Shown: in pieces, positions 1 through 64,000 of the stretch
Layout of the letters: each line of letters starts with the position of its first letter
How positions within the stretch are numbered: position 1 is the first letter of the stretch
Assembly: GCA_963702425.1 (NCBI GenBank)
Contig: CAVPCQ010000016.1
Coordinates: forward strand, 32,001 to 96,000
Direction of reading: 5' to 3'
Length of the DNA: 64,000 bases
DNA from: an uncultured Acidobacteriota bacterium
GTDB lineage: Bacteria > Acidobacteriota > Polarisedimenticolia > J045
Program-made: the position numbers and the translations under genes
Notes under the pieces: model-generated
Told to the model about the DNA's origin: nothing
The model's database searches: none
The model's input: only the letters and a program-made list of their open reading frames with translations

Positions 1-2610
1 CGCCTTGGCGCGCGAACGCATCTCGGCGGTGACTTCCTCGAGCGGCACGCCGGTGACCAGCGCCGCGGTGTAGCGGTGGATGTCGAGATCCCGCCGGAAG
101 GCCTCGCTCAGCTCGGGGTCACCGGAGAGGTGCGCCAGGATGCGCAGCTCCATCTGCGAGTAGTCGGCAGAGACGAAGATCGAGCCCTGGTCCGGGACGA
201 AGGCCTCGCGGATCCGCTTGCCGATCGGTGTGCGGATCGGGATGTTCTGGAGGTTGGGGTCGGACGACGAGAGCCGGCCGGTCGCGGCGCCGAGCTGGTG
301 GAACTGGGTGTGGACCCGGCCGTCCCGCGGATCGACCAGCTTCGGCAGCGCGTCGACGTAGGTCCCCTTGAGCTTGGCCAGTTCGCGGTAGTCGAGCACC
401 TTCGCCGGCAGCGGGTGGTCCTCGGCCAGCGCCTCGAGGTCCTCCTGGCTGGTCGAGTGGGCCTTGGTCTTGGTGGTCTTGCGCCCCGTCGGCTGGAGCT
501 TCAGCTCGTCGAACAGCACGGTCCGGAGCTGCGGCGGCGAGCCGACGTTGAACGGGTGGCCGGCCAGCTCGAAGATCTCGCCCTCGAGCCGCGCCATCTC
601 GGCGTCGATCTCGCGCCCCATCGCGGCCAGCCGCTCGACGTCGATCCGCACCCCCTCGTGCTCCATCTCCTCGAGGATCGCGACCAGCGGCATCTCGATC
701 TCTTCGAAGAGCCGCCACAGCCCCTCCTCGCGCAGCTTCGCCTCGAGCGGCGCGACCAGGCGCAGCGCCACGACGGCGTCCTCGACGGCGTATCGGGCGA
801 CCGCGGCGATGCCGACCTGGTCGAGCGTCTGCTCGACGCCGCCGCTCCGCGAGACCTCGCTGTACGGGATCATGCCGACGCCGAGGTAGCGCGTCGCCAG
901 GTCGTCCAGGCGGTGGCTCGTGGTGCGGCCGGGATCGAGCAGCTGGGCCGCGATCAGGGTGTCGAAGACGATCCCCTGCACGACGACGCCGGCGGCGCGC
1001 AGTGCGGCGCGGTCGTACTTGAGGTTCTGGCCGGCCTTGGGGACCCCGGGGTCCTCGAGCACGCGAGCCAGCACGGGGCGCGCGTCGTCCCAGGCGGCCT
1101 GCGGCTCGCCGGTCTTGTGCCCGACCGGCAGGTAGGCGCCGCCGCCGCCGTTCCAGGCCAGGGAAACGCCGACCAGGCGCGAGGCGCGCGCGACGAGCGA
1201 ATCGGTCTCGGTGTCGACGGCGAGCGGCCGCGCCGCGGCGAGCGTCTTCGCCAGCTGCTTCAGCGCCGCAAGATCGTCCAGGACCGCGACCTCGAGCGAC
1301 GCGCCGAGCGGGGCGGGGCCGGGGGCGGCCGCGGGCGCGGGGGTCGCCGGCGCAGGCGCATCGAAGAGGCCGGGCTTGAGCGAGAGCGCCGGAGGCGGTG
1401 CCGGACGCGACGGGGCCGCGGGCGCAGTTGGTTCCGGCGCCGCGGGCGCACTGGCTTCCCCCCCGGCGTCCCCCGCCGCCGCAGCTTCGCTCGCCGATTC
1501 GAACTCCCGCTGCAGGGTCCGGAAACCGAGTCTCCGGAACAGCGCGACCGCTCCGGCGCGGTCCTCGTGACCGGCGCGCATCCGGTCGAGGTCGAGCGCC
1601 ACCGGCGCATCGGCGCGCACTGTCACCAGCTGCTTGGAGAAGTGCGCGGCGGCTTCGTTGTCGGCGAGCGAGAGCCAGACCTTCGGCTGCGTCCTGCTTT
1701 CCAGCTCCTTGAGCGCCTTCCGGAGCGCGCGCTCGGGGGTCGACGCGGTCAGGCCGGCGGCAGCGCCGAAGCGGGCGACGAACTCGGCTGCCTCGTCGCC
1801 GCCCAGCCGCTCCTCGAGCGCGGCCAGCTCGCGAGCCGCCGGCACGAGCGCGGCAAGCGCGCCGTCCAACGCCGCTGCATCGCCTGCAACGCCCGCCTCG
1901 AGCGCCACCAGCGCGCGCTCCTTCGCCTGCCACACCGCGCGGAACAGCCGCGCGCGCGCCAGCGCCGCGTCGAGCGTGTCGTAGCGGCGAATCATCGCCT
2001 TGGCGGTCTTCTCGCCGACGCCCGGGACGCCCGGGACGTTGTCGGTGGCGTCGCCCATCAGCGACAGCACGTCGACGACCTGGTCGGGCCGCGCGCCGAA
2101 GACCTCGAGGACCCCCGCCGGATCGAGGACGCGGTCGTCCTTGGCCGGGTTGAGCACGACGACGTCGGCGTCGACGAGCTGGTAGAGGTCCTTGTCGGCG
2201 GTCACCAGCACGACGTCGAGCCCGCGCGCCTTGGCCTCGCCCGCGAGGGTCGCGAGCACGTCGTCGGCCTCGAAGCCGGGCGCGGTCAGGACCGGCCAGC
2301 CCAGGACCGTCGCCGCCTCCATCGCCAGCCCGAACTGCGGGACCAGGTCGTCGGGCGGCTCGGGCCGGTTGGCCTTGTAGTCCTCGAAGATCTCGTCGCG
2401 GTGAGTCGGCCCCTCGACGTCGAAAGCGACGCCGAAGTGCGCCGGCTGGTTCTCGCGCAGGAGTTTGCGCACGGTGTTGACGAAGCCGAAAACGCCGCCG
2501 GTCGGCGTGCCGTCGGCCGCGCGCAGCCCCTGGATCGCAAAGAAGGCGCGGAAGACGGCGTAGGTCCCGTCGAAGAGGAACAGCTTGTCCTTCGCGCCGG
2601 CCTCGGCCAT
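1..2610 (-). CDS. polA: DNA polymerase I (3' end runs off the window)
   Basis: Manual translation from ATG 2610: MAEAGAKDKLFLFDGTYAVFRAFFA (5' nuclease), DNVPGVPGVGEKTA (H3TH), exonuclease motifs VDTET/QNLKYD/YAVEDA, polymerase motifs TGRLSSSDPNLQNIP and SADYSQMELRILAHLS. Absent from the ORF track because it has no stop in the window. Confidence 0.97.
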   Translation of the reverse strand, partial: MAEAGAKDKLFLFDGTYAVFRAFFAIQGLRAADGTPTGGVFGFVNTVRKLLRENQPAHFGVAFDVEGPTHRDEIFEDYKANRPEPPDDLVPQFGLAMEAATVLGWPVLTAPGFEADDVLATLAGEAKARGLDVVLVTADKDLYQLVDADVVVLNPAKDDRVLDPAGVLEVFGARPDQVVDVLSLMGDATDNVPGVPGVGEKTAKAMIRRYDTLDAALARARLFRAVWQAKERALVALEAGVAGDAAALDGALAALVPAARELAALEERLGGDEAAEFVARFGAAAGLTASTPERALRKALKELESRTQPKVWLSLADNEAAAHFSKQLVTVRADAPVALDLDRMRAGHEDRAGAVALFRRLGFRTLQREFESASEAAAAGDAGGEASAPAAPEPTAPAAPSRPAPPPALSLKPGLFDAPAPATPAPAAAPGPAPLGASLEVAVLDDLAALKQLAKTLAAARPLAVDTETDSLVARASRLVGVSLAWNGGGGAYLPVGHKTGEPQAAWDDARPVLARVLEDPGVPKAGQNLKYDRAALRAAGVVVQGIVFDTLIAAQLLDPGRTTSHRLDDLATRYLGVGMIPYSEVSRSGGVEQTLDQVGIAAVARYAVEDAVVALRLVAPLEAKLREEGLWRLFEEIEMPLVAILEEMEHEGVRIDVERLAAMGREIDAEMARLEGEIFELAGHPFNVGSPPQLRTVLFDELKLQPTGRKTTKTKAHSTSQEDLEALAEDHPLPAKVLDYRELAKLKGTYVDALPKLVDPRDGRVHTQFHQLGAATGRLSSSDPNLQNIPIRTPIGKRIREAFVPDQGSIFVSADYSQMELRILAHLSGDPELSEAFRRDLDIHRYTAALVTGVPLEEVTAEMRSRAKA

Positions 2611-2624
2611 CGCGGCAGCCCGGT

Positions 2625-3137
2625 CTAGAACGGGCTGAACCCCTGCTCCGCGAACCACGAGTCGCGCATCTGGCGCTCGAGGTCGACCAGCGTCTCGAGG
2701 TGCCCGGCCTCCCACTCCGCGAGGAAGCGGAAGACCTTGGCCGACTCCTCGTCGGGGCAGCGGGTCGCGGCGTCCTGGTAGAAGTGGATCGCCGAGCGCT
2801 CCAGCTCCGCGCCAGCCGCGACGACCGCCATCTCGAAGTCGCCGCCCTTTACGCGCTGCAGGAACGACGGGGTCAGGATCTCGGAGTGGTCCAGCGGCGA
2901 GAGGTTCTCCGGGGTCGCCGGCATCGCCCACTCGCCTTTCTCCCACAGCGAGCGGAAGTTGGTCTCGAGGAAGTCCTTGTGGTGCTTCTCGTCCTCGGCC
3001 AGCGACTTGAACATCTCCTTCGCGGCCGGGTCGGTGGCGCGCTCGGCGGCGGCCTTGTAGACCTCGTAGCCGCGCAGCTCGGTGATGATCGCGGTCTTGA
3101 CGGCCTCGAGGACGATCTTGCGCGACGCGGTGTCCAT
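2625..3137 (-). CDS. Ferritin-like / rubrerythrin-family diiron protein
   Basis: Two ExxH-type repeats (LAEDEKHH, LAEWEAGH) in a four-helix pattern; AAGGAG RBS upstream. Confidence 0.85.
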   Translation of the reverse strand: MDTASRKIVLEAVKTAIITELRGYEVYKAAAERATDPAAKEMFKSLAEDEKHHKDFLETNFRSLWEKGEWAMPATPENLSPLDHSEILTPSFLQRVKGGDFEMAVVAAGAELERSAIHFYQDAATRCPDEESAKVFRFLAEWEAGHLETLVDLERQMRDSWFAEQGFSPF

Positions 3138-3207
3138 GGGGGCTCCTTGGGGGGTCCTGGCGGGTTCCGGGATGGAGCCGCGATTCTAGCAGCCCCCCGG
3201 ACCCCCG

Positions 3208-4724
<1,517 letters not shown>

Positions 4725-4728
<4 letters not shown>

Positions 4729-6194
4729 GGCGTGGTGACCTCCGGGCGGGCGGCCGGCAGCACGACGTCGAAGCGCGCGCCCGTCGTCCGCCCCGGCTGA
4801 AGCACGAGGCGGCCGCCGTGGGAGCGCACGAGGCCGTAGGCAACGGAGAGGCCGAGCCCGGTCCCCTGACCGGGCGGCTTGGTGGTGAAGAACGGCTCGA
4901 AGATCCGCTCGCGGATCTCCGGCGGGACGCCGGGCCCGTCGTCCTCGACCGAAGCGACGAGCTCATCCGGATCGGCGCCGTCGGCTTCGCGGCCGCGACC
5001 GACGCGGAGCGTGATCGTCCCGCCCGCGGAGGCCGCGTCGGCGGCGTTGAGCACCAGCGCGAGCAGGACCTGCACCAGCTGGTCCTCGTCGGCCTGGATC
5101 GGCGGCAGACCGGGCTCGGCCTCGACCGCGATCGACAGCTTGGCGACCCGCGGGTTGTGCCGGAGCACGAAGAGCGCGCGGCACGCGATCGACTCGAGGT
5201 CGCAGGCGCGGCGCGCGCCGGCCCCCTTGACGCGCGAGAAGTCGAGCAGCCCCCCGAGGATCCCGGCGCAGCGGTAGGCCTCCTGCTCGATTACCTCGGC
5301 GTCGGCCCGCACTTCTTCGCGATCGGTCCCGTCGAGCGGCTGCGCCAGGCGGCGGCGCAGCGCCTCGGCGCAGCCGGCGATCGTCGCCAGGGGGTTCCGG
5401 ATCTCGTGCGCGACGCCGGCGGCCAGGCGCCCGGCCGCGGCGAGCGTCTCGGTCTGGGCGATCGAACGTTCCATCGCGCGCTGCTCGGTGACGTCCTGGG
5501 CGAAGGTGACGACATGGGTCACGGCGCCGCCGCTGCCGAGGCGCATCGGCAGCCGCTCGACGCGGTAGATCCTCGGCGATTCCTGCCCCTCGACCTCGTA
5601 CGACCGGGCGCGCCCTTCGCGGAAGATCGCTTCGTACTCGCGGCGCAGCGCGTCGTCGTCGCCGGTCACCGAGAACAGGCTCTGGCCCAGCACCTCGCCG
5701 CGCGGCCGGCCGAGCGGGCCGTCCTCGCGCCCGCGGTTCCAGACCACCACCCGGGCCTCGCGGTCGATCGCGTGCAGCGAGACCGGCAGCGCGTCGAGCA
5801 CCGCCTGGAACAGCACCCGCTCACCGACCTCGTCGGCGCGGCGCGACGCGGCGCGCCCGCCGGCCAGCGCCCGGCCGGCGCGGATCGTGATCTCCTCGTC
5901 GCTTTCGGAGGGGGAGACGACGTCGGCCGCGCCGGCGTGAAAGAGCGCGACCCGCGCGTCGGCCAGCGTCGTCGGAGCCAGCCCGATCGCCGCCGCCGCG
6001 CCGGCCTCCAGCGCGGCGCGCAGCGAGGACGGCCCCTGGCCCGGCCCGCCCGCGTCGCTGTCGACCAGCACCAGCGCCCCGGGCTGAATCGCGTCGAGGT
6101 AGGGCACCCCCAGGCGCCCGGCCACCGCGCGCGCGGCACGCTCCAGCGCGGCGGGGCCGATCCCCGCGACGCCGGCCAGCTTCTGCGATGCCAT
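4725..6194 (-). CDS. PAS sensor histidine kinase with degenerate N-terminal receiver-like domain
   Basis: H-box HEIRNPL, N-box LVLNAADA, G1 EDDGPG, F/G2 FEPFFTTK..GTGLGL; PAS-like segment (VVVWNRG). Overlaps the regulator start. Start placed at MASQKL (6194), not certain. Confidence 0.9.
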
Positions 6195-6396
6195 CCCCGG
6201 CCCGTCCTCCGGCCCGGGCCGCGCATCCCCGCGCGGCCGGTCCGCCCTCTCGAGTCCCCGGCCGAATATGGGTTCCCGGCGGGGCACCGGCCAGATCGTC
6301 CAACTTCCGGTCACCCCCTTCGGGTCGATTCGTTCCACAAATCGGCCCCGGGGGGCCCCTTCGCCGTCCGAACGCATGCGCAGCGGTTCATCCGGT

Positions 6397-6413
6397 TTGG
6401 CGCGCAACTTGTA
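6397..6413 (+). promoter_or_regulatory. Candidate sigma-54 (-24/-12) promoter
   Basis: TTGGCGCGCAACTTGTA versus consensus TGGCACG-N4-TTGC(A/T); spacing is correct but -12 is GT, not GC. Lies just upstream of GGAGG (6426-6430) and GTG 6436. Confidence 0.55.
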
Positions 6414-6435
6414 TCGGGAAGGGGCGGAGGTGCGC

Positions 6436-8283
6436 GTGAAAGCTGCGCCCGCCAGGCGCCGGACCCTGCCCTACCTCGTGCCGCTGGTCGCCGCGGCCGC
6501 GGGGGCGCTGGCGCTCTGCCTGACGGCGGGCTCGACCTGGCCGGAGCTGGTGCCGGCGGCGCTCCCGGCGCTCGTCGCGGCGCTCGTCGCGTGGGCCGCC
6601 TTCGAGCGCCTGCGAACGCGGAATGGCCAGCTCGAGCAGCTGGTCCGCCTCCACCAGCAGATGACCGAGACCTTCGCCCGCGCGATCGACGCCCGCGACG
6701 TCCGGCGGCGCGGCCACGCGCGCCGCGTGGCGATGACCAGTCTCGAACTGGGCAGGCGGCTGCTGGGAAGGCCGGGCGGCGAGGCGCTCGATCCCGCCGG
6801 GCTGGAGACGCTGCACGCCGCGGCCCTGCTCCACGACATCGGGCAGCTGGGGCTTCCCGACCACCTGCTGCGCGAGGACATCCCCGAGCAGGGGCTGGAG
6901 CAGGAGAAGTTCCGGCACCACGCCGAGCTGGGGGCCGCGATCCTGCGCGAGGTCACGCTGCCGCAGCCGCTGGCGCCGTTGGTGCGGCACCATCACGAGC
7001 GCTGGGACGGCCGTGGCTACCCCGACGGCCTGGCCGGCGAGGCGATCCCGCTCGGAGCGCGGATCATCGCCGTCGGCGACCAGCTCGAGCAGCTGCGCCG
7101 CACGCTCGGGCGGGCACCGTCGCAGAACGAGCAGGTCGATCACGTGGCGCGCCTGGCGGGGAGCGTGCTCGACCCGCACCTGGCGGACGTCTTCTGTCGC
7201 GCCGCGACCGAGATCCTCGGCGTCGTCGAGGCGGATGAATCCCAGCGGGCCTCGCAGGTCGAGGTGCACGACGCGCTCGACGACATCGGCGCGGCGCGCA
7301 GCGAGGTCTCCGTACTTTACGACCTGGCGCGGCAGCTGGGCCAGACGCTCGATCTCTCCGAGATGCTGCCCCAGGCAGTCGAGCACCTGCGGCGGATGAT
7401 GCCGGTCTCCTCGGCCGCGCTCTTCCTCGAGACCGACGGCGAACTGGCGGCGCGCGCCGCTCACGGCCCGCTGGCGCCGCTGCTGGTGCGCCGCAGCTTC
7501 ACGCCGGGCGAGGGGCACATCGGCTGGGCGTTCCTCCACGGCGTGACCGTCGTCAACGAGGACCCGCGCACCGACCTCGGCGGAACGGCCGCGGAGGACG
7601 ACGCCTGCGCGCTGCCGCGCGCCGCGGCACTCGTGCCGCTGGGCGACGACGTCGGGCGGCTGGGACTGCTCGCGCTCTACGCCGACGAGCCGGCCGCCTT
7701 CACCGACGACCACCGGCGCGTGCTGGACTCGGCGGCGGCGCAGCTGGCGCGGGCGCTGCGCAACGCGCTGCGCTACGAGGCGATCCAGCGCTCGTCGCTG
7801 ACCGACCCGCTGACCGGCATCCCCAACAGCCGCTTCCTCTACCTGCGGCTCGAACAGGAGCTGGCGCGCGCGATCCGCAGCGCGACGCCGCTGACCGTCG
7901 CCGTGATGGACCTCGACGGCTTCAAGGGGGTCAACGACCAGCACGGCCACCAGGCCGGCGACGTCGTACTGCGCCGCCTGGCGGCGATCCTGTGTGACGC
8001 GCTGCGCACCGGCGACACGGTCTGCCGCTACGCCGGCGACGAGTTCGTGGCGCTGCTGCCGGAGACGACGGTCGAGGAGGCCGAGGTGGTGCTCTCGCGG
8101 CTGAAGGAGAGCGTGCGCACGACCGGCTACGAGCTGCCGGACGGAACGGTGGTGACCGTCGGGATCAGCGTCGGCGCGGCAGCCTTCCCGGACGACGGGA
8201 GCAGTCTCGAGGAGCTGATCCACCGCGCCGACAAGGCGATGTATCGCGACAAGTCGGCGGGACGGGAGCTGGCGCGGCAGTAG
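6436..8283 (+). CDS. Membrane-anchored HD-GYP + GAF + GGDEF (AGDEF variant) c-di-GMP enzyme
   Basis: Two N-terminal TM helices, HDIG and HHERWDGRGYP, a GAF-like region, DLDGFKGVNDQHGHQAGD, RTGD I-site and RYAGDEF. Confidence 0.9.
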   Translation: MKAAPARRRTLPYLVPLVAAAAGALALCLTAGSTWPELVPAALPALVAALVAWAAFERLRTRNGQLEQLVRLHQQMTETFARAIDARDVRRRGHARRVAMTSLELGRRLLGRPGGEALDPAGLETLHAAALLHDIGQLGLPDHLLREDIPEQGLEQEKFRHHAELGAAILREVTLPQPLAPLVRHHHERWDGRGYPDGLAGEAIPLGARIIAVGDQLEQLRRTLGRAPSQNEQVDHVARLAGSVLDPHLADVFCRAATEILGVVEADESQRASQVEVHDALDDIGAARSEVSVLYDLARQLGQTLDLSEMLPQAVEHLRRMMPVSSAALFLETDGELAARAAHGPLAPLLVRRSFTPGEGHIGWAFLHGVTVVNEDPRTDLGGTAAEDDACALPRAAALVPLGDDVGRLGLLALYADEPAAFTDDHRRVLDSAAAQLARALRNALRYEAIQRSSLTDPLTGIPNSRFLYLRLEQELARAIRSATPLTVAVMDLDGFKGVNDQHGHQAGDVVLRRLAAILCDALRTGDTVCRYAGDEFVALLPETTVEEAEVVLSRLKESVRTTGYELPDGTVVTVGISVGAAAFPDDGSSLEELIHRADKAMYRDKSAGRELARQ

Positions 8284-8286
8284 CCG

Positions 8287-8958
8287 CTACGACAGGGCCA
8301 CCTTCCGCCGCGAGCGCTCCATCCGCTCCCGCACCCGCTCCGCCACGTCCTCGGGCACCGGCCCGTGGTGCATCACGGCGCGGTCGAGGTCGATCACGTA
8401 GAGCGCGTCCTCGGAGCGCAGGATGTTGCCGAGGTTGAGGTCGCGGTGCTCGAGGCCACGCTCGAGCAGCAGCTCGCAGAAGCGCCGCGCCTCGTCCCAC
8501 AGCGCGGCGCGGCGCGCGGGGTCCCGCTCTTCCGCCAGCAGACGCGCCATGTCGATCGCGTCCTTCAGGAACGCGCTCATTCCCCAGGCCCGCCAGCCGG
8601 GCCGTGCCGGGAGCAGCACCACCCCCAGCGGTCGCGCGGTCGGGACGCCGGCCGCCGCGGCGAGCCGGCCGGTCTCCAGCTCCGCCACGAAGCGCTCGCA
8701 GTCGAAATAGCGCTCGCGGTTGAAGCTGGCGACGACGCCGCCGCGCAGGTACTGCTTGACCAGCAGCGCCGGTCCGCCGGGGATCGGCACCACGGCCCGC
8801 GGTCCGCGCCCGGTGCCCGGGCCGTCGGGTCGTGGCGCCAGCCGCTCCCAGGGCCGCCCGAGCCCGGCCGCCAGCACGGCGTCGGCGAGCGCCGCGTCGA
8901 GGACGCAGGTCGCTTCGCCCTCCTCGCGGACGACGAATCCCGGGGGGGCCACGATCAC
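8287..8958 (-). CDS. Lipopolysaccharide kinase, KdkA/Kdo-kinase-like
   Basis: KQYLRGG, RFVAEL, HRDLNLGNIL and VIDLDRA match Kdo/WaaP kinase motifs; GTG 8958 overlaps the upstream stop (GTGA). Confidence 0.78.
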   Translation of the reverse strand: MIVAPPGFVVREEGEATCVLDAALADAVLAAGLGRPWERLAPRPDGPGTGRGPRAVVPIPGGPALLVKQYLRGGVVASFNRERYFDCERFVAELETGRLAAAAGVPTARPLGVVLLPARPGWRAWGMSAFLKDAIDMARLLAEERDPARRAALWDEARRFCELLLERGLEHRDLNLGNILRSEDALYVIDLDRAVMHHGPVPEDVAERVRERMERSRRKVALS

Positions 8959-9779
8959 GCGTCCGGCCCCGCGGCGCTGCCGGCCCCGGCGCGTGGGTCG
9001 ATCGCCTCGCCCCCGGCGCGCGTCAGCTCCCAGAGCCGCGCGTATTTCATATAGACCGTCATCGCCGTGAAAGCGGCCAGCACCAGCCCCGGGCCGCCGT
9101 CGAGGAAGCCGCGCTTGAGCACGTACGCCCGCACGAAGCGCGCGATCGGCCGACTGAAGACGGTGAAGGCCGAGGCCCGCCGGCCGCGCCGGTGCGCCTC
9201 GCGCGCACCGGCCTCGGCCCAGCGCCAGGCTTTCGGCACGTACTGCGGGAAGGAGCGGAAGGTGTCGTGCAGCAGCGGCGCGGCCAGCGCCGGGAGCGGC
9301 CCGGGCAGATCGATCTCCTCGTGCACCAGCCGGTCGTCGTAGCGCGCCGTGTCGCGCGCGATCAGGCGGATCACCTTGTCCGTGCCCCAGCCGCCGTGCT
9401 TCATCACGCGCCCGAGGAAGCGGTTCTCGCGCGGGATCCAGCTCCCGGGCGCGGCCGGCCCGCCGGCGGCGAACAGCGCGCGCAGCTCGGAGGCCAGCGC
9501 GGGCGAGACCTGCTCGTCGGCGTCGAGGATCAGGACCCACGGGTGCTTGCACTGCGGGATCGCCCAGTTCTTCTGGCGGGCCGGCGACTCGTAGGGGTGC
9601 TCGAGGATCCGCGCGCCGTGCCCCAGCGCGAGCGCCAGCGTCCGGTCGGTCGAGCCGGAGTCGACGACCAGCAGCTCGCCTGCAAGGCCGGCCACGGACG
9701 CCAGGCAGGCTCCGATCGTCTGCTCCTCGTCGCGGGTGGTGACGAGCACCGAGATCGGCAGCGGCGGCGCGCCGCTCAC
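8955..9779 (-). CDS. Family 2 glycosyltransferase, LPS core (WaaE/KdtX-like)
   Basis: ISVLVTTRDEE, VVDSGSTDRT, QKNWA, WVLILDADE, VHE, GFLDG; GTG overlaps the tatC stop. Confidence 0.88.
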   Translation of the reverse strand: MSGAPPLPISVLVTTRDEEQTIGACLASVAGLAGELLVVDSGSTDRTLALALGHGARILEHPYESPARQKNWAIPQCKHPWVLILDADEQVSPALASELRALFAAGGPAAPGSWIPRENRFLGRVMKHGGWGTDKVIRLIARDTARYDDRLVHEEIDLPGPLPALAAPLLHDTFRSFPQYVPKAWRWAEAGAREAHRRGRRASAFTVFSRPIARFVRAYVLKRGFLDGGPGLVLAAFTAMTVYMKYARLWELTRAGGEAIDPRAGAGSAAGPDA

Positions 9780-10549
9780 TTCGCCTCGCTCCCCTTCGGC
9801 GCCCGCGGCTGCACGACCCACGCCACGCCGATGCTCAGCAGGTAGAGCCCGATCATCGGCAGGGCGAAGATCGTCATCGTCATCATGTCCGGCGTCGGGG
9901 TCAGGATCGCCGCCAGCACGAAGATCACGAAGATCGCCTTGTCGAGCTGCTTCCACAGGCCGCGCGCGCTGACGATCCCGAACCGCGCCAGCGCCAGGGC
10001 GAGCAGCGGCATCTCGAACATCAGCCCCAGGCCCAGCAGCAGCTTGCTGGCGAACGAGAAGGCGCTGTCGACGGTGATGTGGCTCTGGAACCCGGTCCCC
10101 TGGTCGGCCAGGAACTTCGCCGCCGTGGGGACCGCGACGTAGTAGGAGAAGGCCGCGCCGGCGGCGAAGAGCAAGCTGCCAGCGGTGATCACCGGCACGA
10201 TCCAGCGCCGCTCGCGCGGGTAGAGGCCGGGCGCGACGAAGGACCAGGCCTGGTAGAGGATCATCGGCAGGCCGATGAAGATCCCGCCCAGCAGCGCGGC
10301 CTTCATCTTGTTCATGAAGGCTTCGGCCGGACGGATCACGCTGAGCTGGCCCATCGCCTGCTGGATCGGGTCGAGCAGGAAGGCGAGCAGCCGGTCGGAG
10401 AAGATCCAGGCGACGACGAACCCGATGAACACGGCGGCGGCGGCCCAGGTGACCCGGCGGCGCAACTCGTCGAGGTGGTCGAGGAACCCCATCCTGGCGC
10501 CGGCCTCGCCGGCGTCGGGGGTCGGCTCCTCGACGGGGGGAACGGTCAC
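9776..10549 (-). CDS. tatC: Twin-arginine translocase subunit TatC
   Basis: MGFLDHLDELRRR, FVAPGLYPRERR, FEMP, AAILTPTPD. Confidence 0.97.
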   Translation of the reverse strand: MTVPPVEEPTPDAGEAGARMGFLDHLDELRRRVTWAAAAVFIGFVVAWIFSDRLLAFLLDPIQQAMGQLSVIRPAEAFMNKMKAALLGGIFIGLPMILYQAWSFVAPGLYPRERRWIVPVITAGSLLFAAGAAFSYYVAVPTAAKFLADQGTGFQSHITVDSAFSFASKLLLGLGLMFEMPLLALALARFGIVSARGLWKQLDKAIFVIFVLAAILTPTPDMMTMTIFALPMIGLYLLSIGVAWVVQPRAPKGSEAK

Positions 10550-10962
10550 GGGGTGCCGGGCTGGCCGGGGTCGGACGGCGGGTCGGCGGACGGGTTCGCG
10601 GCCGGCCCGGCGTCCCCCGGCTCCGGGGCGGCCGGTCCCGGCGCAGCCGGCCCGTCGACCGCCTCCGGCGGAAGCTCGCGGCGGCGGTTGGGATCGACGT
10701 AGGGGGGCGGCCCGAACCCGGCCAGCTCGCGCGCGATCGCGCTCGCGTCGCGCTGGATCCCCTTCACCTCGCTCATCGCTCCCTTGACGTCCTCGAGCGC
10801 GACCTCCCGCTCGAGGGTCCCCTGCATGTCGCGCATCGCGTGCCGGGCCTGGGCCACGAAACCGCCGAGCTGCTTGCCGAGCTGCGGCAGGCGGCGCGGC
10901 CCGAAGATGAGCAGGGCGAGGATCATCAGGAGGAAGAACTCGGGGCCGCCGATGTCGAACAT
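10546..10962 (-). CDS. tatB: Twin-arginine translocase TatA/TatB-family subunit
   Basis: MFDIGGPEFFLLMILALLIFGPRRLP, then an amphipathic helix and Pro-rich tail; directly upstream of tatC. Confidence 0.85.
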   Translation of the reverse strand: MFDIGGPEFFLLMILALLIFGPRRLPQLGKQLGGFVAQARHAMRDMQGTLEREVALEDVKGAMSEVKGIQRDASAIARELAGFGPPPYVDPNRRRELPPEAVDGPAAPGPAAPEPGDAGPAANPSADPPSDPGQPGTP

Positions 10963-11138
10963 CGCGGGCGCATCGTAGCGGCGCCCCCCCGGCGGGTCAA
11001 CAGAACGGCTCCGCCCCCGGAGCCGCAAGCCCTTGCCCCTCCGGCCCTTGCGTGGCGAGCGGTGCCGCTGCAGCGGTCCGGCCGACCGTCCGGCGAGGGC
11101 GATTGGGGCGAACTTCCGGCCCACCCTATACTTCCGGC

Positions 11139-12767
11139 ATGAAGCCCTCCCGCCCGCTGCTGGTCACGCTCCTCCTGGCGGCCCTCTTCGGGGCCTCCGC
11201 GATCGTCGTCGTCTCCCGCGCGGCCGCCCCGGCCGGGCCGACCCTGGGGAAGATGGGGACCTACGCCGAGATCCTCGCCCTGATCGAGGAGCGCGCGGTC
11301 CCCGAGCCCGACATGAAGCGGGTCATCTACTCCAGCATCGGCGGGATGCTCGACGTGCTCGACCCGCACACCAACTTCCTCGACGACGACAACTACCGCG
11401 AGATGCGCGAGGAGCAGAAGGGCTTCTTCTACGGGCTGGGGATCCAGATCAACAAGCGCGGCCGCTACCAGCCGCTGCGCGTCGTGGCCCCGATGGCCGG
11501 CACGCCGGCCGACCGGATGGGGATCCGCGGCGGCGACGTCATCGTGCACATCCGCGACGAGCGCGCGGGGGCCGACGTCGACACGCTGGGCCTGACGATC
11601 CAGGAGGCCGTGAAGTTCCTGCGCGGGCCGCGCGGCTCGGAGGTGGAGATCACCGTCGAGCGGCCGGGCGTCGAGGAGCCGCTGGTCTTCAAGATCCAGC
11701 GCGACGCGGTGCGCACCACGGCGGTCTCGCAGGCCTACCTGATCCGGCCCGAGACCGGCTACATCAAGATCACGAGCTTCGTCGAGAGCACCACCCCCGA
11801 GCTCGACGCCGCGATCGAGAGCCTGAAGAAGCAGGGCGCGAAGCGGCTGGTGCTCGACCTCTCCGGCAACCCGGGCGGCCTGCTCGACCAGGCGATCAAC
11901 GTCGCCAGCCGCTTCCTCCCCGCCGGCTCGCTCGTGGTCTACACCGAGGGCCGGATGGCCGGCTCGCGGCAGGACTACTTCTCGGCCAAGGACGTCCCGC
12001 ACGTCGAATGGCCGATCGTCGTGATGGTCGACCGCGAGGCGGCCTCCGCGTCGGAGATCGTCTCGGGCGCGCTGCAGGATCACGACCGCGGGATCGTCGT
12101 CGGCGAGACGACCTTCGGGAAGGGACTCGTGCAGTCGGTCTACCCGCTGTCCGAGAACACCGGCCTCGCGCTGACGACGCAGAAGTACTTCACCCCCGTG
12201 GGCCGCAGCATCCAGCGCCCCTACGCCGGCGAGGAGTCGTACTACCTCGAGTGGCGGGAGCGCGACGCGGTCCCGAAGCCGCGGGAGAATGCGCCGGTCT
12301 TCAAGACCGACACCGGGCGCACGGTCTACGGCGGCGGCGGCATCACGCCCGACGTGCCGGTGCAGATCCCGGAGTACCCCGAGGTCGTCGTCCAGCTGCT
12401 GCGGACCTCGGCCTTCCCGCGCTTCGTGACCACGCTCTCGGCGGCCGACCGGAAGAAGTACGCCGCCGACCCCGCGTCGATCCTCCCGCCGTTCACGACC
12501 TTCGTGCTGGCCGATCTGCCCGACGCCAAGGCCGAGGAGATCGCCGCCGCCAAGGACGACATCCTGGTCCAGCTGAAGGGCGAGATGGCGCTGCTCGAGG
12601 GCGGGCTCGCCGCGCGCGAGCGGGTCCTGCTCGAGAAGAACCCGGTGCTCGAGAAGGCGCTGGCCTCGTTCCCCGAGGCCGAGAAGCTGCAGAGCCTGCG
12701 CCGGGCGCTGCCGGAGACGCGGACCCAGACTGCGGAAGCGAGCGGGACCCCCGCTCAGACCAGGTAG
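11139..12767 (+). CDS. S41 carboxy-terminal processing protease (CtpA/Prc-like) with PDZ domain
   Basis: Signal peptide, LDPHT, GLGI, LVLDLSGNPGGLL, ASASEIVSGALQD, TFGKGLVQ. Confidence 0.95.
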   Translation: MKPSRPLLVTLLLAALFGASAIVVVSRAAAPAGPTLGKMGTYAEILALIEERAVPEPDMKRVIYSSIGGMLDVLDPHTNFLDDDNYREMREEQKGFFYGLGIQINKRGRYQPLRVVAPMAGTPADRMGIRGGDVIVHIRDERAGADVDTLGLTIQEAVKFLRGPRGSEVEITVERPGVEEPLVFKIQRDAVRTTAVSQAYLIRPETGYIKITSFVESTTPELDAAIESLKKQGAKRLVLDLSGNPGGLLDQAINVASRFLPAGSLVVYTEGRMAGSRQDYFSAKDVPHVEWPIVVMVDREAASASEIVSGALQDHDRGIVVGETTFGKGLVQSVYPLSENTGLALTTQKYFTPVGRSIQRPYAGEESYYLEWRERDAVPKPRENAPVFKTDTGRTVYGGGGITPDVPVQIPEYPEVVVQLLRTSAFPRFVTTLSAADRKKYAADPASILPPFTTFVLADLPDAKAEEIAAAKDDILVQLKGEMALLEGGLAARERVLLEKNPVLEKALASFPEAEKLQSLRRALPETRTQTAEASGTPAQTR

Positions 12768-13804
12768 GCCAGCGCGAACCCGACCTGCGCGGTCATCATC
12801 ATCAGGTACATGTGGGTCCACGACGGGTGGTTCTCCGTCGTCGCCAGCGCCTCGGGGTCGCGCAGGATCAGCCAGACGGTATAGGCGCCCCAGCTCGTCA
12901 GGAGCAGACCCAGCGCGTCGAGCGCCCAGCGGTTGCCGGTCAGGATCGCGTGGTGGCCCGCGGGATCGAAGGGGTCGGCCAGCAGCGTGCCGAGCGGGAT
13001 CAGCAGCCACGGCAGGACGAACGACGGCGCCATCATGACGGCGGCTCGCTTCACGCCGTAGCGGATCGGCAGCGTGTAGCAGCCCCCTTCCGCGTCCCCC
13101 TTCATGTCCGAGAAGTCCTTGGTGGAGGCGGCGCCGACCAGGAACAGCGCGAAGACCGCGCCGATGTACCAGGCCTCGAGCGCCCAGACCGGGCCGATCA
13201 TGCTCCAGCCGGCGACCTTGAGCAGCATCCCGCGCGGGATCGCGATCGTCACGTTGGCCCCGATCGCGTGGCGCTTGGTGCGGCCGAGCGCCGGGGCCGA
13301 ATAGACGAAGGTGAAGATCATTCCCAGGACGTAGATCACGAAGACCGCGTGCCAGAGCGTCAGCGCACCCGCCCACCCGCCCGCCCCGGCGAGCGAGGCG
13401 CGGACGCCGCCCGGCACCGTCAGGCGCTCGGCGAGGGTCTGCGCCGGGTAGATCACGACCAGCCAGGTCGGCAGCACCGCGGCGAGGTAGAGCACGATCG
13501 AGTAGTTCCACGCCGAGCGCATCGAGATCTTCCCCGACGGCAGCATCCGCTCCGGCTTGTTGATCCGGTCGATCGGCAGGTCGTAGTACTGGTTGATCAC
13601 GTTGCTCGCGGCGTTCAGCAGCGCGGCGCAGGCCGAGCCGAGCACGACGTTGAACAGCAGCGCGGCGGTGACGGCGCGCGTGGGATCGGGGTTCCAGTAG
13701 GAGCCCCAGGCGCAGATCGCGCCCGAGATCACGCCCAGCAGCGGCGGCAGGAGCGTGAAGGGGCGCGTGAAGTCGACGTAGCGTCGGAGCGTGTCCATCA
13801 TCAC
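12755..13804 (-). CDS. UbiA-superfamily prenyltransferase (homogentisate prenyltransferase / DGGGPS-like)
   Basis: FTRPFT, first Asp-rich motif NQYYDLPIDRINKPERMLPSG, YSAP..RTKR, second motif KDFSDMKGD..G.YTLP; multiple TM helices. Confidence 0.9.
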   Translation of the reverse strand: MMMDTLRRYVDFTRPFTLLPPLLGVISGAICAWGSYWNPDPTRAVTAALLFNVVLGSACAALLNAASNVINQYYDLPIDRINKPERMLPSGKISMRSAWNYSIVLYLAAVLPTWLVVIYPAQTLAERLTVPGGVRASLAGAGGWAGALTLWHAVFVIYVLGMIFTFVYSAPALGRTKRHAIGANVTIAIPRGMLLKVAGWSMIGPVWALEAWYIGAVFALFLVGAASTKDFSDMKGDAEGGCYTLPIRYGVKRAAVMMAPSFVLPWLLIPLGTLLADPFDPAGHHAILTGNRWALDALGLLLTSWGAYTVWLILRDPEALATTENHPSWTHMYLMMMTAQVGFALAYLV

Positions 13805-13823
13805 GGTCGGTGTCCTGGGCGCG

Positions 13824-15170
13824 TCAGGCGGCGACGAGGGAAGCGATCAGGATCGCGACCAGGCCGCCGGCGAGCGTGTTGAGGAAGTTCTGGGCTTCGT
13901 TGTCGATCAGCTTGGCCTGCTCGAGCAGCGCGCCGAGGTAGCTCTCCAGCGTCGTGCCGACGAACGCCGCCGCGGCGACGATCGCGACCCCGCTCCCGTC
14001 GATCAGCCCGACCGCCCAGCCGAGCAGGCCGAGCACGATCGAACCGGCGATCCCGGCCAGCGTCCCCTCGAGGCTGACCGCGCCGTCGGTGCCGCGTGGC
14101 ACCGGGCGGAAGGTCGTGATCAGGAAGGTGCGGCGGCCGAAGGCCTGCCCGATCTCCGAGCCCAGCGTGTCCGACGCCGCGGTGGCGAGCGCCGCCACGA
14201 AAGCCAGCCGGAACAGGCCGTTCCCCTGCGCCGCGCCGAAGGCCAGCGCGGCGAAGAGGGCCGGCGCCCCGGCGTTGGCCCAGGCGTGCGCCGCGCCGCG
14301 GCGGCCCCCCTTGGCCTGCGCGGTCCCCTCCTTCGCCTTGGTGCGGTAGCCGACCTTGGTCGCGCCCGAGCCGAGCACGAAGAAGGCCAGCAGGATCGCG
14401 AAGCCGCCCGGGCCGAGACAGAGCCAGATCGCCGTCCCGAGCAGCACGCCGTGGATCACGCCCGAGAGGTCGACGGTCTTCAGCGCGTAGGCCAGGCCGG
14501 CGGCGGCGAGGTTCGCGCCGAGCGCCCAGGGCAGCCGCGCGAGCAGGAGGTCCTGCGCGCCCGCGATCCGCGAGAGGTCGATCAGCTGCGCCGCGTAGAG
14601 CAGGCCGCCGGCGGCCAGCGGCACGAGCAGGTTGTCGTTGATCCCGGTGTCGAGGCTCTCCAGGACCGCCAGCACCAGGCCGACGGCAAGGAACTTCAGC
14701 GCGATCGCCGGCGTGATCGCCCAGCCGCCGGTCCAGGCGAAGAGCGCCAGCGCCATCGGCACGCCGGCGACGACGAAGCCGGTGAAGCCCGCCCAGGTCT
14801 TCTCGCGGTTCCACGGGAGCGGTCCGCTGGCGGGCCCGAAGGCCCGGCCGGCGATCGTCGCCAGCCCGTCGCCGAAGGCCAGGAAGGCCCACGCCGCGGC
14901 AACGATGTCGAGCCGGTGCGGGAAGACCAGGATCAGGATCAGCACCGAGACCGCGTAGAGCACGATCCCGACGTCGAGGCCGCGTTCCTTCGCTTCGCCG
15001 CGGAAGAACTGCCGGCGCCCGAGGCGCGGCAGCACGAACAGGTTGTTGGCCAGGGCGACGAGCGCGCAGAGTGCCGCCTGCCACCAGGTGAGGTAGCGCA
15101 GCAGGAAGGCGAAGCCGCCCATCGAGATGTGCAGGAGCTTGCGGGCCAGGTCGCTGCGGAGCGCGCTCAC
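13824..15170 (-). CDS. Fusion of a phytol/farnesol/dolichol-kinase-like domain and a DUF92 (TMEM19/VTE6-like) domain
   Basis: N-terminal half: ARKLLH, FGDGLATIAG, PWNREKTWAG, INDNLLVP. C-terminal half: GRRGAAHAWAN, ASDTLGSEIG, VPRGTDGAVSLEGT, ESYLGA, NFLNT. GTG overlaps the upstream stop. Confidence 0.85.
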   Translation of the reverse strand: MSALRSDLARKLLHISMGGFAFLLRYLTWWQAALCALVALANNLFVLPRLGRRQFFRGEAKERGLDVGIVLYAVSVLILILVFPHRLDIVAAAWAFLAFGDGLATIAGRAFGPASGPLPWNREKTWAGFTGFVVAGVPMALALFAWTGGWAITPAIALKFLAVGLVLAVLESLDTGINDNLLVPLAAGGLLYAAQLIDLSRIAGAQDLLLARLPWALGANLAAAGLAYALKTVDLSGVIHGVLLGTAIWLCLGPGGFAILLAFFVLGSGATKVGYRTKAKEGTAQAKGGRRGAAHAWANAGAPALFAALAFGAAQGNGLFRLAFVAALATAASDTLGSEIGQAFGRRTFLITTFRPVPRGTDGAVSLEGTLAGIAGSIVLGLLGWAVGLIDGSGVAIVAAAAFVGTTLESYLGALLEQAKLIDNEAQNFLNTLAGGLVAILIASLVAA

Positions 15171-16159
15171 GACTTCACCCGCGCGGGACCGGCGTCGATC
15201 AGCCAGCGCACCATCGCCGTCAGCCCGTCCCGGGCCGGCGTCACCGTGTAGCCCAGCTCGCGCTCGGCGCGCGCCGAGCTGAGCGCCCACTCGTGGCGGT
15301 AGATCGCGACCTCCCCGTCGGTCATCATCGGCTCGATCCCGGTCAGCGGCGCCTGCCAGCGCAGCACGCGGCCGAGGGCAGCCGCCACGCCGTACGGGAT
15401 CGCCCGCGACGGCGCGCGCACGCCGCCGGCTTCGGCCATGATCGCGAGCGCCTCGCGGACCGTGATGTTCTCGCCGCCGAGGACGTAGCGCGATCCGGCC
15501 TGCGCCTTTTCCAGCGCGAGCAGGAACCCGCGCGCGACGTCGTCCACCTGCGCCAGGCACTGCCGGCGGTCGCCGGGGCCGACGGTGCCGGGCAGCTTCC
15601 CCGCGAGCAGGTCGCGCGCCACGCCGGCGAGGATGTTCCCGTCCGTCAGGCGCCCCGGCCCGTAGACCACCCCCGGGTAGACCACGACCAGGTTCTCGCC
15701 TCCGGCCTGCCGCTCGCGCGCCCGCCGGTCGGCGGCCAGCTTCGTGCGCTCGTAGTCGTTGCGCGGCGCGCCGTCGTGGACGTTGTCCTCGTCGCCGATC
15801 CGGCCGTCGGTCGGACCCAGGGCGATGAACGACGAGCAGTAGATCGCCTTCCCCACCCCGGCCGCCCGGGCCGCGTCGAGCAGCCGGTCGAGCCCCTCGA
15901 CGTTGACGCGGTCGAAGCGCGCGGGGTCTCTGACCCAGCGTTTGACCAGGGCCGCGCAGTGCACGACGGCGTCGCGCCCGGCGACTGCCGCAGCGAGCGA
16001 CGGGCCGTCTTCGACGTCTCCGCGCAGGACCTCGAAGGGGCCCTGCGGCGCCGCCTCGGGCCGGCGCGCCAGCAGCGCCACCCGGTGCCCCGCGGCGGAG
16101 AGGACCTCCGCCACGCGCCCGCCGAGGAAGCCGGTGCCGCCGGTGAGCAGGACCTTCAC
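15167..16159 (-). CDS. Extended SDR / NAD-dependent epimerase-dehydratase, farnesol dehydrogenase (FLDH)/HpnA-like
   Basis: VLLTGGTGFLG, HCAALV, CSSFIALG, YERTK (YxxxK), YPGVVYGPG, ELGY. Confidence 0.88.
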   Translation of the reverse strand: MKVLLTGGTGFLGGRVAEVLSAAGHRVALLARRPEAAPQGPFEVLRGDVEDGPSLAAAVAGRDAVVHCAALVKRWVRDPARFDRVNVEGLDRLLDAARAAGVGKAIYCSSFIALGPTDGRIGDEDNVHDGAPRNDYERTKLAADRRARERQAGGENLVVVYPGVVYGPGRLTDGNILAGVARDLLAGKLPGTVGPGDRRQCLAQVDDVARGFLLALEKAQAGSRYVLGGENITVREALAIMAEAGGVRAPSRAIPYGVAAALGRVLRWQAPLTGIEPMMTDGEVAIYRHEWALSSARAERELGYTVTPARDGLTAMVRWLIDAGPARVKS

Positions 16160-17049
16160 GACACGCCCTGCGGCGGAAACTCGGCCAGGTACTCGCGCGC
16201 CGCGTCGGTCCACGGCCGCGGGACCCAGCCGAAGCGGCCCGCGAACAGCCCGGTCGCGAGCGGGGTCGCCGCCGGACGCGCCGCCGGCAGGTCGAGCGAC
16301 TCCGGCGCGACGGGCTCGACCCGCGCCGGATCGCCCCCCGCCAGCCGGACCACCTCGCGCGCGAAGGCGAAGCGCGAGACGGCTCCGCCGTTGGCGAAGT
16401 GGAACAGGCCGGTCGCGTCGGGATCGGTGATCAGCGCCTCGATCGCGCGCGCGATGTCGCGGTTGTAGGTCGGCTTGGTGACCCAGCCGTCGATCGACCG
16501 GATCGCGCCCCCGCCCGCGACCGCTTCGCGTGCGATCCGGTCGAAGAAGGTCTCGCGCCCGGGGCCGAAGACGAACGAGATCCGCAGCACGACCGCGTCC
16601 GCCAGCTTGCTGAGGATCGCCTCCTCCCCGTGGAGCTTGCTGCGCCCGTAGGCGTTGACCGGCGCGGTGAGGTCCTCCTCGACGTACTCGCGCCCGGCCG
16701 TCCCGTCAAAGACGTAGTCGGTCGAGATGTGAATCAGCCGCCGGCGGCCGCGCGTGCAGATCGCGGCCAGGTTCGCGGCCCCCTCGGCGTTGACCTCCTC
16801 CGCCGTCTCGGGATCCTGCTCGGCCTCGTCGACGTTCGACATCGCGGCGCAGTTGATGACCACCGTCGGGTCGAGGCGCTCGATGTCCAGCTCCGTCGCC
16901 CACCGGTCGGCGATGTCCATTTCCGTCCGCGAGGCGGAGACGGTGTGCGGGAAGCGCGCCTCGAGCCGCCCGGCCAGGGCGCTGCCGACGAGGCCGTCGG
17001 CGCCGATGATCATCGGCCGGATCGCAAGGTTGGGGTCGGTGGCGGTCAC
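16156..17049 (-). CDS. rfbD: dTDP-4-dehydrorhamnose reductase-like (RmlD/RfbD)
   Basis: GADGLVG, VINCAAMSNVDEAE, HISTDYVFDG, YGRSKLHGE, PAARP. Confidence 0.85.
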   Translation of the reverse strand: MTATDPNLAIRPMIIGADGLVGSALAGRLEARFPHTVSASRTEMDIADRWATELDIERLDPTVVINCAAMSNVDEAEQDPETAEEVNAEGAANLAAICTRGRRRLIHISTDYVFDGTAGREYVEEDLTAPVNAYGRSKLHGEEAILSKLADAVVLRISFVFGPGRETFFDRIAREAVAGGGAIRSIDGWVTKPTYNRDIARAIEALITDPDATGLFHFANGGAVSRFAFAREVVRLAGGDPARVEPVAPESLDLPAARPAATPLATGLFAGRFGWVPRPWTDAAREYLAEFPPQGVS

Positions 17050-17089
17050 GCGCGGATTCTAGCAAGGAAGCGGACGGGCGCCGGGCCCG

Positions 17090-19576
17090 TCAGTTCCCGA
17101 CCTCCTGATTGAGGTCGAACAGCTTGCCGATCCCGGAGAGGTTGACCGTCAGGAGCAGGTTCCGGCGGTTGTTGTCGACGAAGTTCCGCGTGTCGAGCCC
17201 GAGCTGGATCGAGCAGCACTGCGTCGTCCAGCGCAGCTGGTAGAGGTAGTGGTCGAGCTGCGAGGTCTCGAGGTTGTAGTCCCAGGCCGCCTCGAGCGAC
17301 AGGCCGCGCACGATCCGCGCGATCCCCAGCTGCGTGCGCAGGAAGTCCGTCGGGAGGTCGAGCGGCCGGACGGAATTGCGCTTGTACCACGAGCCGCGGA
17401 AGTAGCCGCCGCGGAACCCCATCATCGCCGAGATGCTGGTCTCGGCCAGCTTGTCGTTGGCGACGTCGAAGACGTAGGAGAGGTCGACCGACTGCTGGTA
17501 GGTCGGGTTGAAGCGGCCGGTGATCGCGATCGGGGAGTACTGCCGCGTGTCGACGATCTGCTGCCGGTTCAGCGACTCGCCGGTTGTCGGGTCGACGAGC
17601 AGCGCCCAGAGGTTGCTCAGCGGCTGGTCGAGCGAGTACTGCTGCGAGATCTGCAGGCTGCCGATCTCGGTCGGTGTCAGGTTCTCCGCGACCTCGATCG
17701 CCTCGGCCACACCGGGCTTGCCGGCCTCCTCGAGGGCGCGGCGGGCCTCTCTCGCCGACTGCTCCTCGAGGTCGGAGAGCGAGAGCTTCTCGGTCGAGGG
17801 GACGCCGAAGGTGCGGCCGGTGTCGGGCCCACGCAGCGCATAGAAGCGGGTCCGCACGCCGTAGGTGAAGAGCGAGAGCTGGCCCGGGACGGTGTCGACG
17901 TCGTCGAACGGGATGATCTTCAGCGGGTCGATCCCCGAGTCGGGACGCCAGTCGTAGCGGAAGAACGGCTCGACGACGTTCTTGAGCTTCGGGGAGAAAC
18001 CCCACCGCGGGGTCTCCCAGACGCGCTGGAAGCGCGGCCCGATGAAGCCGATCCCGACGTTCCACAGGGTGCGCGTCAGGTTCTCGTTCACGAACACCGG
18101 GGCCCGGCGCGGCGGCTCGCCCGGTCCCGGCGGCGGGAGCTGCTGCGCCGTGTAGTGGGTCCAGCGCCCGCCGGCATTGATCGTCAGGTCGGCCCACGGG
18201 ACGTTCAGGAGCGGCATCTGGAGTTGCGGAAAGACGTCGATCCGCTGCCAGGTGACGTCCGCCAGGGTCAGCAGATCGTCCTCGTTCTTCTCGCCGGCCG
18301 TGCCCTCGGGGGGGCCGAGGATGGCCCGCCGGAAGCTGCCGGCCGACCCCTCGAAGAGCACGAAGACCGGCGAGCGGCCGATCCGGTGGCTGGCGCTGCG
18401 GATCTCGAGCTCGGGTCGCCTTTCGTTGATCGTCTCGCGCGCGATCAGGGTCTCGTCCGTCAGGAGGTTGGTGATCGGAAAGTACTGCTTGAGCCGGCTG
18501 GCCCGCGCCGCGAGCGAGTACCAGGACCACTGCCGCGTCAGGTCGAGCCAGGAGGAAACCTGCGGGTTCGAGGCCTCGTCGAGGTCGACGACGTAGTCGG
18601 TCAGGTAGTCGAAGTCGGACAGCGCCTCGAGCTGCAGGCGCATCTTCCAGGTGTCGCCGAGCGGCTGGACCTGGCGCCACTCCCCGATGTAGCGGTTCTC
18701 GGCACGGTCCGTGTCGCGGATGTAGTTCGCGATCCCCCGGGCCCGGCCGCGCCAGGTCGGGAACCAGTTCAGCTCCGCTCCCAGTCCGGGGCCGACCTGG
18801 CTGTGCCAGTCGAAGAGCAGCAACAGGTCGGCGTTGTCGGCGAAGGCCCAGAAGAACGGCACCGAGATCGTCTGCCCGAGCGTGGTCGAGGTGCTGAACG
18901 AGGGGAACAGCAGGCCCGTGGCGCGGTCGGTCTTGATCGGCCAGATGAGGTAGGGGGTGTAGAAGATCGGGACCTTGCCGACCCTGAACGCGGCGTCGCG
19001 GAGGTGCGCGTACTGGCCGATCGTCAGCGTCGCGCTGCGGACCCGGAACGACCAGTAGGGGGTCGGCTGGCTGCAGGTGGTGAACGTTGCGTGGGTGACG
19101 CGCAGGTCCTGCGGCCCGATCCGCTCGATCGTCGCCGCGCGCACGACCGCGTTGTCCTGGTCGAGGTAGCCGACCGCTTCCTCGACGACGCCGAGCTGGG
19201 TCTCGATGTTGTAGACCAGCCGGGTGCCGGAGAGCGTCGCGCCCGGAAAGGCGAGCACGACGTTGCCGGTCGCCACGACCTGCCGGGTGGCTACCGTGTA
19301 GACGATCTCGTCGGCCTGGATCGAGCTGTCGCCGGCCTTCAGGTCGACGTAGCCGCTGAGGCGCCACTCCGTCTCGGTGCGCACGGCCTGGCCGGCCCGC
19401 AAGGACGCCGACTCGGGCAGCTCCAGCTGAAGCTCGGGCTTCGCCATGCGCGGCTCCTCGGCGAGCGCCGGGAGCAACGCGGAAAGGATCGCCAGGAGCG
19501 CGCAAGCGAGGAGCAGACCGCTGCGGCCCGCCGGGCGCAACACGCCGGCGGCCGCCGGGTGACGCTCCGACGGCAT
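17090..19576 (-). CDS. lptD: LPS-assembly outer-membrane protein LptD
   Basis: Signal peptide, OstA-like beta-jellyroll, ATFTTCS..TPYWSF, VPIFYTPY..RATGLLFP, C-terminal QCCS. Start at MPSERH is inferred. Confidence 0.88.
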   Translation of the reverse strand: MPSERHPAAAGVLRPAGRSGLLLACALLAILSALLPALAEEPRMAKPELQLELPESASLRAGQAVRTETEWRLSGYVDLKAGDSSIQADEIVYTVATRQVVATGNVVLAFPGATLSGTRLVYNIETQLGVVEEAVGYLDQDNAVVRAATIERIGPQDLRVTHATFTTCSQPTPYWSFRVRSATLTIGQYAHLRDAAFRVGKVPIFYTPYLIWPIKTDRATGLLFPSFSTSTTLGQTISVPFFWAFADNADLLLLFDWHSQVGPGLGAELNWFPTWRGRARGIANYIRDTDRAENRYIGEWRQVQPLGDTWKMRLQLEALSDFDYLTDYVVDLDEASNPQVSSWLDLTRQWSWYSLAARASRLKQYFPITNLLTDETLIARETINERRPELEIRSASHRIGRSPVFVLFEGSAGSFRRAILGPPEGTAGEKNEDDLLTLADVTWQRIDVFPQLQMPLLNVPWADLTINAGGRWTHYTAQQLPPPGPGEPPRRAPVFVNENLTRTLWNVGIGFIGPRFQRVWETPRWGFSPKLKNVVEPFFRYDWRPDSGIDPLKIIPFDDVDTVPGQLSLFTYGVRTRFYALRGPDTGRTFGVPSTEKLSLSDLEEQSAREARRALEEAGKPGVAEAIEVAENLTPTEIGSLQISQQYSLDQPLSNLWALLVDPTTGESLNRQQIVDTRQYSPIAITGRFNPTYQQSVDLSYVFDVANDKLAETSISAMMGFRGGYFRGSWYKRNSVRPLDLPTDFLRTQLGIARIVRGLSLEAAWDYNLETSQLDHYLYQLRWTTQCCSIQLGLDTRNFVDNNRRNLLLTVNLSGIGKLFDLNQEVGN

Positions 19577-19693
19577 CGCTCTCCTCCGTGAGTCGCGGAA
19601 GAATAGCGAGTTCGTCGCCGCGGCATCAACCTTCCGCGCCCCGGGGCGGTCCCGCGGGGCCGGTGCTACCATCCCGCCCCCGGAGGATCGCGC

Positions 19694-20569
19694 GTGCGGA
19701 TCGCCCTGGCCCAGACCGACCCGCGCCTCGCGGACGTCGAGGCCAACCTCGCCGGGATCGAGGAAACGGTGGCCGCGGCCCTCGCCGGCGGCGCCGACCT
19801 CGCGGTCTTCCCCGAGCTGGCGCTGACCGGTTATCGGCTGCGCGATCTGGTGCCGCAGGTCGCGGTGCGGCTCGACCGCGCGGGGCCGGTGCGCGACCGG
19901 CTCGCGGCCCTCTCCGAGCGCCTGCCGTTCGTCGTCGGGCTGGTCGAGGAGTCGGCCGACCACCGCTTCTACAACGCGGCGGCCTGGTTCGAGGACGGCC
20001 GGCTGGTCCACGTCCACCGCAAGGTCTACCTCCCGACCTACGGGATGTTCGACGAAGCGATGGACTTCGCCCGCGGCCGCCGGCTGGCGGCGTTCGACAC
20101 CCGCTTCGGGCGGGCCGGCATCCTGGTCTGCGAAGACCTCTGGCACCCGACCGCGACGACCGTCCTGGCGCTCGACGGGGCGGTCATGGTCTACGGGATC
20201 GCGGCCAGCCCGCTGCGCGGCCAGGGGGTCGGCTCGGCCGACCCGTCGCACCTTTCGGGCCGGCAGTTGGCCGAGGTCCTGGCGCGCTTCCACACCGTGC
20301 CGGTGGTCTACGTCAACCGCAGCGGGTACGAGGAGGGGCTGGCCTTCGGCGGCGGCAGCTTCGCGATCGGCGCGATGGGCGAGACGCTGGCCGAGGCGCC
20401 GCTGCTCGAGCCGGCGCTGGTGATCGCGACGATCGACCCCGACCGGACCCGCGCTGCGCGCGCGGCCTACCCGCTGGTGCGCGACGAGCGGCCGGGCCTG
20501 CTGGCGCGCGAGCTGCGGCGGATCGCGCGGGGCGAGGGGCTCGAGGCGGACGAGGAGGACGGGCGATGA
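19694..20569 (+). CDS. Carbon-nitrogen hydrolase; probable glutaminase subunit of a two-subunit NAD synthetase
   Basis: E-K-C triad motifs FPEL, HRKVYLP, LVCEDLW; ATGA overlap with nadE. Confidence 0.88.
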   Translation: MRIALAQTDPRLADVEANLAGIEETVAAALAGGADLAVFPELALTGYRLRDLVPQVAVRLDRAGPVRDRLAALSERLPFVVGLVEESADHRFYNAAAWFEDGRLVHVHRKVYLPTYGMFDEAMDFARGRRLAAFDTRFGRAGILVCEDLWHPTATTVLALDGAVMVYGIAASPLRGQGVGSADPSHLSGRQLAEVLARFHTVPVVYVNRSGYEEGLAFGGGSFAIGAMGETLAEAPLLEPALVIATIDPDRTRAARAAYPLVRDERPGLLARELRRIARGEGLEADEEDGR

Positions 20570-21405
20570 GCGAGCGGATCGAAGTCACCTCCCCGCTCGA
20601 GCTGCCCGACCTCGAGAAGCTGCTGGTCGGCTTCCTGCGCGAGGAGATCGGCAAGGCGGGGTTCGCACGCGGGGTGGTCGGCGTCTCGGGCGGGCTCGAC
20701 TCGGCGGTGGTCCTGCTGCTCGCGGCGCGCGCGCTGGGGCCGGAGCACGTGCTGGGGCTGCTCCTCCCCTACCGGGCTTCCTCCGAGGACAGCGTGCGCG
20801 ACGCCCGCGCGGTGCTCGCGGTGGCCGGGAGCCCGTCGGAGGAGATCGACATCTCGCCGATGGTCGACGCCTTCGCGGCGGCGGCCGCATGCGACGACGC
20901 GCTGCGGCTGGGCAACCGGATGGCGCGCGAGCGGATGGCGCTGCTGTACGACCGCGCGGCGCGCGACCGGGCGCTGGTCGTCGGGACCTCGAACAAGACC
21001 GAGTTGCTGCTGGGCTACTCGACCCGCTGGGGCGACGGCGCCTACGACCTCAATCCGATCGGCGACCTCTACAAGAAGCAGGTCCGCGCGCTCGGTGCGC
21101 ACCTCGGCGTGCCGAAGGCGATTCTCGCGAAGGCTCCTTCGGCCGACCTCTGGCCCGGCCAGACCGACGAGGCCGAGCTGGGCCTGACCTACGCCGACGC
21201 CGACCGGATCCTCTGGTACCTCGTCGACCAGCGCGGCCGCCCGGAGCGCGCGGCCGAGGAGCTGGGGGTCGCGCAGGCGGCGGTCGACCGCGTGATGCGC
21301 CTGCTGACCGCGACGCAGTTCAAGCGCAACCTGCCGCTGATCTGCAAGGTCCAGCTGCGGACGATCGGGATCGACTTCCGGCTGCCGCGGGACTGGGGAC
21401 GGTAG
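20566..21405 (+). CDS. nadE: NAD+ synthetase
   Basis: GVSGGLDS, GNRMARERM, GTSNKTE, PIGDLYK, PSADLWPGQTDE. Confidence 0.96.
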   Translation: MSERIEVTSPLELPDLEKLLVGFLREEIGKAGFARGVVGVSGGLDSAVVLLLAARALGPEHVLGLLLPYRASSEDSVRDARAVLAVAGSPSEEIDISPMVDAFAAAAACDDALRLGNRMARERMALLYDRAARDRALVVGTSNKTELLLGYSTRWGDGAYDLNPIGDLYKKQVRALGAHLGVPKAILAKAPSADLWPGQTDEAELGLTYADADRILWYLVDQRGRPERAAEELGVAQAAVDRVMRLLTATQFKRNLPLICKVQLRTIGIDFRLPRDWGR

Positions 21406-21430
21406 GGTCGTCCACCGGCACCGCTGGGTC

Positions 21431-22375
21431 CTACGGAGCGGCCTTGCGCCACGCCTCGATGAAGCGGACCACCCCCTCGACGCGGTAGTCGACGGCCAGC
21501 CGTCCCAGCTCGACATTCGCGGTCTTCACGTCGTCGGCGGTCACGACCCCGTTGTCGGTGAACTCGCGCGTCGAGGTGTGCTTGCCGGAGCGCTGCGGCT
21601 GGAACAGCAGGGCGTCCAGCAGCGCGGCCTGGTCGCCGCCGGTCGTCTTCTCGAGGATCGCCTGCACCTCCGGCGGATAGGTGAGCCGGGGGTTCTCGGC
21701 CCTCGCCATCTGGACCAGACCCGGGGCCAGGAACAGCATCATCGAGGTCTCCTCGACGCCGGCGTGGGAGTCGGACTTCAGGCCGGTGATCTTCGGGTCC
21801 GGGTCGGGGAACTCGACGTTCAGGAGATCGATCGCGAGCGCCGGCGTCTCGCGGTTGACGCGGAAGGCGACGTTGTGGACCGAGGTGTAGTTCCCGCCGT
21901 GACCCGAGTAGAAGATGATCCGGCGGAAGCCGTGGGCGATCAGGCTCTGGGCGGTCTCGTACAGCACGGCCTCGAACGTCGCTGGAGAGAGCGCGATCGT
22001 TCCCGGGAACGCCATGTGATGCTCGGAGACGCCGGCGAGCACGACGGGGGCAACGAGGACGCTGGCGCGCTGTCCGATGCGCAGGCAGATCTCGGTCGCC
22101 TGCACGATGTCCGAGTCGAGCGGCAGGTGCCTGCCGTGCTGCTCGATCGAGCCGACGGGAACGATCACCAGGTCCGAGGTGAGCAGGTACTGCTCGACCT
22201 CGCCCCACGTCATGTGCGGCAGATAGAACGGCGTGCGGGAGTCGAGCGCCGCCGTCCCGCGGGCCGCGTCGCCGGCCGCTGCGGGCAGGGCGGTGGCCGC
22301 GACCGCCGCCGCGGCCAGGACGAGTCCAGGGAACAGCGTTGCGGCGATCCGCCGCCGGAGCGTCGTGCCGTGCAT
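21431..22375 (-). CDS. Creatininase-family amidohydrolase with N-terminal signal peptide
   Basis: PVGSIEQHGRHLPLDSD, SEHHMAFPGT, GHGGN, HAGVEETS; GAGGAGG RBS. Confidence 0.9.
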   Translation of the reverse strand: MHGTTLRRRIAATLFPGLVLAAAAVAATALPAAAGDAARGTAALDSRTPFYLPHMTWGEVEQYLLTSDLVIVPVGSIEQHGRHLPLDSDIVQATEICLRIGQRASVLVAPVVLAGVSEHHMAFPGTIALSPATFEAVLYETAQSLIAHGFRRIIFYSGHGGNYTSVHNVAFRVNRETPALAIDLLNVEFPDPDPKITGLKSDSHAGVEETSMMLFLAPGLVQMARAENPRLTYPPEVQAILEKTTGGDQAALLDALLFQPQRSGKHTSTREFTDNGVVTADDVKTANVELGRLAVDYRVEGVVRFIEAWRKAAP

Positions 22376-22468
22376 GGGGCGCCTCCTCGCGTGGGCTCCA
22401 TTCTGCACCGGCGCCACCCCTTTCGAGGGCAGGAGACCGGGCGAAACTCGCGCTAGAATCGTTTCCTC

Positions 22469-23524
22469 ATGAACGAAGGCCGCAGGATCCGGCTGACGTC
22501 GTACTCGAACTGCGCGGGTTGAGCGAGCAAGCTCGGTCCCGAGCTGCTCGCGCAGGTGCTGCGCGGCGTCACCGAACGCGTCCCCGACCTCGCCGGCGGG
22601 GACCAGCTGATCGTCGGGCTGGCCGAGCCCGACGACGCGGCCGTCTATCGCCTCGGTGGCGGGCGGGTGCTGATCGCGACGGTCGACTTCTTCACGCCGA
22701 TCGTCGACGACCCGTTTGCCTACGGGCAGGTCGCGGCAGCGAACTCGATCTCCGACGTCTACGCGATGGGCGGCGACCCGTTCCTGGCGCTCTCGGTCGC
22801 CGCCTTCCCGGCCGACCTGCCGGCCGAGATCCTGTCCGAGATCATCGCCGGAGCGGCGATCAAGGTGCGCGAGGCGGGAGCGGTGCTGGCCGGCGGCCAC
22901 TCGGTGCGCGACGCCGAGCCCAAGTTCGGGCTGACGGTGCTCGGCTTCGGGCGCGAGGAGTCGCTGATCCTCAAGCGCGGCGCGAGGCCGGGGGATCTCC
23001 TTTACCTGACCAAACTGCTTGGCACCGGCGTGCTCGCGACCGCGCTGAAGGAACAGGCCCTCTCAGCGGCGCATGAGCGCGAGCTGGTCGCGTCGATGGC
23101 GCGGCTCTCGGGCGGCGCGTCGCGCGCGGCGGTCGCGGCGGGGGTGCGCGGCGGGACCGACGTCACCGGCTACGCGCTCGCCGGCCACGCGCTCGAGATG
23201 GCCGAGGCCTCGGGCGCGCGGCTGGTGCTCGAGTGGGGCCGGGTCCCGCTGCTCGCCTTCGCGCGCGAGGCGGTGGAGCGGGAGTTCGTCCCGGGCGGGA
23301 CCGCCACCAACGAAGCGGCCTTCGCGCCGCGCGTGGCCGGGCTCGAGCGGTTGTCCGAAACCGACCGCGCGCTGCTGTTCGACCCGCAGACCTCGGGCGG
23401 CCTGCTGCTCGCGGTGCCGCCCGACCGCGAGCCGGTCTTCCGCGCCGCACTGGCCGCCGAGGCGGCGGACGGCTGGCGGATCGGGCGGGTCGAGGCGGGC
23501 GCGGGTCTCGCGCTGGAGCCCTGA
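22469..23524 (+). CDS. selD: Selenide, water dikinase (selenophosphate synthetase) with selenocysteine at in-frame TGA 22520-22522
   Basis: ATG 22469 reads MNEGRRIRLTSYSNCAG-TGA-ASKLGPELL, in frame with the listed ORF (DDAAVY, TVDFFTP, ANSISDVYAMGG, GGHS, TDVTG, DPQTSGGLL). Confidence 0.95.
22523..22551 (+). promoter_or_regulatory. Bacterial SECIS-like stem-loop
   Basis: GCGAGC-A-AGCTCG-GTCC-CGAGCT-GCTCGC directly after the UGA: two 6-bp stems, a bulged A and a G-containing apical loop. Confidence 0.75.
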
Positions 23525-23525
23525 G

Positions 23526-24569
23526 GTGACGGCTCCCGCGCGCGGGCGGCTGCTGGTCGTCGCCACCCCGCTCGGCAACCTCGGCGACCTCTCGCCGCGC
23601 GCGGCCAAGGCGCTGGCGGAGGCCGACCTCGTCGCGGCCGAGGACACGCGCCGCACGCTCCCCCTGCTGTCGCACCTCGGGCTGTCGAAGCCGCTGGTCT
23701 CCAGTCACAAGTTCAACGAGGTCGCGGGGCTGGCCGGACTGCTGGCCACGCTGGCCGAGGGGAAGACGGTCGCGCTGGTCACCGACGGCGGCACGCCGGC
23801 GATCTCCGACCCCGGCCACCGGCTGGTCGCGGCGGCACACGCCGCGGGGCACGCGGTCGTCGCGATCGCGGGGCCCAGCGCCGTCGCGGCGGCGCTCTCG
23901 GTCGCCGGCTTCCCGGCCGACCGCTTCCGCTTCGCGGGTTTCCTGCCGGCAGCGGCGGCCGCGCGGCGGCGGGCGCTCGCGGCGCTCGCGGCGGAGCCGG
24001 AGACGCTGGTCTTCTACGAGGCGCCGCACCGCGCGCTGAAGGCGCTCGACGCGATGATCGACGCGCTCGGCGACCGCGAGGCGACGCTCTGCCGCGAGCT
24101 GACGAAGCTCTACGAGGAGGTGCTGCGCGCGCCGCTGTCGGCGATCCGGGCCGCGCTCGCGGCGCGCGACGCGATCCGCGGGGAGATCGTGCTGGTCGTG
24201 GCCGGCGCGGGCGAGGGGCGCGAGCGGGCGGGTGCAGTGCGGACGGGTGCAGGGCGGGCCGGTGCCGGGCGGGCCGGCGCGGGGCGGGCCGGTGCCGGGC
24301 GGGCCGGCACGGAGGCCGGCCCCGACGGGGTGCGAGACGGTTGGTCTGCTGCGCCAGCCGTGGGGGCCGGCCTCCGTGCCGGCCCGCTCCGTCGCGGTCC
24401 GATCGACGCGGCCGCCTGCGGCGTCCTGTTCGCGCTGGCCCGCGAGTTGGAGGATGGCGACGCGCGGCGCGCGCTCCGTCGCCTGGCGCGCGAGCTGGGC
24501 CGGACGCGCGCGGAGGTCAAGGCACTGCTCGCGGCGGCCGGCGTCCCGCTCGAGGACGGACCGGGCTGA
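23526..24569 (+). CDS. rsmI: 16S rRNA (cytidine1402-2'-O)-methyltransferase with repeat-derived insertion near the C-terminus
   Basis: VVATPLGNLGD, AAEDTR, VTDGGTPAISDPG, FYEAPHR, CRELTKLYEE, RGEIVLV. Confidence 0.95.
   Translation: MTAPARGRLLVVATPLGNLGDLSPRAAKALAEADLVAAEDTRRTLPLLSHLGLSKPLVSSHKFNEVAGLAGLLATLAEGKTVALVTDGGTPAISDPGHRLVAAAHAAGHAVVAIAGPSAVAAALSVAGFPADRFRFAGFLPAAAAARRRALAALAAEPETLVFYEAPHRALKALDAMIDALGDREATLCRELTKLYEEVLRAPLSAIRAALAARDAIRGEIVLVVAGAGEGRERAGAVRTGAGRAGAGRAGAGRAGAGRAGTEAGPDGVRDGWSAAPAVGAGLRAGPLRRGPIDAAACGVLFALARELEDGDARRALRRLARELGRTRAEVKALLAAAGVPLEDGPG
24252..24386. repeat. Four 15-bp tandem units plus an inverted pair of 27-bp REP-like palindromes inside rsmI
   Basis: GGGCGGGCCGG-N4 x4 (24252-24311); REP on minus strand 24300-24326 and on plus strand 24360-24386 (GGGCCGGC-CTCCGT-GCCGGCCC). 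Confidence 0.9.
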
Positions 24570-24640
24570 TAAACGGCCGGCCGGGGGGGTAGGATGGCGC
24601 CCGCCGCGGGACGCTCCGCCCATCCCGCGCGGGAGGCGCT

Positions 24641-26345
24641 GTGAGCTGGGCTCTGTGGGTCGTCCTCGCGTACCTGCTCGTCCTCGCTCGGCTTCAACTT
24701 CGTCCGCTCGCGGCAGATCCAGTCGCAGGAGGACTTCATGGTCGCGGGGCGCAAGCTCTCGATGACCGTGATGGTGTTCACGCTGGTCTGCACCTGGATC
24801 GGCTCCGGCTCGTTCATCGCCGGCGCCGAGTACGCGGCCAAGGCCGGCTGGTCGTCGCTGTGGCTGCCGGCGGGCGCCTGGGTCGGGATCGCGGTGATCT
24901 ACTTCCTGGCCGCCAAGATCCGGGGCTTCGGCCAGTACACGGTCGGCGACATCCTCGAGGTCCGGTACGGCAAGTTCGCCCGGCTGTTCGGCGCGATCGC
25001 GCTGATCATCGCCTTCACGACGATCGTCTCCTACCAGTTCCGGGCCGGCGGCTACATCCTCAACGTCGCCTCCGGCGGCGCGATCTCGGTCCCCGTCGGG
25101 CAGGCGATCGCGGCCGGCTTCGTGATCCTCTTCACCGCGCTCGGCGGGATGCTGGCGGTCGCCCACACCGACCTCCCCAACGGGATCATCATCGTCCTGG
25201 CCTGCGCCGCGGCGCTGCCGTTCACGATCGCGGCGGCGGGCGGCGCCGGCGCGGCCGCGGCGGCGCTCCCCGCGCAGCACTTCACGGTCTTCGCCTCGGA
25301 CTTCGGCGCGCACCCGGCGCTCAAGGCCGGCGGCTACTTCCTGGCCACGCTGCTGCTGCTGATGGGCATTCAGTCGATGTACCAGAAGTTCTACTCGGCC
25401 CGCTCGCCGGCCGAGGCGCGCAAGGCGGTGGCGCTCTGGATCGTCGGCACGATCGTCGTCGAGACGCTGGTCGTGGCGATCGCGATCTACAGCTCGGCCC
25501 GGCACTGGCCGGAGGTCACGGCCTTCCGGATCGCCGGCACCGTCAAGGAGCAGGTCGCGTCGGGCGCGCTCCCGCCGGGGGACGCCGTGGCGCGCGCGAT
25601 TCAGCTCGCGCAGGAGGCGGCGACGCGCGGCAACCTGATGCCGTCGCAGGTCGCCCCGCTGCACACGCTGCTCAACGAGGGGTTCAGCGGCGCGACCAAC
25701 GCCGCGGCGATCGCCCACGCGAAGATCGGGATCGACCCGGCGTCGCTCGTGCTGCAGGCCGCCGGCGACCTGATCGGCAGCTCCGGGATCGCCGTCTTCG
25801 TCGGGCTGCTGCTGCTCGGGGCGGCCTGCGCGGTCGTGATCTCGACCGGCATGAACTACCTGCTGTCGCCGACGACCAACATCATGCGCGACATCTACCA
25901 GCGCTTCGTCAGCCCCGGGGCCGACCAGAAGTCGATGGTCGCGCTGCAGAAGGTCTTCGTCGTGCTGGTCGGCCTGGCGGCCTTCATGATGATCTGGATC
26001 CCGACCTATTTCGGCCTCAACATCTCCGTGCTGAAGTACTCCTACTTCGCCTACACCGTGTACGGCGTGTCGATCACCCCGGCCCTGCTCGCCGCGCTGG
26101 CCTGGAAGCGCGCGACCTGGCAGGGCGGCCTGGCCTCGATCGTCGGGGGCGCGGCCGCGGTGCTGGCGCTCGACGTCGCGCTGCCGATGCTGGCGCCGGC
26201 GGTGATGGTCGACGGCGACCCGTGGGGGATCCCCAGCATCTACTTCTCGGCCGCGATCTCGATCGGCCTGCTGTTCCTGGTCAGCCTAGCGACGCCGCCC
26301 CCGACGAAGGCCGAGCTGGCGCCGCTGTTTCCGGAGGAAAGGTAA
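24641..26345 (+). CDS. Sodium:solute symporter with an apparent +1 frameshift at about 24683-24686
   Basis: GGGAGG RBS then GTG MSWALWVVLAYLLV; one extra base moves to the frame reading LGFNFVRSRQIQSQEDFMVAGRKL..CTWIGSGS, typical of SSS transporters; many TM helices. Confidence 0.85.
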
Positions 26346-26352
26346 GCCCGCG

Positions 26353-28602
26353 ATGCGCAAGTCGCTCGCTCGCCTGGGCCACTTCGTCTGCGCCGCGGTC
26401 GTGCTCGCGGCCCTTTCCGCGCCGGCCGGGCGGGCCGGCACGGAGGCCGGACGGGCCGGCACGGAGGCCGGCCCCTACAGGTTGGTGGATGCCGAGGGGC
26501 GGCCGGTCGCGGAGGCGCGGGTCTCGGTCACGGGCCGCGCCGGCTCGGTCTTCACCGACGAGGACGGCCGCTTCGCGCTCGACCCCCGGCCGCCGATCCC
26601 CTTCGAGCTGGTCGTGCTCGATGCGCGCGGGGCGTTCCTCGGCACGGTGCTGGTCGAGCGCGACGATGCCGTCGAGCTGCGGCTCCCGGAGTCGGCGAAA
26701 GCGGAGCTGACCGTCCGCAGCGACGTCGCGCCGACCACGCTGGGCCCCCCCGCATCGGCACCGAACCTGGTCACGCGCGAGGAGATGAACCGGCGCCAGC
26801 CGGCACGGCTGACCGACGCGCTGATGGACATCCCGGGCGTCGGGCGACTGGAGGAGGGCCAGTCGGTCGTCCCGTCCGTCCGGGGCCTCGCGCGTGGAAG
26901 GACGCTGATCCTGATCGACGACGGCCGCGTCACGGCCGAGCGCCGCGCCGGCCCCTCGGCGAGCTACCTGCAGCCCTTCATGCTCCAGGGGCTCGAGATC
27001 GTGCGCGGGCCGGGTTCGGTGGCCTACGGTTCGGACGCGATCGGCGGAGTGATCCACGCCCGCACGCCGCTCCCCCAGCCGGGGGCGTCGTTCGGGCGCT
27101 ACGAGGTCTCGGGCGGCGCCGGGCAGCCGATGGCGACCGGTGGTGTCTCGCTCAACCTGCCGGTCGGCAACGGGGCGATGACCTTCGCCGGGCAGCAGCG
27201 CTGGTTCGGCGACTACAGCTCCCCCGACGGGACCGTCGACAATTCGAGCGCACGTGACCGGAACCTGGGGCTGGGCGGCCTCTGGCCCGTCGGAACCGCG
27301 CGCGTCTGGTTCAACGCCTACGACGGCCAGGCCTGGGACATGGGCAAGCCGGCGCAGGACTCGAACCTCACCCGGGCCTGGTACCCGGAAGAGGACGCGA
27401 CCCGCCTGGCGCTCGGCGCCGACCTGCCGGGGGGGCTCGGCTTCGACACGCTGGAGCTGCGCGGCTTCGTCGGCCGCTACGAGCTGGTCACCGAGCGCGA
27501 ACGCTTTCCGCAGGCGGGGCCGCCCGCCGTCACGCGACGGATCCAGGAAGCCGACGTCACTTCGTACGACGCCTCGCTGCGCGCGGTCGGCGCCCGCAGC
27601 TTCGGCGCGCTGCGCTTCTCCTCCGGCATCGAGGCGATCTCGCGCTTCGGACTCAACGCGATCGACACCACGACCCGCTACGACACCGCGGGCCAGGTGA
27701 CCAGCGTCGTCCGCAACGAGTCGATCGAGGACGCCAGCCGGCTCGACCTGGGGGCGTTCGTCGAGGCCTCGCTCCCCTTCGCCCGGGACCGGTTCGTCGC
27801 CTCGGCCGGCGTGCGCGGCGACTGGTTGAAGACCGAGAGCACCGGCGCCAGCTTCGGCGACCAGTCGAGCCGGGAGGACGCGATCACCGGGTTCGCTGCG
27901 CTGACCTGGCACTTCGCGCCGGCCTGGGAGACTGCGCTGCAGTGGGCGCGGGCCTTCCGCGCCCCCGGGCTCTCCGACCTCTACTTCGTCGGGCCGACCG
28001 GGCGCGGCGTCGTCACCGGGAACCCCGACCTGCTGCCGGAGACGACGAGCCAGTGGGACCTCGCGGTGCGCCGCACCGCCGGGAGCTGGCGCTTCGCCGG
28101 CTACGCCTACAGCTACCGGATCTTCGACCTGATCGAGCGCTACGAGGAGCCGCCCGGGAGCGCCAACTTCTTCTTTCGCAACGGCGGCACGGAGCAGCTC
28201 ACCGGGATCGAGCTGGAGACCGAGATCGACATCGGTGCGCGATTCGTGCTTGGCCTCGGCGCCAGTTGGACGCAGGGCGAGATCGTCGAGACCGGCAGCT
28301 TCCCGGCCGACGTCCCGCCCCTCTACGGCATGGCGACGCTGCTCTACCGCCCGGCCGACCGCTGGTGGCTGCGGCTGCGGGGAGAGGCGGTCCTGGCAGA
28401 CGACCGGCCCGGCCCGACCGAAATCGACACACCCGGCTACGGGCTCGTCGGGATCGGCGCCGGCTACCAGCTCTCGCCGCTCTTCGGGCTCGAGCTGATC
28501 GTCGGCAACCTCTTCGACCACGCCTACCCCGCGACGCCCGACGCGGTCGCCGCCGACGGGCCGGGGATCAACGCGCAGCTCGTGGTGCGCGGGGGGTGGT
28601 GA
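26353..28602 (+). CDS. TonB-dependent outer-membrane receptor
   Basis: Signal peptide, carboxypeptidase-regulatory-like N domain (VFTDEDGRF), plug motif LEIVRGPGSVAYGSDAIGGVI, GNPDLLPE, NLFD, C-terminal Trp. Confidence 0.93.
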   Translation: MRKSLARLGHFVCAAVVLAALSAPAGRAGTEAGRAGTEAGPYRLVDAEGRPVAEARVSVTGRAGSVFTDEDGRFALDPRPPIPFELVVLDARGAFLGTVLVERDDAVELRLPESAKAELTVRSDVAPTTLGPPASAPNLVTREEMNRRQPARLTDALMDIPGVGRLEEGQSVVPSVRGLARGRTLILIDDGRVTAERRAGPSASYLQPFMLQGLEIVRGPGSVAYGSDAIGGVIHARTPLPQPGASFGRYEVSGGAGQPMATGGVSLNLPVGNGAMTFAGQQRWFGDYSSPDGTVDNSSARDRNLGLGGLWPVGTARVWFNAYDGQAWDMGKPAQDSNLTRAWYPEEDATRLALGADLPGGLGFDTLELRGFVGRYELVTERERFPQAGPPAVTRRIQEADVTSYDASLRAVGARSFGALRFSSGIEAISRFGLNAIDTTTRYDTAGQVTSVVRNESIEDASRLDLGAFVEASLPFARDRFVASAGVRGDWLKTESTGASFGDQSSREDAITGFAALTWHFAPAWETALQWARAFRAPGLSDLYFVGPTGRGVVTGNPDLLPETTSQWDLAVRRTAGSWRFAGYAYSYRIFDLIERYEEPPGSANFFFRNGGTEQLTGIELETEIDIGARFVLGLGASWTQGEIVETGSFPADVPPLYGMATLLYRPADRWWLRLRGEAVLADDRPGPTEIDTPGYGLVGIGAGYQLSPLFGLELIVGNLFDHAYPATPDAVAADGPGINAQLVVRGGW
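26431..26478 (-). repeat. REP-like palindrome (full copy 26452-26478 plus partial tandem copy) inside the TonB receptor N-terminus
   Basis: Reverse complement of 26452-26478 is GTAGGGGCCGGCCTCCGTGCCGGCCCG, identical to the copies at 32769, 32829 and 32889. Confidence 0.92.
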
Positions 28603-28632
28603 TCGAGGCCGGCGGGACGGGAAGCCGAAGGA

Positions 28633-29322
28633 CTAGTCCTGCCCGGCGGCGCCGTCGGCCCGCCGGTCGCGGCTCTCCCGCTCCGCGTCTCCCACCTCGT
28701 AGCGCAGGCAGCACATCAGGCGCCCGCACTGCCCCGAGATCTTGGCCGGGTTGACCGGCAGCCCCTGGACCTTCGCCATCCGCATCGAGACCGGGGCGAA
28801 GCCGTCGAGCCACGTCGAGCAGCAGAGCGGGCGCCCGCAGTGCCCGACGCCGCCCTGGCGGATCGCCGCGTCGCGCACCCCGATCTGGCGCAGCTCGACC
28901 CGCGCCCGCAGCTCGCGCGCCAGGTCGCGCACCAGCTGCCGGAAATCGACCCGCCCCTCGGCCACGAAGAACAGCGTGATGCGCCGCCCCGCGGCCACCG
29001 GGTCGGCCCGCACGAAGCGCATCGCCAGGTTCAGCTCGGCGGCACGGCGGGAGGCGATCCCCAGCGCCTCGCGACGCCGCTGCTCGAGCCAGCCTTCGGT
29101 CTCGTCGTCGGCCGGGGTCGCCACGCGCAGGACGGGAGCGGGCGGCGCCCCGGAAGGCTCCGCCTCGGAGGGGACGCGGACCACGGTCCCCAGCTGGGTC
29201 CGCCCGGCGTCGACCGCGATCACGCAGCGGTCACCGACCTCGAGCGGGTCGTCGCCGGCGCGGCAGCAGACCGGGCGAAGGCTGCCCGAGAACGCGATGC
29301 GGACGAGAGAGGCGCGAGCCAA
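28633..29322 (-). CDS. PSP1-domain protein (YaaT/RicT family, Fe-S Cys motifs)
   Basis: AEGRVDFRQLVRDL, RVELRQIGVRD, GHCGRPLCC, KISGQCGRLMCCLRYE; TTG start at 29322 after GGAGG. Confidence 0.92.
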   Translation of the reverse strand: MARASLVRIAFSGSLRPVCCRAGDDPLEVGDRCVIAVDAGRTQLGTVVRVPSEAEPSGAPPAPVLRVATPADDETEGWLEQRRREALGIASRRAAELNLAMRFVRADPVAAGRRITLFFVAEGRVDFRQLVRDLARELRARVELRQIGVRDAAIRQGGVGHCGRPLCCSTWLDGFAPVSMRMAKVQGLPVNPAKISGQCGRLMCCLRYEVGDAERESRDRRADGAAGQD

Positions 29323-29426
29323 GGGGTCCTCCGGGATCCTGACAAAAGGATAATGCACTCTCGATTCGTTTCGGAGGCCGGAAACCGGTCGCGCCGCGGG
29401 ACGGTTCGCGCGACCATGGGGTCACG

Positions 29427-29909
29427 ATGGGGCCGGGCGCGAAGGGATCCGACAGCGAAAGTGAGAAGAACCTCGCCGTCAACCGGCAGGCGCGATTCGA
29501 CTATTCGATCGAGGAAACCTACGAGGGAGGCCTCGTCCTGGTCGGCACCGAGGTCAAGTCGGCCCGCGGAGGAAAGGTCCAGATCAAGGACGCCTACGCG
29601 CGCTTCAAGAACGGCGAGCTGTGGCTGATCGGGCTGCACATCGCGCCCTACACCCACGCCTCGTTCGAGAACCACGAGCCGGAGCGGCCGCGCAAGGTCC
29701 TGCTCTCGCGGCACGAGCTGAAGCGCCTGACCGGGAAGATCGAGCGCGCCGGTTACACGCTGGTTCCGCTGCGGGTCTACCTCAAGGGGGCTTGGATCAA
29801 GGTCGAGCTGGCGCTGGGCAAGGGCCGGCTGCGCCACGAGAAGAAGGAGGTCCTCAAGAAGAAGATCCACGAGCGGGAGATGCGCGACGCGGTCCGGAGG
29901 CGCGGCTGA
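29427..29909 (+). CDS. smpB: SsrA-binding protein
   Basis: NRQARFDY, GLVLVGTEVKS, HIAPY, NHEPERPRKVLL, LGKG. Confidence 0.97.
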   Translation: MGPGAKGSDSESEKNLAVNRQARFDYSIEETYEGGLVLVGTEVKSARGGKVQIKDAYARFKNGELWLIGLHIAPYTHASFENHEPERPRKVLLSRHELKRLTGKIERAGYTLVPLRVYLKGAWIKVELALGKGRLRHEKKEVLKKKIHEREMRDAVRRRG

Positions 29910-30576
29910 GCGCCGGTTCCGGGGCCCCGTCTTCGGCTGCGGCACCCAATGGCACCCGCAGACGCCCGCCGCCCGGCCCGCGCTCGGCGGCGAAGATCAG
30001 CGCAGCCGCCGCGGGGGGTACGACCACCGCGACCGGCGCCTCCCCCGCGTCGTCGGCCTCTCCGGTGTAGACGGTCACCGGCGTCACGCCGCGCCCGACC
30101 ACTCGGGCCCAGATTCGGGCTCCGGCGGCCGGTGCTCCGTCGGCAGCGCGGCGGACCGCGAGCCGGCCGGCCAGTCCGCGGCTCCCGGCTGCGCTGGCGA
30201 AGGTCAACTCGAGCGTCTCAATCTCGTCGTCGGTCGCGAGCAGGGCCGCGAGGTGGTCGGCGAGAGGCCCCTGCTCGGCGGCCGGCGCCGCCCCGGCCGT
30301 CGGGAGACCGCTGGCGCCGCGGGCCGCGTCCCCGAACTCGCCGTGGCGGGCCCGCCGCACGAGGTTGCGGTGCTGGTGGTCCAGCAGTCCCGCCACCTCC
30401 GCCTCACCGGCTCCCCGGAGCACGAGGTCGTCGTAGGGGGTCCGTTCCTGGTGGAGGATCTGGCCGCCACAGTAGACGAGGCTCTCCAGGACCGGGTTGG
30501 CGCGGCCGCGGTCCTCGCTCTGCACGTGGTAGGTCTGCCCCTCGAACCGGACGTCGGTGTTGTAACCCGTCAGCAA
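29854..30576 (-). CDS. Conserved hypothetical protein
   Basis: TTG after GGAGGAGG; N-terminus LTGYNTDVRFEGQTYHVQSEDRG..NPVLESLVY.GGQIL looks like a real folded domain; 3' end overlaps smpB convergently. Confidence 0.7.
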   Translation of the reverse strand: MLTGYNTDVRFEGQTYHVQSEDRGRANPVLESLVYCGGQILHQERTPYDDLVLRGAGEAEVAGLLDHQHRNLVRRARHGEFGDAARGASGLPTAGAAPAAEQGPLADHLAALLATDDEIETLELTFASAAGSRGLAGRLAVRRAADGAPAAGARIWARVVGRGVTPVTVYTGEADDAGEAPVAVVVPPAAAALIFAAERGPGGGRLRVPLGAAAEDGAPEPALSRASGPRRASPARGSSS

Positions 30577-30748
30577 GCGGGAGCCTCCTCCGTCGAATAT
30601 GTCCGTCCGCGATTTCCTGTCCATTCTCCGTGGACAGGGGGGGCCTCGGCCCCGATAATCGCGGCCGTCTGCGCGGACCACAAGGGTTTTCCCCCCGGAA
30701 CCGACAGCGAGACCGGGCCGGTACGCCGGCTCTGGGAGGGTTGGCCAG

Positions 30749-32671
30749 ATGGCGATCCGACTGCCCGTCGAGGAAGCCCTCGACATCTACGACATCCACC
30801 TCTGGGGCGCGGGCTTCTTCGGGATCTCGCCGGAAGGCGACCTGACCGTCCGGCCGACCCGCAACCCGCGCCTCGAGCTCTCCCTCCCGCGCGTGGTCGC
30901 CGACCTGCGGCGGCAGGGGCACAGCACGCCGCTGCTGTTCCGGTTCCCGCAGATCCTGCACACCTCGGTCGATGAGATGGTCAAGGCCTTCCGCGCCGCG
31001 ATGGACGAGTTCGGCTTCCACGGCGGCGATTACAGCCCGACCTTCCCGATGAAGGTGAACCAGAACCGCTGGGTGGTCGAGGCACTCCTGGCGGCCGGCC
31101 GCCCGAGCCGGCTGGGGATCGAGGCCGGCTCGAAGCCCGAGCTGATGGCGGCGCTGGCGATGGACGTCGCGCCCGGCGCGCTGACGACGCTCAACGGCTA
31201 CAAGGACCCGGAGACGCTCGATCTCGCGATCATGGGCGCGCGGATGGGGCGGCGCGTCGTGATCGTGATCGAGAAGCCGTTCGAGGTCGAACTGCTGCTG
31301 CGCGCCTTCGAGAAGGCGGGCGACGGGCCGCTCCCGGAGGTCGGGCTGCGGGTCCGGATGTTCGCCCGCGGGGCCGGCAAGTGGCGCGAGTCGTCGGGCC
31401 TGACCGCCAAGTTCGGGCTGACGACAGGGGCGCTGCTCGAGGCAGTGGCGGCGTTCCGGGCGGCCGGCCGGCTCGATCGGCTGGCGATGGTCCACTTTCA
31501 CATCGGCTCGCAGATCCCCGACATCCGCCGGCTCAAGTCGGCCTTCCGCGAAGGGGCCCGGATCTACGCCAAGCTGCGGAAGATGGGCGTGCCGCTGTCG
31601 ATCCTCAACATGGGCGGCGGGCTGGCGATCGACTACGACGGCTCCAACACGGCCTCCGACGCGTCGCGCAACTACTCGATCGCCGAGTACGCCAACGACG
31701 CGGTCTACATCGTCAAGGAGGTCTGCCTCGAGGAGCGCGTCCCCTACCCGCTGATCACGACCGAGAGCGGACGGGCCCTGACGGCGTTCCACTCGATGCT
31801 CGTGACCGACGTCCTGGCCCGCATCACGCCCGACCTACGGACCGGCAACGGCGGCAAGGGAGCGACGCGTGAGCACGCCCGCGTGGTCCAGGAGCTGCGC
31901 TCGATGCTCGAGGACATGTCGGGGAAGAACTACCGCGAGTACTTCCACGACGCGACCGAGCAGCGCGACGAGATGGCCACCCTGTTCAACCACGGCCTCG
32001 TGACGCTGGAGGACCGGGCGCTGGCCGAGCAGTTGTTCTGGGACATCGCACGCCGCGCGCTGGCCTTCGCCAAGCGGGAGAAGATCCCGCTCGAGGAGTT
32101 CCAGGAGCTGGAGCAGGCGCTGGACCAGAAGTACATCGTCAACTTCTCGGTCTTCCAGAGCGTGCCGGACCACTGGGCCCTGGAGCAGCTCTTCCCGATC
32201 GTTCCGACCTCGCGCCTGCGGGAGGCGCCGGAGCACAAGGCCACGCTCTGCGACATCACCTGCGACAGCGACGGCCAGATCGACCATTTCGTCGACATCA
32301 AGGACGTGAAGGAAGTGCTCCCGCTGCACGACCCGATTCCCGGGGAGCCGTACGACCTGGCGATCTGCCTGCTGGGCGCCTACCAGGACGTGATGGGCGA
32401 CCTGCACAACCTCTACGGGGCCCCCGACGAGGTCCACGTCTCGATCGACTCCGAAGGGCGGACCAAGATCGACCGGGTCGTGCCCGGGGACACCGTGGGC
32501 GAGGTCCTGTCGGTCTTCCACTACGACGAGGCGGCGCTCGCCGGCGCAGTGGAGCGGCAGCTCGCCGTACAGGTCGAGGCGGGGACGCTCCCGGCCGCCG
32601 AGGCGGCGGCGCTGATCGCCGAGTACCGCGGGCTGTTCGCCCGCGGCACCTACCTGCGGCAGCCCGGGTAG
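30749..32671 (+). CDS. speA: Biosynthetic arginine decarboxylase
   Basis: PMKVNQ (PLP Lys), EAGSKPE, NGYKD, HFHIGSQI, GGGLAIDYDG, NFSVFQSVPDHW, DITCDSDG, LGAYQDVMGDLHNL. Confidence 0.97.
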   Translation: MAIRLPVEEALDIYDIHLWGAGFFGISPEGDLTVRPTRNPRLELSLPRVVADLRRQGHSTPLLFRFPQILHTSVDEMVKAFRAAMDEFGFHGGDYSPTFPMKVNQNRWVVEALLAAGRPSRLGIEAGSKPELMAALAMDVAPGALTTLNGYKDPETLDLAIMGARMGRRVVIVIEKPFEVELLLRAFEKAGDGPLPEVGLRVRMFARGAGKWRESSGLTAKFGLTTGALLEAVAAFRAAGRLDRLAMVHFHIGSQIPDIRRLKSAFREGARIYAKLRKMGVPLSILNMGGGLAIDYDGSNTASDASRNYSIAEYANDAVYIVKEVCLEERVPYPLITTESGRALTAFHSMLVTDVLARITPDLRTGNGGKGATREHARVVQELRSMLEDMSGKNYREYFHDATEQRDEMATLFNHGLVTLEDRALAEQLFWDIARRALAFAKREKIPLEEFQELEQALDQKYIVNFSVFQSVPDHWALEQLFPIVPTSRLREAPEHKATLCDITCDSDGQIDHFVDIKDVKEVLPLHDPIPGEPYDLAICLLGAYQDVMGDLHNLYGAPDEVHVSIDSEGRTKIDRVVPGDTVGEVLSVFHYDEAALAGAVERQLAVQVEAGTLPAAEAAALIAEYRGLFARGTYLRQPG

Positions 32672-32723
32672 GGGCCGCCCGTGCGGGCCGCCCGTGCGGG
32701 CCGCCACGGAGGGCGGCCCCTAC
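32668..32723. repeat. Inverted REP-like pair (REPIN-like); its GTAG supplies the speA stop codon
   Basis: GTAGGGGCCGCCC...GGGCGGCCCCTAC; the minus-strand copy 32697-32723 reads GTAGGGGCCGCCCTCCGTGGCGGCCCG. Confidence 0.85.
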
Positions 32724-32740
32724 AGACACGGCGCGTCAGA

Positions 32741-32935
32741 CGTCGGCGCGGCGGCGTTCCCGCGGCCCGTAGGGGCCGGCCTCCGTGCCGGCCCGTTACG
32801 CGTCAGCGCGGCGGCGTTCCCGCGGCCCGTAGGGGCCGGCCTCCGTGCCGGCCCGTTACGCGTCGGCGCGGCGGCGTTCCCGCGGCCCGTAGGGGCCGGC
32901 CTCCGTGCCGGCCCGTTACGCGTCGGCGCGGCGGC
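32741..32935. repeat. Tandem 60-bp repeat (3 full units plus a partial), each containing the 27-bp GTAG REP
   Basis: Unit CGTCGGCGCGGCGGCGTTCCCGCGGCCCGTAGGGGCCGGCCTCCGTGCCGGCCCGTTACG at 32741, 32801 (one mismatch) and 32861. Confidence 0.95.
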
Positions 32936-34931
32936 TGTCCCAGTACATGTAGGCCAGCAGCAGCGCGTAGAGACCGAGCGCCAACAGCTCGGCCCCCGGA
33001 CCGGCGTCGTTCCCGAACAGGCCCACGCCGAGCCAGCTGACCCCCATCTCCTGCTCGAGCCACTTCAGGAAGGCGGCGATGACTCCCATCACCGCTCCGC
33101 CGGCAATGAACCCCGAGGCGATCAGCGTCCCGCGGTTGTTGCGTGCCCGCTCCAGCGCCTCGTCGCCGTGCGCCGACTTGGCGACGAAATGGGCGATGAT
33201 CCCGCCGACCAGGAGCGGCGTGTTCAGCTCCTGCGGCAGGTACATCCCCAGCGCGAACGGCAGCGCGGGGACCTTCACCATCTGCAGCACGAGGATCAGG
33301 ATCCCGCCGACGCCGTAGAGCAGCCAGGGGACCGGTTCGTTGGACATCAGGGTCTTGATCACCGCGACCATCGCGTTGGCCTGCGGCGCCGGGAGCGGCG
33401 TCGGGTGGGCCGCGCTCTCGACGAAGCCGTAGACCTGGTTGAGCAGCAGCATGACGCCGCCCACGGTCGCCGAGGCGACGAGGGTGCCGAGCAGTTTCGA
33501 GCGTTCCTGCAGCGCCGGCGTCGCGCCGATCCAGTAGCCGACCTTGAGGTCCGTGATCGTCCCCCCCGCAGTCGACAGCGTGGTGCAGACGACGCCGCCG
33601 ATCAGGAGCGCGGCGAGCATGCCGGGCGTTCCGGTCAGCCCCAGCTTGACCAGGATGACCGACGCCAGGATCAGCGTCATCAGCGTCATCCCGGAGACCG
33701 GGTTGCTCCCGACCGTGGCGATCGCCTGGGCGGCCACGGTCGTGAACAGGAACGAGATGACCATCACCACCGCCAGCGCGGCGAGCGACAACACCACCCA
33801 GTTCGGCTGGTCGGCCAGCACGCCGAACATGAAGAAGACCAGCATCGCCAGCGCCGTCACGAGGATCCCGAGCAGCACCGTGCGCATCGGGAGATCGCGG
33901 TCCGTCCGCGTTCCCGCGTGCTCCACCGGCTTCTTGCCGCCCAGCTCCTTGAACCCCAGCGAGAAGGAGGACTTGATGACCCGCCAATTCCGGAGGATCC
34001 CCAGCGCCCCCGCGGTCGCGATCGCGCCGATGCCGATCAGCCGCACGTAATTCCGGAAGATCTGGTCGGCGGTCATCTGGCCGATCAGCGTCCCTCCCGC
34101 CGCGACGCCGATCGGTTGCGCCAGCCCCTCGCCGAACCAGCCGATCAGCGGGACGATCAGGAACCAGGAGACGAAGGAACCCGCGGTGATCACCGCCGCG
34201 TAGCGCAGCCCGATGATGTAGCCCAGGCCGAGCACCGAGGCCAGCACGTCCATCTTGAACACCATGCGCGACTTCGTCGCCAGCGTCTCGAGAAACGGCA
34301 CCGAGCGCGACGTGAAGACCTCGGCGAAGGCGTGGAAGTGGATCGTCAGGAAGTCGAACAGGCCGCCGACGAGCGCCGCAACGCTGAGCACCTTGGCCTG
34401 CGAGCCGCCGGCCTCGCCCGCGACGAGGATCTCCGTCGTCGCCGTGGCCTCCGGGAACGGGTACTCGCCGTGCATGTCGGCGACGAAGTAGCGTCGCAGC
34501 GGGATCAGGAAGAAGACGCCGAGGAAGCCCCCGAAGACGGCGACGATGAACAGCTTGACGAGATCGACCGGCAGCCCGAGCACGAACAGCCCGGGCAGCG
34601 TGAAGATCGAGCCCGCGACGATCAGCCCCGAGGCCGCGCCGATCGACTGCACGATGACGTTCTCGAGGATCGTCGACTTGCGGGGCAGCGCGACGCCGAG
34701 GCCGACCGCCAGGATCGCGATCGGAATCGCCGCCTCGAAGACCTGGCCGACCTTCAGGCCGAGGAAGGCCGCCGCGGCCGAGAAGACGATCGCCATGATC
34801 AGCCCCAGCGTGACGGACCGCGGCGTCCACTGCGCCATCGTAGAAGAGGCCGGAACGATCGGCTGGTACGTCTCTCCGGGCTGGAGCTTGCGATAGGCGT
34901 TGTCGGGCAGCGAGCGGGTCGTCGGCTCCAT
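32916..34931 (-). CDS. OPT-family oligopeptide transporter
   Basis: GLKVGQVFEAAIPIAIL, ILENVIVQSIG, PFPEATAT, SNPVSGM, DLKVGYWIGATP, APQANAM, FALGMYLP; AAGGAGG RBS before ATG 34931. Confidence 0.95.
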   Translation of the reverse strand: MEPTTRSLPDNAYRKLQPGETYQPIVPASSTMAQWTPRSVTLGLIMAIVFSAAAAFLGLKVGQVFEAAIPIAILAVGLGVALPRKSTILENVIVQSIGAASGLIVAGSIFTLPGLFVLGLPVDLVKLFIVAVFGGFLGVFFLIPLRRYFVADMHGEYPFPEATATTEILVAGEAGGSQAKVLSVAALVGGLFDFLTIHFHAFAEVFTSRSVPFLETLATKSRMVFKMDVLASVLGLGYIIGLRYAAVITAGSFVSWFLIVPLIGWFGEGLAQPIGVAAGGTLIGQMTADQIFRNYVRLIGIGAIATAGALGILRNWRVIKSSFSLGFKELGGKKPVEHAGTRTDRDLPMRTVLLGILVTALAMLVFFMFGVLADQPNWVVLSLAALAVVMVISFLFTTVAAQAIATVGSNPVSGMTLMTLILASVILVKLGLTGTPGMLAALLIGGVVCTTLSTAGGTITDLKVGYWIGATPALQERSKLLGTLVASATVGGVMLLLNQVYGFVESAAHPTPLPAPQANAMVAVIKTLMSNEPVPWLLYGVGGILILVLQMVKVPALPFALGMYLPQELNTPLLVGGIIAHFVAKSAHGDEALERARNNRGTLIASGFIAGGAVMGVIAAFLKWLEQEMGVSWLGVGLFGNDAGPGAELLALGLYALLLAYMYWDSRRADA

Positions 34932-35000
34932 GACGCACGGCCTCCTTGGGGTCACGCCGGAGAGGGACGGGCGGAGCCTACGGAAGTCGGGAGTGCCGCG

Positions 35001-35246
35001 TCAACCTCGGGTTTCGACGGGCGGGCGGACGTGCCCGAGACGGCTGACGGCGTGCGCGATCTTGCGGCGGAACGCCTTGAGGTCACCGGCCGAGAGCTGC
35101 TCGAGGGCCTCGTCGAGGATCGCCGTGATCTCGGCAAGCTCCTGGCGCGCCGCGTGCTCGCGCACCTCCTCCACCCGCCGCCGCAGCGAGGAGATCTCGC
35201 CGACGGACAGCGAGTTGAGCGCTTCGATCATGCCCCGGAGGTGCAT
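35001..35246 (-). CDS. Small helical hypothetical protein (81 aa)
   Basis: MHLRGMIEALNSLSVGEISSL..; amphipathic helices, GC3-biased codons, TACAAT box 9 nt upstream of the ATG. Confidence 0.65.
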   Translation of the reverse strand: MHLRGMIEALNSLSVGEISSLRRRVEEVREHAARQELAEITAILDEALEQLSAGDLKAFRRKIAHAVSRLGHVRPPVETRG

Positions 35247-35328
35247 CGCGGGCGCATTGTAGCGGCGGGTCCCGGGGACGCAACACGACCCCTGTCCGGT
35301 CCCGCCGCGGATGCTATCCTTCCCGCCC

Positions 35329-37134
35329 ATGTCGAAGTCGTCCCCCGGCAAGCGCGCCGGTTCCGCCCGTGTGAAGCCCCCGAAGACCACCGCCCGCCGG
35401 ACCCGTGCGGCGGGGCGCCCGGAGCACGAGCAGGCCAGCCTGTTCGAAGTCGCGGCTTCGCCGCCGGCGACGCCGGCGGCTGCGCCGTCACGCGTGCCCC
35501 GCTCGACCGCCGAGGAACCCGCCGGGCCGGTCGCGGCTGAGGCGACGGCCCGCCGGGCCGGCCGCTCCCGCGCCGGGCGCCGCCCCGTCGGCGCGCAGGA
35601 GATGGCGACCCGCCAGCGCGACATCTCGGTCTCGGAGTTCTTCACCAAGAACCGGCACCTGCTGGGCTTCGACAACCCGCGCAAGGCCCTGCTGACGACG
35701 GTCAAGGAGGCGGTCGACAACGCGCTCGACGCCTGCGAGGAGGCCGGGATCGTCCCCGACATCGACGTCGCGATCGAACAGCTGGCCGAGGACCGCTTCG
35801 TCGCCAAGGTGCGGGACAACGGCCCCGGCATCGTCCGCGAGCAGATCCCGAAGGTCTTCGGCAAGCTGCTCTACGGCTCCAAGTTCCACCGCTACCGGCA
35901 GTCGCGCGGCCAGCAGGGGATCGGGATCTCCGCCGCCGGGATGTACGGCCTTCTGACGACCGGCCGCCCGGTCGTCGTGACCTCCAAGACCGGGCCGCGC
36001 AAGGCGGCGCACCACTACGAGATCGCGATCGACACCCGCGCCAACAAGCCCGAGATCCTGCACGACGCGACGATCGAGGACGCCGCGATCCCGCAGGGGA
36101 CCGAGGTCGCGATCACGCTCGAGGGCCAGTTCCAGCGCGGCCGCCGCAGCGTCGACGAGTACATGGAGCTGACCGCGCTGGCCAACCCGCACGCCACGTT
36201 CCGCTACCGCTCGCCGGGCAGCGAGCCGGTGGTCTGGGAGCGCGTGACGAGCGAGCTGCCCCCCGAGGCGCGGGAGATCAAACCGCACCCGCACGGGGTC
36301 GAGCTGGGAACCCTGCTCAAGATCCTGCGCGACAGCGACAACCGGCACCTGGTCGAGGCCCTGGTCGCCAACTTCTCGCGCGTTTCCCCGCAGGTCGCCG
36401 CCGAGATCTGCGCCAAGGCCAAGGTCTCACCCAAGGCCAACCCGCGCACGCTCGACACCCGCGCCGTGGAGCTGCTCTACCGCGCGATCCCGCACGTCAA
36501 GATCCTGGCCCCGCCGACCAACTGCCTGGTCCCGATCGGCGCGGAGCTGATCGAGCGCGCGCTGCGCCAGCGAATCAAGGCCGACTTCTTCGCCGCCTGC
36601 ACCCGGCCGCCGGCGGTCTACCGCGGCAACCCGTTCCTGGTCGAGGTCGGCCTCGCCTACGGCGGCGGTCTGCCGGCGGAAGATCTGGTCGACGTGCTGC
36701 GTTTCGCCAACCGCGTTCCCCTGCTCTACCAGGCGGGCGCGTGCGCCGTCACGAAGGCGGTCGTCGGGACCAACTGGCGCGGTTACGGTCTTCCGCAGTC
36801 GAGGGGCGCGCCACCGTCCGGCCCGGCGATCCTCTTCATCCATGTCGCCTCGGTCTGGGTGCCGTTCACGTCCGAGAGCAAGGAAGCGGTCGCGTCGTAC
36901 CCGGAGATCGTCAAGGAGATCCGGCTGGCGCTGATGGATGTCGGCCGCCGGCTCGGCAGCTTTCTCAAGCGCCGGGCCCGCGCCGCGGCCGAGGAGAAGA
37001 AGCTCGGCTACATCACCAAGTACATCCCGCAGATCGGGATTGCGCTGCAGGACATCCTGGCGCTCGAGGACCCGCAGCGCGACGCCGCGGTGGCGCAGCT
37101 CAAAGACATCCTGGAGCGCTCGCGCACCGTCTAG
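35329..37134 (+). CDS. top6B: DNA topoisomerase VI subunit B
   Basis: ISVSEFFTKNRHLLGF, GHKL motifs VKEAVDNALDA/DNGPGI/GKLLYGSKF/RGQQGIGIS, KPHPHGVE, H2TH region, RFANRVPLLYQ, VPFTSESKEA. Confidence 0.95.
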   Translation: MSKSSPGKRAGSARVKPPKTTARRTRAAGRPEHEQASLFEVAASPPATPAAAPSRVPRSTAEEPAGPVAAEATARRAGRSRAGRRPVGAQEMATRQRDISVSEFFTKNRHLLGFDNPRKALLTTVKEAVDNALDACEEAGIVPDIDVAIEQLAEDRFVAKVRDNGPGIVREQIPKVFGKLLYGSKFHRYRQSRGQQGIGISAAGMYGLLTTGRPVVVTSKTGPRKAAHHYEIAIDTRANKPEILHDATIEDAAIPQGTEVAITLEGQFQRGRRSVDEYMELTALANPHATFRYRSPGSEPVVWERVTSELPPEAREIKPHPHGVELGTLLKILRDSDNRHLVEALVANFSRVSPQVAAEICAKAKVSPKANPRTLDTRAVELLYRAIPHVKILAPPTNCLVPIGAELIERALRQRIKADFFAACTRPPAVYRGNPFLVEVGLAYGGGLPAEDLVDVLRFANRVPLLYQAGACAVTKAVVGTNWRGYGLPQSRGAPPSGPAILFIHVASVWVPFTSESKEAVASYPEIVKEIRLALMDVGRRLGSFLKRRARAAAEEKKLGYITKYIPQIGIALQDILALEDPQRDAAVAQLKDILERSRTV

Positions 37135-37145
37135 CCTGGCCCCCG

Positions 37146-38096
37146 TCAGGGCGTAGCCGGACCCGGCGGAGCCCGACGTCCCCGCAGCATGTGCAGCCCG
37201 AAGAGGATCGTCGCCAGCACGAGCGGAAGCAGGTAGTACAGCGCGCGGAACGCGATCAGCACGCCGGCGATCTGCGCCGCCGGCAGGTGCGGGGAGAGCA
37301 GCCACAGGGCGACCGTCTCGAAGACGCCGAGCCCGCCCGGTACCTGGCTCGCGTTGCCGGCGAAGGCGGCGATCAGGAAGACCGTCAGCGCCAGCGGGTA
37401 GCTGATCCCGGACGCCTCGGGCAGCAGCACGAAGAAGGCCGCCGCCGCCAGCAGCCAGTCGACGGTGGAGGCCCCGAACTGCGCCAGCGCCAGCTTCCAG
37501 CCCGGCCGTCCGAGCTCGACGCCATTGAGATCGACGGTCGTCTTCCGGCCGCCCGCGGCCCAGTAGAAGTAGGCCGCGCTGAGCAGCAGCATCGCCACAC
37601 CGAGCGGCCGGACCCAGGCCGGAGGGATGTGCAGCTCCGGCGGCAGCGGGGCCGGATGCCCGAGGAAGACGACCCCCGCGAGCAGCAGGAAGCCCAGCCA
37701 GAAGGTCGCGCCGCCGAAGAGAATCAACGCCCCGATCTCGGTCGTGGCGAAACCCCAGCGCTTGTAGAAGCGCAGCCGGACCGAGCCCCCGGTGATCAGC
37801 GGCAGGCCGAGGTTCTGCGACAGCGCGTAGCTGAGGAACGAGGCGAAGACGACTTTGGGCAACGGAAGGCGAAGCCGCAGGTAGCGCAGCCCGAGCAGGT
37901 CGTAGCTCGAGAGGGCCAGGTAGTTGAGCGCGACGAGGAGCGCGGACAGCGCGAGCCGCCGGCGCGGGATGCCGTCGAAGGCGACCCGGATTTCGCTCCA
38001 GGGGGTGTCGCGCAGCGCCGTCCGCAGCGCGTAGAACGCGAGCGCAAAGAGCGCGACCCCGACGATCCGGCCGAGGTGGCGGGGAAGACGCATCAT
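37146..38096 (-). CDS. Lysylphosphatidylglycerol synthase TM (MprF N-terminal flippase-like) membrane protein, no synthase domain
   Basis: SYDLLGLRY, GGSVRLRFY..WG, SQVPGGLGVFE, FRALYYLLP. Confidence 0.85.
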   Translation of the reverse strand: MMRLPRHLGRIVGVALFALAFYALRTALRDTPWSEIRVAFDGIPRRRLALSALLVALNYLALSSYDLLGLRYLRLRLPLPKVVFASFLSYALSQNLGLPLITGGSVRLRFYKRWGFATTEIGALILFGGATFWLGFLLLAGVVFLGHPAPLPPELHIPPAWVRPLGVAMLLLSAAYFYWAAGGRKTTVDLNGVELGRPGWKLALAQFGASTVDWLLAAAAFFVLLPEASGISYPLALTVFLIAAFAGNASQVPGGLGVFETVALWLLSPHLPAAQIAGVLIAFRALYYLLPLVLATILFGLHMLRGRRAPPGPATP

Positions 38097-38370
38097 GCCG
38101 GGCGGGCCATGGATGGTGGCGCGGATTGTAGCCGCCTGGACGGACCGAGGGGGCCGGACGAGAGCCGACAGGCTCTGCCGACCGGGGCGACAAGCGCGAA
38201 GTCGGGCCGCCGGATGGCGGGCAGGGTTGCGACGGCGGGGGTTGCGGCGGCTCGGGCGATTCGAACGAAGGTCGGCAGCACGGACCTCCTCTCCTCCCCA
38301 GGTTCGCGACGCGGGCAGGCTCCAGCCTGCCCCGCGTCGTCTTCGCGGGTAAGATCCAGCCTGCCCGCCG

Positions 38371-40854
38371 ATGATCCGCCCCGACACGCCTGAGCCGCCG
38401 AGCCAAGCCGCACCGGGCGGAGCGCCGCCTCGTGCCCGGCGCGGTCGGCTGGGGCTGGTGGCCACCGGGATCGTCGTGGCGCTCGTCCTGGCCGGCTTCT
38501 CGACGGTCGGCGTCGTGCGGCAGGTGCTGCGCGCGAGCCTCCCCCAGCTCGACGGCTCGCACCCGCTCGCGGGCCTCGCGGCACCGGTCACGGTGGAGCG
38601 CGACACCCTCGGCATTCCGACCGTGACGGCGTCGAGCCCGCTCGACGCCTACCGCGCGCTCGGATTCCTGCACGCCCAGGAGCGCTTCTTCCAGATGGAC
38701 CTGGCGCGGCGTGCGGCAGCGGGCGAACTGGCCGCGCTCTTCGGTGCGGTCGCCGTGGACGCCGATCGCGCGGTGCGCATCCACCGCTTCCGCGCCCGCG
38801 CCGAGGCTGCGGTCGCGGCCGCCGGCCCGGACGCGCAGGCCACGCTCGTGGCCTACACGCAGGGGGTCAACGCGGGCCTGGCCGCCCTGCGGGCGCGGCC
38901 GTTCGAGTACTTCCTGCTGCGGGCCGACCCGGTCGCGTGGCGCCCCGAGGACACGCTCCTCGTCGTCGACTCGATGTACCTGGAGCTGCAGGACGACCGC
39001 GGCCGGCGCGAGGAGCGGCTGGCACTGCTCTACGGCGCGCTTCCGGCAGCGCTGGCCGACTTCCTCGCCCCGCGCGGCACGCCGTGGGATGCCCCGCTCG
39101 AGGGCCCGGCGTTCGAGCTCCCCGAGGTCCCGGGACCCGAAGTGATCGACCTGCGCACCGCCCCGTCGCCGCCGAAGAGCTCCGCCGCGCGGATAGCGGG
39201 TGAGCCGGACCAGCCCGCGTCGCTCGGCAGCAACAACTGGGCGGTCGCCGGCCGGCGCACGGCAGACGGCCGGGCGCTGCTCGCCGGCGACATGCACCTG
39301 CCGCTCGCCGTACCCGCCACCTGGTACCGCGCATCGCTCGCCTGGCCGCGCCGCGACGGCGCGACGGGCGAGGTGCGGGTCAGCGGTGTGACGCTCCCCG
39401 GCGTTCCCGCGGTTGTTGCGGGCAGCAACGGCCGCGTCGCGTGGGCCTTCACGAACAGCTACGTCGACACCGGCGACCTGGTCCTGCTCGACCCGGCGCC
39501 AGGTGCCGTCGACAGCGAGCCGCCGCGCTACATGACCCCCGAAGGTCCGCGCGCGGCTGAACGATTCGTGGAGCGGATCGAGGTCCGGGGCGGCGCTGCG
39601 GCCACGGTCGAGGTGCAGGAGACGATCTGGGGCCCGATCGTCGGCAGCGGGCCCGACGGCCGCGTGCGCGCCTTCCGCTGGACGGCCCACGATCCGGACG
39701 CGGTGAACCTCGAACTGCTCGCCCTGGCCGAGGCCGGAACCGTCGACGAAGCGCTGGCGATCGCCCCGCGTTGCGGCATCCCGGCCCAGAACCTCGCGGT
39801 CATCGACACCGCGGGCCGGATCGGCTGGACGATCGCCGGGCACGTGCCGCGGCGCTTCGGCTTCGACGGGCGCCTTCCGACCTCCTGGGCCGACGGCACG
39901 CGCGGCTGGAACGGCGTGCTCGCACCGGAGGAGCAGCCGCGCGTCGTCGATCCGCCGGGGGGCACCCTCTGGACCGCCAATGCGCGCGTCGTCGGCGGAG
40001 AGGCGCTGGCCCGGCTCGGCGATGGAGGCTACGACCTCGGCGCGCGCGCGAAGCAGATCCGGGACGGGCTGCAAGCGCTGGAACAGCCCGACGAGCAGGC
40101 CATGCTCGCACTGCAGCTCGACGATCGGGCGCTCCTGCTCGCCCCCTGGAGGGATCTCCTGCTCGAGTCGCTCGGTCCGGAGGTCGCGGCGACCGACCCG
40201 CGGCGCGCGGAGGCCCGCCGGCTGATCGAGACCTGGGGAGGTCGGGCCGCGACCGCTTCCGCGGGCTACCGGATCGTCCGCGGCTTCCGGCTCAACTTCG
40301 CGCGCCAGACCTTCCGGGCCCTGGTCGCCCCCTGCGAGAAGGCCGACCCGTCGTTCAGCATCTTCGCGCTCCCACAGTGGGAGGGGCCGCTCTGGCAGCT
40401 CGTGCGCCGGCGGCCGGGCCACCTGCTCGACCCGCGCTTCTCGAGCTGGAACGACGCGATCCTGTCCGCGCTCGACGCGACGCTGGCCGAGCTGACCGCC
40501 GACGGCGCCGCGCTGGCCACCGCGACCTGGGGCCGGCGCAACACGCTCGCCATCCGGCACCCGCTGTCGGGTGCGATCCCGTTCGCCGGAACGTGGCTCG
40601 ACATGCCGGCGATGGAGATGCCGGGCGACGACGACATGCCGCGCGTGCAGATCGGGTCGCTGGGCGCATCGCAGCGGATGGTGGTCTCGCCGGGGCACGA
40701 GGCGCAGGGCTTCTTCCAGATGCCCTGCGGCCAGAGCGGGCACCCGCTCTCGCCGCACTACCGCGACCAGCAGCAGGCCTGGGCGCGCGGCGCTCCGGCG
40801 CCGTTCCTGCCGGGGGCCGCGGTCCACCGGCTCGAGCTCGGCCCGGCCCGCTGA
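38371..40854 (+). CDS. Penicillin acylase family (S45 Ntn-hydrolase)
   Basis: RDTLGIPTV, GFLHAQERFFQMDL, GSNNWAV (Ser nucleophile), DMHL, TANAR, GQSGHPLSPHYRDQ. Confidence 0.95.
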   Translation: MIRPDTPEPPSQAAPGGAPPRARRGRLGLVATGIVVALVLAGFSTVGVVRQVLRASLPQLDGSHPLAGLAAPVTVERDTLGIPTVTASSPLDAYRALGFLHAQERFFQMDLARRAAAGELAALFGAVAVDADRAVRIHRFRARAEAAVAAAGPDAQATLVAYTQGVNAGLAALRARPFEYFLLRADPVAWRPEDTLLVVDSMYLELQDDRGRREERLALLYGALPAALADFLAPRGTPWDAPLEGPAFELPEVPGPEVIDLRTAPSPPKSSAARIAGEPDQPASLGSNNWAVAGRRTADGRALLAGDMHLPLAVPATWYRASLAWPRRDGATGEVRVSGVTLPGVPAVVAGSNGRVAWAFTNSYVDTGDLVLLDPAPGAVDSEPPRYMTPEGPRAAERFVERIEVRGGAAATVEVQETIWGPIVGSGPDGRVRAFRWTAHDPDAVNLELLALAEAGTVDEALAIAPRCGIPAQNLAVIDTAGRIGWTIAGHVPRRFGFDGRLPTSWADGTRGWNGVLAPEEQPRVVDPPGGTLWTANARVVGGEALARLGDGGYDLGARAKQIRDGLQALEQPDEQAMLALQLDDRALLLAPWRDLLLESLGPEVAATDPRRAEARRLIETWGGRAATASAGYRIVRGFRLNFARQTFRALVAPCEKADPSFSIFALPQWEGPLWQLVRRRPGHLLDPRFSSWNDAILSALDATLAELTADGAALATATWGRRNTLAIRHPLSGAIPFAGTWLDMPAMEMPGDDDMPRVQIGSLGASQRMVVSPGHEAQGFFQMPCGQSGHPLSPHYRDQQQAWARGAPAPFLPGAAVHRLELGPAR

Positions 40855-40873
40855 CGGCGTGGTCGAGCCGCCG

Positions 40874-42061
40874 ATGCCCGCCTTCGTCACGCTGCTCGCT
40901 CTTTTCGCCTCGGCCTGCCTCGCCGGCGCGATCGTCTCGGGTGCGGCGCTGCTCGTCGTCGCGCGCGGGCTCCGATTCCTGCGCGACATCCCGCCGGCCA
41001 TGGGCGACCGGCTTCCCGCGGTGAGCATCGTGATCGCGGCGCGCGACGAGGCGGCAGGCGTCGAGCACACGGTTCGCTCGCTGCTGGCCCAGGACTACCC
41101 ACAGCTCTCGATCGTCGCAGTGAACGACCGCTCGACCGACGGGACCGATGCGATCCTCGACCGGCTCGCTGCGACGGACCCGCGCCTCACGGCCGTGCAC
41201 CTGGCCGAGCTGCCGCCCGGCTGGCTCGGCAAGAACCGCGCGCACTCCGTCGGCGCCGCGCGGGCGGAGGGAGAGTTCCTGCTCTTCACCGACGGCGACG
41301 TCCTCTTCGCCCCGGACGCCCTGCGCCGCGCGATCGGCCTCGCCCTGCACGAGCGCCTGGACCTGCTCGCCGCGGCGCCCGAGATTCACGCGCGCGGGGC
41401 GCTGCTGCGCGCGGTCGTGGCCGCGTTCACCTTCTACTTCGCGCTGGCGATCCCGCCCTGGCGGGTGCGCGACCCGCGCCGCCGGGAGGCGATCGGGATC
41501 GGGGCCTTCAACCTCGTGCGGGCCGACACCTACCGCGCGGCCGGTGGTCACGCGGCGTTCGCGATGCGCCCCGACGACGACCTCGCGCTGGCACGGGCGC
41601 TCAAGCGCGCCGGGGCGCGGTCCGCGGTCCTTTCCGGGATCGGAGTGGTCGCGGTCGAGTGGTACCCCGGCGTCCGCGCGCTGGTGGACGGCCTGCAGAA
41701 GAACATCTTCTCCGGCTTCGACTTCAGCGCATCCCGGGCGCTGGCCGCGGTGGCGGCGATCCTGTCCGGCAACGTGCTCCCGTTCGTGGCGCCGTTCGTG
41801 ACGCCGTCCCCGGCGCGCTGGATTTTCGCCGCGGCCGCCGCGCTGCTCGTGATCCAGGTCGGCGCGGCCGCCCGCGGCGCGGGGCTGCCGTGGCGCTCGG
41901 GCCTGCTCTTCCCGGCCGCGGCGCTCGTCTGGGCCTGGATCGTCCTGCGCGGGACGATCGTGCCCCTCGCCCGCGGCGAGATCGAGTGGCGCGGGACACG
42001 CTATCCGCTCGAGGAGCTGCGACGGGCCGGGGAAGGAACGCCGGGCGCGAAGTCGGCCTGA
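40874..42061 (+). CDS. Membrane family 2 glycosyltransferase (hopanoid/carotenoid-type GT2)
   Basis: VSIVIAARDE, VNDRSTDGT, LPPGWLGK, LFTDGD, DDL, WRG C-terminus. Confidence 0.85.
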   Translation: MPAFVTLLALFASACLAGAIVSGAALLVVARGLRFLRDIPPAMGDRLPAVSIVIAARDEAAGVEHTVRSLLAQDYPQLSIVAVNDRSTDGTDAILDRLAATDPRLTAVHLAELPPGWLGKNRAHSVGAARAEGEFLLFTDGDVLFAPDALRRAIGLALHERLDLLAAAPEIHARGALLRAVVAAFTFYFALAIPPWRVRDPRRREAIGIGAFNLVRADTYRAAGGHAAFAMRPDDDLALARALKRAGARSAVLSGIGVVAVEWYPGVRALVDGLQKNIFSGFDFSASRALAAVAAILSGNVLPFVAPFVTPSPARWIFAAAAALLVIQVGAAARGAGLPWRSGLLFPAAALVWAWIVLRGTIVPLARGEIEWRGTRYPLEELRRAGEGTPGAKSA

Positions 42062-42114
42062 GGTCGGCGGGCCGGACCGGGCTCTGATAAGCTCCCGCCC
42101 TTTCCGGAGGCTCG

Positions 42115-43938
42115 ATGAGAAGGCTCGCCGCCGTCACGCTGCTCTGGCTCCTGGCGCCCATTCTCGCCGGATCCGTTGGCCACGCCTGCACCAACTTCCT
42201 GGTCTCGAAGGGCGCGAGCGCCGACGGGTCCACGATGATCACCTACTCCGCCGACTCCCACGAGCTCTACGGCGAGTTGTACCACTGGCCGGCGGCCAAG
42301 TACCCGCCGGGGGTGCAGCGCGACATCATCGAGTGGGATACGGGGAAGTTCCTGGGCCGGATCCCGGAGGCCGCGGAGACCTACGCCGTCATCGGCAACA
42401 TCAACGAGCACCAGGTGGCGATCGGCGAGACCACGTGGGGCGGGCGGCCCGAGCTGGCCGGATCGGATGGGCTCATCGACTACGGCAGCCTGATGTACAT
42501 CGCGCTGCAGCGCGCCCGGACCGCCCGCGAGGCGATCGCGGTCATGACCAGCCTCGTCGCGGAGCACGGGTACGCCAGCACGGGGGAGTCGTTCTCGATC
42601 GCCGATCCGCAGGAGGTCTGGATCCTCGAGCTGATCGGCAAGGGGAAGGGCCGCAAGGGCGCGGTCTGGGTGGCCCGTCGCGTTCCCGACGGCTACATCT
42701 CCGGGCACGCCAACGCCGCGCGGATCCGACAGTTCCCGCTGAACGACCCGCAGGCCGAGACGCTCTACGCCCCCGACGTGATCACCTTCGCCCGCGAGCT
42801 GGGGTGGTTCAGCGGCAAGGACGAGGAGTTCTCGTTCGCCGACACCTACAGCCCGACCGACTTCGGCGCCCGGCGCTTCTGCGACGCGCGGGTCTGGTGC
42901 ATGTTCCACCGCGCGGCCCCCTCCCGGCAGATTCCGGTCTCCTGGGCCGACGGGAAGGACGCGTCCGCCGAACCGCTCCCGCTCTGGGTCAAGCCCGATC
43001 GCAAGGTGAGCGTCTCCGACGTCATGGGCTTCATGCGCGATCACTTCCAGGGGACTCCGCTCGACATGACCCAGGACATCGGCGCGGGGCCGTACGGGCT
43101 GCCCTACCGCTGGCGGCCGCTGACCTGGAAAGTCGACGGCGTCGAGTACCTCAACGAGCGCGCGGTCTCGACGCAGCAGACCGGGTTCTCGTTCGTCAGC
43201 CAGTCGCGCTCGTGGCTCCCGGATGCCATCGGCGGGGTCCTGTGGTTCGGCGTCGACGACACCTACAGCACCGTCTACTTCCCGGTCTACGCCGGGATCG
43301 AGAAGATCCCGGTCAACTGGGCCGTCGGAACCGGGTCCTTCGACGAGGTGACCTGGGACTCCGCCTTCTGGGTCTTCAACCAGGTCTCGAACTTCGCCTA
43401 CTCGCGATTCAACGACAAGATCCAGGACATCCAGAAGGTCCAGCGGGAGCTGGAGGGGAGGTTCCTCGCGGCTCAGCCGGAGGTCGACAGGGCCGCCGCG
43501 GCGCTCTACGCGCAGTCGCCCCGCCTGGCCAGGGACTACCTGACTCAGTACACCGCCGAAGCCGGCGCCGAGGTCGTGAGCCGCTGGAGGGAGCTCTCGA
43601 AGTTCCTGCTCTACAAGTACCTCGACGGGAACGTGAAGGACGCGACCGGGAAGGTGACGCACCCCGGGTACGACGAGGACTGGTACAAGCTGGTCGCGAG
43701 CGCGACCGGGGACCGGCTCAAGACCGCGAAGCTCCCGGCGGAGATCGAGGCGGAACGCGCCCAGAAGGAGAAGGCGGCGAAGCTCTCCCAGGCGGTCCTC
43801 GCGGTCTTCCAGGCCCGGGGGCTCGAGGTCAGCGCCGCAACGCGCGAGAAGATCCTGGCGGCGGATGACCCCGGGAAGCTCGAGTCCTGGCTCGTCAACG
43901 CCGCGACGGCCTCCACCCCCGCGGCGGCCATCGACTGA
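42115..43938 (+). CDS. C69-family dipeptidase (secreted Ntn-hydrolase) with an extra C-terminal domain
   Basis: Signal peptide then CTNFLV (Cys nucleophile), SADGS..TYSAD, NEHQVAIGETT, ALQRARTAREA, SAFWVFN. Confidence 0.92.
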   Translation: MRRLAAVTLLWLLAPILAGSVGHACTNFLVSKGASADGSTMITYSADSHELYGELYHWPAAKYPPGVQRDIIEWDTGKFLGRIPEAAETYAVIGNINEHQVAIGETTWGGRPELAGSDGLIDYGSLMYIALQRARTAREAIAVMTSLVAEHGYASTGESFSIADPQEVWILELIGKGKGRKGAVWVARRVPDGYISGHANAARIRQFPLNDPQAETLYAPDVITFARELGWFSGKDEEFSFADTYSPTDFGARRFCDARVWCMFHRAAPSRQIPVSWADGKDASAEPLPLWVKPDRKVSVSDVMGFMRDHFQGTPLDMTQDIGAGPYGLPYRWRPLTWKVDGVEYLNERAVSTQQTGFSFVSQSRSWLPDAIGGVLWFGVDDTYSTVYFPVYAGIEKIPVNWAVGTGSFDEVTWDSAFWVFNQVSNFAYSRFNDKIQDIQKVQRELEGRFLAAQPEVDRAAAALYAQSPRLARDYLTQYTAEAGAEVVSRWRELSKFLLYKYLDGNVKDATGKVTHPGYDEDWYKLVASATGDRLKTAKLPAEIEAERAQKEKAAKLSQAVLAVFQARGLEVSAATREKILAADDPGKLESWLVNAATASTPAAAID

Positions 43939-43955
43939 CGGGTCGACGCGCCCTG

Positions 43956-44780
43956 CTAGTCCCCGCCGTAGGCGATCTCGAGCCGCCGCGCCCGCTGCAT
44001 CGCGAGCCAGACCAGCGCCGCCGCCAGCGCGAGCACGCCGAGCACGGCCAGCCAGACCGGCGGCGGGTCGGCCACGATCGCGAACGGCCCCTCGTTGATC
44101 GGCACCGGCCGCAGCGCGTTCAGGTAGTGGATCACGCTGAGCTGCTTGAGCCAGCCGGGCAGGAACGGGTTGGCGGCCTCGACGGCCCAGATCGCGACGG
44201 CCGGCAGCAGCGGGTTCTTGAACATCATCCCGGCGAGCGTGAAGACCGCGCCGTAGCCGACGACCGCCAGCAGCACGATCGCGAGGTACCAGGGGATCAG
44301 GTAGGCCTGCCGGGAGAGGGTCGCCGTACCGAGCGGCAGGAACCCCAGCACGAGGGCGACGAGCGTCACCGTCCCGAAGACCGCCCAGCCCGCCGCGACC
44401 CCGGCCGCGTACTTCCCGGCGACCAGCACCTCGCGCCGGATCGGCGCGAGCAGGAAGTAGTGGAGCGTGCGGTCCAGCAGGTCGCCGCGGAACAGGTTCA
44501 TGAAGATCCAGACGCAGCCCAGGTAGACCGCGAAGCGCAGCACGAGGAACTCGAAGAAGTTGGCGAGCCCCTGCGTGAAGTTCGCGATCGAGACCGTGCG
44601 GTCGGGTGACATCGGGATCACCGCGCGCAGCACGGGCGGCAACAGCGCCAGCGCGGCGAGCCCGTAGACCAGCAGCGCACGCTTGCCGAACAGTGCCTTC
44701 TTCAGCTCCATCCGGAACAGCGCGGCGAACTGCTGGCGCCACACCGGCCACGGCAGCGCGCGGATCTCGGCGGTCGTCAC
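43956..44780 (-). CDS. ABC-2 type transporter permease
   Basis: Multi-TM protein, DRTLHYFLLAPIRR..LVAGKY; coupled to the upstream ATPase. Confidence 0.85.
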   Translation of the reverse strand: MTTAEIRALPWPVWRQQFAALFRMELKKALFGKRALLVYGLAALALLPPVLRAVIPMSPDRTVSIANFTQGLANFFEFLVLRFAVYLGCVWIFMNLFRGDLLDRTLHYFLLAPIRREVLVAGKYAAGVAAGWAVFGTVTLVALVLGFLPLGTATLSRQAYLIPWYLAIVLLAVVGYGAVFTLAGMMFKNPLLPAVAIWAVEAANPFLPGWLKQLSVIHYLNALRPVPINEGPFAIVADPPPVWLAVLGVLALAAALVWLAMQRARRLEIAYGGD

Positions 44781-45769
44781 GAGCCCCCCCGTCCGGCGTC
44801 CTGGATCAGGTACTGGTAGACCGACTGGACGTCGTCGTCGGCCGGCGCCACGGCGTCGATCCGCGCCCCCGACGCGAGCACGACGCGATTGAGCGCCAGG
44901 AAGAAGGCGTCGGCGTCCTCGGTCCGGACGAACAGGCCCCCCTTGTCGGCGTGCAGCTTGACCTCGACCACCCCGTCCTCCGCCATCAGGCTCGCGGCGA
45001 GGACCTGCGGGGCGTCGCAGCGGATCAGCACCTGCAGCGGGTGGCGCCGCATCTCGCCGCGGACCGCCTGGATGTTCCCTTCCGCGACGACGTAGCCCTC
45101 GTTGAGCAGCACGACCTGGTCGGAGAGCAGGTCGACCTCGTGCAGGATGTGTGAGGAGAGGATGACGTGCCGGCCGGCGCGGGCCTGCACGCGCAGCAGC
45201 GCGATCACCTCGGCCCGGGCCAGCGGGTCGAGCCCGTTGAGCGGCTCGTCGAGGATCAGCACCTGCGGGTCGACGGCGAGCGCGAGGCCCAGCCGCAGCC
45301 GCTGGCGCATCCCCTTCGAGTAGCCCGCGACCCGTCGATCCGCAGCCTCGGAGAGGCCGACCTGCTCGAGCATCTCGGCCGCACGCTCCCGCGCCCACGC
45401 GGCGCCGTGCCCGCTCAGCGCCAGGAGCGAGACCAGGAACGAGCGCCCGGTCGCCCCCGGCGGGAACGCGTCCTGCTGCGTGCAGAAGCCGACCCGCTGG
45501 AACAGCTGCTCGGGGTGCCCGGGGGAGATCCCGAGCACCGAGACCGTCCCCGCGCTCGGGCGCAGCAGGCCGGTCATCAGCCCCATCAGCGTGCTCTTGC
45601 CGGCGCCGTTGGGGCCGACCAGGCCGGTGATCCCGGGCGGGATCGCCAGCGTGACGCGGTTGACCCCGAGCGTCTCGCCGTAGAACTTCGAGACGTTGTC
45701 GAAGATCACCAGTTCCTCACGCGGGCGGCGGACCGGTGCCTCTGCGCCGCTCCCGCTGGCCGCGCTCAC
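44777..45769 (-). CDS. ABC transporter ATP-binding protein
   Basis: GPNGAGKS, YSKGMRQR, ILDEPLNGLD, SSH. Confidence 0.95.
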   Translation of the reverse strand: MSAASGSGAEAPVRRPREELVIFDNVSKFYGETLGVNRVTLAIPPGITGLVGPNGAGKSTLMGLMTGLLRPSAGTVSVLGISPGHPEQLFQRVGFCTQQDAFPPGATGRSFLVSLLALSGHGAAWARERAAEMLEQVGLSEAADRRVAGYSKGMRQRLRLGLALAVDPQVLILDEPLNGLDPLARAEVIALLRVQARAGRHVILSSHILHEVDLLSDQVVLLNEGYVVAEGNIQAVRGEMRRHPLQVLIRCDAPQVLAASLMAEDGVVEVKLHADKGGLFVRTEDADAFFLALNRVVLASGARIDAVAPADDDVQSVYQYLIQDAGRGGS

Positions 45770-46644
45770 CGGACCACCTCGTAGGCCTTGACGCGGCGGT
45801 GGAGCAGCACGACGCACCCGGCGCAGACCAGCCCGAGCACGACGAATGCCGCCCACGGCGGCAGGTCGCCGACCTCGCTGCTCAGCGTGGTCCCGAACAG
45901 CCAGGACCAGGCGGTCTGGATCAGGTGGTTGATGTCGAGCAGACGCCCCCAGCTGGTGTCGAGCAGGGCGTTCATCGCCAGGCCGAACGGAGCGCCCGCG
46001 ACGAAGATCGCGAAGATCACCGCCCCCGCCAGCGGCTTCCATTTGACCAGCGCCGAGATCGACAGCGCCAGCAGCGTCAGCACAGCGATCAGCAGCCACG
46101 AGCCGGCGAACACGCCGACCGCCAGGCGCAGGTTCTCGGACCACCACGAGCCGCCGGCCAGGGCGGCCTGAAAGAGCCAGAGCAGGAGGCCGGGGACCCA
46201 GGTCATCAGCGACAGCACCAGCGCGAGGACCAGCCCCTTGCCGACGAGGTACTCGGTGCGGGTCAGCGGCCGGCTGAAGTAGAGCGGCAGGGCGTTGTTG
46301 CGCAGGTCGGGCGAGATCAGCCCGGGGCCGACGAAGAGCGTCGTGAAGAACGCGAAGATCAGCCCCTGGACATAGAGGAAGTTGAGGAAGTACTTCGCGC
46401 CGATCGAGAACGAGAGCGCCCCGCCGACACTGATCCCGAGCGGCTTGAGGATCTCGAGATTGTTGATCCCGTAGAGATAGAGGGCGTTGCCGATCGGCCA
46501 GGCCAGGCAGGCCACGAACCAGCCGACGAACTTCCTGTTGGCGAGGAGGTCGGCCAGCGCGTAGCGCGTGACGACCGTCCGCCGCGCCGCCTCCGAGGCG
46601 ACCGGTCCGGCGTAGGCCCGGTAGGCGCGCTCATAGACGGCCAT
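45766..46644 (-). CDS. ABC-2 type transporter permease
   Basis: [31 protein letters not shown]; about six TM helices. Confidence 0.88.
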
Positions 46645-47560
46645 CGATCTCCCCCATCGCCGCCAGGAAGATCTCCTCGAGCGAGGTGCGTTTGACTTCC
46701 AGCCGCCGCAGCTGCACGCCGCGCTCGGCCGCCGCGCGGAAGAGGTGGGTGACGTCGAGCCCCTCCGGGAGGAGGACCTTGATCCGCTTGCGCGACCCGG
46801 CCGTGCACTCGCCGCCGAGCTGCGCCACCGCGGCGACGAAGGCGTCGCTGTTCCCGACCGCCTCGACCTCGACCAGGCGCTGCTGTGCGCGGCGCTCTGC
46901 AGCCAGGTTGCACTGCGCGGCGATCGCGCCGTTCTTCAGCACCAGCACCTCCTCGCAGCTCTCCTCGACGTCGCGCAGCAGGTGCGAGGAGAGGATCAGG
47001 TGCATGTCACCGCGCTCGCGGATGTCCCGGATCAGCTCGATCATCCGGACGCGGTGCGGCGGGTCGAGTCCGTTGGTCGGCTCGTCGAGGATCAGGAGCC
47101 TCGGCCCGTGGACGATCGCCTGGGCCAGCTTGGCCTGCTGCTTCATCCCCAGTGAGTAGGTGCCCAGCGGCCGGTAGCGCGCCTCGCCGAGGCCGACCCA
47201 GAAGAGCGCCTCGTGGGCCCGCTCGAGCGCCTGCTCGGCCGGGAGGCCCGACAGCTCCGCCATCAGCCGCACGTACCGGACGGCCGACATCTCGGCGATG
47301 AAGCTGTCGTTCTCGGGCATGTAGCCGACCAGCCGGCGGATCGCGCCGATCCCGGTCCGGATGTCGTGGCCGAAGACGCGAGCGGTGCCGTCGCTCGGCG
47401 GGAAGAAGCCGAGCAGCGTGTGCAGGAGGGTCGTCTTCCCGGCCCCGTTCGGGCCGAGCAGCCCCAGCGTACGACCGCCCAGCCCGGCGGTGAGGCCCTT
47501 GAGGATGGGCCTCCCGCCGAGCCGGACCGTCAGCTGGTCGAGTTCGATCGCCGGCGTCAT
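46631..47560 (-). CDS. ABC transporter ATP-binding protein
   Basis: [28 protein letters not shown]. Confidence 0.95.
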
Positions 47561-50250
47561 CGAGCCGCGGATTCTCCCTCGGGAAGGGGCGCCGGCGAAA
47601 CCGGCTGATCGGAACCGCCGAGCAGGGCCGGGAGCAGCATCCGGGTCAGGCTGCGCCGTGCGCCGGCGACCGTGATCCGATCGGCCTCGCCGTAGGCGAC
47701 GTCGAGCATCGGTCCGGTGTCGAGCGCCCCGAGCTGCGCCGTCGCCTCCTTGGGGAGAGGCATCGCGCCGAGCGCGTCGATCAACCGGCCGGTGTCGCGC
47801 CAGACGAAGGCCGAGACACTGGCGTGGCCGTCGCGCGGCAGCCGCGAGACGAAGGCCGGGGCGCCGGCGAGGGACACGCCGGCGCGCGCGTTGGCGAGCG
47901 CCTGCGCGAGGAGCGTGCGCTGGGAGGCAACGATCACGTAGCCGTCGGCGAAGGTGTAATGGATCTCCATCGTCGGCGGGGTCGTGCCGACCTGGTAGTA
48001 GGTGCGCCCGTTCTCTTCGGCGCTGGTCAGCACCGGGACCGGCCGCTGCGCCTCGGCCGCCTTGATCGCGGCGCGGGCCACGAGCTGCTCGATCGCATGC
48101 TGCAGCCGCGCCGGGTCGTAGACCTCGGCCGCCACCTTCCAGGCCGGCGTCGGGAAGACCGGGCCGTCGAGCGCGACCACGAACTCGCCGCCCAGCGGGA
48201 CCAGCAGGTCCTCGCGGAGGTCGAGCCCGAGTTCGGCGCCGATCGAGCCCATCTTCTCCCGGACCGCGGAGGCCTGGTCGCCCAGCAGCGCGAACGACTC
48301 GTCGAGCATCACGGCCGGGTCCTTGACGACCGCCCCGGCGGCGAACGTCGCGTCCGGCGAGATGAAGCGCAGCGCGCCCATCGGCGAGGGCTCGTCCAGC
48401 CAGGCCAGAGCACCCTTGCGCGGGCCGTCGAAGATCAAGGTGGCGTGGAGCGTCGCGGCCTCTCCTTCGCCGTCGCCTTCGACGACGAGGAACTTCGCCC
48501 CGGCGAGACCGGACAGCGCGAAGGCCCGCTGCGCGTCCGCGCGAGCGGTCTCGCTCGCATCCGCCGGCACGCTGCGGGCGAGCAGCGTGGCGACGTCGAT
48601 CCCACCCAGCCAGACCGCGCCGTCACGGTAGGCCGCAGCCAGCTCGGCGTGCAGCGAGGTTCCCCCGAAGCCGCCGCGTCCCGACGCGGCCGCGGTGGCG
48701 AGCGCCTCGAGCGCCGCGCGCCCAGTTGCCGCGAGCATCAGGTCGCCCTGCGTCATCAGGTAGAGCGCCGGAGGGCCGTGCGGCGTGTCGACGCCCGGGA
48801 GTGCGAAGGCGTCGACGGGGACGTCCGCCGGGCCGGCCACCAGCCGGAACGGCGCGCCGCCCTTCGCAGCGAGTGCGGTCACTTCCTGCTCGACCAGCGC
48901 CCGGAACGACGCCTCGTTCTTCAGCGTCGCCGCGATCGCCAGCCCGGCGAAGGGCCGTCCGTCGCCGGCAAGCGCCGCGATCGCCACCTCGTCGCCGAGC
49001 TCACCGCCAACCAGGCGGACCTTGTCGACCACCGCCGAAAGCTGGGCCTCCTGCTCCGCGCCCGCGTGCTCGCGCCACCAGGCGCCGAGCGTCTCGTTGC
49101 CGTGCGCGCGCTCGAGGAACATCCGCCAGGCCTCGTCGATTCGCCCGCTCAGGTTCGGGAGCGCGGCGAACAGGACCGCGTTCTGCGGCATCAGGTCCAT
49201 CAGGCGCGTCGACGTCCGCGGGGCCGGACCGGGCAACCGGTCGATCTCCTGCGCCAGCGCCTGCAGCTCGGCGAGCAGCGCCCGGTGCTTGTCGGCATGG
49301 CGCGACCAGCCGATCTCGTCCTCGAGCGTGGTCCCGAAGAGGGCCGGCGAGCTGGAGAACTGCTGGCCGGGCTTCAACAGCGCGCGCTCCGTGCCGTGAT
49401 CGACCTCGACCGCGCCCTCCAGCACCGAGACCCGCGTCCCCTTCTCGCCGCTGACGACCGAGAAGACGGTCCCCTTGACCGCCACGCGGCTGTCGCTGGT
49501 CGTGACGTAGAGGTGACCCGAGCCCTGCTTGCTGGCCTCGACGATCACCTGGCCGCCGGCCAGCGCGAGGTCCGTTCCGTCGGCCGCGCGCTGCAGCGTC
49601 AGCTCGGTGCGAGGCGCCAGCTCGATGCGCGAACCGTCGGCCAGGACGATCACAGCGCCGGTTTCCTTGCCGGTCCGCACCGTCTCGCCGTACGGGACCT
49701 TGGCGCCGCGCGCGATCGGCATCGCGCTGACGCGCCCGACGTTGAGCAGCAGGCCGTCCAGTTCCGCGACCGTGGCGCTGTTCGGAACCAGCCCGATCCA
49801 GCCCGGCTGCAGCAGCCAGGTGCCGGCGCCAACGGCGACGAGCACGGCGGCGGCGGCGGCCCAGGCCCAGGCGCGCGAGCGGCGCGAGGCCGGCGCGGCC
49901 GCGACGGTCCGCCGCCGGTCGGTGACGGCCGGTGCCCCGGTGCGCACGCGCTTGTGCGCGGCGCGGCAGGTCACGCACCCCTTCAGGTGCTCGTCGACGA
50001 TCAGCGCACGGTCGCGGGCGAGCGTCCCGTCGTGACGCGCCGGGAGCAGCGCCTGGATCTCCGTGCACCCGAGCAGCGGGTGTTCGGCACCGCGGCCGCC
50101 CGCGGGCATGGCGGCGCGCTCGCCGGCCAGCGCGTCACCGACCCGCCGAGCGGCGGAGGCGACCTCGGCCTCGGACAGCGACTCCGCGCGCACGGCGCGC
50201 GCGGCCTCGTCGATCAGGGCGTCGAACTTGTCGTCGTGAGGGGCGTTCAT
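47557..50250 (-). CDS. Large anti-sigma factor: zinc finger (HxxxCxxC), TM, FecR domain and large periplasmic domain
   Basis: [11 protein letters not shown] helix, FecR motifs [29 protein letters not shown]; ATG overlaps the sigma stop. Confidence 0.85.
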
Positions 50251-50825
50251 GGCGTTTCTCCCGGGCGCGGCCCCGCGATCTCCTCGCGAAGCTGGCGCCG
50301 TGCGCGGTGCAGCAGGACGGCGACGTTGTTGCGCGTCGTCCCCATCGCCTCCGCGATCTCCTGGTGCTCCTTGCCCTCGAGAAAATGCAGCGCGAACGCT
50401 TCCGCCGCCTGGGGCGGCAGCCGCGTCAGCGCGGAGCGCAGCCACGCCGCCAGCATGCGGCGGCGGTGCCCGGCATCGGGCGGCTCCCCCGCCTCGTCCG
50501 CCACCAGCGACTCGATCTCGTCCAGCGGCGTCTCGGCCTCGCGCCGCCGCCGGCGGGCGAGATCGAGCGCCGCGTTGACCCCGGCCCGCTGCAGGTAGGC
50601 GCCGGCCTGCTCGGGGGCTACCGGAAGCGTGTCTTGCCGGCGGGCCAGCCTCAGGAACACGGCCTGCAGCGCATCCTCCGCGTCGGCGGCGTTGCCGGTG
50701 ACACGGTAGGCGGCCTGCAGGACCCGGGCGTGGTGGGCGCGGAAGACCGCCTCGAGGTCGGGGGGCGAGATCGTCAGCGGGTGGGCGGCAGTCACGGGGA
50801 TCTCCTCGTTGGGGCCTCCACTCAT
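50247..50825 (-). CDS. ECF RNA polymerase sigma factor
   Basis: AYRVTGNAADAEDALQAVF (region 2), EIAEAMG..VAVLLHRARRQL (region 4). Confidence 0.93.
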   Translation of the reverse strand: MSGGPNEEIPVTAAHPLTISPPDLEAVFRAHHARVLQAAYRVTGNAADAEDALQAVFLRLARRQDTLPVAPEQAGAYLQRAGVNAALDLARRRRREAETPLDEIESLVADEAGEPPDAGHRRRMLAAWLRSALTRLPPQAAEAFALHFLEGKEHQEIAEAMGTTRNNVAVLLHRARRQLREEIAGPRPGETP

Positions 50826-50945
50826 CGAAACGCTCCCTCGGGGGTCATCATTACACCGGCCGGAGCGCGGGGGGCGCGGCGGCCGTGAACGGCCGCGGCG
50901 CAGGGGCGAACGGTCGGTGGCCGGGTGGCGCGCGGAGGCCGGCCG

Positions 50946-51722
50946 CTACGGGCCCGCGGCGACCTCCCTGAAGGAGCGCTCGAACACGGCCCGTACGGCG
51001 TCGAAGAAGGCGCGCTCGTCGGCGTAGTCCCGCGGCTCGAGCGGCGGCTCCACCCGGTAGGGGACGGTCACGCCCCGCCGAACCGCAAGCTGCTTCTCGT
51101 TGAGGACGGACTCGGTGTGCGCGGTCATCACGATCTGCACCGGCATCCCGCGACGGAAGGCGTAGCGAACCATCCCCGCCTTCAGCGGCTGCGGCCGGTC
51201 GCCCTGGCTGCGGTGCCCCTCGGCGTAGACGATCAGCCCGTCGAGCGGGCAACGCTCGAACTCGCGATCGAGCCAGCGGTAGAACGCCTCGCGGGTGTGC
51301 GCGCGGTCGCGGCGGAAGAACCAGACGGAGCGATCGAGGTGAGCCAGGACCCAGAAGACCGGGAAGATCCCCGCGACGAGGACGCGAGAAAGCGTCGCGG
51401 CCCGCCCCTCGAGGATCTCCTTGTGGACGAAGAAGTCGGCGACGCTGCGGTGCGGGCAGATCCAGAGGCAGGGCCCGCCGGACAGGACCGGCGCGGAACG
51501 CTCGTCCCGGCTGAGCCGCACGTCGTAGCGCCGCAGCAGCAGCCGGCACCACTCGCGCGTCACTCTCTCGCGGACCCGCGGGCGGCGAAGCCCGTGCGAC
51601 AGCAGGGCGCGCACCGGGTAGACGTACCCCAGCACCAGCACCTCGCGGATCGCAATCAGCCGGCCGCTGCGCGCGCTGGCCGCTCCTGGTCGCGCGCGCT
51701 CGGGCGCGGGACGGTCGGTCAC
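50946..51722 (-). CDS. Lysophospholipid acyltransferase (PlsC-like)
   Basis: HRSVAD (HxxxxD), FFRR, YAEGHRS, LKAG. Confidence 0.8.
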   Translation of the reverse strand: MTDRPAPERARPGAASARSGRLIAIREVLVLGYVYPVRALLSHGLRRPRVRERVTREWCRLLLRRYDVRLSRDERSAPVLSGGPCLWICPHRSVADFFVHKEILEGRAATLSRVLVAGIFPVFWVLAHLDRSVWFFRRDRAHTREAFYRWLDREFERCPLDGLIVYAEGHRSQGDRPQPLKAGMVRYAFRRGMPVQIVMTAHTESVLNEKQLAVRRGVTVPYRVEPPLEPRDYADERAFFDAVRAVFERSFREVAAGP

Positions 51723-51785
51723 GGGTTTCGCTCCCCAGCCAGTCTACCTTGGCACCGCGGGGCTTCGGGACAGGGGATTTCTTCT

Positions 51786-51814
51786 TTGACGGGCCGCGTT
51801 CGCACCTGTAGCCT
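51786..51814 (+). promoter_or_regulatory. Sigma-70-type promoter for the trehalose operon
   Basis: TTGACG, 17-nt spacer, TAGCCT. Confidence 0.6.
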
Positions 51815-52098
51815 AGTGGGGTTCAATGAATCCCCCGGCAAGAGCGGGCGCGCCATCGTCGCCTCTGACGGTTGCTCCCGCGGGTTCGGTTGCCGTCCGG
51901 CGACCGAAGGCCAAGAGGAGAGGGTCGGGCCGCCCTCTCCCCAACGCGCGTGGCGCTGCCACTTCGCCATCCGGCGCGGGATCCCCGCCCGCTCCACGGC
52001 ACGCCTCGCCAGCGATCGCGCTCCTCCACGTCGCGGCCTGTTCCCGTTTCGGAGCTGCCGCTTCGCACGGCGCGCGGTCGCGCCCGGAGGACCGGATC

Positions 52099-53559
52099 AT
52101 GGAAGAAGTTTCGCGGTTTGGGCCGCCTGAGTCTCTCGTCGTGCTCTCGAACCGTCTGCCCTACAACCTCCCCGCGGCGCGGGAAGGAGGCACTCCGCGG
52201 CGCAACGTCGGCGGGCTGGTCAACGCCGTCGAACCGGCGCTCGCCGCGCGCGGCGGACTCTGGGTCGGCTGGGACGGCTCCGTGCTGCCGAATCTGGCGG
52301 CGATCGAGACCGCCCTCGCCGAGCCGAGGCGGTGGACCTCCCCCGCCGGCGTCGGGTTCGTCGGGGTGCCGATCTCCGAGCGCGAGCTGGCGCGCTTCTA
52401 CCACGGCTTCTGCAACGCGGCGCTCTGGCCGCTGTTCCACGACTTCATCGGGAAGGTCCGCTACCTGCCCGAAGAATTCGCGCTCTACGAGCGGGTCAAC
52501 CGCAGGATGGCCGAGGTGGCGCTCGCCCAGGCCGGCCCGGACGCCCGGATCTGGGTCCACGACTTTCACCTGATGCTGGTGCCGGCGATCCTGCGCGAGC
52601 TCGGCTTCCGCGGCCTGATCAACTTCTTCCTGCACACCCCCTTCCCGCCGGGAGAGATCTTCCGCACGCTGCCGTGGCGCGACCGGCTGCTCGCAGGGCT
52701 GCTCGCGGCCGACGGCATCGCCTTCCACCACGAGCGCTACCGCGAGAACTTCGTCCGGACGGCCCACGGCCTGGCCGCGCTCGACGTCGTGCCGTTGGGC
52801 GAGCAGATCGCGCTCGTCGGCGCTGCCGGAACGAGCCGGGCCTCGGTCTCGCCGATCGGGATCGACGTCGAGGACTTCGAGCGGCTGGCGGGAGCTCCCG
52901 CGGTCCTCGCGCGGGCGCACCGGATCCGCGCCGCGCACGGCGGGCGCCGCCTGCTCTTCGCCGCCGACCGTCTCGACTACACCAAGGGGATCCGCAAGCG
53001 CCTCTACGCGATCGAGCGCCTGTTAGACCTGCGTCCCGACCTCGTCGGCCGGGTCGACCTGGTGACCGTCGTCGTGCCGAGCCGGCACCAGGTCGAGGAG
53101 TACCGGGCGCTCAAGCGGGAGGTCGACCGCGAGGTCGGTCGGATCAACGGCGAGCGCGGCGAGGACGGCTGGCTGCCGATCCACTACCGCTACCGCGCGC
53201 TGGACCGGCGGGAGCTGGTCGCCCACTACCTTGCCGCGGACGTCGCGCTGGTGACGCCGCTGCGGGACGGCATGAACCTGGTCGCGTCCGAGTTCGCGGC
53301 GGCCCGCGTCGATGGCGACGGCGCGCTCGTCCTGAGCGAATTCGCGGGCGCCTCGGACCGGCTGCCGGGGGCGCTCCTCGTGAACCCCTACGACGTCGAC
53401 GGCGTCGCGGCGGCGATTGCGCGCGCGCTCGACATGGCTGAGGAAGAGCGGCGCGGACGGATGGCCCAGATGCGCCGCCGCGTGCGCGCGCTGACGGCGG
53501 TCTCCTGGGCCGATCACTGTCTGTCGGTCCCGCGGGGGTGCGCCGAGGGGGCCGCGTGA
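52099..53559 (+). CDS. otsA: Trehalose-6-phosphate synthase
   Basis: [62 protein letters not shown]; GGAGG RBS. Confidence 0.95.
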
Positions 53560-54368
53560 GCGGCGGCCGTCAGGATCCGGCGGCGCGCCTCGCCGGGCGG
53601 GCCCACGCGGCGGCGGGGCGACCGGGGGCCGTGCGCACGCTTCTGCTCGATCTCGACGGAACGCTGGCGCCGATCGCGGCGCATCCCGCGCTGGCGCGCG
53701 TTGTCGAGCCCCCGCGTGACGCGATCCGCGCGCTGCGCCGGGCCGGCTGGCGGGTGGCCGTCGTCTCCGGGAGATCGCGCCGGGAGGCCGCCGCGCTGAT
53801 CGAGATCCCGGGTCTTCCGGTCTTCGGGAGCCACGGGCTGGAAGGCCCGGCGGCCGCTGACGTCGCACCTGTCGATCGCCGCGTCGCCCAGCGCCTGGCC
53901 GCGATCGAGCGCGAGGTCCGCCGGCTGGCGGCCGGTACGCCGTCCGTGCTGATCGAGCGCAAGGCGGGTTCGGTCGCGTTCGGCGACCGCGCACTGCCTC
54001 GCGCGGACCGCGCGCACTGGCGTCGACGGCTCGCGGCGGCGCTCGAGCGTTGCGACCTCGCGGGGCTCGAGCTGCTGCGCGGCCGGTGCGTGATCGAGGT
54101 CCGGACGCCCCAGGCGACGAAGGCGCGCGCGTTGGGCGCGCTGGGCGTCGTGCTGCCGCGGAGCGTGCGCGACGAGAGCCTCATCGCCGTCGGGGACGAC
54201 CGGACCGACGAGGACCTCTTCTTCGCGCTCGCCGGCACGGGGCTCGGGATCCTCGTCGGGCGGCCCCGCCGGACGCACGCCCGGGCCCGCCTCGCGTCGC
54301 CGGCGGCGGTCGGCCGGTTCCTCGCGCGCCTGGCCCAGCTCGCGTCGTCGCGGGAGGAAGTCCGGTGA
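53556..54368 (+). CDS. otsB: Trehalose-6-phosphate phosphatase (HAD)
   Basis: LDLDGTLAP, VSGR, GSHGLE, VIEVR, GDDRTDED. Confidence 0.92.
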   Translation: MSGGRQDPAARLAGRAHAAAGRPGAVRTLLLDLDGTLAPIAAHPALARVVEPPRDAIRALRRAGWRVAVVSGRSRREAAALIEIPGLPVFGSHGLEGPAAADVAPVDRRVAQRLAAIEREVRRLAAGTPSVLIERKAGSVAFGDRALPRADRAHWRRRLAAALERCDLAGLELLRGRCVIEVRTPQATKARALGALGVVLPRSVRDESLIAVGDDRTDEDLFFALAGTGLGILVGRPRRTHARARLASPAAVGRFLARLAQLASSREEVR

Positions 54369-55048
54369 GGCCGCTTCGCGACCGACGGGCAGGGGCTCCC
54401 TTCCGCTTCTGCGACTACGAAGGGCTCGCCATGCCGACCGGCCAACGGGCGTCGAACCTGCGCGAGCTGCTCGAGATCGTGCGCACCGCGCCGCTGGCCG
54501 TGCTGCATCACCACCTCTACCGGTCCCAGCTCCGGCATCGCTTCGGGGCGTGGGACTTCCCCAACGACTTGCGCTCGTGGGCCGCCGATGCCCTTGAGGA
54601 CCGTGCGCTCGCCGAGAAGCTCTCCGCGCTCGATCCCTTCGCGCACGCCGATCTCGAATCGGCGAGAAGCGCGCTGGCCGACGTGATGGAAGACCACCTC
54701 GACGGCCTCGCCTTCGTCCCGTGGGCCCGCCCGGGCGCCGAGTTCCACCTCTCCAGCGGGCACTACTTCGCGCTGCCGGGCGACCGCGAGGCGTGGACGC
54801 TCGGGGAGCTGCGGCACCACCTGGCCGAGGCAACGCTCAACTCGCTCTACTACCACTTCCACGAGGCGCGGCTGCGCGGGCCGGGCGACGACAGCGACGA
54901 TTTCTCGCGCTGGATCGAGGGGCAGTTCGGTCACCTCCCGCTCGTGGACGCCTTCCGGCGGATCGACTTCTTCTTCTACGGTCTCGAGGAGCTGCGGGCC
55001 CGGCTGATCGGCCTGCTCGACCAGGCGCTGGCGGAGGACGCTGCATGA
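54365..55048 (+). CDS. DUF5752-like protein (TreT-associated, internally duplicated)
   Basis: Two similar halves: PFRF..LRELL..LHHH..PNDLRSW and EFHL..LGEL..LYYHFHEAR..DDFSRWI; directly upstream of treT. Confidence 0.8.
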   Translation: MRPLRDRRAGAPFRFCDYEGLAMPTGQRASNLRELLEIVRTAPLAVLHHHLYRSQLRHRFGAWDFPNDLRSWAADALEDRALAEKLSALDPFAHADLESARSALADVMEDHLDGLAFVPWARPGAEFHLSSGHYFALPGDREAWTLGELRHHLAEATLNSLYYHFHEARLRGPGDDSDDFSRWIEGQFGHLPLVDAFRRIDFFFYGLEELRARLIGLLDQALAEDAA

Positions 55049-56256
55049 GCGCGCCGCGGCTGGACGACTACGCCGCGATCGTGGGGGTCGAGCGGATCGC
55101 GGTGCTGCGCCGGATGGCGCGGCGGCTGGAGGGGCTCTCGGTCGCGATGGTCAACTCGACCCGCGTCGGGGGCGGGGTCGCCGAGATTCTCACCCGCCAG
55201 GTCCCGCTCCTGAACGAACTCGGCATCCGGGTGCGGTGGGAGGTGATCGAGGGGACGCCGGAGTTCTTCGACGCCACCAAGGCGATGCACAACGCCCTCC
55301 AGGGGACGCCGGCCGAGCTGACGCCGGCCCGCCGGGAAGCCTACGTCGCGACCAACCGGCGCAACGCCGGGCGTCTCGACCTGGAGGCGGACGTCGTGGT
55401 CGTGCACGACCCGCAGCCGGCGGCCCTGGTTGAGTTCGCGAGGACCCCGGTGCCGTGGGTGTGGCGCTGCCACATCGACGCGGCGCGGCCCAACCGTGCC
55501 TGGTGGTCGTTCCTGCGGCCGTTCGTCGCGCGCTTCGACGCCAGCGTCTTCTCGATGGCTGCTTTCGCCCGGAACCTGCCCCACCCCCAGTACCTGATTC
55601 AGCCCGCGATCGATCCGCTCGCGCCCAAGAACGCGCCGATGAAGCCGCAGGAGGTCGACCAAGTGCTGGCGCGCTTCGGGCTCGACCGCTCGCGGCCGCT
55701 GATCGTGCAGGTCTCCCGCTTCGACCGCTTCAAGGACCCGCTCGGGGTCATCGCTGCCTTCCGCCTCGTGCGACGCCGCGACGACGCACGGCTGGTGCTG
55801 GCGGGCGGCTCCGCGGACGACGATCCGGAGGGGACGGAGGTCCTCCGCCAGGTCCGCGAGTCAGCGGGGGGCGATCCGGACATCCAGGTGCTCAGCCTGC
55901 CGCCGGACAGCCACCGCGAAATCAACGCGCTGCAGCGGGCCGCGACCGTGGTGGTGCAGAAGTCGCTGCGCGAAGGGTTCGGACTGACGGTCACGGAAGG
56001 GTTGTGGAAGGGACGACCGGTGCTCGGCGGCGCGGCGGGCGGGATCGTGGTGCAGGTGATCGACCACCAGACCGGGTTCCTCGTGCACTCGGTCGAGGGG
56101 TTGGCCTACCGCCTGCGCTACCTCCTGAACCGCCCCCAGCTCGCCGACGAGATCGGCGCCCGCGGGCGCGAGTTCGTGCGCCACCACTTCCTGCTGACCC
56201 GGCACCTGCGCGACTGGCTCACGCTCCTGCTGGCGGTAACGAGGCGAGACGCCTAG
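55045..56256 (+). CDS. treT: Trehalose glycosyltransferring synthase TreT (GT4)
   Basis: VNSTRVGGGVAEIL, HNALQG, VHDPQP, WRCHID, QVSRFDRFKDP, DDPEG, EGFGLTVTE. Confidence 0.92.
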   Translation: MSAPRLDDYAAIVGVERIAVLRRMARRLEGLSVAMVNSTRVGGGVAEILTRQVPLLNELGIRVRWEVIEGTPEFFDATKAMHNALQGTPAELTPARREAYVATNRRNAGRLDLEADVVVVHDPQPAALVEFARTPVPWVWRCHIDAARPNRAWWSFLRPFVARFDASVFSMAAFARNLPHPQYLIQPAIDPLAPKNAPMKPQEVDQVLARFGLDRSRPLIVQVSRFDRFKDPLGVIAAFRLVRRRDDARLVLAGGSADDDPEGTEVLRQVRESAGGDPDIQVLSLPPDSHREINALQRAATVVVQKSLREGFGLTVTEGLWKGRPVLGGAAGGIVVQVIDHQTGFLVHSVEGLAYRLRYLLNRPQLADEIGARGREFVRHHFLLTRHLRDWLTLLLAVTRRDA

Positions 56257-56636
56257 CCCCCTCCGCGCCAGGCTTCGACCACCGCCTCCCCCGCCTCCCG
56301 GAAGGCCCGCGACACCCCGCCGACGCCCAGCTTCACGCCGCCGAAGATCCGCGAGACGACGATCCCCCCTGCGAGATCGTGCCGGCGCAGGAGCTCGAGC
56401 AGCACGCGCCCGGGGTGCCCGACCTCGCCGTCGTCTTTCGCGCGCTCGACGATCGCGCCGTCCGGCCCCGGGGCGCGCCACGCCCAGCAGTGGTGGACCG
56501 CCTTGTGGAACTCCCTGCGCTGGCGCTTCAGCACCGCCTCCAGCGCCGCCTCATCGTCCGCCGGGAAGAGCAGCGCATGGAAGCGCGAGCGCTCGACCGT
56601 CGACTTGTGCGCAGCTTCGCGGGCGACCGGCGTCAC
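56253..56636 (-). CDS. YigZ/IMPACT N-terminal domain protein (short form)
   Basis: ERSRF, AVHHCWAW, DDGE, VVSRIFGGVKLGVGG. Confidence 0.85.
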   Translation of the reverse strand: MTPVAREAAHKSTVERSRFHALLFPADDEAALEAVLKRQRREFHKAVHHCWAWRAPGPDGAIVERAKDDGEVGHPGRVLLELLRRHDLAGGIVVSRIFGGVKLGVGGVSRAFREAGEAVVEAWRGGG

Positions 56637-57238
56637 CGCGGTCCCCCCAGGATCGCGGTCAGCCCCTCCGTGACGTAGCGCACGCCCCAGGCGAGCGTGA
56701 TCAGCCCGAGCGTCGTCGAAAGGACCTGGATCACCGTGCGGTTGACGACGCGCCGCACCAGGGATGCCGACAGGAACAGCGCGGCCGTCCCGGCCAGCAC
56801 GATCCCCACCGCCAGCGCGGTGACCGGCCTCCCGTAGTCCTGCACCGAGACGATGATCGCCGTGATCGTCGCCGGGCCGGTCAGGAGGGGGGTCGCGATC
56901 ACCGCCGCGACCGCCTGGGCCGAACGCTCCTGGCCGGGGGCCTCCGGCTCAAAGACGCCGCCGAGCGACATCTTGATCCCGAGGAGGCCGAGCACGATCC
57001 CGCCCGCCACGCGGAACTGGTCGACCGTCGTGTCGAACAGTGTCAGGAGCGCCGGCCCGGCGAGCAGCACCACCAGGGAGAGCGCGGCCGCGACGAGCAG
57101 CCCCAGCAGCGCGGTGCGACGGCGCTGCGCCGCCGCCATCTCCTCGGTCAGCGCGAAGAAGACGGCGAAGCTGGCCAGCGGGTCGAAGATCACGAAGAAG
57201 AGCACGACCAGCTGCGGCAGGTGCGTCAGGTCGGCCAT
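56633..57238 (-). CDS. MarC-family membrane protein
   Basis: FVIFDP, FRVAGGIVL, ATPLLTGPATI. Confidence 0.9.
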   Translation of the reverse strand: MADLTHLPQLVVLFFVIFDPLASFAVFFALTEEMAAAQRRRTALLGLLVAAALSLVVLLAGPALLTLFDTTVDQFRVAGGIVLGLLGIKMSLGGVFEPEAPGQERSAQAVAAVIATPLLTGPATITAIIVSVQDYGRPVTALAVGIVLAGTAALFLSASLVRRVVNRTVIQVLSTTLGLITLAWGVRYVTEGLTAILGGPR

Positions 57239-57350
57239 CGAGCGCCGCTCCTTCCCCAAGGGGCGGCTCCATTATCGGACGACCGGGGGCTCCGGCTGGC
57301 GGGGCGCGCGCGCCGGCCGTTCTCGCGCGACAATGGAGTCGCCACCTCGC

Positions 57351-57426
57351 GCGCCCGTAGCTCAACGGATAGAGCATCGGCCTTCGGAGCCGGTGGTTGG
57401 GGGTTCGAATCCCTCCGGGCGCGCCA
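57351..57426 (+). tRNA. tRNA-Arg (anticodon TCG)
   Basis: Cloverleaf: acceptor GCGCCCG/CGGGCGC, D-arm GCTC/GAGC, anticodon stem TCGGC/GCCGG with loop CT-TCG-GA, T-loop TTCGAAT, encoded CCA. Confidence 0.96.
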
Positions 57427-57514
57427 TCCCCGGCCGCGGCAGCGCACTCCCCGCCGGCAGCGCGGCGGAGTAGTGGTGCCTGGAGCGGTTACGGGAGGGG
57501 GGGGCCGATCTCAG

Positions 57515-57555
57515 AAGAAAGCCCCGGCCGGAGCGGCGATCGCTCCGGCCGGGGC
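57515..57555 (-). terminator. Rho-independent terminator for the 57566-59755 gene
   Basis: 15-bp perfect stem GCCCCGGCCGGAGCG/CGCTCCGGCCGGGGC, followed on the minus strand by TTTCTT. Confidence 0.85.
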
Positions 57556-57565
57556 GCATCGAACG

Positions 57566-59755
57566 CTACCTGTTCAGGACGAAGCCGGCAACGTACTCCT
57601 TGCGCTCTGCCACGCGCAGCCTCAGCACGTAGGTCCCGGGCGACAGGTCCGCCGTGCGCAGGTTGAAGTGCCACTGCTTGCTGTTGGGGTTGTTGCGGAA
57701 GTAGCGGTCCGTCGACCCCGAGTCGTCGTTGAGGTCGATCGTCGAGAGGTCGATCGGGCCGGTCCCCACCCGGGTCAGCCCGACGATCTCCGTCGGCACG
57801 ATGTCGCCGTTCTTCAGCACGTAGCCGCCGCACTTGAGGTACAGCTTGAGCGGTACGACGGAGCCGCGCTTGAACGGCTTCGGCGGGAAGGAGGGAGCGT
57901 CGCCCTCGGGAACCAGGCGCGACATCGGGGTTTGCAGGCCCCAGAGTCCGTCGTAGCTGCCGAAGTCGATCGCCGGGTCGCAGCGCCCGGTGATCCCCAG
58001 GTTGAAGGGGACATCCTGCTGCCAGGGCTGGCCGTCCACGGTTCCCATGACGCGGAGCACGAACGGCCGCGCCACGTCGCCCGGGTGCTCCGGCGGAAGC
58101 GCCAGCTCGAACGAATCGAGGCTGGCCTGTGGCGACAGTGTGACCGGCGAGCAATCCGGTACGGCGTCCAGGCTCAGCGCGGGAATGGTCGGGAAGTTCG
58201 CGCGATCGTCGGAGAAGAGGACGTTGAACGGCGCCCCGTCCGGGGTCCCGTCGCCGTCCTGATCGACCAGCTGGACCGGGTCGCTCATGAGCTTCGCCGT
58301 CACGCCCGTGATCGGGCGGGAGCCGACGTTCAGCACGGTGATCCACACACGGCCCGATTCGCCCGGGCTGAGGAGGCCGTCGCCGGTGCCGTCCTCGACC
58401 CGCACTGCGTACGGCGTGACGAAGGCCGGCCCCGGGTCGCCTTCGACCGGCTCGAGCCGGTTGAAGCTGCCGGCGGAGGCACTCTGGCCCTCGGTGCAGA
58501 ACTCCTGCTCGCCGTCGGGGATGGAGTCGCCGCAGGCCCGGAGCACGCCGACGACCTCGCGCGCGAAGAAGAACCGGCCCGCGCGGCAGATCGTCACGCT
58601 CTCGCCGGGGGGCACTTCCTGCTTCACGGTCGGTTGGTTGCAGGGGGTCGCCTCGGCGAAGCAGACGCTCGCCGAGCAGACCTCGCCGGCAGCGCAGGCG
58701 GTCTCGCAGCTGCCGCAATGGAGCGGGTCGCGCGCGGGATCGACGCAGTCGTCCCCGCAGCGGATCGTCCCGTAGGGGCAGCCTTCCGTCGGCGAGTCGG
58801 TGGAACCGCTGGAGAACCCGTAGACGCCGTCGGTGCCGAACTCCTGGCAGACGCCGTCGCCGCACGCCTGGCCTTCGCTGCACGCGCTGCCGCAGCCGCC
58901 GCAGTTCGCCGGGTCGGAGAAGATGTCCACGCTCTGGCCGGCGCAGCAGCTCTCGTTGTGATTGGCGGGCTGGAAACAGGCCCCGCAGTGCCGCTGGTCG
59001 TAATCGGTGTCGGTGCACTCGCCGTTGCAGCAGGTCTTCGTTCCCTCGCAGACGATGCCGCAGGCCCCGCAGTTGAGCTCGTCGTCGAGGTAGGAGACGC
59101 ACTCGCCGTCGCAGAGCGTCTGGTGCTCCCCCTCGCAGCAGTCGGTCGTGCTGGTGACCTCGATCGCGATCGAGTCGGGCGTGTTGTTGGTGATCGTCTC
59201 GAACACCCCTTCGCCCGGGATGAACTCGCTCGTCGCGGTCGCCAGGACCTGCGGCGGGCTGAAGAACGAGATGATGCTGGAGGTCAGCGAGGCCGCGGAG
59301 AGGGTCACGTCGGTGCGGGACAGCGAACGGCCCGGGACGCTGAACGGCCCGCGCGGGCCGACCGAAGAGTTCGTCGGCGTGAAACAGACGTCCTTGTCGC
59401 AGACCGAGCCGGTGTAGGAGTAGAGCGTCTGCCCGGTCTCCCAGTCCCAGATCGTGCCGACGCCGGCCGCGGTTCCGGCGCCCAGGCTGCTGGTGAAGCC
59501 GCCCGGGCCGGCCGACGGCCAGCGGAAGGTGAAGGTCTTGCCGACCGCCTTGTTGGTGATCTTGTTACGAACCTTGGCCGGATAGCTGGAGATCACAGTC
59601 AGGTCGACGATGCTCTCGTTGGAGCCGTTCTTGTCCAGGTCGACGTTCTTGCTCGCGGCGCCGACGGGGAGCGCGATGCTCCCCATGAGCGCGATCCCGG
59701 CGAGCATCCCTCGCAGCGAACACAGGAATCGCGTACTGCGCATCTTCTCGATCAT
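57566..59755 (-). CDS. Secreted Cys-rich protein with Stig1-like repeats, Ig-like domain and C-terminal PxKF-like domain
   Basis: Signal peptide; four repeats of C..D..(N/H)CG.C...C; DGLLSPGES Ig-like motif; FKRGSVVPLKL..WHFNLRT..GTYVL; GGAGGAG RBS. Confidence 0.8.
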   Translation of the reverse strand: MIEKMRSTRFLCSLRGMLAGIALMGSIALPVGAASKNVDLDKNGSNESIVDLTVISSYPAKVRNKITNKAVGKTFTFRWPSAGPGGFTSSLGAGTAAGVGTIWDWETGQTLYSYTGSVCDKDVCFTPTNSSVGPRGPFSVPGRSLSRTDVTLSAASLTSSIISFFSPPQVLATATSEFIPGEGVFETITNNTPDSIAIEVTSTTDCCEGEHQTLCDGECVSYLDDELNCGACGIVCEGTKTCCNGECTDTDYDQRHCGACFQPANHNESCCAGQSVDIFSDPANCGGCGSACSEGQACGDGVCQEFGTDGVYGFSSGSTDSPTEGCPYGTIRCGDDCVDPARDPLHCGSCETACAAGEVCSASVCFAEATPCNQPTVKQEVPPGESVTICRAGRFFFAREVVGVLRACGDSIPDGEQEFCTEGQSASAGSFNRLEPVEGDPGPAFVTPYAVRVEDGTGDGLLSPGESGRVWITVLNVGSRPITGVTAKLMSDPVQLVDQDGDGTPDGAPFNVLFSDDRANFPTIPALSLDAVPDCSPVTLSPQASLDSFELALPPEHPGDVARPFVLRVMGTVDGQPWQQDVPFNLGITGRCDPAIDFGSYDGLWGLQTPMSRLVPEGDAPSFPPKPFKRGSVVPLKLYLKCGGYVLKNGDIVPTEIVGLTRVGTGPIDLSTIDLNDDSGSTDRYFRNNPNSKQWHFNLRTADLSPGTYVLRLRVAERKEYVAGFVLNR

Positions 59756-60130
59756 GGCCGTTGTCTCCTCCCGCGCGTGCCGACCGCGACCCGTCCCTTG
59801 GCCGAGGCCCCCCGTGGGCCGTCGTGAAAGCCGGTCAGCGGAAGAAGGGTACGCCGTGTCCGGCGCGAAAGCGTCCTGAAGTTACAGATACCTAATAGTA
59901 AGTTTTCCTTGTTCGGCCGAGACCGTTCCGGGGCGGCTATCTTGAATCCCCTGTATGGTTTGCCGCGCGGCCGAAGACCCGGCTTACCGAAAAAGGTGAT
60001 TGACCTTCCCCGTCCATCAGCGTACGAAGTCGTTGGTTTGGTCTGCTCGGACGGCGCCCACCGCCCGCCGGCGTTCGGCGGGCTTCGCGCTCGTCCAGCG
60101 CAGCGAGCCTCGATTCAAGGGGAGGTCGGC

Positions 60131-63100
60131 ATGTCCGTTGGCGTGGCGTCACGCGTCGTGATTCGTCCGGCAATTCTCGTCGTCGCTCTCGCGCTCCTCC
60201 TGGCGTTGCCTGCGGCAGCCTTCCAGCCGCGGCCGACCGCCGAGCGGTTCGACCACCTCGCCGTGGCCCACCCGGGCGCCACGATCGGGCGCGTGGGCGT
60301 CTCAACGACCGCCCTCCCCTCAGGCGACCCGCTCCGCACCGGTTGGGAGGCGTTCGTCGCCCGGCAGGACGGAGGGTGGGAGGCCTGGATCGACGAGCGC
60401 TCCGGCCTGCCGTCGCTCGCGATCGGCCGCGGCATCTCCTGGACGCCGGCCGGCGCGGCGACGACCCTCGACGAACTCGCCGCGAAGGCGCTGCAGTTTC
60501 TCGAACAGAACCGCCTCCTCCTCGGCGACTGGGCGGGCCAGATCGAGCTCGACCGCGCGGCCTCCGGGCTGCTCGACGGGCGGATCTGGCAGATCTCGTT
60601 CCGCCAGGTGGTCAACGGCGTGCCGGTCGAGGGCTCGCGCTACGACTTCCAGGTCGCGGACGGGAACCTGGTCGCGTTCGGCGCGACCGCCTGGGGCAAG
60701 GTGCGCACCTCGCCGATCCCGCGCCTCTCGGCGGACGAGGCCCACGCCTCGCTGATGCAGAATCTCGGCACCGCGGCGCCGTCGACGCTGGAACTGCGCG
60801 GCATCCCGGAACTGCGCCTGGTGCCGGTCGACCCCGCGGGCGCCACCGCGGCCGCCTGGAATGGTCCGCGCGGCGAAGGGTACGGCCATCGCCTCGTCTG
60901 GCGCTTCACGCTCTCCGTGCCGGGCGAGTCGCCGACCTGGGTGGCCGAGATCGACGCCGCCACGGGGACGGTTGCCGCGCTCTTCGACGACACCCGCTAC
61001 GAGCGGATCAAGGGCGGGGTCTACCCGATCTCCGATGACCAGCTCTGCCCGTCCGGCTGCGAGCAGCCGGACTACCCGATGCCGTTCGCCGACTACTCCG
61101 TCGACGGCGTCGCGCAGCCCCCGACCGGCGACCACGGCCTCTACGAGTGCAGCCCCCCGGGCGCGACCGTCACGACCCGCCTCGCCGGCCCCTACGTCCG
61201 GGTCCAGGACAACTGCGGGCCGATCTCGGAGAGCACGACCTGCGACAACCCGCTCGACCTGCGGGCCGGCCCGGGCACCGACTGCGTCGTGCCGGAGGGC
61301 TCGTCGGCCGGCAACACGCACTCCTCGCGCTCCGGCTTCTTCCACCTCAACCGTTCGATGGAGAAGGGCCGCGCCTGGCTCCCCGCCAACAACTGGCTCA
61401 AGCAGCAGCTGGTCGACAACGTCAACATCAACTCGACCTGCAACGCCTACTGGAACGGCGCGGTCAACTTCTACAAGTCGGGCGGCGGCTGCCGGAACAC
61501 CGGCGAGATCATGGGCGTCTTCGTCCACGAGTGGGGCCACGGGATCGACGCCAACGACGGCGGCGGCTACGACAACCCGTCCGAGGCCTACGCCGACGTC
61601 GTCGCCCTGTTCGAGACCCGCGAGAGCTGCGTCGGACGCGGCTTCTACGAGTCGCAGAACTGCGACGGCTACGGCAACGCGTGCATCAACTGCACCGGCA
61701 TCCGTGACCAGGACTGGGACAAGCACGTCAACCACGCACCGTCCACCCCGTCCGGCTTCATCCAGAACAACTGCGGCGGCGGCGGCGGACCGTGCGGCAA
61801 GGAAGAGCACTGCGAAGGCTACCTGGCCGGCGAGACGGTCTGGGACCTCGCGGCGCGCGACCTGGTCACCACCGGCGGCCTCGACCCCGATTCGGCCTGG
61901 CAGTTGGCGGAGAAGCTGTTCTACGTGTCGCGCGGAGGTTCGGGCGGCAACGCCTACAACTGCTCGCTCCCGAATGCCGACGGCTGCGCGACGACGAGCT
62001 GGTTCCAGAAGTTCCGCGTCGTCGACGACGACGACGGCAACCTCAACAACGGCACGCCGCACGCGGCCTCGATCTTCGCGGCCTTCAACCGCCACGGCAT
62101 CGCCTGCGGCACGGCCGCCGACAACTCGAACAAGAACTCCTCGACCTGCCCCGCGCTGGCCAAGCCGGTCATCACCACGAAGGCCCTGACCAACGCGGTC
62201 GAACTGACCTGGGGCGCGGTCACGAACGCGGCGAAGTACAAGATTCTCCGCTCGGACCTGGGCTGCGACCGCGGGCAGATCATCATCGACTCCCCCGCGG
62301 CGCCGGCGACGACCTACACCGACTTCGACCTGGCGAACGACTTCACGGTCTACTACCGCGTGCAGGCGGTCGGCAGCAACGGCGCCTGCGAGAGCGCGGT
62401 CTCCAACTGCGTCGGCGCCTCGGCCGCCCCGTTCGCCGGCAACGTGCGCTTCCTGGCCGGGACCTACGGCTGCAGCAACACGATCACGCTCCGCGTGCGG
62501 GACGCCAACGTCGTCGGCTCCTCGGTGACGGTCACGGTCTGGTCGACGACCGAGCCGGTCCGCGAGACCCTCGTGCTCAACGAGACCGCGCCCGGTTCCG
62601 GCAAGTTCGAGGGGACGATCGTCACCACCTCCGCGCCCCCGCAGACCGGCGACGGCGCGCTCTCGATCCAGAACGGCGACACGCTGACCGCGGAGTACAT
62701 CGACGCCAACGACGGCTCGGGCGGTTTCAACATCGCGCGGCAGCACACCGCAACCGGCGACTGCGTCTTCCCGGTCGTCACCGGCGTGCGCGACGAGGGG
62801 GTCACAGACGTCGCTGCGACCGTCAAGTGGGACACCGACGAGCTCTCCGACACCCTGCTGCTCTGGGGCCCGACGAAGCCCCCCTCGACCAGCACCGCGG
62901 GCGCGCCCCGCGTCGCGGCCCACGAGGTGCGGCTGAACGGGCTGACCTCCTGCACCACCTACTGGTACGAGGTTCGTTCCACCGATCCGGCCGGCAACAT
63001 CGCACGGTCCGACAACGGCGGCGCCTGGTACCACTTCGAGACGCTCGGCAACTTCGGCGACGGTCTCCAGCCGTGTCACGCCGGCCGCGTCACATTCGAC

Positions 63101-64000
63101 CGGCCGACGTTCTCCTGCGCCGACGGTGTCACCTTCCGCCTCGTCGACCAGGACCTGAACCGCAGCCCGGTCGCGGTCGACACCGCGGTCGTGCTCGTGA
63201 CCAGCACCACGGAGCCCACGGGCGAGTGGGTGACGATCATCGAGACCGGTGCCAACACCTCACGCTTCAACGGCTCGATCGCGACTGCGGGCGGCGCGCC
63301 GGCCGCGGACGGGACGCTCCAGACCTCGAACGGCGACGTCATCAGCGTGACCTACCAGGACGCCGACGACGGCACGGGCGAGTCGCACATCTCCTACGCG
63401 ACCTCGGTCGCGGACTGCGCCGGGCCGAAGATCGCCTCGGTCTCCGTCGACACGATCACGAACGCCCGGGCGACGATCCACTTCACGACCTCCGAGCCGT
63501 CGGACACGGTCGTCGAATGGGGCACCACGCCGGCCCTGGGCCAGGTGACGAGCAATACCTCCAGGGTCACCACCCACGACACCCTGCTCAACCAGTTCGA
63601 CTCCTGCCAGACGGTCTGGTTCCGGGTCAAGACGACCGACCAGTACGGCAACCTGCGCGTCGCGGACGACGGCGGCCAGCCGTTCTTCTTCCACACCTCG
63701 CTGATCCCGGGCCTCTACTACCACGAGTCGTTCGAGAACAATCCGGTGGGCTGGACGCTCCAGGGGGAGTGGGAGATCGGCGAGCCCAGGGGGCTCGGCG
63801 CGTACGGCGGCGGCGCGGACCCGGCCGCGGCGTACAACAACCGCAGGACCCTCGGTCACGACCAGACCGGCCGCGGGGCGAACCTCGGCCGCTACGAGCC
63901 CGGCGTGAACGAGAAGGCACGGATGCCGGTGCAGACTGCGACGACGTGGACGCACACCAAGCTGATGCTCTATCGCCACCTCGTCGCCGGCTCCGGCGAC
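60131..64000 (+). CDS. Large secreted zinc metalloprotease (M4/M36-like) with propeptide and repeated Ig/FN3-like domains; 3' end runs off the window
   Basis: GGGGAGG RBS, signal peptide, FTP/PepSY-like propeptide (FRQVVNGVPVEGS, AEIDAATG), HEWGH at 61526-61540 followed by SEAYAD, duplicated ET.P.SG.F.G.I and FN3-like modules. Absent from the ORF track (no stop). Confidence 0.88.
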   Translation, partial: MSVGVASRVVIRPAILVVALALLLALPAAAFQPRPTAERFDHLAVAHPGATIGRVGVSTTALPSGDPLRTGWEAFVARQDGGWEAWIDERSGLPSLAIGRGISWTPAGAATTLDELAAKALQFLEQNRLLLGDWAGQIELDRAASGLLDGRIWQISFRQVVNGVPVEGSRYDFQVADGNLVAFGATAWGKVRTSPIPRLSADEAHASLMQNLGTAAPSTLELRGIPELRLVPVDPAGATAAAWNGPRGEGYGHRLVWRFTLSVPGESPTWVAEIDAATGTVAALFDDTRYERIKGGVYPISDDQLCPSGCEQPDYPMPFADYSVDGVAQPPTGDHGLYECSPPGATVTTRLAGPYVRVQDNCGPISESTTCDNPLDLRAGPGTDCVVPEGSSAGNTHSSRSGFFHLNRSMEKGRAWLPANNWLKQQLVDNVNINSTCNAYWNGAVNFYKSGGGCRNTGEIMGVFVHEWGHGIDANDGGGYDNPSEAYADVVALFETRESCVGRGFYESQNCDGYGNACINCTGIRDQDWDKHVNHAPSTPSGFIQNNCGGGGGPCGKEEHCEGYLAGETVWDLAARDLVTTGGLDPDSAWQLAEKLFYVSRGGSGGNAYNCSLPNADGCATTSWFQKFRVVDDDDGNLNNGTPHAASIFAAFNRHGIACGTAADNSNKNSSTCPALAKPVITTKALTNAVELTWGAVTNAAKYKILRSDLGCDRGQIIIDSPAAPATTYTDFDLANDFTVYYRVQAVGSNGACESAVSNCVGASAAPFAGNVRFLAGTYGCSNTITLRVRDANVVGSSVTVTVWSTTEPVRETLVLNETAPGSGKFEGTIVTTSAPPQTGDGALSIQNGDTLTAEYIDANDGSGGFNIARQHTATGDCVFPVVTGVRDEGVTDVAATVKWDTDELSDTLLLWGPTKPPSTSTAGAPRVAAHEVRLNGLTSCTTYWYEVRSTDPAGNIARSDNGGAWYHFETLGNFGDGLQPCHAGRVTFDRPTFSCADGVTFRLVDQDLNRSPVAVDTAVVLVTSTTEPTGEWVTIIETGANTSRFNGSIATAGGAPAADGTLQTSNGDVISVTYQDADDGTGESHISYATSVADCAGPKIASVSVDTITNARATIHFTTSEPSDTVVEWGTTPALGQVTSNTSRVTTHDTLLNQFDSCQTVWFRVKTTDQYGNLRVADDGGQPFFFHTSLIPGLYYHESFENNPVGWTLQGEWEIGEPRGLGAYGGGADPAAAYNNRRTLGHDQTGRGANLGRYEPGVNEKARMPVQTATTWTHTKLMLYRHLVAGSGD

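Follow-up and report, generated by a model that had tools for sequence, protein, structure and literature searches.

Several transferases of the cell envelope work with a lipid donor and recycling of the lipid, as in LtaS/DgkB, OpgB/DgkA, EptA and PIG-O/N; LtaS and OpgB release diacylglycerol, which DgkB and DgkA recycle, and LpxT transfers phosphate from undecaprenyl diphosphate. In Halobacterium salinarum, Agl30 and Agl31 are AlkP-fold sulfotransferases and, in the accessible part of the report, offer a precedent for envelope-glycan sulfation; the terms "PAPS" and "sulfate donor" are absent from its main text (PMC11980604). Fusions of COG0170 and COG1836 have already been described in archaea (arCOG02245, for example Mbar_A3310) and are linked to isoprenoid synthesis in the portion of the source available (PMC5898192). 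A literature search, with most subscription papers and bioRxiv supplements outside its coverage, returned no paper on the bacterial module described here or on its mutual exclusion with a second module.

The locus lies in a 64,000-nucleotide window, the whole stretch of DNA analysed, from an uncultured Acidobacteriota bacterium (source genome G000). As the preliminary description had it, four genes lie on the minus strand: an rmlD-like gene (gene 1, 17049-16156, 297 aa), an extended SDR (gene 2, 16159-15167, 330 aa), a kinase-DUF92 fusion (gene 3, 15170-13824, 448 aa) and a UbiA-superfamily prenyltransferase (gene 4, 13804-12755, 349 aa, with an alternative ATG start at 13801). Genes 1 to 3 are joined by the claimed GTGA stop/start overlaps (16159-16156 and 15170-15167), and gene 4 follows after 19-22 bp, in keeping with the 20 bp or so noted before. 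The proposed -10 box is also present: TAGAAT (17061-17056), 6 nt before the rmlD GTG, is preceded by TGC, making an extended -10 element (TGC-TAGAAT, 17056..17064, minus strand). TANNAT occurs only 12 times on both strands of the window and, by eye, a -10-like hexamer (TAGAAT, TATCCT, TATCTT or GATAAT) stands 6-9 nt before the rmlD start at 9 of 18 related loci. A promoter scan gave no full sigma-70 promoter at the operon start, that is, no -35. Judged from its sequence, the element is probably the leaderless start of a four-gene transcript.

The kept upstream neighbour is lptD (17090..20293, minus strand, PF04453; this is the longest open frame, and the true start is further in), and an LptD cluster lies near UbiA at 32/80 genome and 20/80 metagenome loci. 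Gene 1 encodes an RmlD, dTDP-4-dehydrorhamnose reductase-like protein (TIGR01214, 227.5 bits against a cut-off of 224.05). It adjoins UbiA at 41 of 80 genome loci, and in other lineages rmlA/B/C and gmd-like genes are found at the UbiA locus; the rmlD-like gene thus appears to be a leftover of the lptD-rml/gmd sugar operon in which the module resides. Housekeeping neighbors (nadE, memo, clpB and grpE) are likewise kept beside UbiA, as would be expected if the genes shared no pathway and simply co-travelled as part of a long-standing block of Acidobacteriota synteny, nadE-memo-lptD-rml; that UbiA and the kinase-DUF92 fusion are on different contigs in 23 of 81 genomes can be read in the same way. 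However, joint presence and absence persists when the genes are apart, and the protein fusions and within-family module switches described below need a functional link. We consider mere co-travel very unlikely.

Gene 3 joins, as claimed, a prenol-kinase domain to DUF92. The C-terminal half (13824..14510, minus strand), a predicted prenyl-phosphate kinase of the VTE6-like DUF92/COG1836 family, matches PF01940 (191.8 bits, residues 221-435) and TIGR00297 (208.7 bits, cut-off 205.85), and the domain is present in 61/61 orthologs of the fusion. The N-terminal half (14571..15170, minus strand) is a predicted CTP-dependent prenol kinase of the VTE5/FOLK/PolK/Sec59 type. It has no Pfam match in gene 3 itself; PF01148 matches the corresponding half of 8/61 orthologs (best 9e-7). 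Its RKxxH, GDG, E171 and D179-N180 motif residues are invariant or nearly so in orthologs (R10, H14, D101, E171 and D179 are invariant in the 61 fusion sequences), and R10-K11-x-x-H14 is spaced like the clamp R29-K30-H33 of PfPolK. A fold search with the fusion gave no match at E 0.001, leaving residues 4-197 without a clear fold match; for the DUF92 half the top structural rows, both modest, were CarS (5GUF, Z 6.7) and CdsA (4Q2E, Z 5.8). The fusion is present in 81 of 82 UbiA genomes (G081 has UbiA without it) and lies within 3 kb of UbiA in 58. Thirteen genomes have the fusion without UbiA, seven of these with the second module, module B. Two proteins that look like kinase-DUF92-UbiA triple fusions (P0295 and P0301) have junctions that seem out of frame and were discounted as likely frameshifts; the status of a further candidate, P0179, is uncertain.

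Gene 4 matches PF01040, and the motifs listed for it in the preliminary description all occur in the translation, with the YS..P..R.KR block one residue longer here. No NCBIfam UbiA subfamily model scored over its cut-off for gene 4. Its structural model has nine helices, with DGGGPS (6M31, 21% identity) as the top Foldseek match. The plant-like route first proposed for the locus is supported as to its protein families, their conservation and its early chemical steps; its homogentisate/tocochromanol end is not. Homogentisate prenylation, leading to a tocochromanol or plastoquinone-like compound, could draw on an HPPD over cut-off in the source genome, and we take the NQxxD first motif and helix-5 Arg of gene 4 to recall HPT/HST. 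It is largely refuted by profile, and hardly credible: the homogentisate prenyltransferase model (NF009525) gives 54.7 bits for gene 4 and 88-109 in five shorter orthologs against a cut-off of 226, and is never the best model; HPPD, missing from 60 UbiA genomes, is not enriched (22/82, against 60/169 of the others; P 0.2); and no tocopherol cyclase was found in G000 (91% complete). Archaeal-type ether lipid synthesis, with gene 4 as DGGGP synthase, is a highly improbable reading as well. Although 6M31 is the best solved match by sequence and fold, and Thermoplasmata members of the family bear that automatic name, the scores are 64-96 bits (87 and 67 for gene 4) against cut-offs of 296 and 353, and no PcrB/GGGP synthase (PF01884) was found in the 91% complete G000; bacteria with the archaeal lipid route have genes for both synthases, according to the part of the source at hand (PMC7852524). 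ChlG/BchG was also rejected (97-132 bits, cut-off 313), and G000 gave no match to Mg-chelatase H (BchH) or a type I reaction centre (PsaA/B). On profile scores, on which the placement rests, gene 4 is a predicted member of an uncharacterised UbiA subfamily in the ChlG/DGGGPS/HPT neighborhood. It is the core of what we call module A. The family occurs in 82 of 251 genomes of the phylum and also in Planctomycetota, Deltaproteobacteria and Thermoplasmata.

All the FLDH-type motif blocks quoted for gene 2 are present in its translation. The protein groups with lipophilic-carbonyl reductases and not with nucleotide-sugar epimerases (253 bits for Gox2253/3WJ7, its best solved relative; no sugar epimerase exceeds 121), and its SDR tetrad (N86, S109, Y136 and K140) is invariant among the aligned sequences. 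Gox2253 acts on aldehydes. Among 120 matches, all 28 with JGI names are automatically named farnesol dehydrogenase, although such names are no independent test. Assignment as HpnA, the hopanoid-associated SDR, was rejected (TIGR03466, 196-222 bits, 215.6 for gene 2, cut-off 367.65), and no squalene-hopene cyclase was found in G000. Gene 2 is thus a predicted extended SDR, an FLDH/HpnA/Gox2253-like carbonyl reductase. The SDR/kinase-DUF92/UbiA trio is kept in Acidobacteriota, as a check of gene-neighborhood conservation showed. However, an SDR ortholog is found in only 41 of the 82 UbiA genomes, at a cut of E 1.6e-53 that kept the top 43 of 75 genomes and was set after the ranking was seen, to exclude HpnA-type paralogs. 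Because the SDR is an optional member, the linear four-step route of the preliminary description is not the conserved unit. A second optional partner is a di-iron desaturase/hydroxylase, encoded outside the window in the source genome (G000:C29:30875-31873). This desaturase-family enzyme is fused to UbiA in P0127, P0287, P0288 and P0242. An oxidative cycle in which it would split a prenyl ether and so yield the aldehyde substrate of the SDR was not supported: both enzymes were present in 15 genomes, where 20 would be expected.

What is new for the UbiA/kinase-DUF92 module is a partnership, outside the window, with an exported AlkP-fold enzyme (G000:C6:385265-382962 in the source genome). The AlkP is found in 81 of 82 UbiA genomes, as a single copy in 78 (five candidates were scored per genome), the exception being G077. 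UbiA-AlkP fusions occur in three divergent proteins, P0137 from Deltaproteobacteria, P0257 from Planctomycetota, and P0223; the AlkP directly follows UbiA at 6/80 metagenome loci, probably of one lineage, and at two loci (L119 and L120) AlkP, fusion and UbiA share one operon. At two others (L253 and L254) the gene after UbiA is not an AlkP. In the source genome and most relatives the AlkP is not near UbiA and precedes envC-ctpA-yibQ. The family (650-750 aa, PF01663) has no NCBIfam model and no close solved structure; among solved structures it comes closest to NPP-type phosphodiesterases (ENPP1, E 2e-6). By hydropathy the main single-type AlkP carries a signal peptide together with an internal TM hairpin, and all AlkP rows keep the metal-site motifs and a Ser/Thr nucleophile and lack a formylglycine motif. 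As in LtaS- and OpgB-like relays, the enzyme is thus exported and membrane-tethered, with an intact metal site.

Module B consists of the AlkP B1 (signal plus TM helix), an exported AlkP (B2), a 63-aa protein and a 276-aa membrane protein, and so pairs one cytoplasm-facing AlkP with one exported AlkP. B1 and B2 group in a single clade (SH-aLRT 100), separate from the single and fused copies, in a quickly built tree in which fused copies gave two long branches. Module A is present in 82 and module B in 70 of 251 genomes and both in 2 (G070 and G081), against 22.9 expected; because the genomes are related, Fisher P values for co-occurrence and exclusion overstate these associations. AlkP genomes have A or B in 149/154 cases, and A-or-B genomes have AlkP in 149/150. 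Six families include both pure-A and pure-B genomes, each of 24 same-class genomes has exactly one module, and among 41 relatives a B-type AlkP is present in 0/33 UbiA-positive and 6/8 UbiA-negative genomes. Three genomes (G015, G242 and G259) retain a single-type AlkP beside module B. The exclusion indicates a single role for A and B; a common cargo does not follow from it.

From the fusions and the phyletic pattern we infer a relay in which a lipid carrier serves to decorate the cell envelope and the trio performs the steps on the cytoplasmic side; the inference extends to every reaction and to the carrier, cargo, acceptor and flip, and we give this proposal about an even chance. UbiA would O-alkylate a small oxyanion, X, with prenyl diphosphate to give prenyl-O-X, as ChlG and DGGGPS alkylate oxygen. 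Prenyl-O-X would cross the inner membrane, where the exported, membrane-tethered AlkP-fold transferase would move X to an envelope glycan and free the prenol; the fused kinase-DUF92 protein would then use CTP to add two phosphates to the prenol, which completes the cycle. Optional tailoring may come from the SDR, which would rescue oxidised carrier, and from the di-iron enzyme. The source genome makes isoprenoids de novo (DXR and three polyprenyl synthases), so that a double kinase that is almost always kept must have free prenol continually at its disposal, as it would through the relay. The likeliest candidates for X are sulfate and a phospho-headgroup. We know of no phosphate- or sulfate-alkylating UbiA.

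Two other readings use the same proteins differently. The kinases may salvage prenol from turnover or the environment, with UbiA making a stable prenylated ester or ether lipid of the membrane and the AlkP only trimming it or using its phosphate. The families and motifs fit, the desaturase-family enzyme is limited to UbiA genomes (40/40) and fused to UbiA, as expected for lipid tailoring, and VTE5/VTE6 act in this way in plants, so far as the accessible parts of the sources state (PMC9782597, PMC13415981). Nevertheless, salvage leaves unexplained both the near-constant kinases in a background of de novo synthesis and the pairing of UbiA loss with gain of a cytoplasm-facing, APS-kinase-tied AlkP module, and we regard it as unlikely. 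Alternatively, the product of UbiA may itself be the carrier, an alcohol or phenol bearing a prenyl group that the kinases phosphorylate and from which the AlkP passes phosphate to lipid A or a glycan, A and B placing phosphate or sulfate on one site. The NPP-like character and nucleophile of the AlkP, without a formylglycine motif, and the adjoining lptD and rml/gmd genes agree with this. Yet the two kinase halves look like enzymes that take free isoprenoid alcohols and the corresponding monophosphates as substrates, some UbiA-AlkP operons have no adjacent kinase, and in 12 loci module B shows no obvious carrier-making gene; a UbiA-made carrier seems rather improbable.

Within the relay, it seems possible, although doubtful, that the cargo is sulfate: UbiA would form prenyl sulfate from prenyl diphosphate and inorganic sulfate, the AlkP would sulfate envelope glycans, two CTP would recharge the carrier and module B would be a PAPS-fed, non-homologous twin. 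This is suggested by the association of APS kinase with module B (66/68 B-only against 45/78 A-only genomes, G000 and G061 being excluded from the count), together with sulfur genes beside it. APS kinase lies within 10 kb of module B in 16 of the 66 (8 families) and, among A-only genomes, is absent from 15/35 families; the 12 loci carry sulfotransferases (5), ATP sulfurylase (3) and sulfatases (4) beside module B. Against sulfate count the NPP-like AlkP active site and the cysNC-like genes of G000 itself. If correct, sulfate would be activated without ATP sulfurylase or PAPS by a new UbiA-superfamily reaction, which would account for the sulfation of glycans on the far side of the inner membrane. 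In any case, 150/251 of the Acidobacteriota genomes sampled (about 60%) have one of two interchangeable, uncharacterised modules that would feed one exported enzyme family and so make up a common envelope pathway. The AlkP link would give a concrete job to an orphan UbiA subfamily and a bacterial VTE5-VTE6 fusion, and would explain prenol kinases in a non-phototroph.

Among known systems, prenol salvage in plants and cyanobacteria (FLDH, VTE5/FOLK and VTE6, with PfPolK of Plasmodium) has, in the accessible parts of the sources, the same three families with the kinase clamp motif kept and the same chemistry as predicted here, from prenal by way of prenol and prenyl-P to prenyl-PP (PMC9782597, PMC13415981, 10.1101/2023.07.17.549440). 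In contrast to salvage, the kinases here are fused, the SDR is optional, no chlorophyll, tocopherol or homogentisate context was found and the UbiA is of another subfamily, tied to an exported AlkP. The archaeal fusions have the two-domain kinase architecture of gene 3, but their conserved neighbor, in the portion of the source available, is uppS, whereas here it is UbiA in an lptD-sugar operon (PMC5898192). ChlG and DGGGP synthase are the characterised UbiA subfamilies closest to gene 4, and each uses an allylic diphosphate to alkylate oxygen, although with most models gene 4 stays well below half the cut-off score. Agl30 and Agl31 are described as sulfatase-like, with no prenyl module in the accessible part of that report, and are likened to the AlkP family by description only (PMC11980604). 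With LtaS/OpgB-type relays the proposed system would share an exported AlkP-superfamily enzyme with a Ser/Thr nucleophile that takes a lipid-borne group and a kinase that recycles the lipid alcohol; it would differ in that the carrier is a prenol charged by UbiA and the AlkP is of the PF01663 family.

The window (G000:C16:32001-96000) comes from an Acidobacteriota genome, as the names of close homologs indicate. The four genes run from 17049 to 12755 on the minus strand, as read from the ORFs, and their coordinates bear out the preliminary description: genes 1 to 3 (rmlD-like, SDR and kinase-DUF92 fusion) overlap one another by GTGA at 16159-16156 and 15170-15167, and gene 4 (UbiA) begins 19-22 bp further on. 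The unit had also been credited with its own −10 box, and an extended −10 element does lie 6 nt upstream of the first GTG; a promoter scan found no −35 for the four-gene unit. TANNAT hexamers are rare (12 sites in the window), and a −10-like hexamer occurs 6-9 nt ahead of rmlD in 9 of 18 related loci. A G+C hairpin at 17074-17090 (minus strand), spotted on visual inspection but not called by the terminator scan, lies immediately beyond the lptD stop and ahead of the −10 element; it may set the four-gene unit apart from lptD. At the far end, an S41 peptidase gene (11052-12767, plus strand) is convergent with the UbiA gene and overlaps its stop by 13 bp, a neighbour kept in 7/80 loci. Further LPS-related genes, for a GT2 glycosyltransferase and a Kdo/WaaP-type kinase, are found near the module at 8287-9956 (minus strand), 3' of tatB-tatC.

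All the motifs quoted earlier for these proteins were found in the sequence. Gene 1 codes for RmlD, with a TIGR01214 score above the cut-off. Gene 2 encodes an SDR of the extended type, in which the N86-S109-Y136-K140 tetrad is invariant. It had been likened to farnesol dehydrogenase (FLDH) rather than to sugar epimerases, and its profile matched Gox2253 (3WJ7) with 253 bits vs at most 121 bits for the epimerases; among 120 matching homologs, the 28 with JGI names are all called farnesol dehydrogenase, and the eight NCBI names are generic. HpnA was also considered for gene 2, but its model scored under the cut-off, and the search for a hopene cyclase was negative. The C-terminal half of gene 3 is DUF92, and its N-terminal half has invariant R10 and H14 residues with the spacing of the clamp of a Plasmodium prenol kinase (10.1101/2023.07.17.549440); PF01148 matches 8 of 61 orthologs, and fold searches gave this half no clear match. 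A kinase-DUF92 fusion is already known from archaea (PMC5898192). UbiA itself is very conserved. As had been suggested, it lies near homogentisate prenyltransferases (HPT) and DGGGPS, but its scores fall between ChlG, PRK12884, DGGGPS and HPT and pass none of their cut-offs. The predicted model is nine-helical, with DGGGPS as the nearest relative at 21% identity.

Co-location of the trio was examined in 251 genomes of the phylum, each at least 90% complete; one unpublished genome (G061) forms a single row of the tallies, and no claim depends on it alone. UbiA was present in 82 genomes, and in 81 of these it was accompanied by the kinase-DUF92 fusion, within 3 kb in 58 and on another contig in 23. 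The fusion occurred without UbiA in 13 genomes. The SDR ortholog, defined by a cut chosen after the ranking was seen, was detected in 43 genomes, of which 41 also have UbiA. DUF92 adjoins UbiA in 58/80 genome loci and rmlD does so in 41/80, many of the contigs being short. Across classes, the module forms the end of an operon of lptD, rmlA/C/B and rmlD or gmd-like genes, which points to the envelope; housekeeping genes are also part of the lptD-rml block.

The suggestion of a homogentisate or tocochromanol-type product found no support. HPPD is present in 22/82 UbiA genomes vs 60/169 others, and although the source genome (G000, 91% complete) carries HPPD, searches of it turned up neither a tocopherol cyclase nor a GGGP synthase, and neither Mg-chelatase H nor a type I reaction centre. 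Homogentisate, GGGP and chlorophyll-type acceptors were rejected. Since G000 has DXR and three polyprenyl synthases, salvage is not needed for prenyl diphosphates.

A profile search for UbiA members, covering 1.84 billion representatives, revealed fusions to a PF00487 desaturase/hydroxylase (P0127, P0242, P0287 and P0288) and to a PF01663 AlkP-superfamily domain (P0137, P0223 and P0257). The members with an assigned name belong to Deltaproteobacteria, Planctomycetota and Thermoplasmata. P0242 (715 aa) is a divergent desaturase-UbiA fusion with an insertion resembling a read-through intron; it is possibly eukaryotic, which would imply transfer of the fused gene. Stand-alone homologs of both partners occur in G000. 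The uncharacterised membrane di-iron desaturase/hydroxylase (G000:C29:30875-31873; L143:9876-10871, plus strand) has weak matches to GntB, DesB and CrtR, and is found in 40/251 genomes, all UbiA-positive, suggesting an optional step of the UbiA pathway. The AlkP gene immediately follows UbiA in 6/80 metagenome loci and is first in the operon at L119 and L120. In a low-GC lineage (L205, L207, L214, L221, L225 and L239), a two-gene UbiA-AlkP unit lies near V-type ATPase-like genes, with no kinase in the stretch covered.

The AlkP family is represented in 154/251 genomes. Five candidates were scored in each genome: UbiA was present in 78 of the 84 single-copy genomes and absent from 67 of the 70 multi-copy ones. 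The single type, with UbiA and the fusion, forms module A. The multi-copy state is module B, a tandem AlkP pair followed by a 63-aa protein that ends in LxxLGY and by a membrane protein of 276 aa with no Pfam or NCBIfam match, in all 12 loci read (L158-L168 and L177; L164 has one extra small gene). Counted independently by the membrane-protein marker, module B occurs in 70/251 genomes. It coincides with UbiA only in G070 and G081, where 22.9 such genomes were expected. In G081, a module-B genome, the family UbiA (G081:C28:207761-208723; L126) has no kinase fusion and an unrelated neighbourhood, and is possibly a transferred or repurposed copy. The 24 same-class genomes divide 18 to six between the two modules, none being left over. 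Among 41 relatives, partly overlapping the 251, B-type AlkP was found in 0/33 UbiA-positive and 6/8 UbiA-negative genomes; G029 and G032 (85 and 89% complete) have neither. Because kin are not independent, the argument rests on within-family switches and not on P values: pure-A and pure-B genomes coexist within families f1, f10, f13, f57, f60 and f68. The tandem pair is a separate clade in a quick tree (38 rows). By hydropathy (13 proteins), its first copy has a signal peptide and a TM helix, which probably leaves its domain on the cytoplasmic side; the second copy has only a signal, and the main single type combines a signal with an internal TM hairpin.

Neighbours of module B in the 12 loci include sulfotransferases (5), sulfatases (4) and ATP sulfurylase (3). 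In a comparison restricted to genomes with one module, APS kinase was present in 66/68 B-only genomes, 2-Mb ones included, and in 45/78 A-only genomes, missing from every member of 15/35 families. It lies within 10 kb of module B in 16 genomes from eight families. Module B thus has the look of a relay that crosses the inner membrane and draws on PAPS, and module A appears independent of PAPS. For module A, the cargo may be sulfate or a phospho-headgroup, and we divide our expectation about evenly. Sulfate is disfavoured by the nearest solved relatives of AlkP, NPP phosphodiesterases (a weak match), by the Ser or Thr nucleophile, and by the cysNC-like genes, with sulfotransferase-like neighbours, of G000. 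At L167:1749-5073 and L164:11713-12996, shorter PF01663 proteins with no signal peptide are interleaved with sat and cysC, a hint that the AlkP family handles sulfate.

As the simplest account, we propose that modules A and B would be two alternative ways in which a lipid is loaded, on the cytoplasmic side, to serve one kind of exported transferase. In module A, UbiA would alkylate an oxyanion with prenyl diphosphate, AlkP would move the group to an envelope acceptor, releasing prenol, and the fused kinases would regenerate prenyl diphosphate; the nine TM helices of UbiA would place a fused AlkP domain outside. We infer every step of this carrier cycle and give it an even chance of being correct. 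It would explain the near-obligate kinases, the UbiA-AlkP fusions and the swap of UbiA plus kinases for a cytoplasm-facing AlkP. It may involve a categorically new reaction, and module B, tied to APS kinase in Acidobacteriota, merits separate study. We found no description of the UbiA/kinase-DUF92/AlkP module in the literature, as covered without most subscription papers. Precedent for sulfation by an AlkP fold exists in the alkaline-phosphatase-fold sulfotransferases Agl30 and Agl31 (PMC11980604). The proposed cycle belongs to none of the families tested, but would work much as known lipid-donor relays do.
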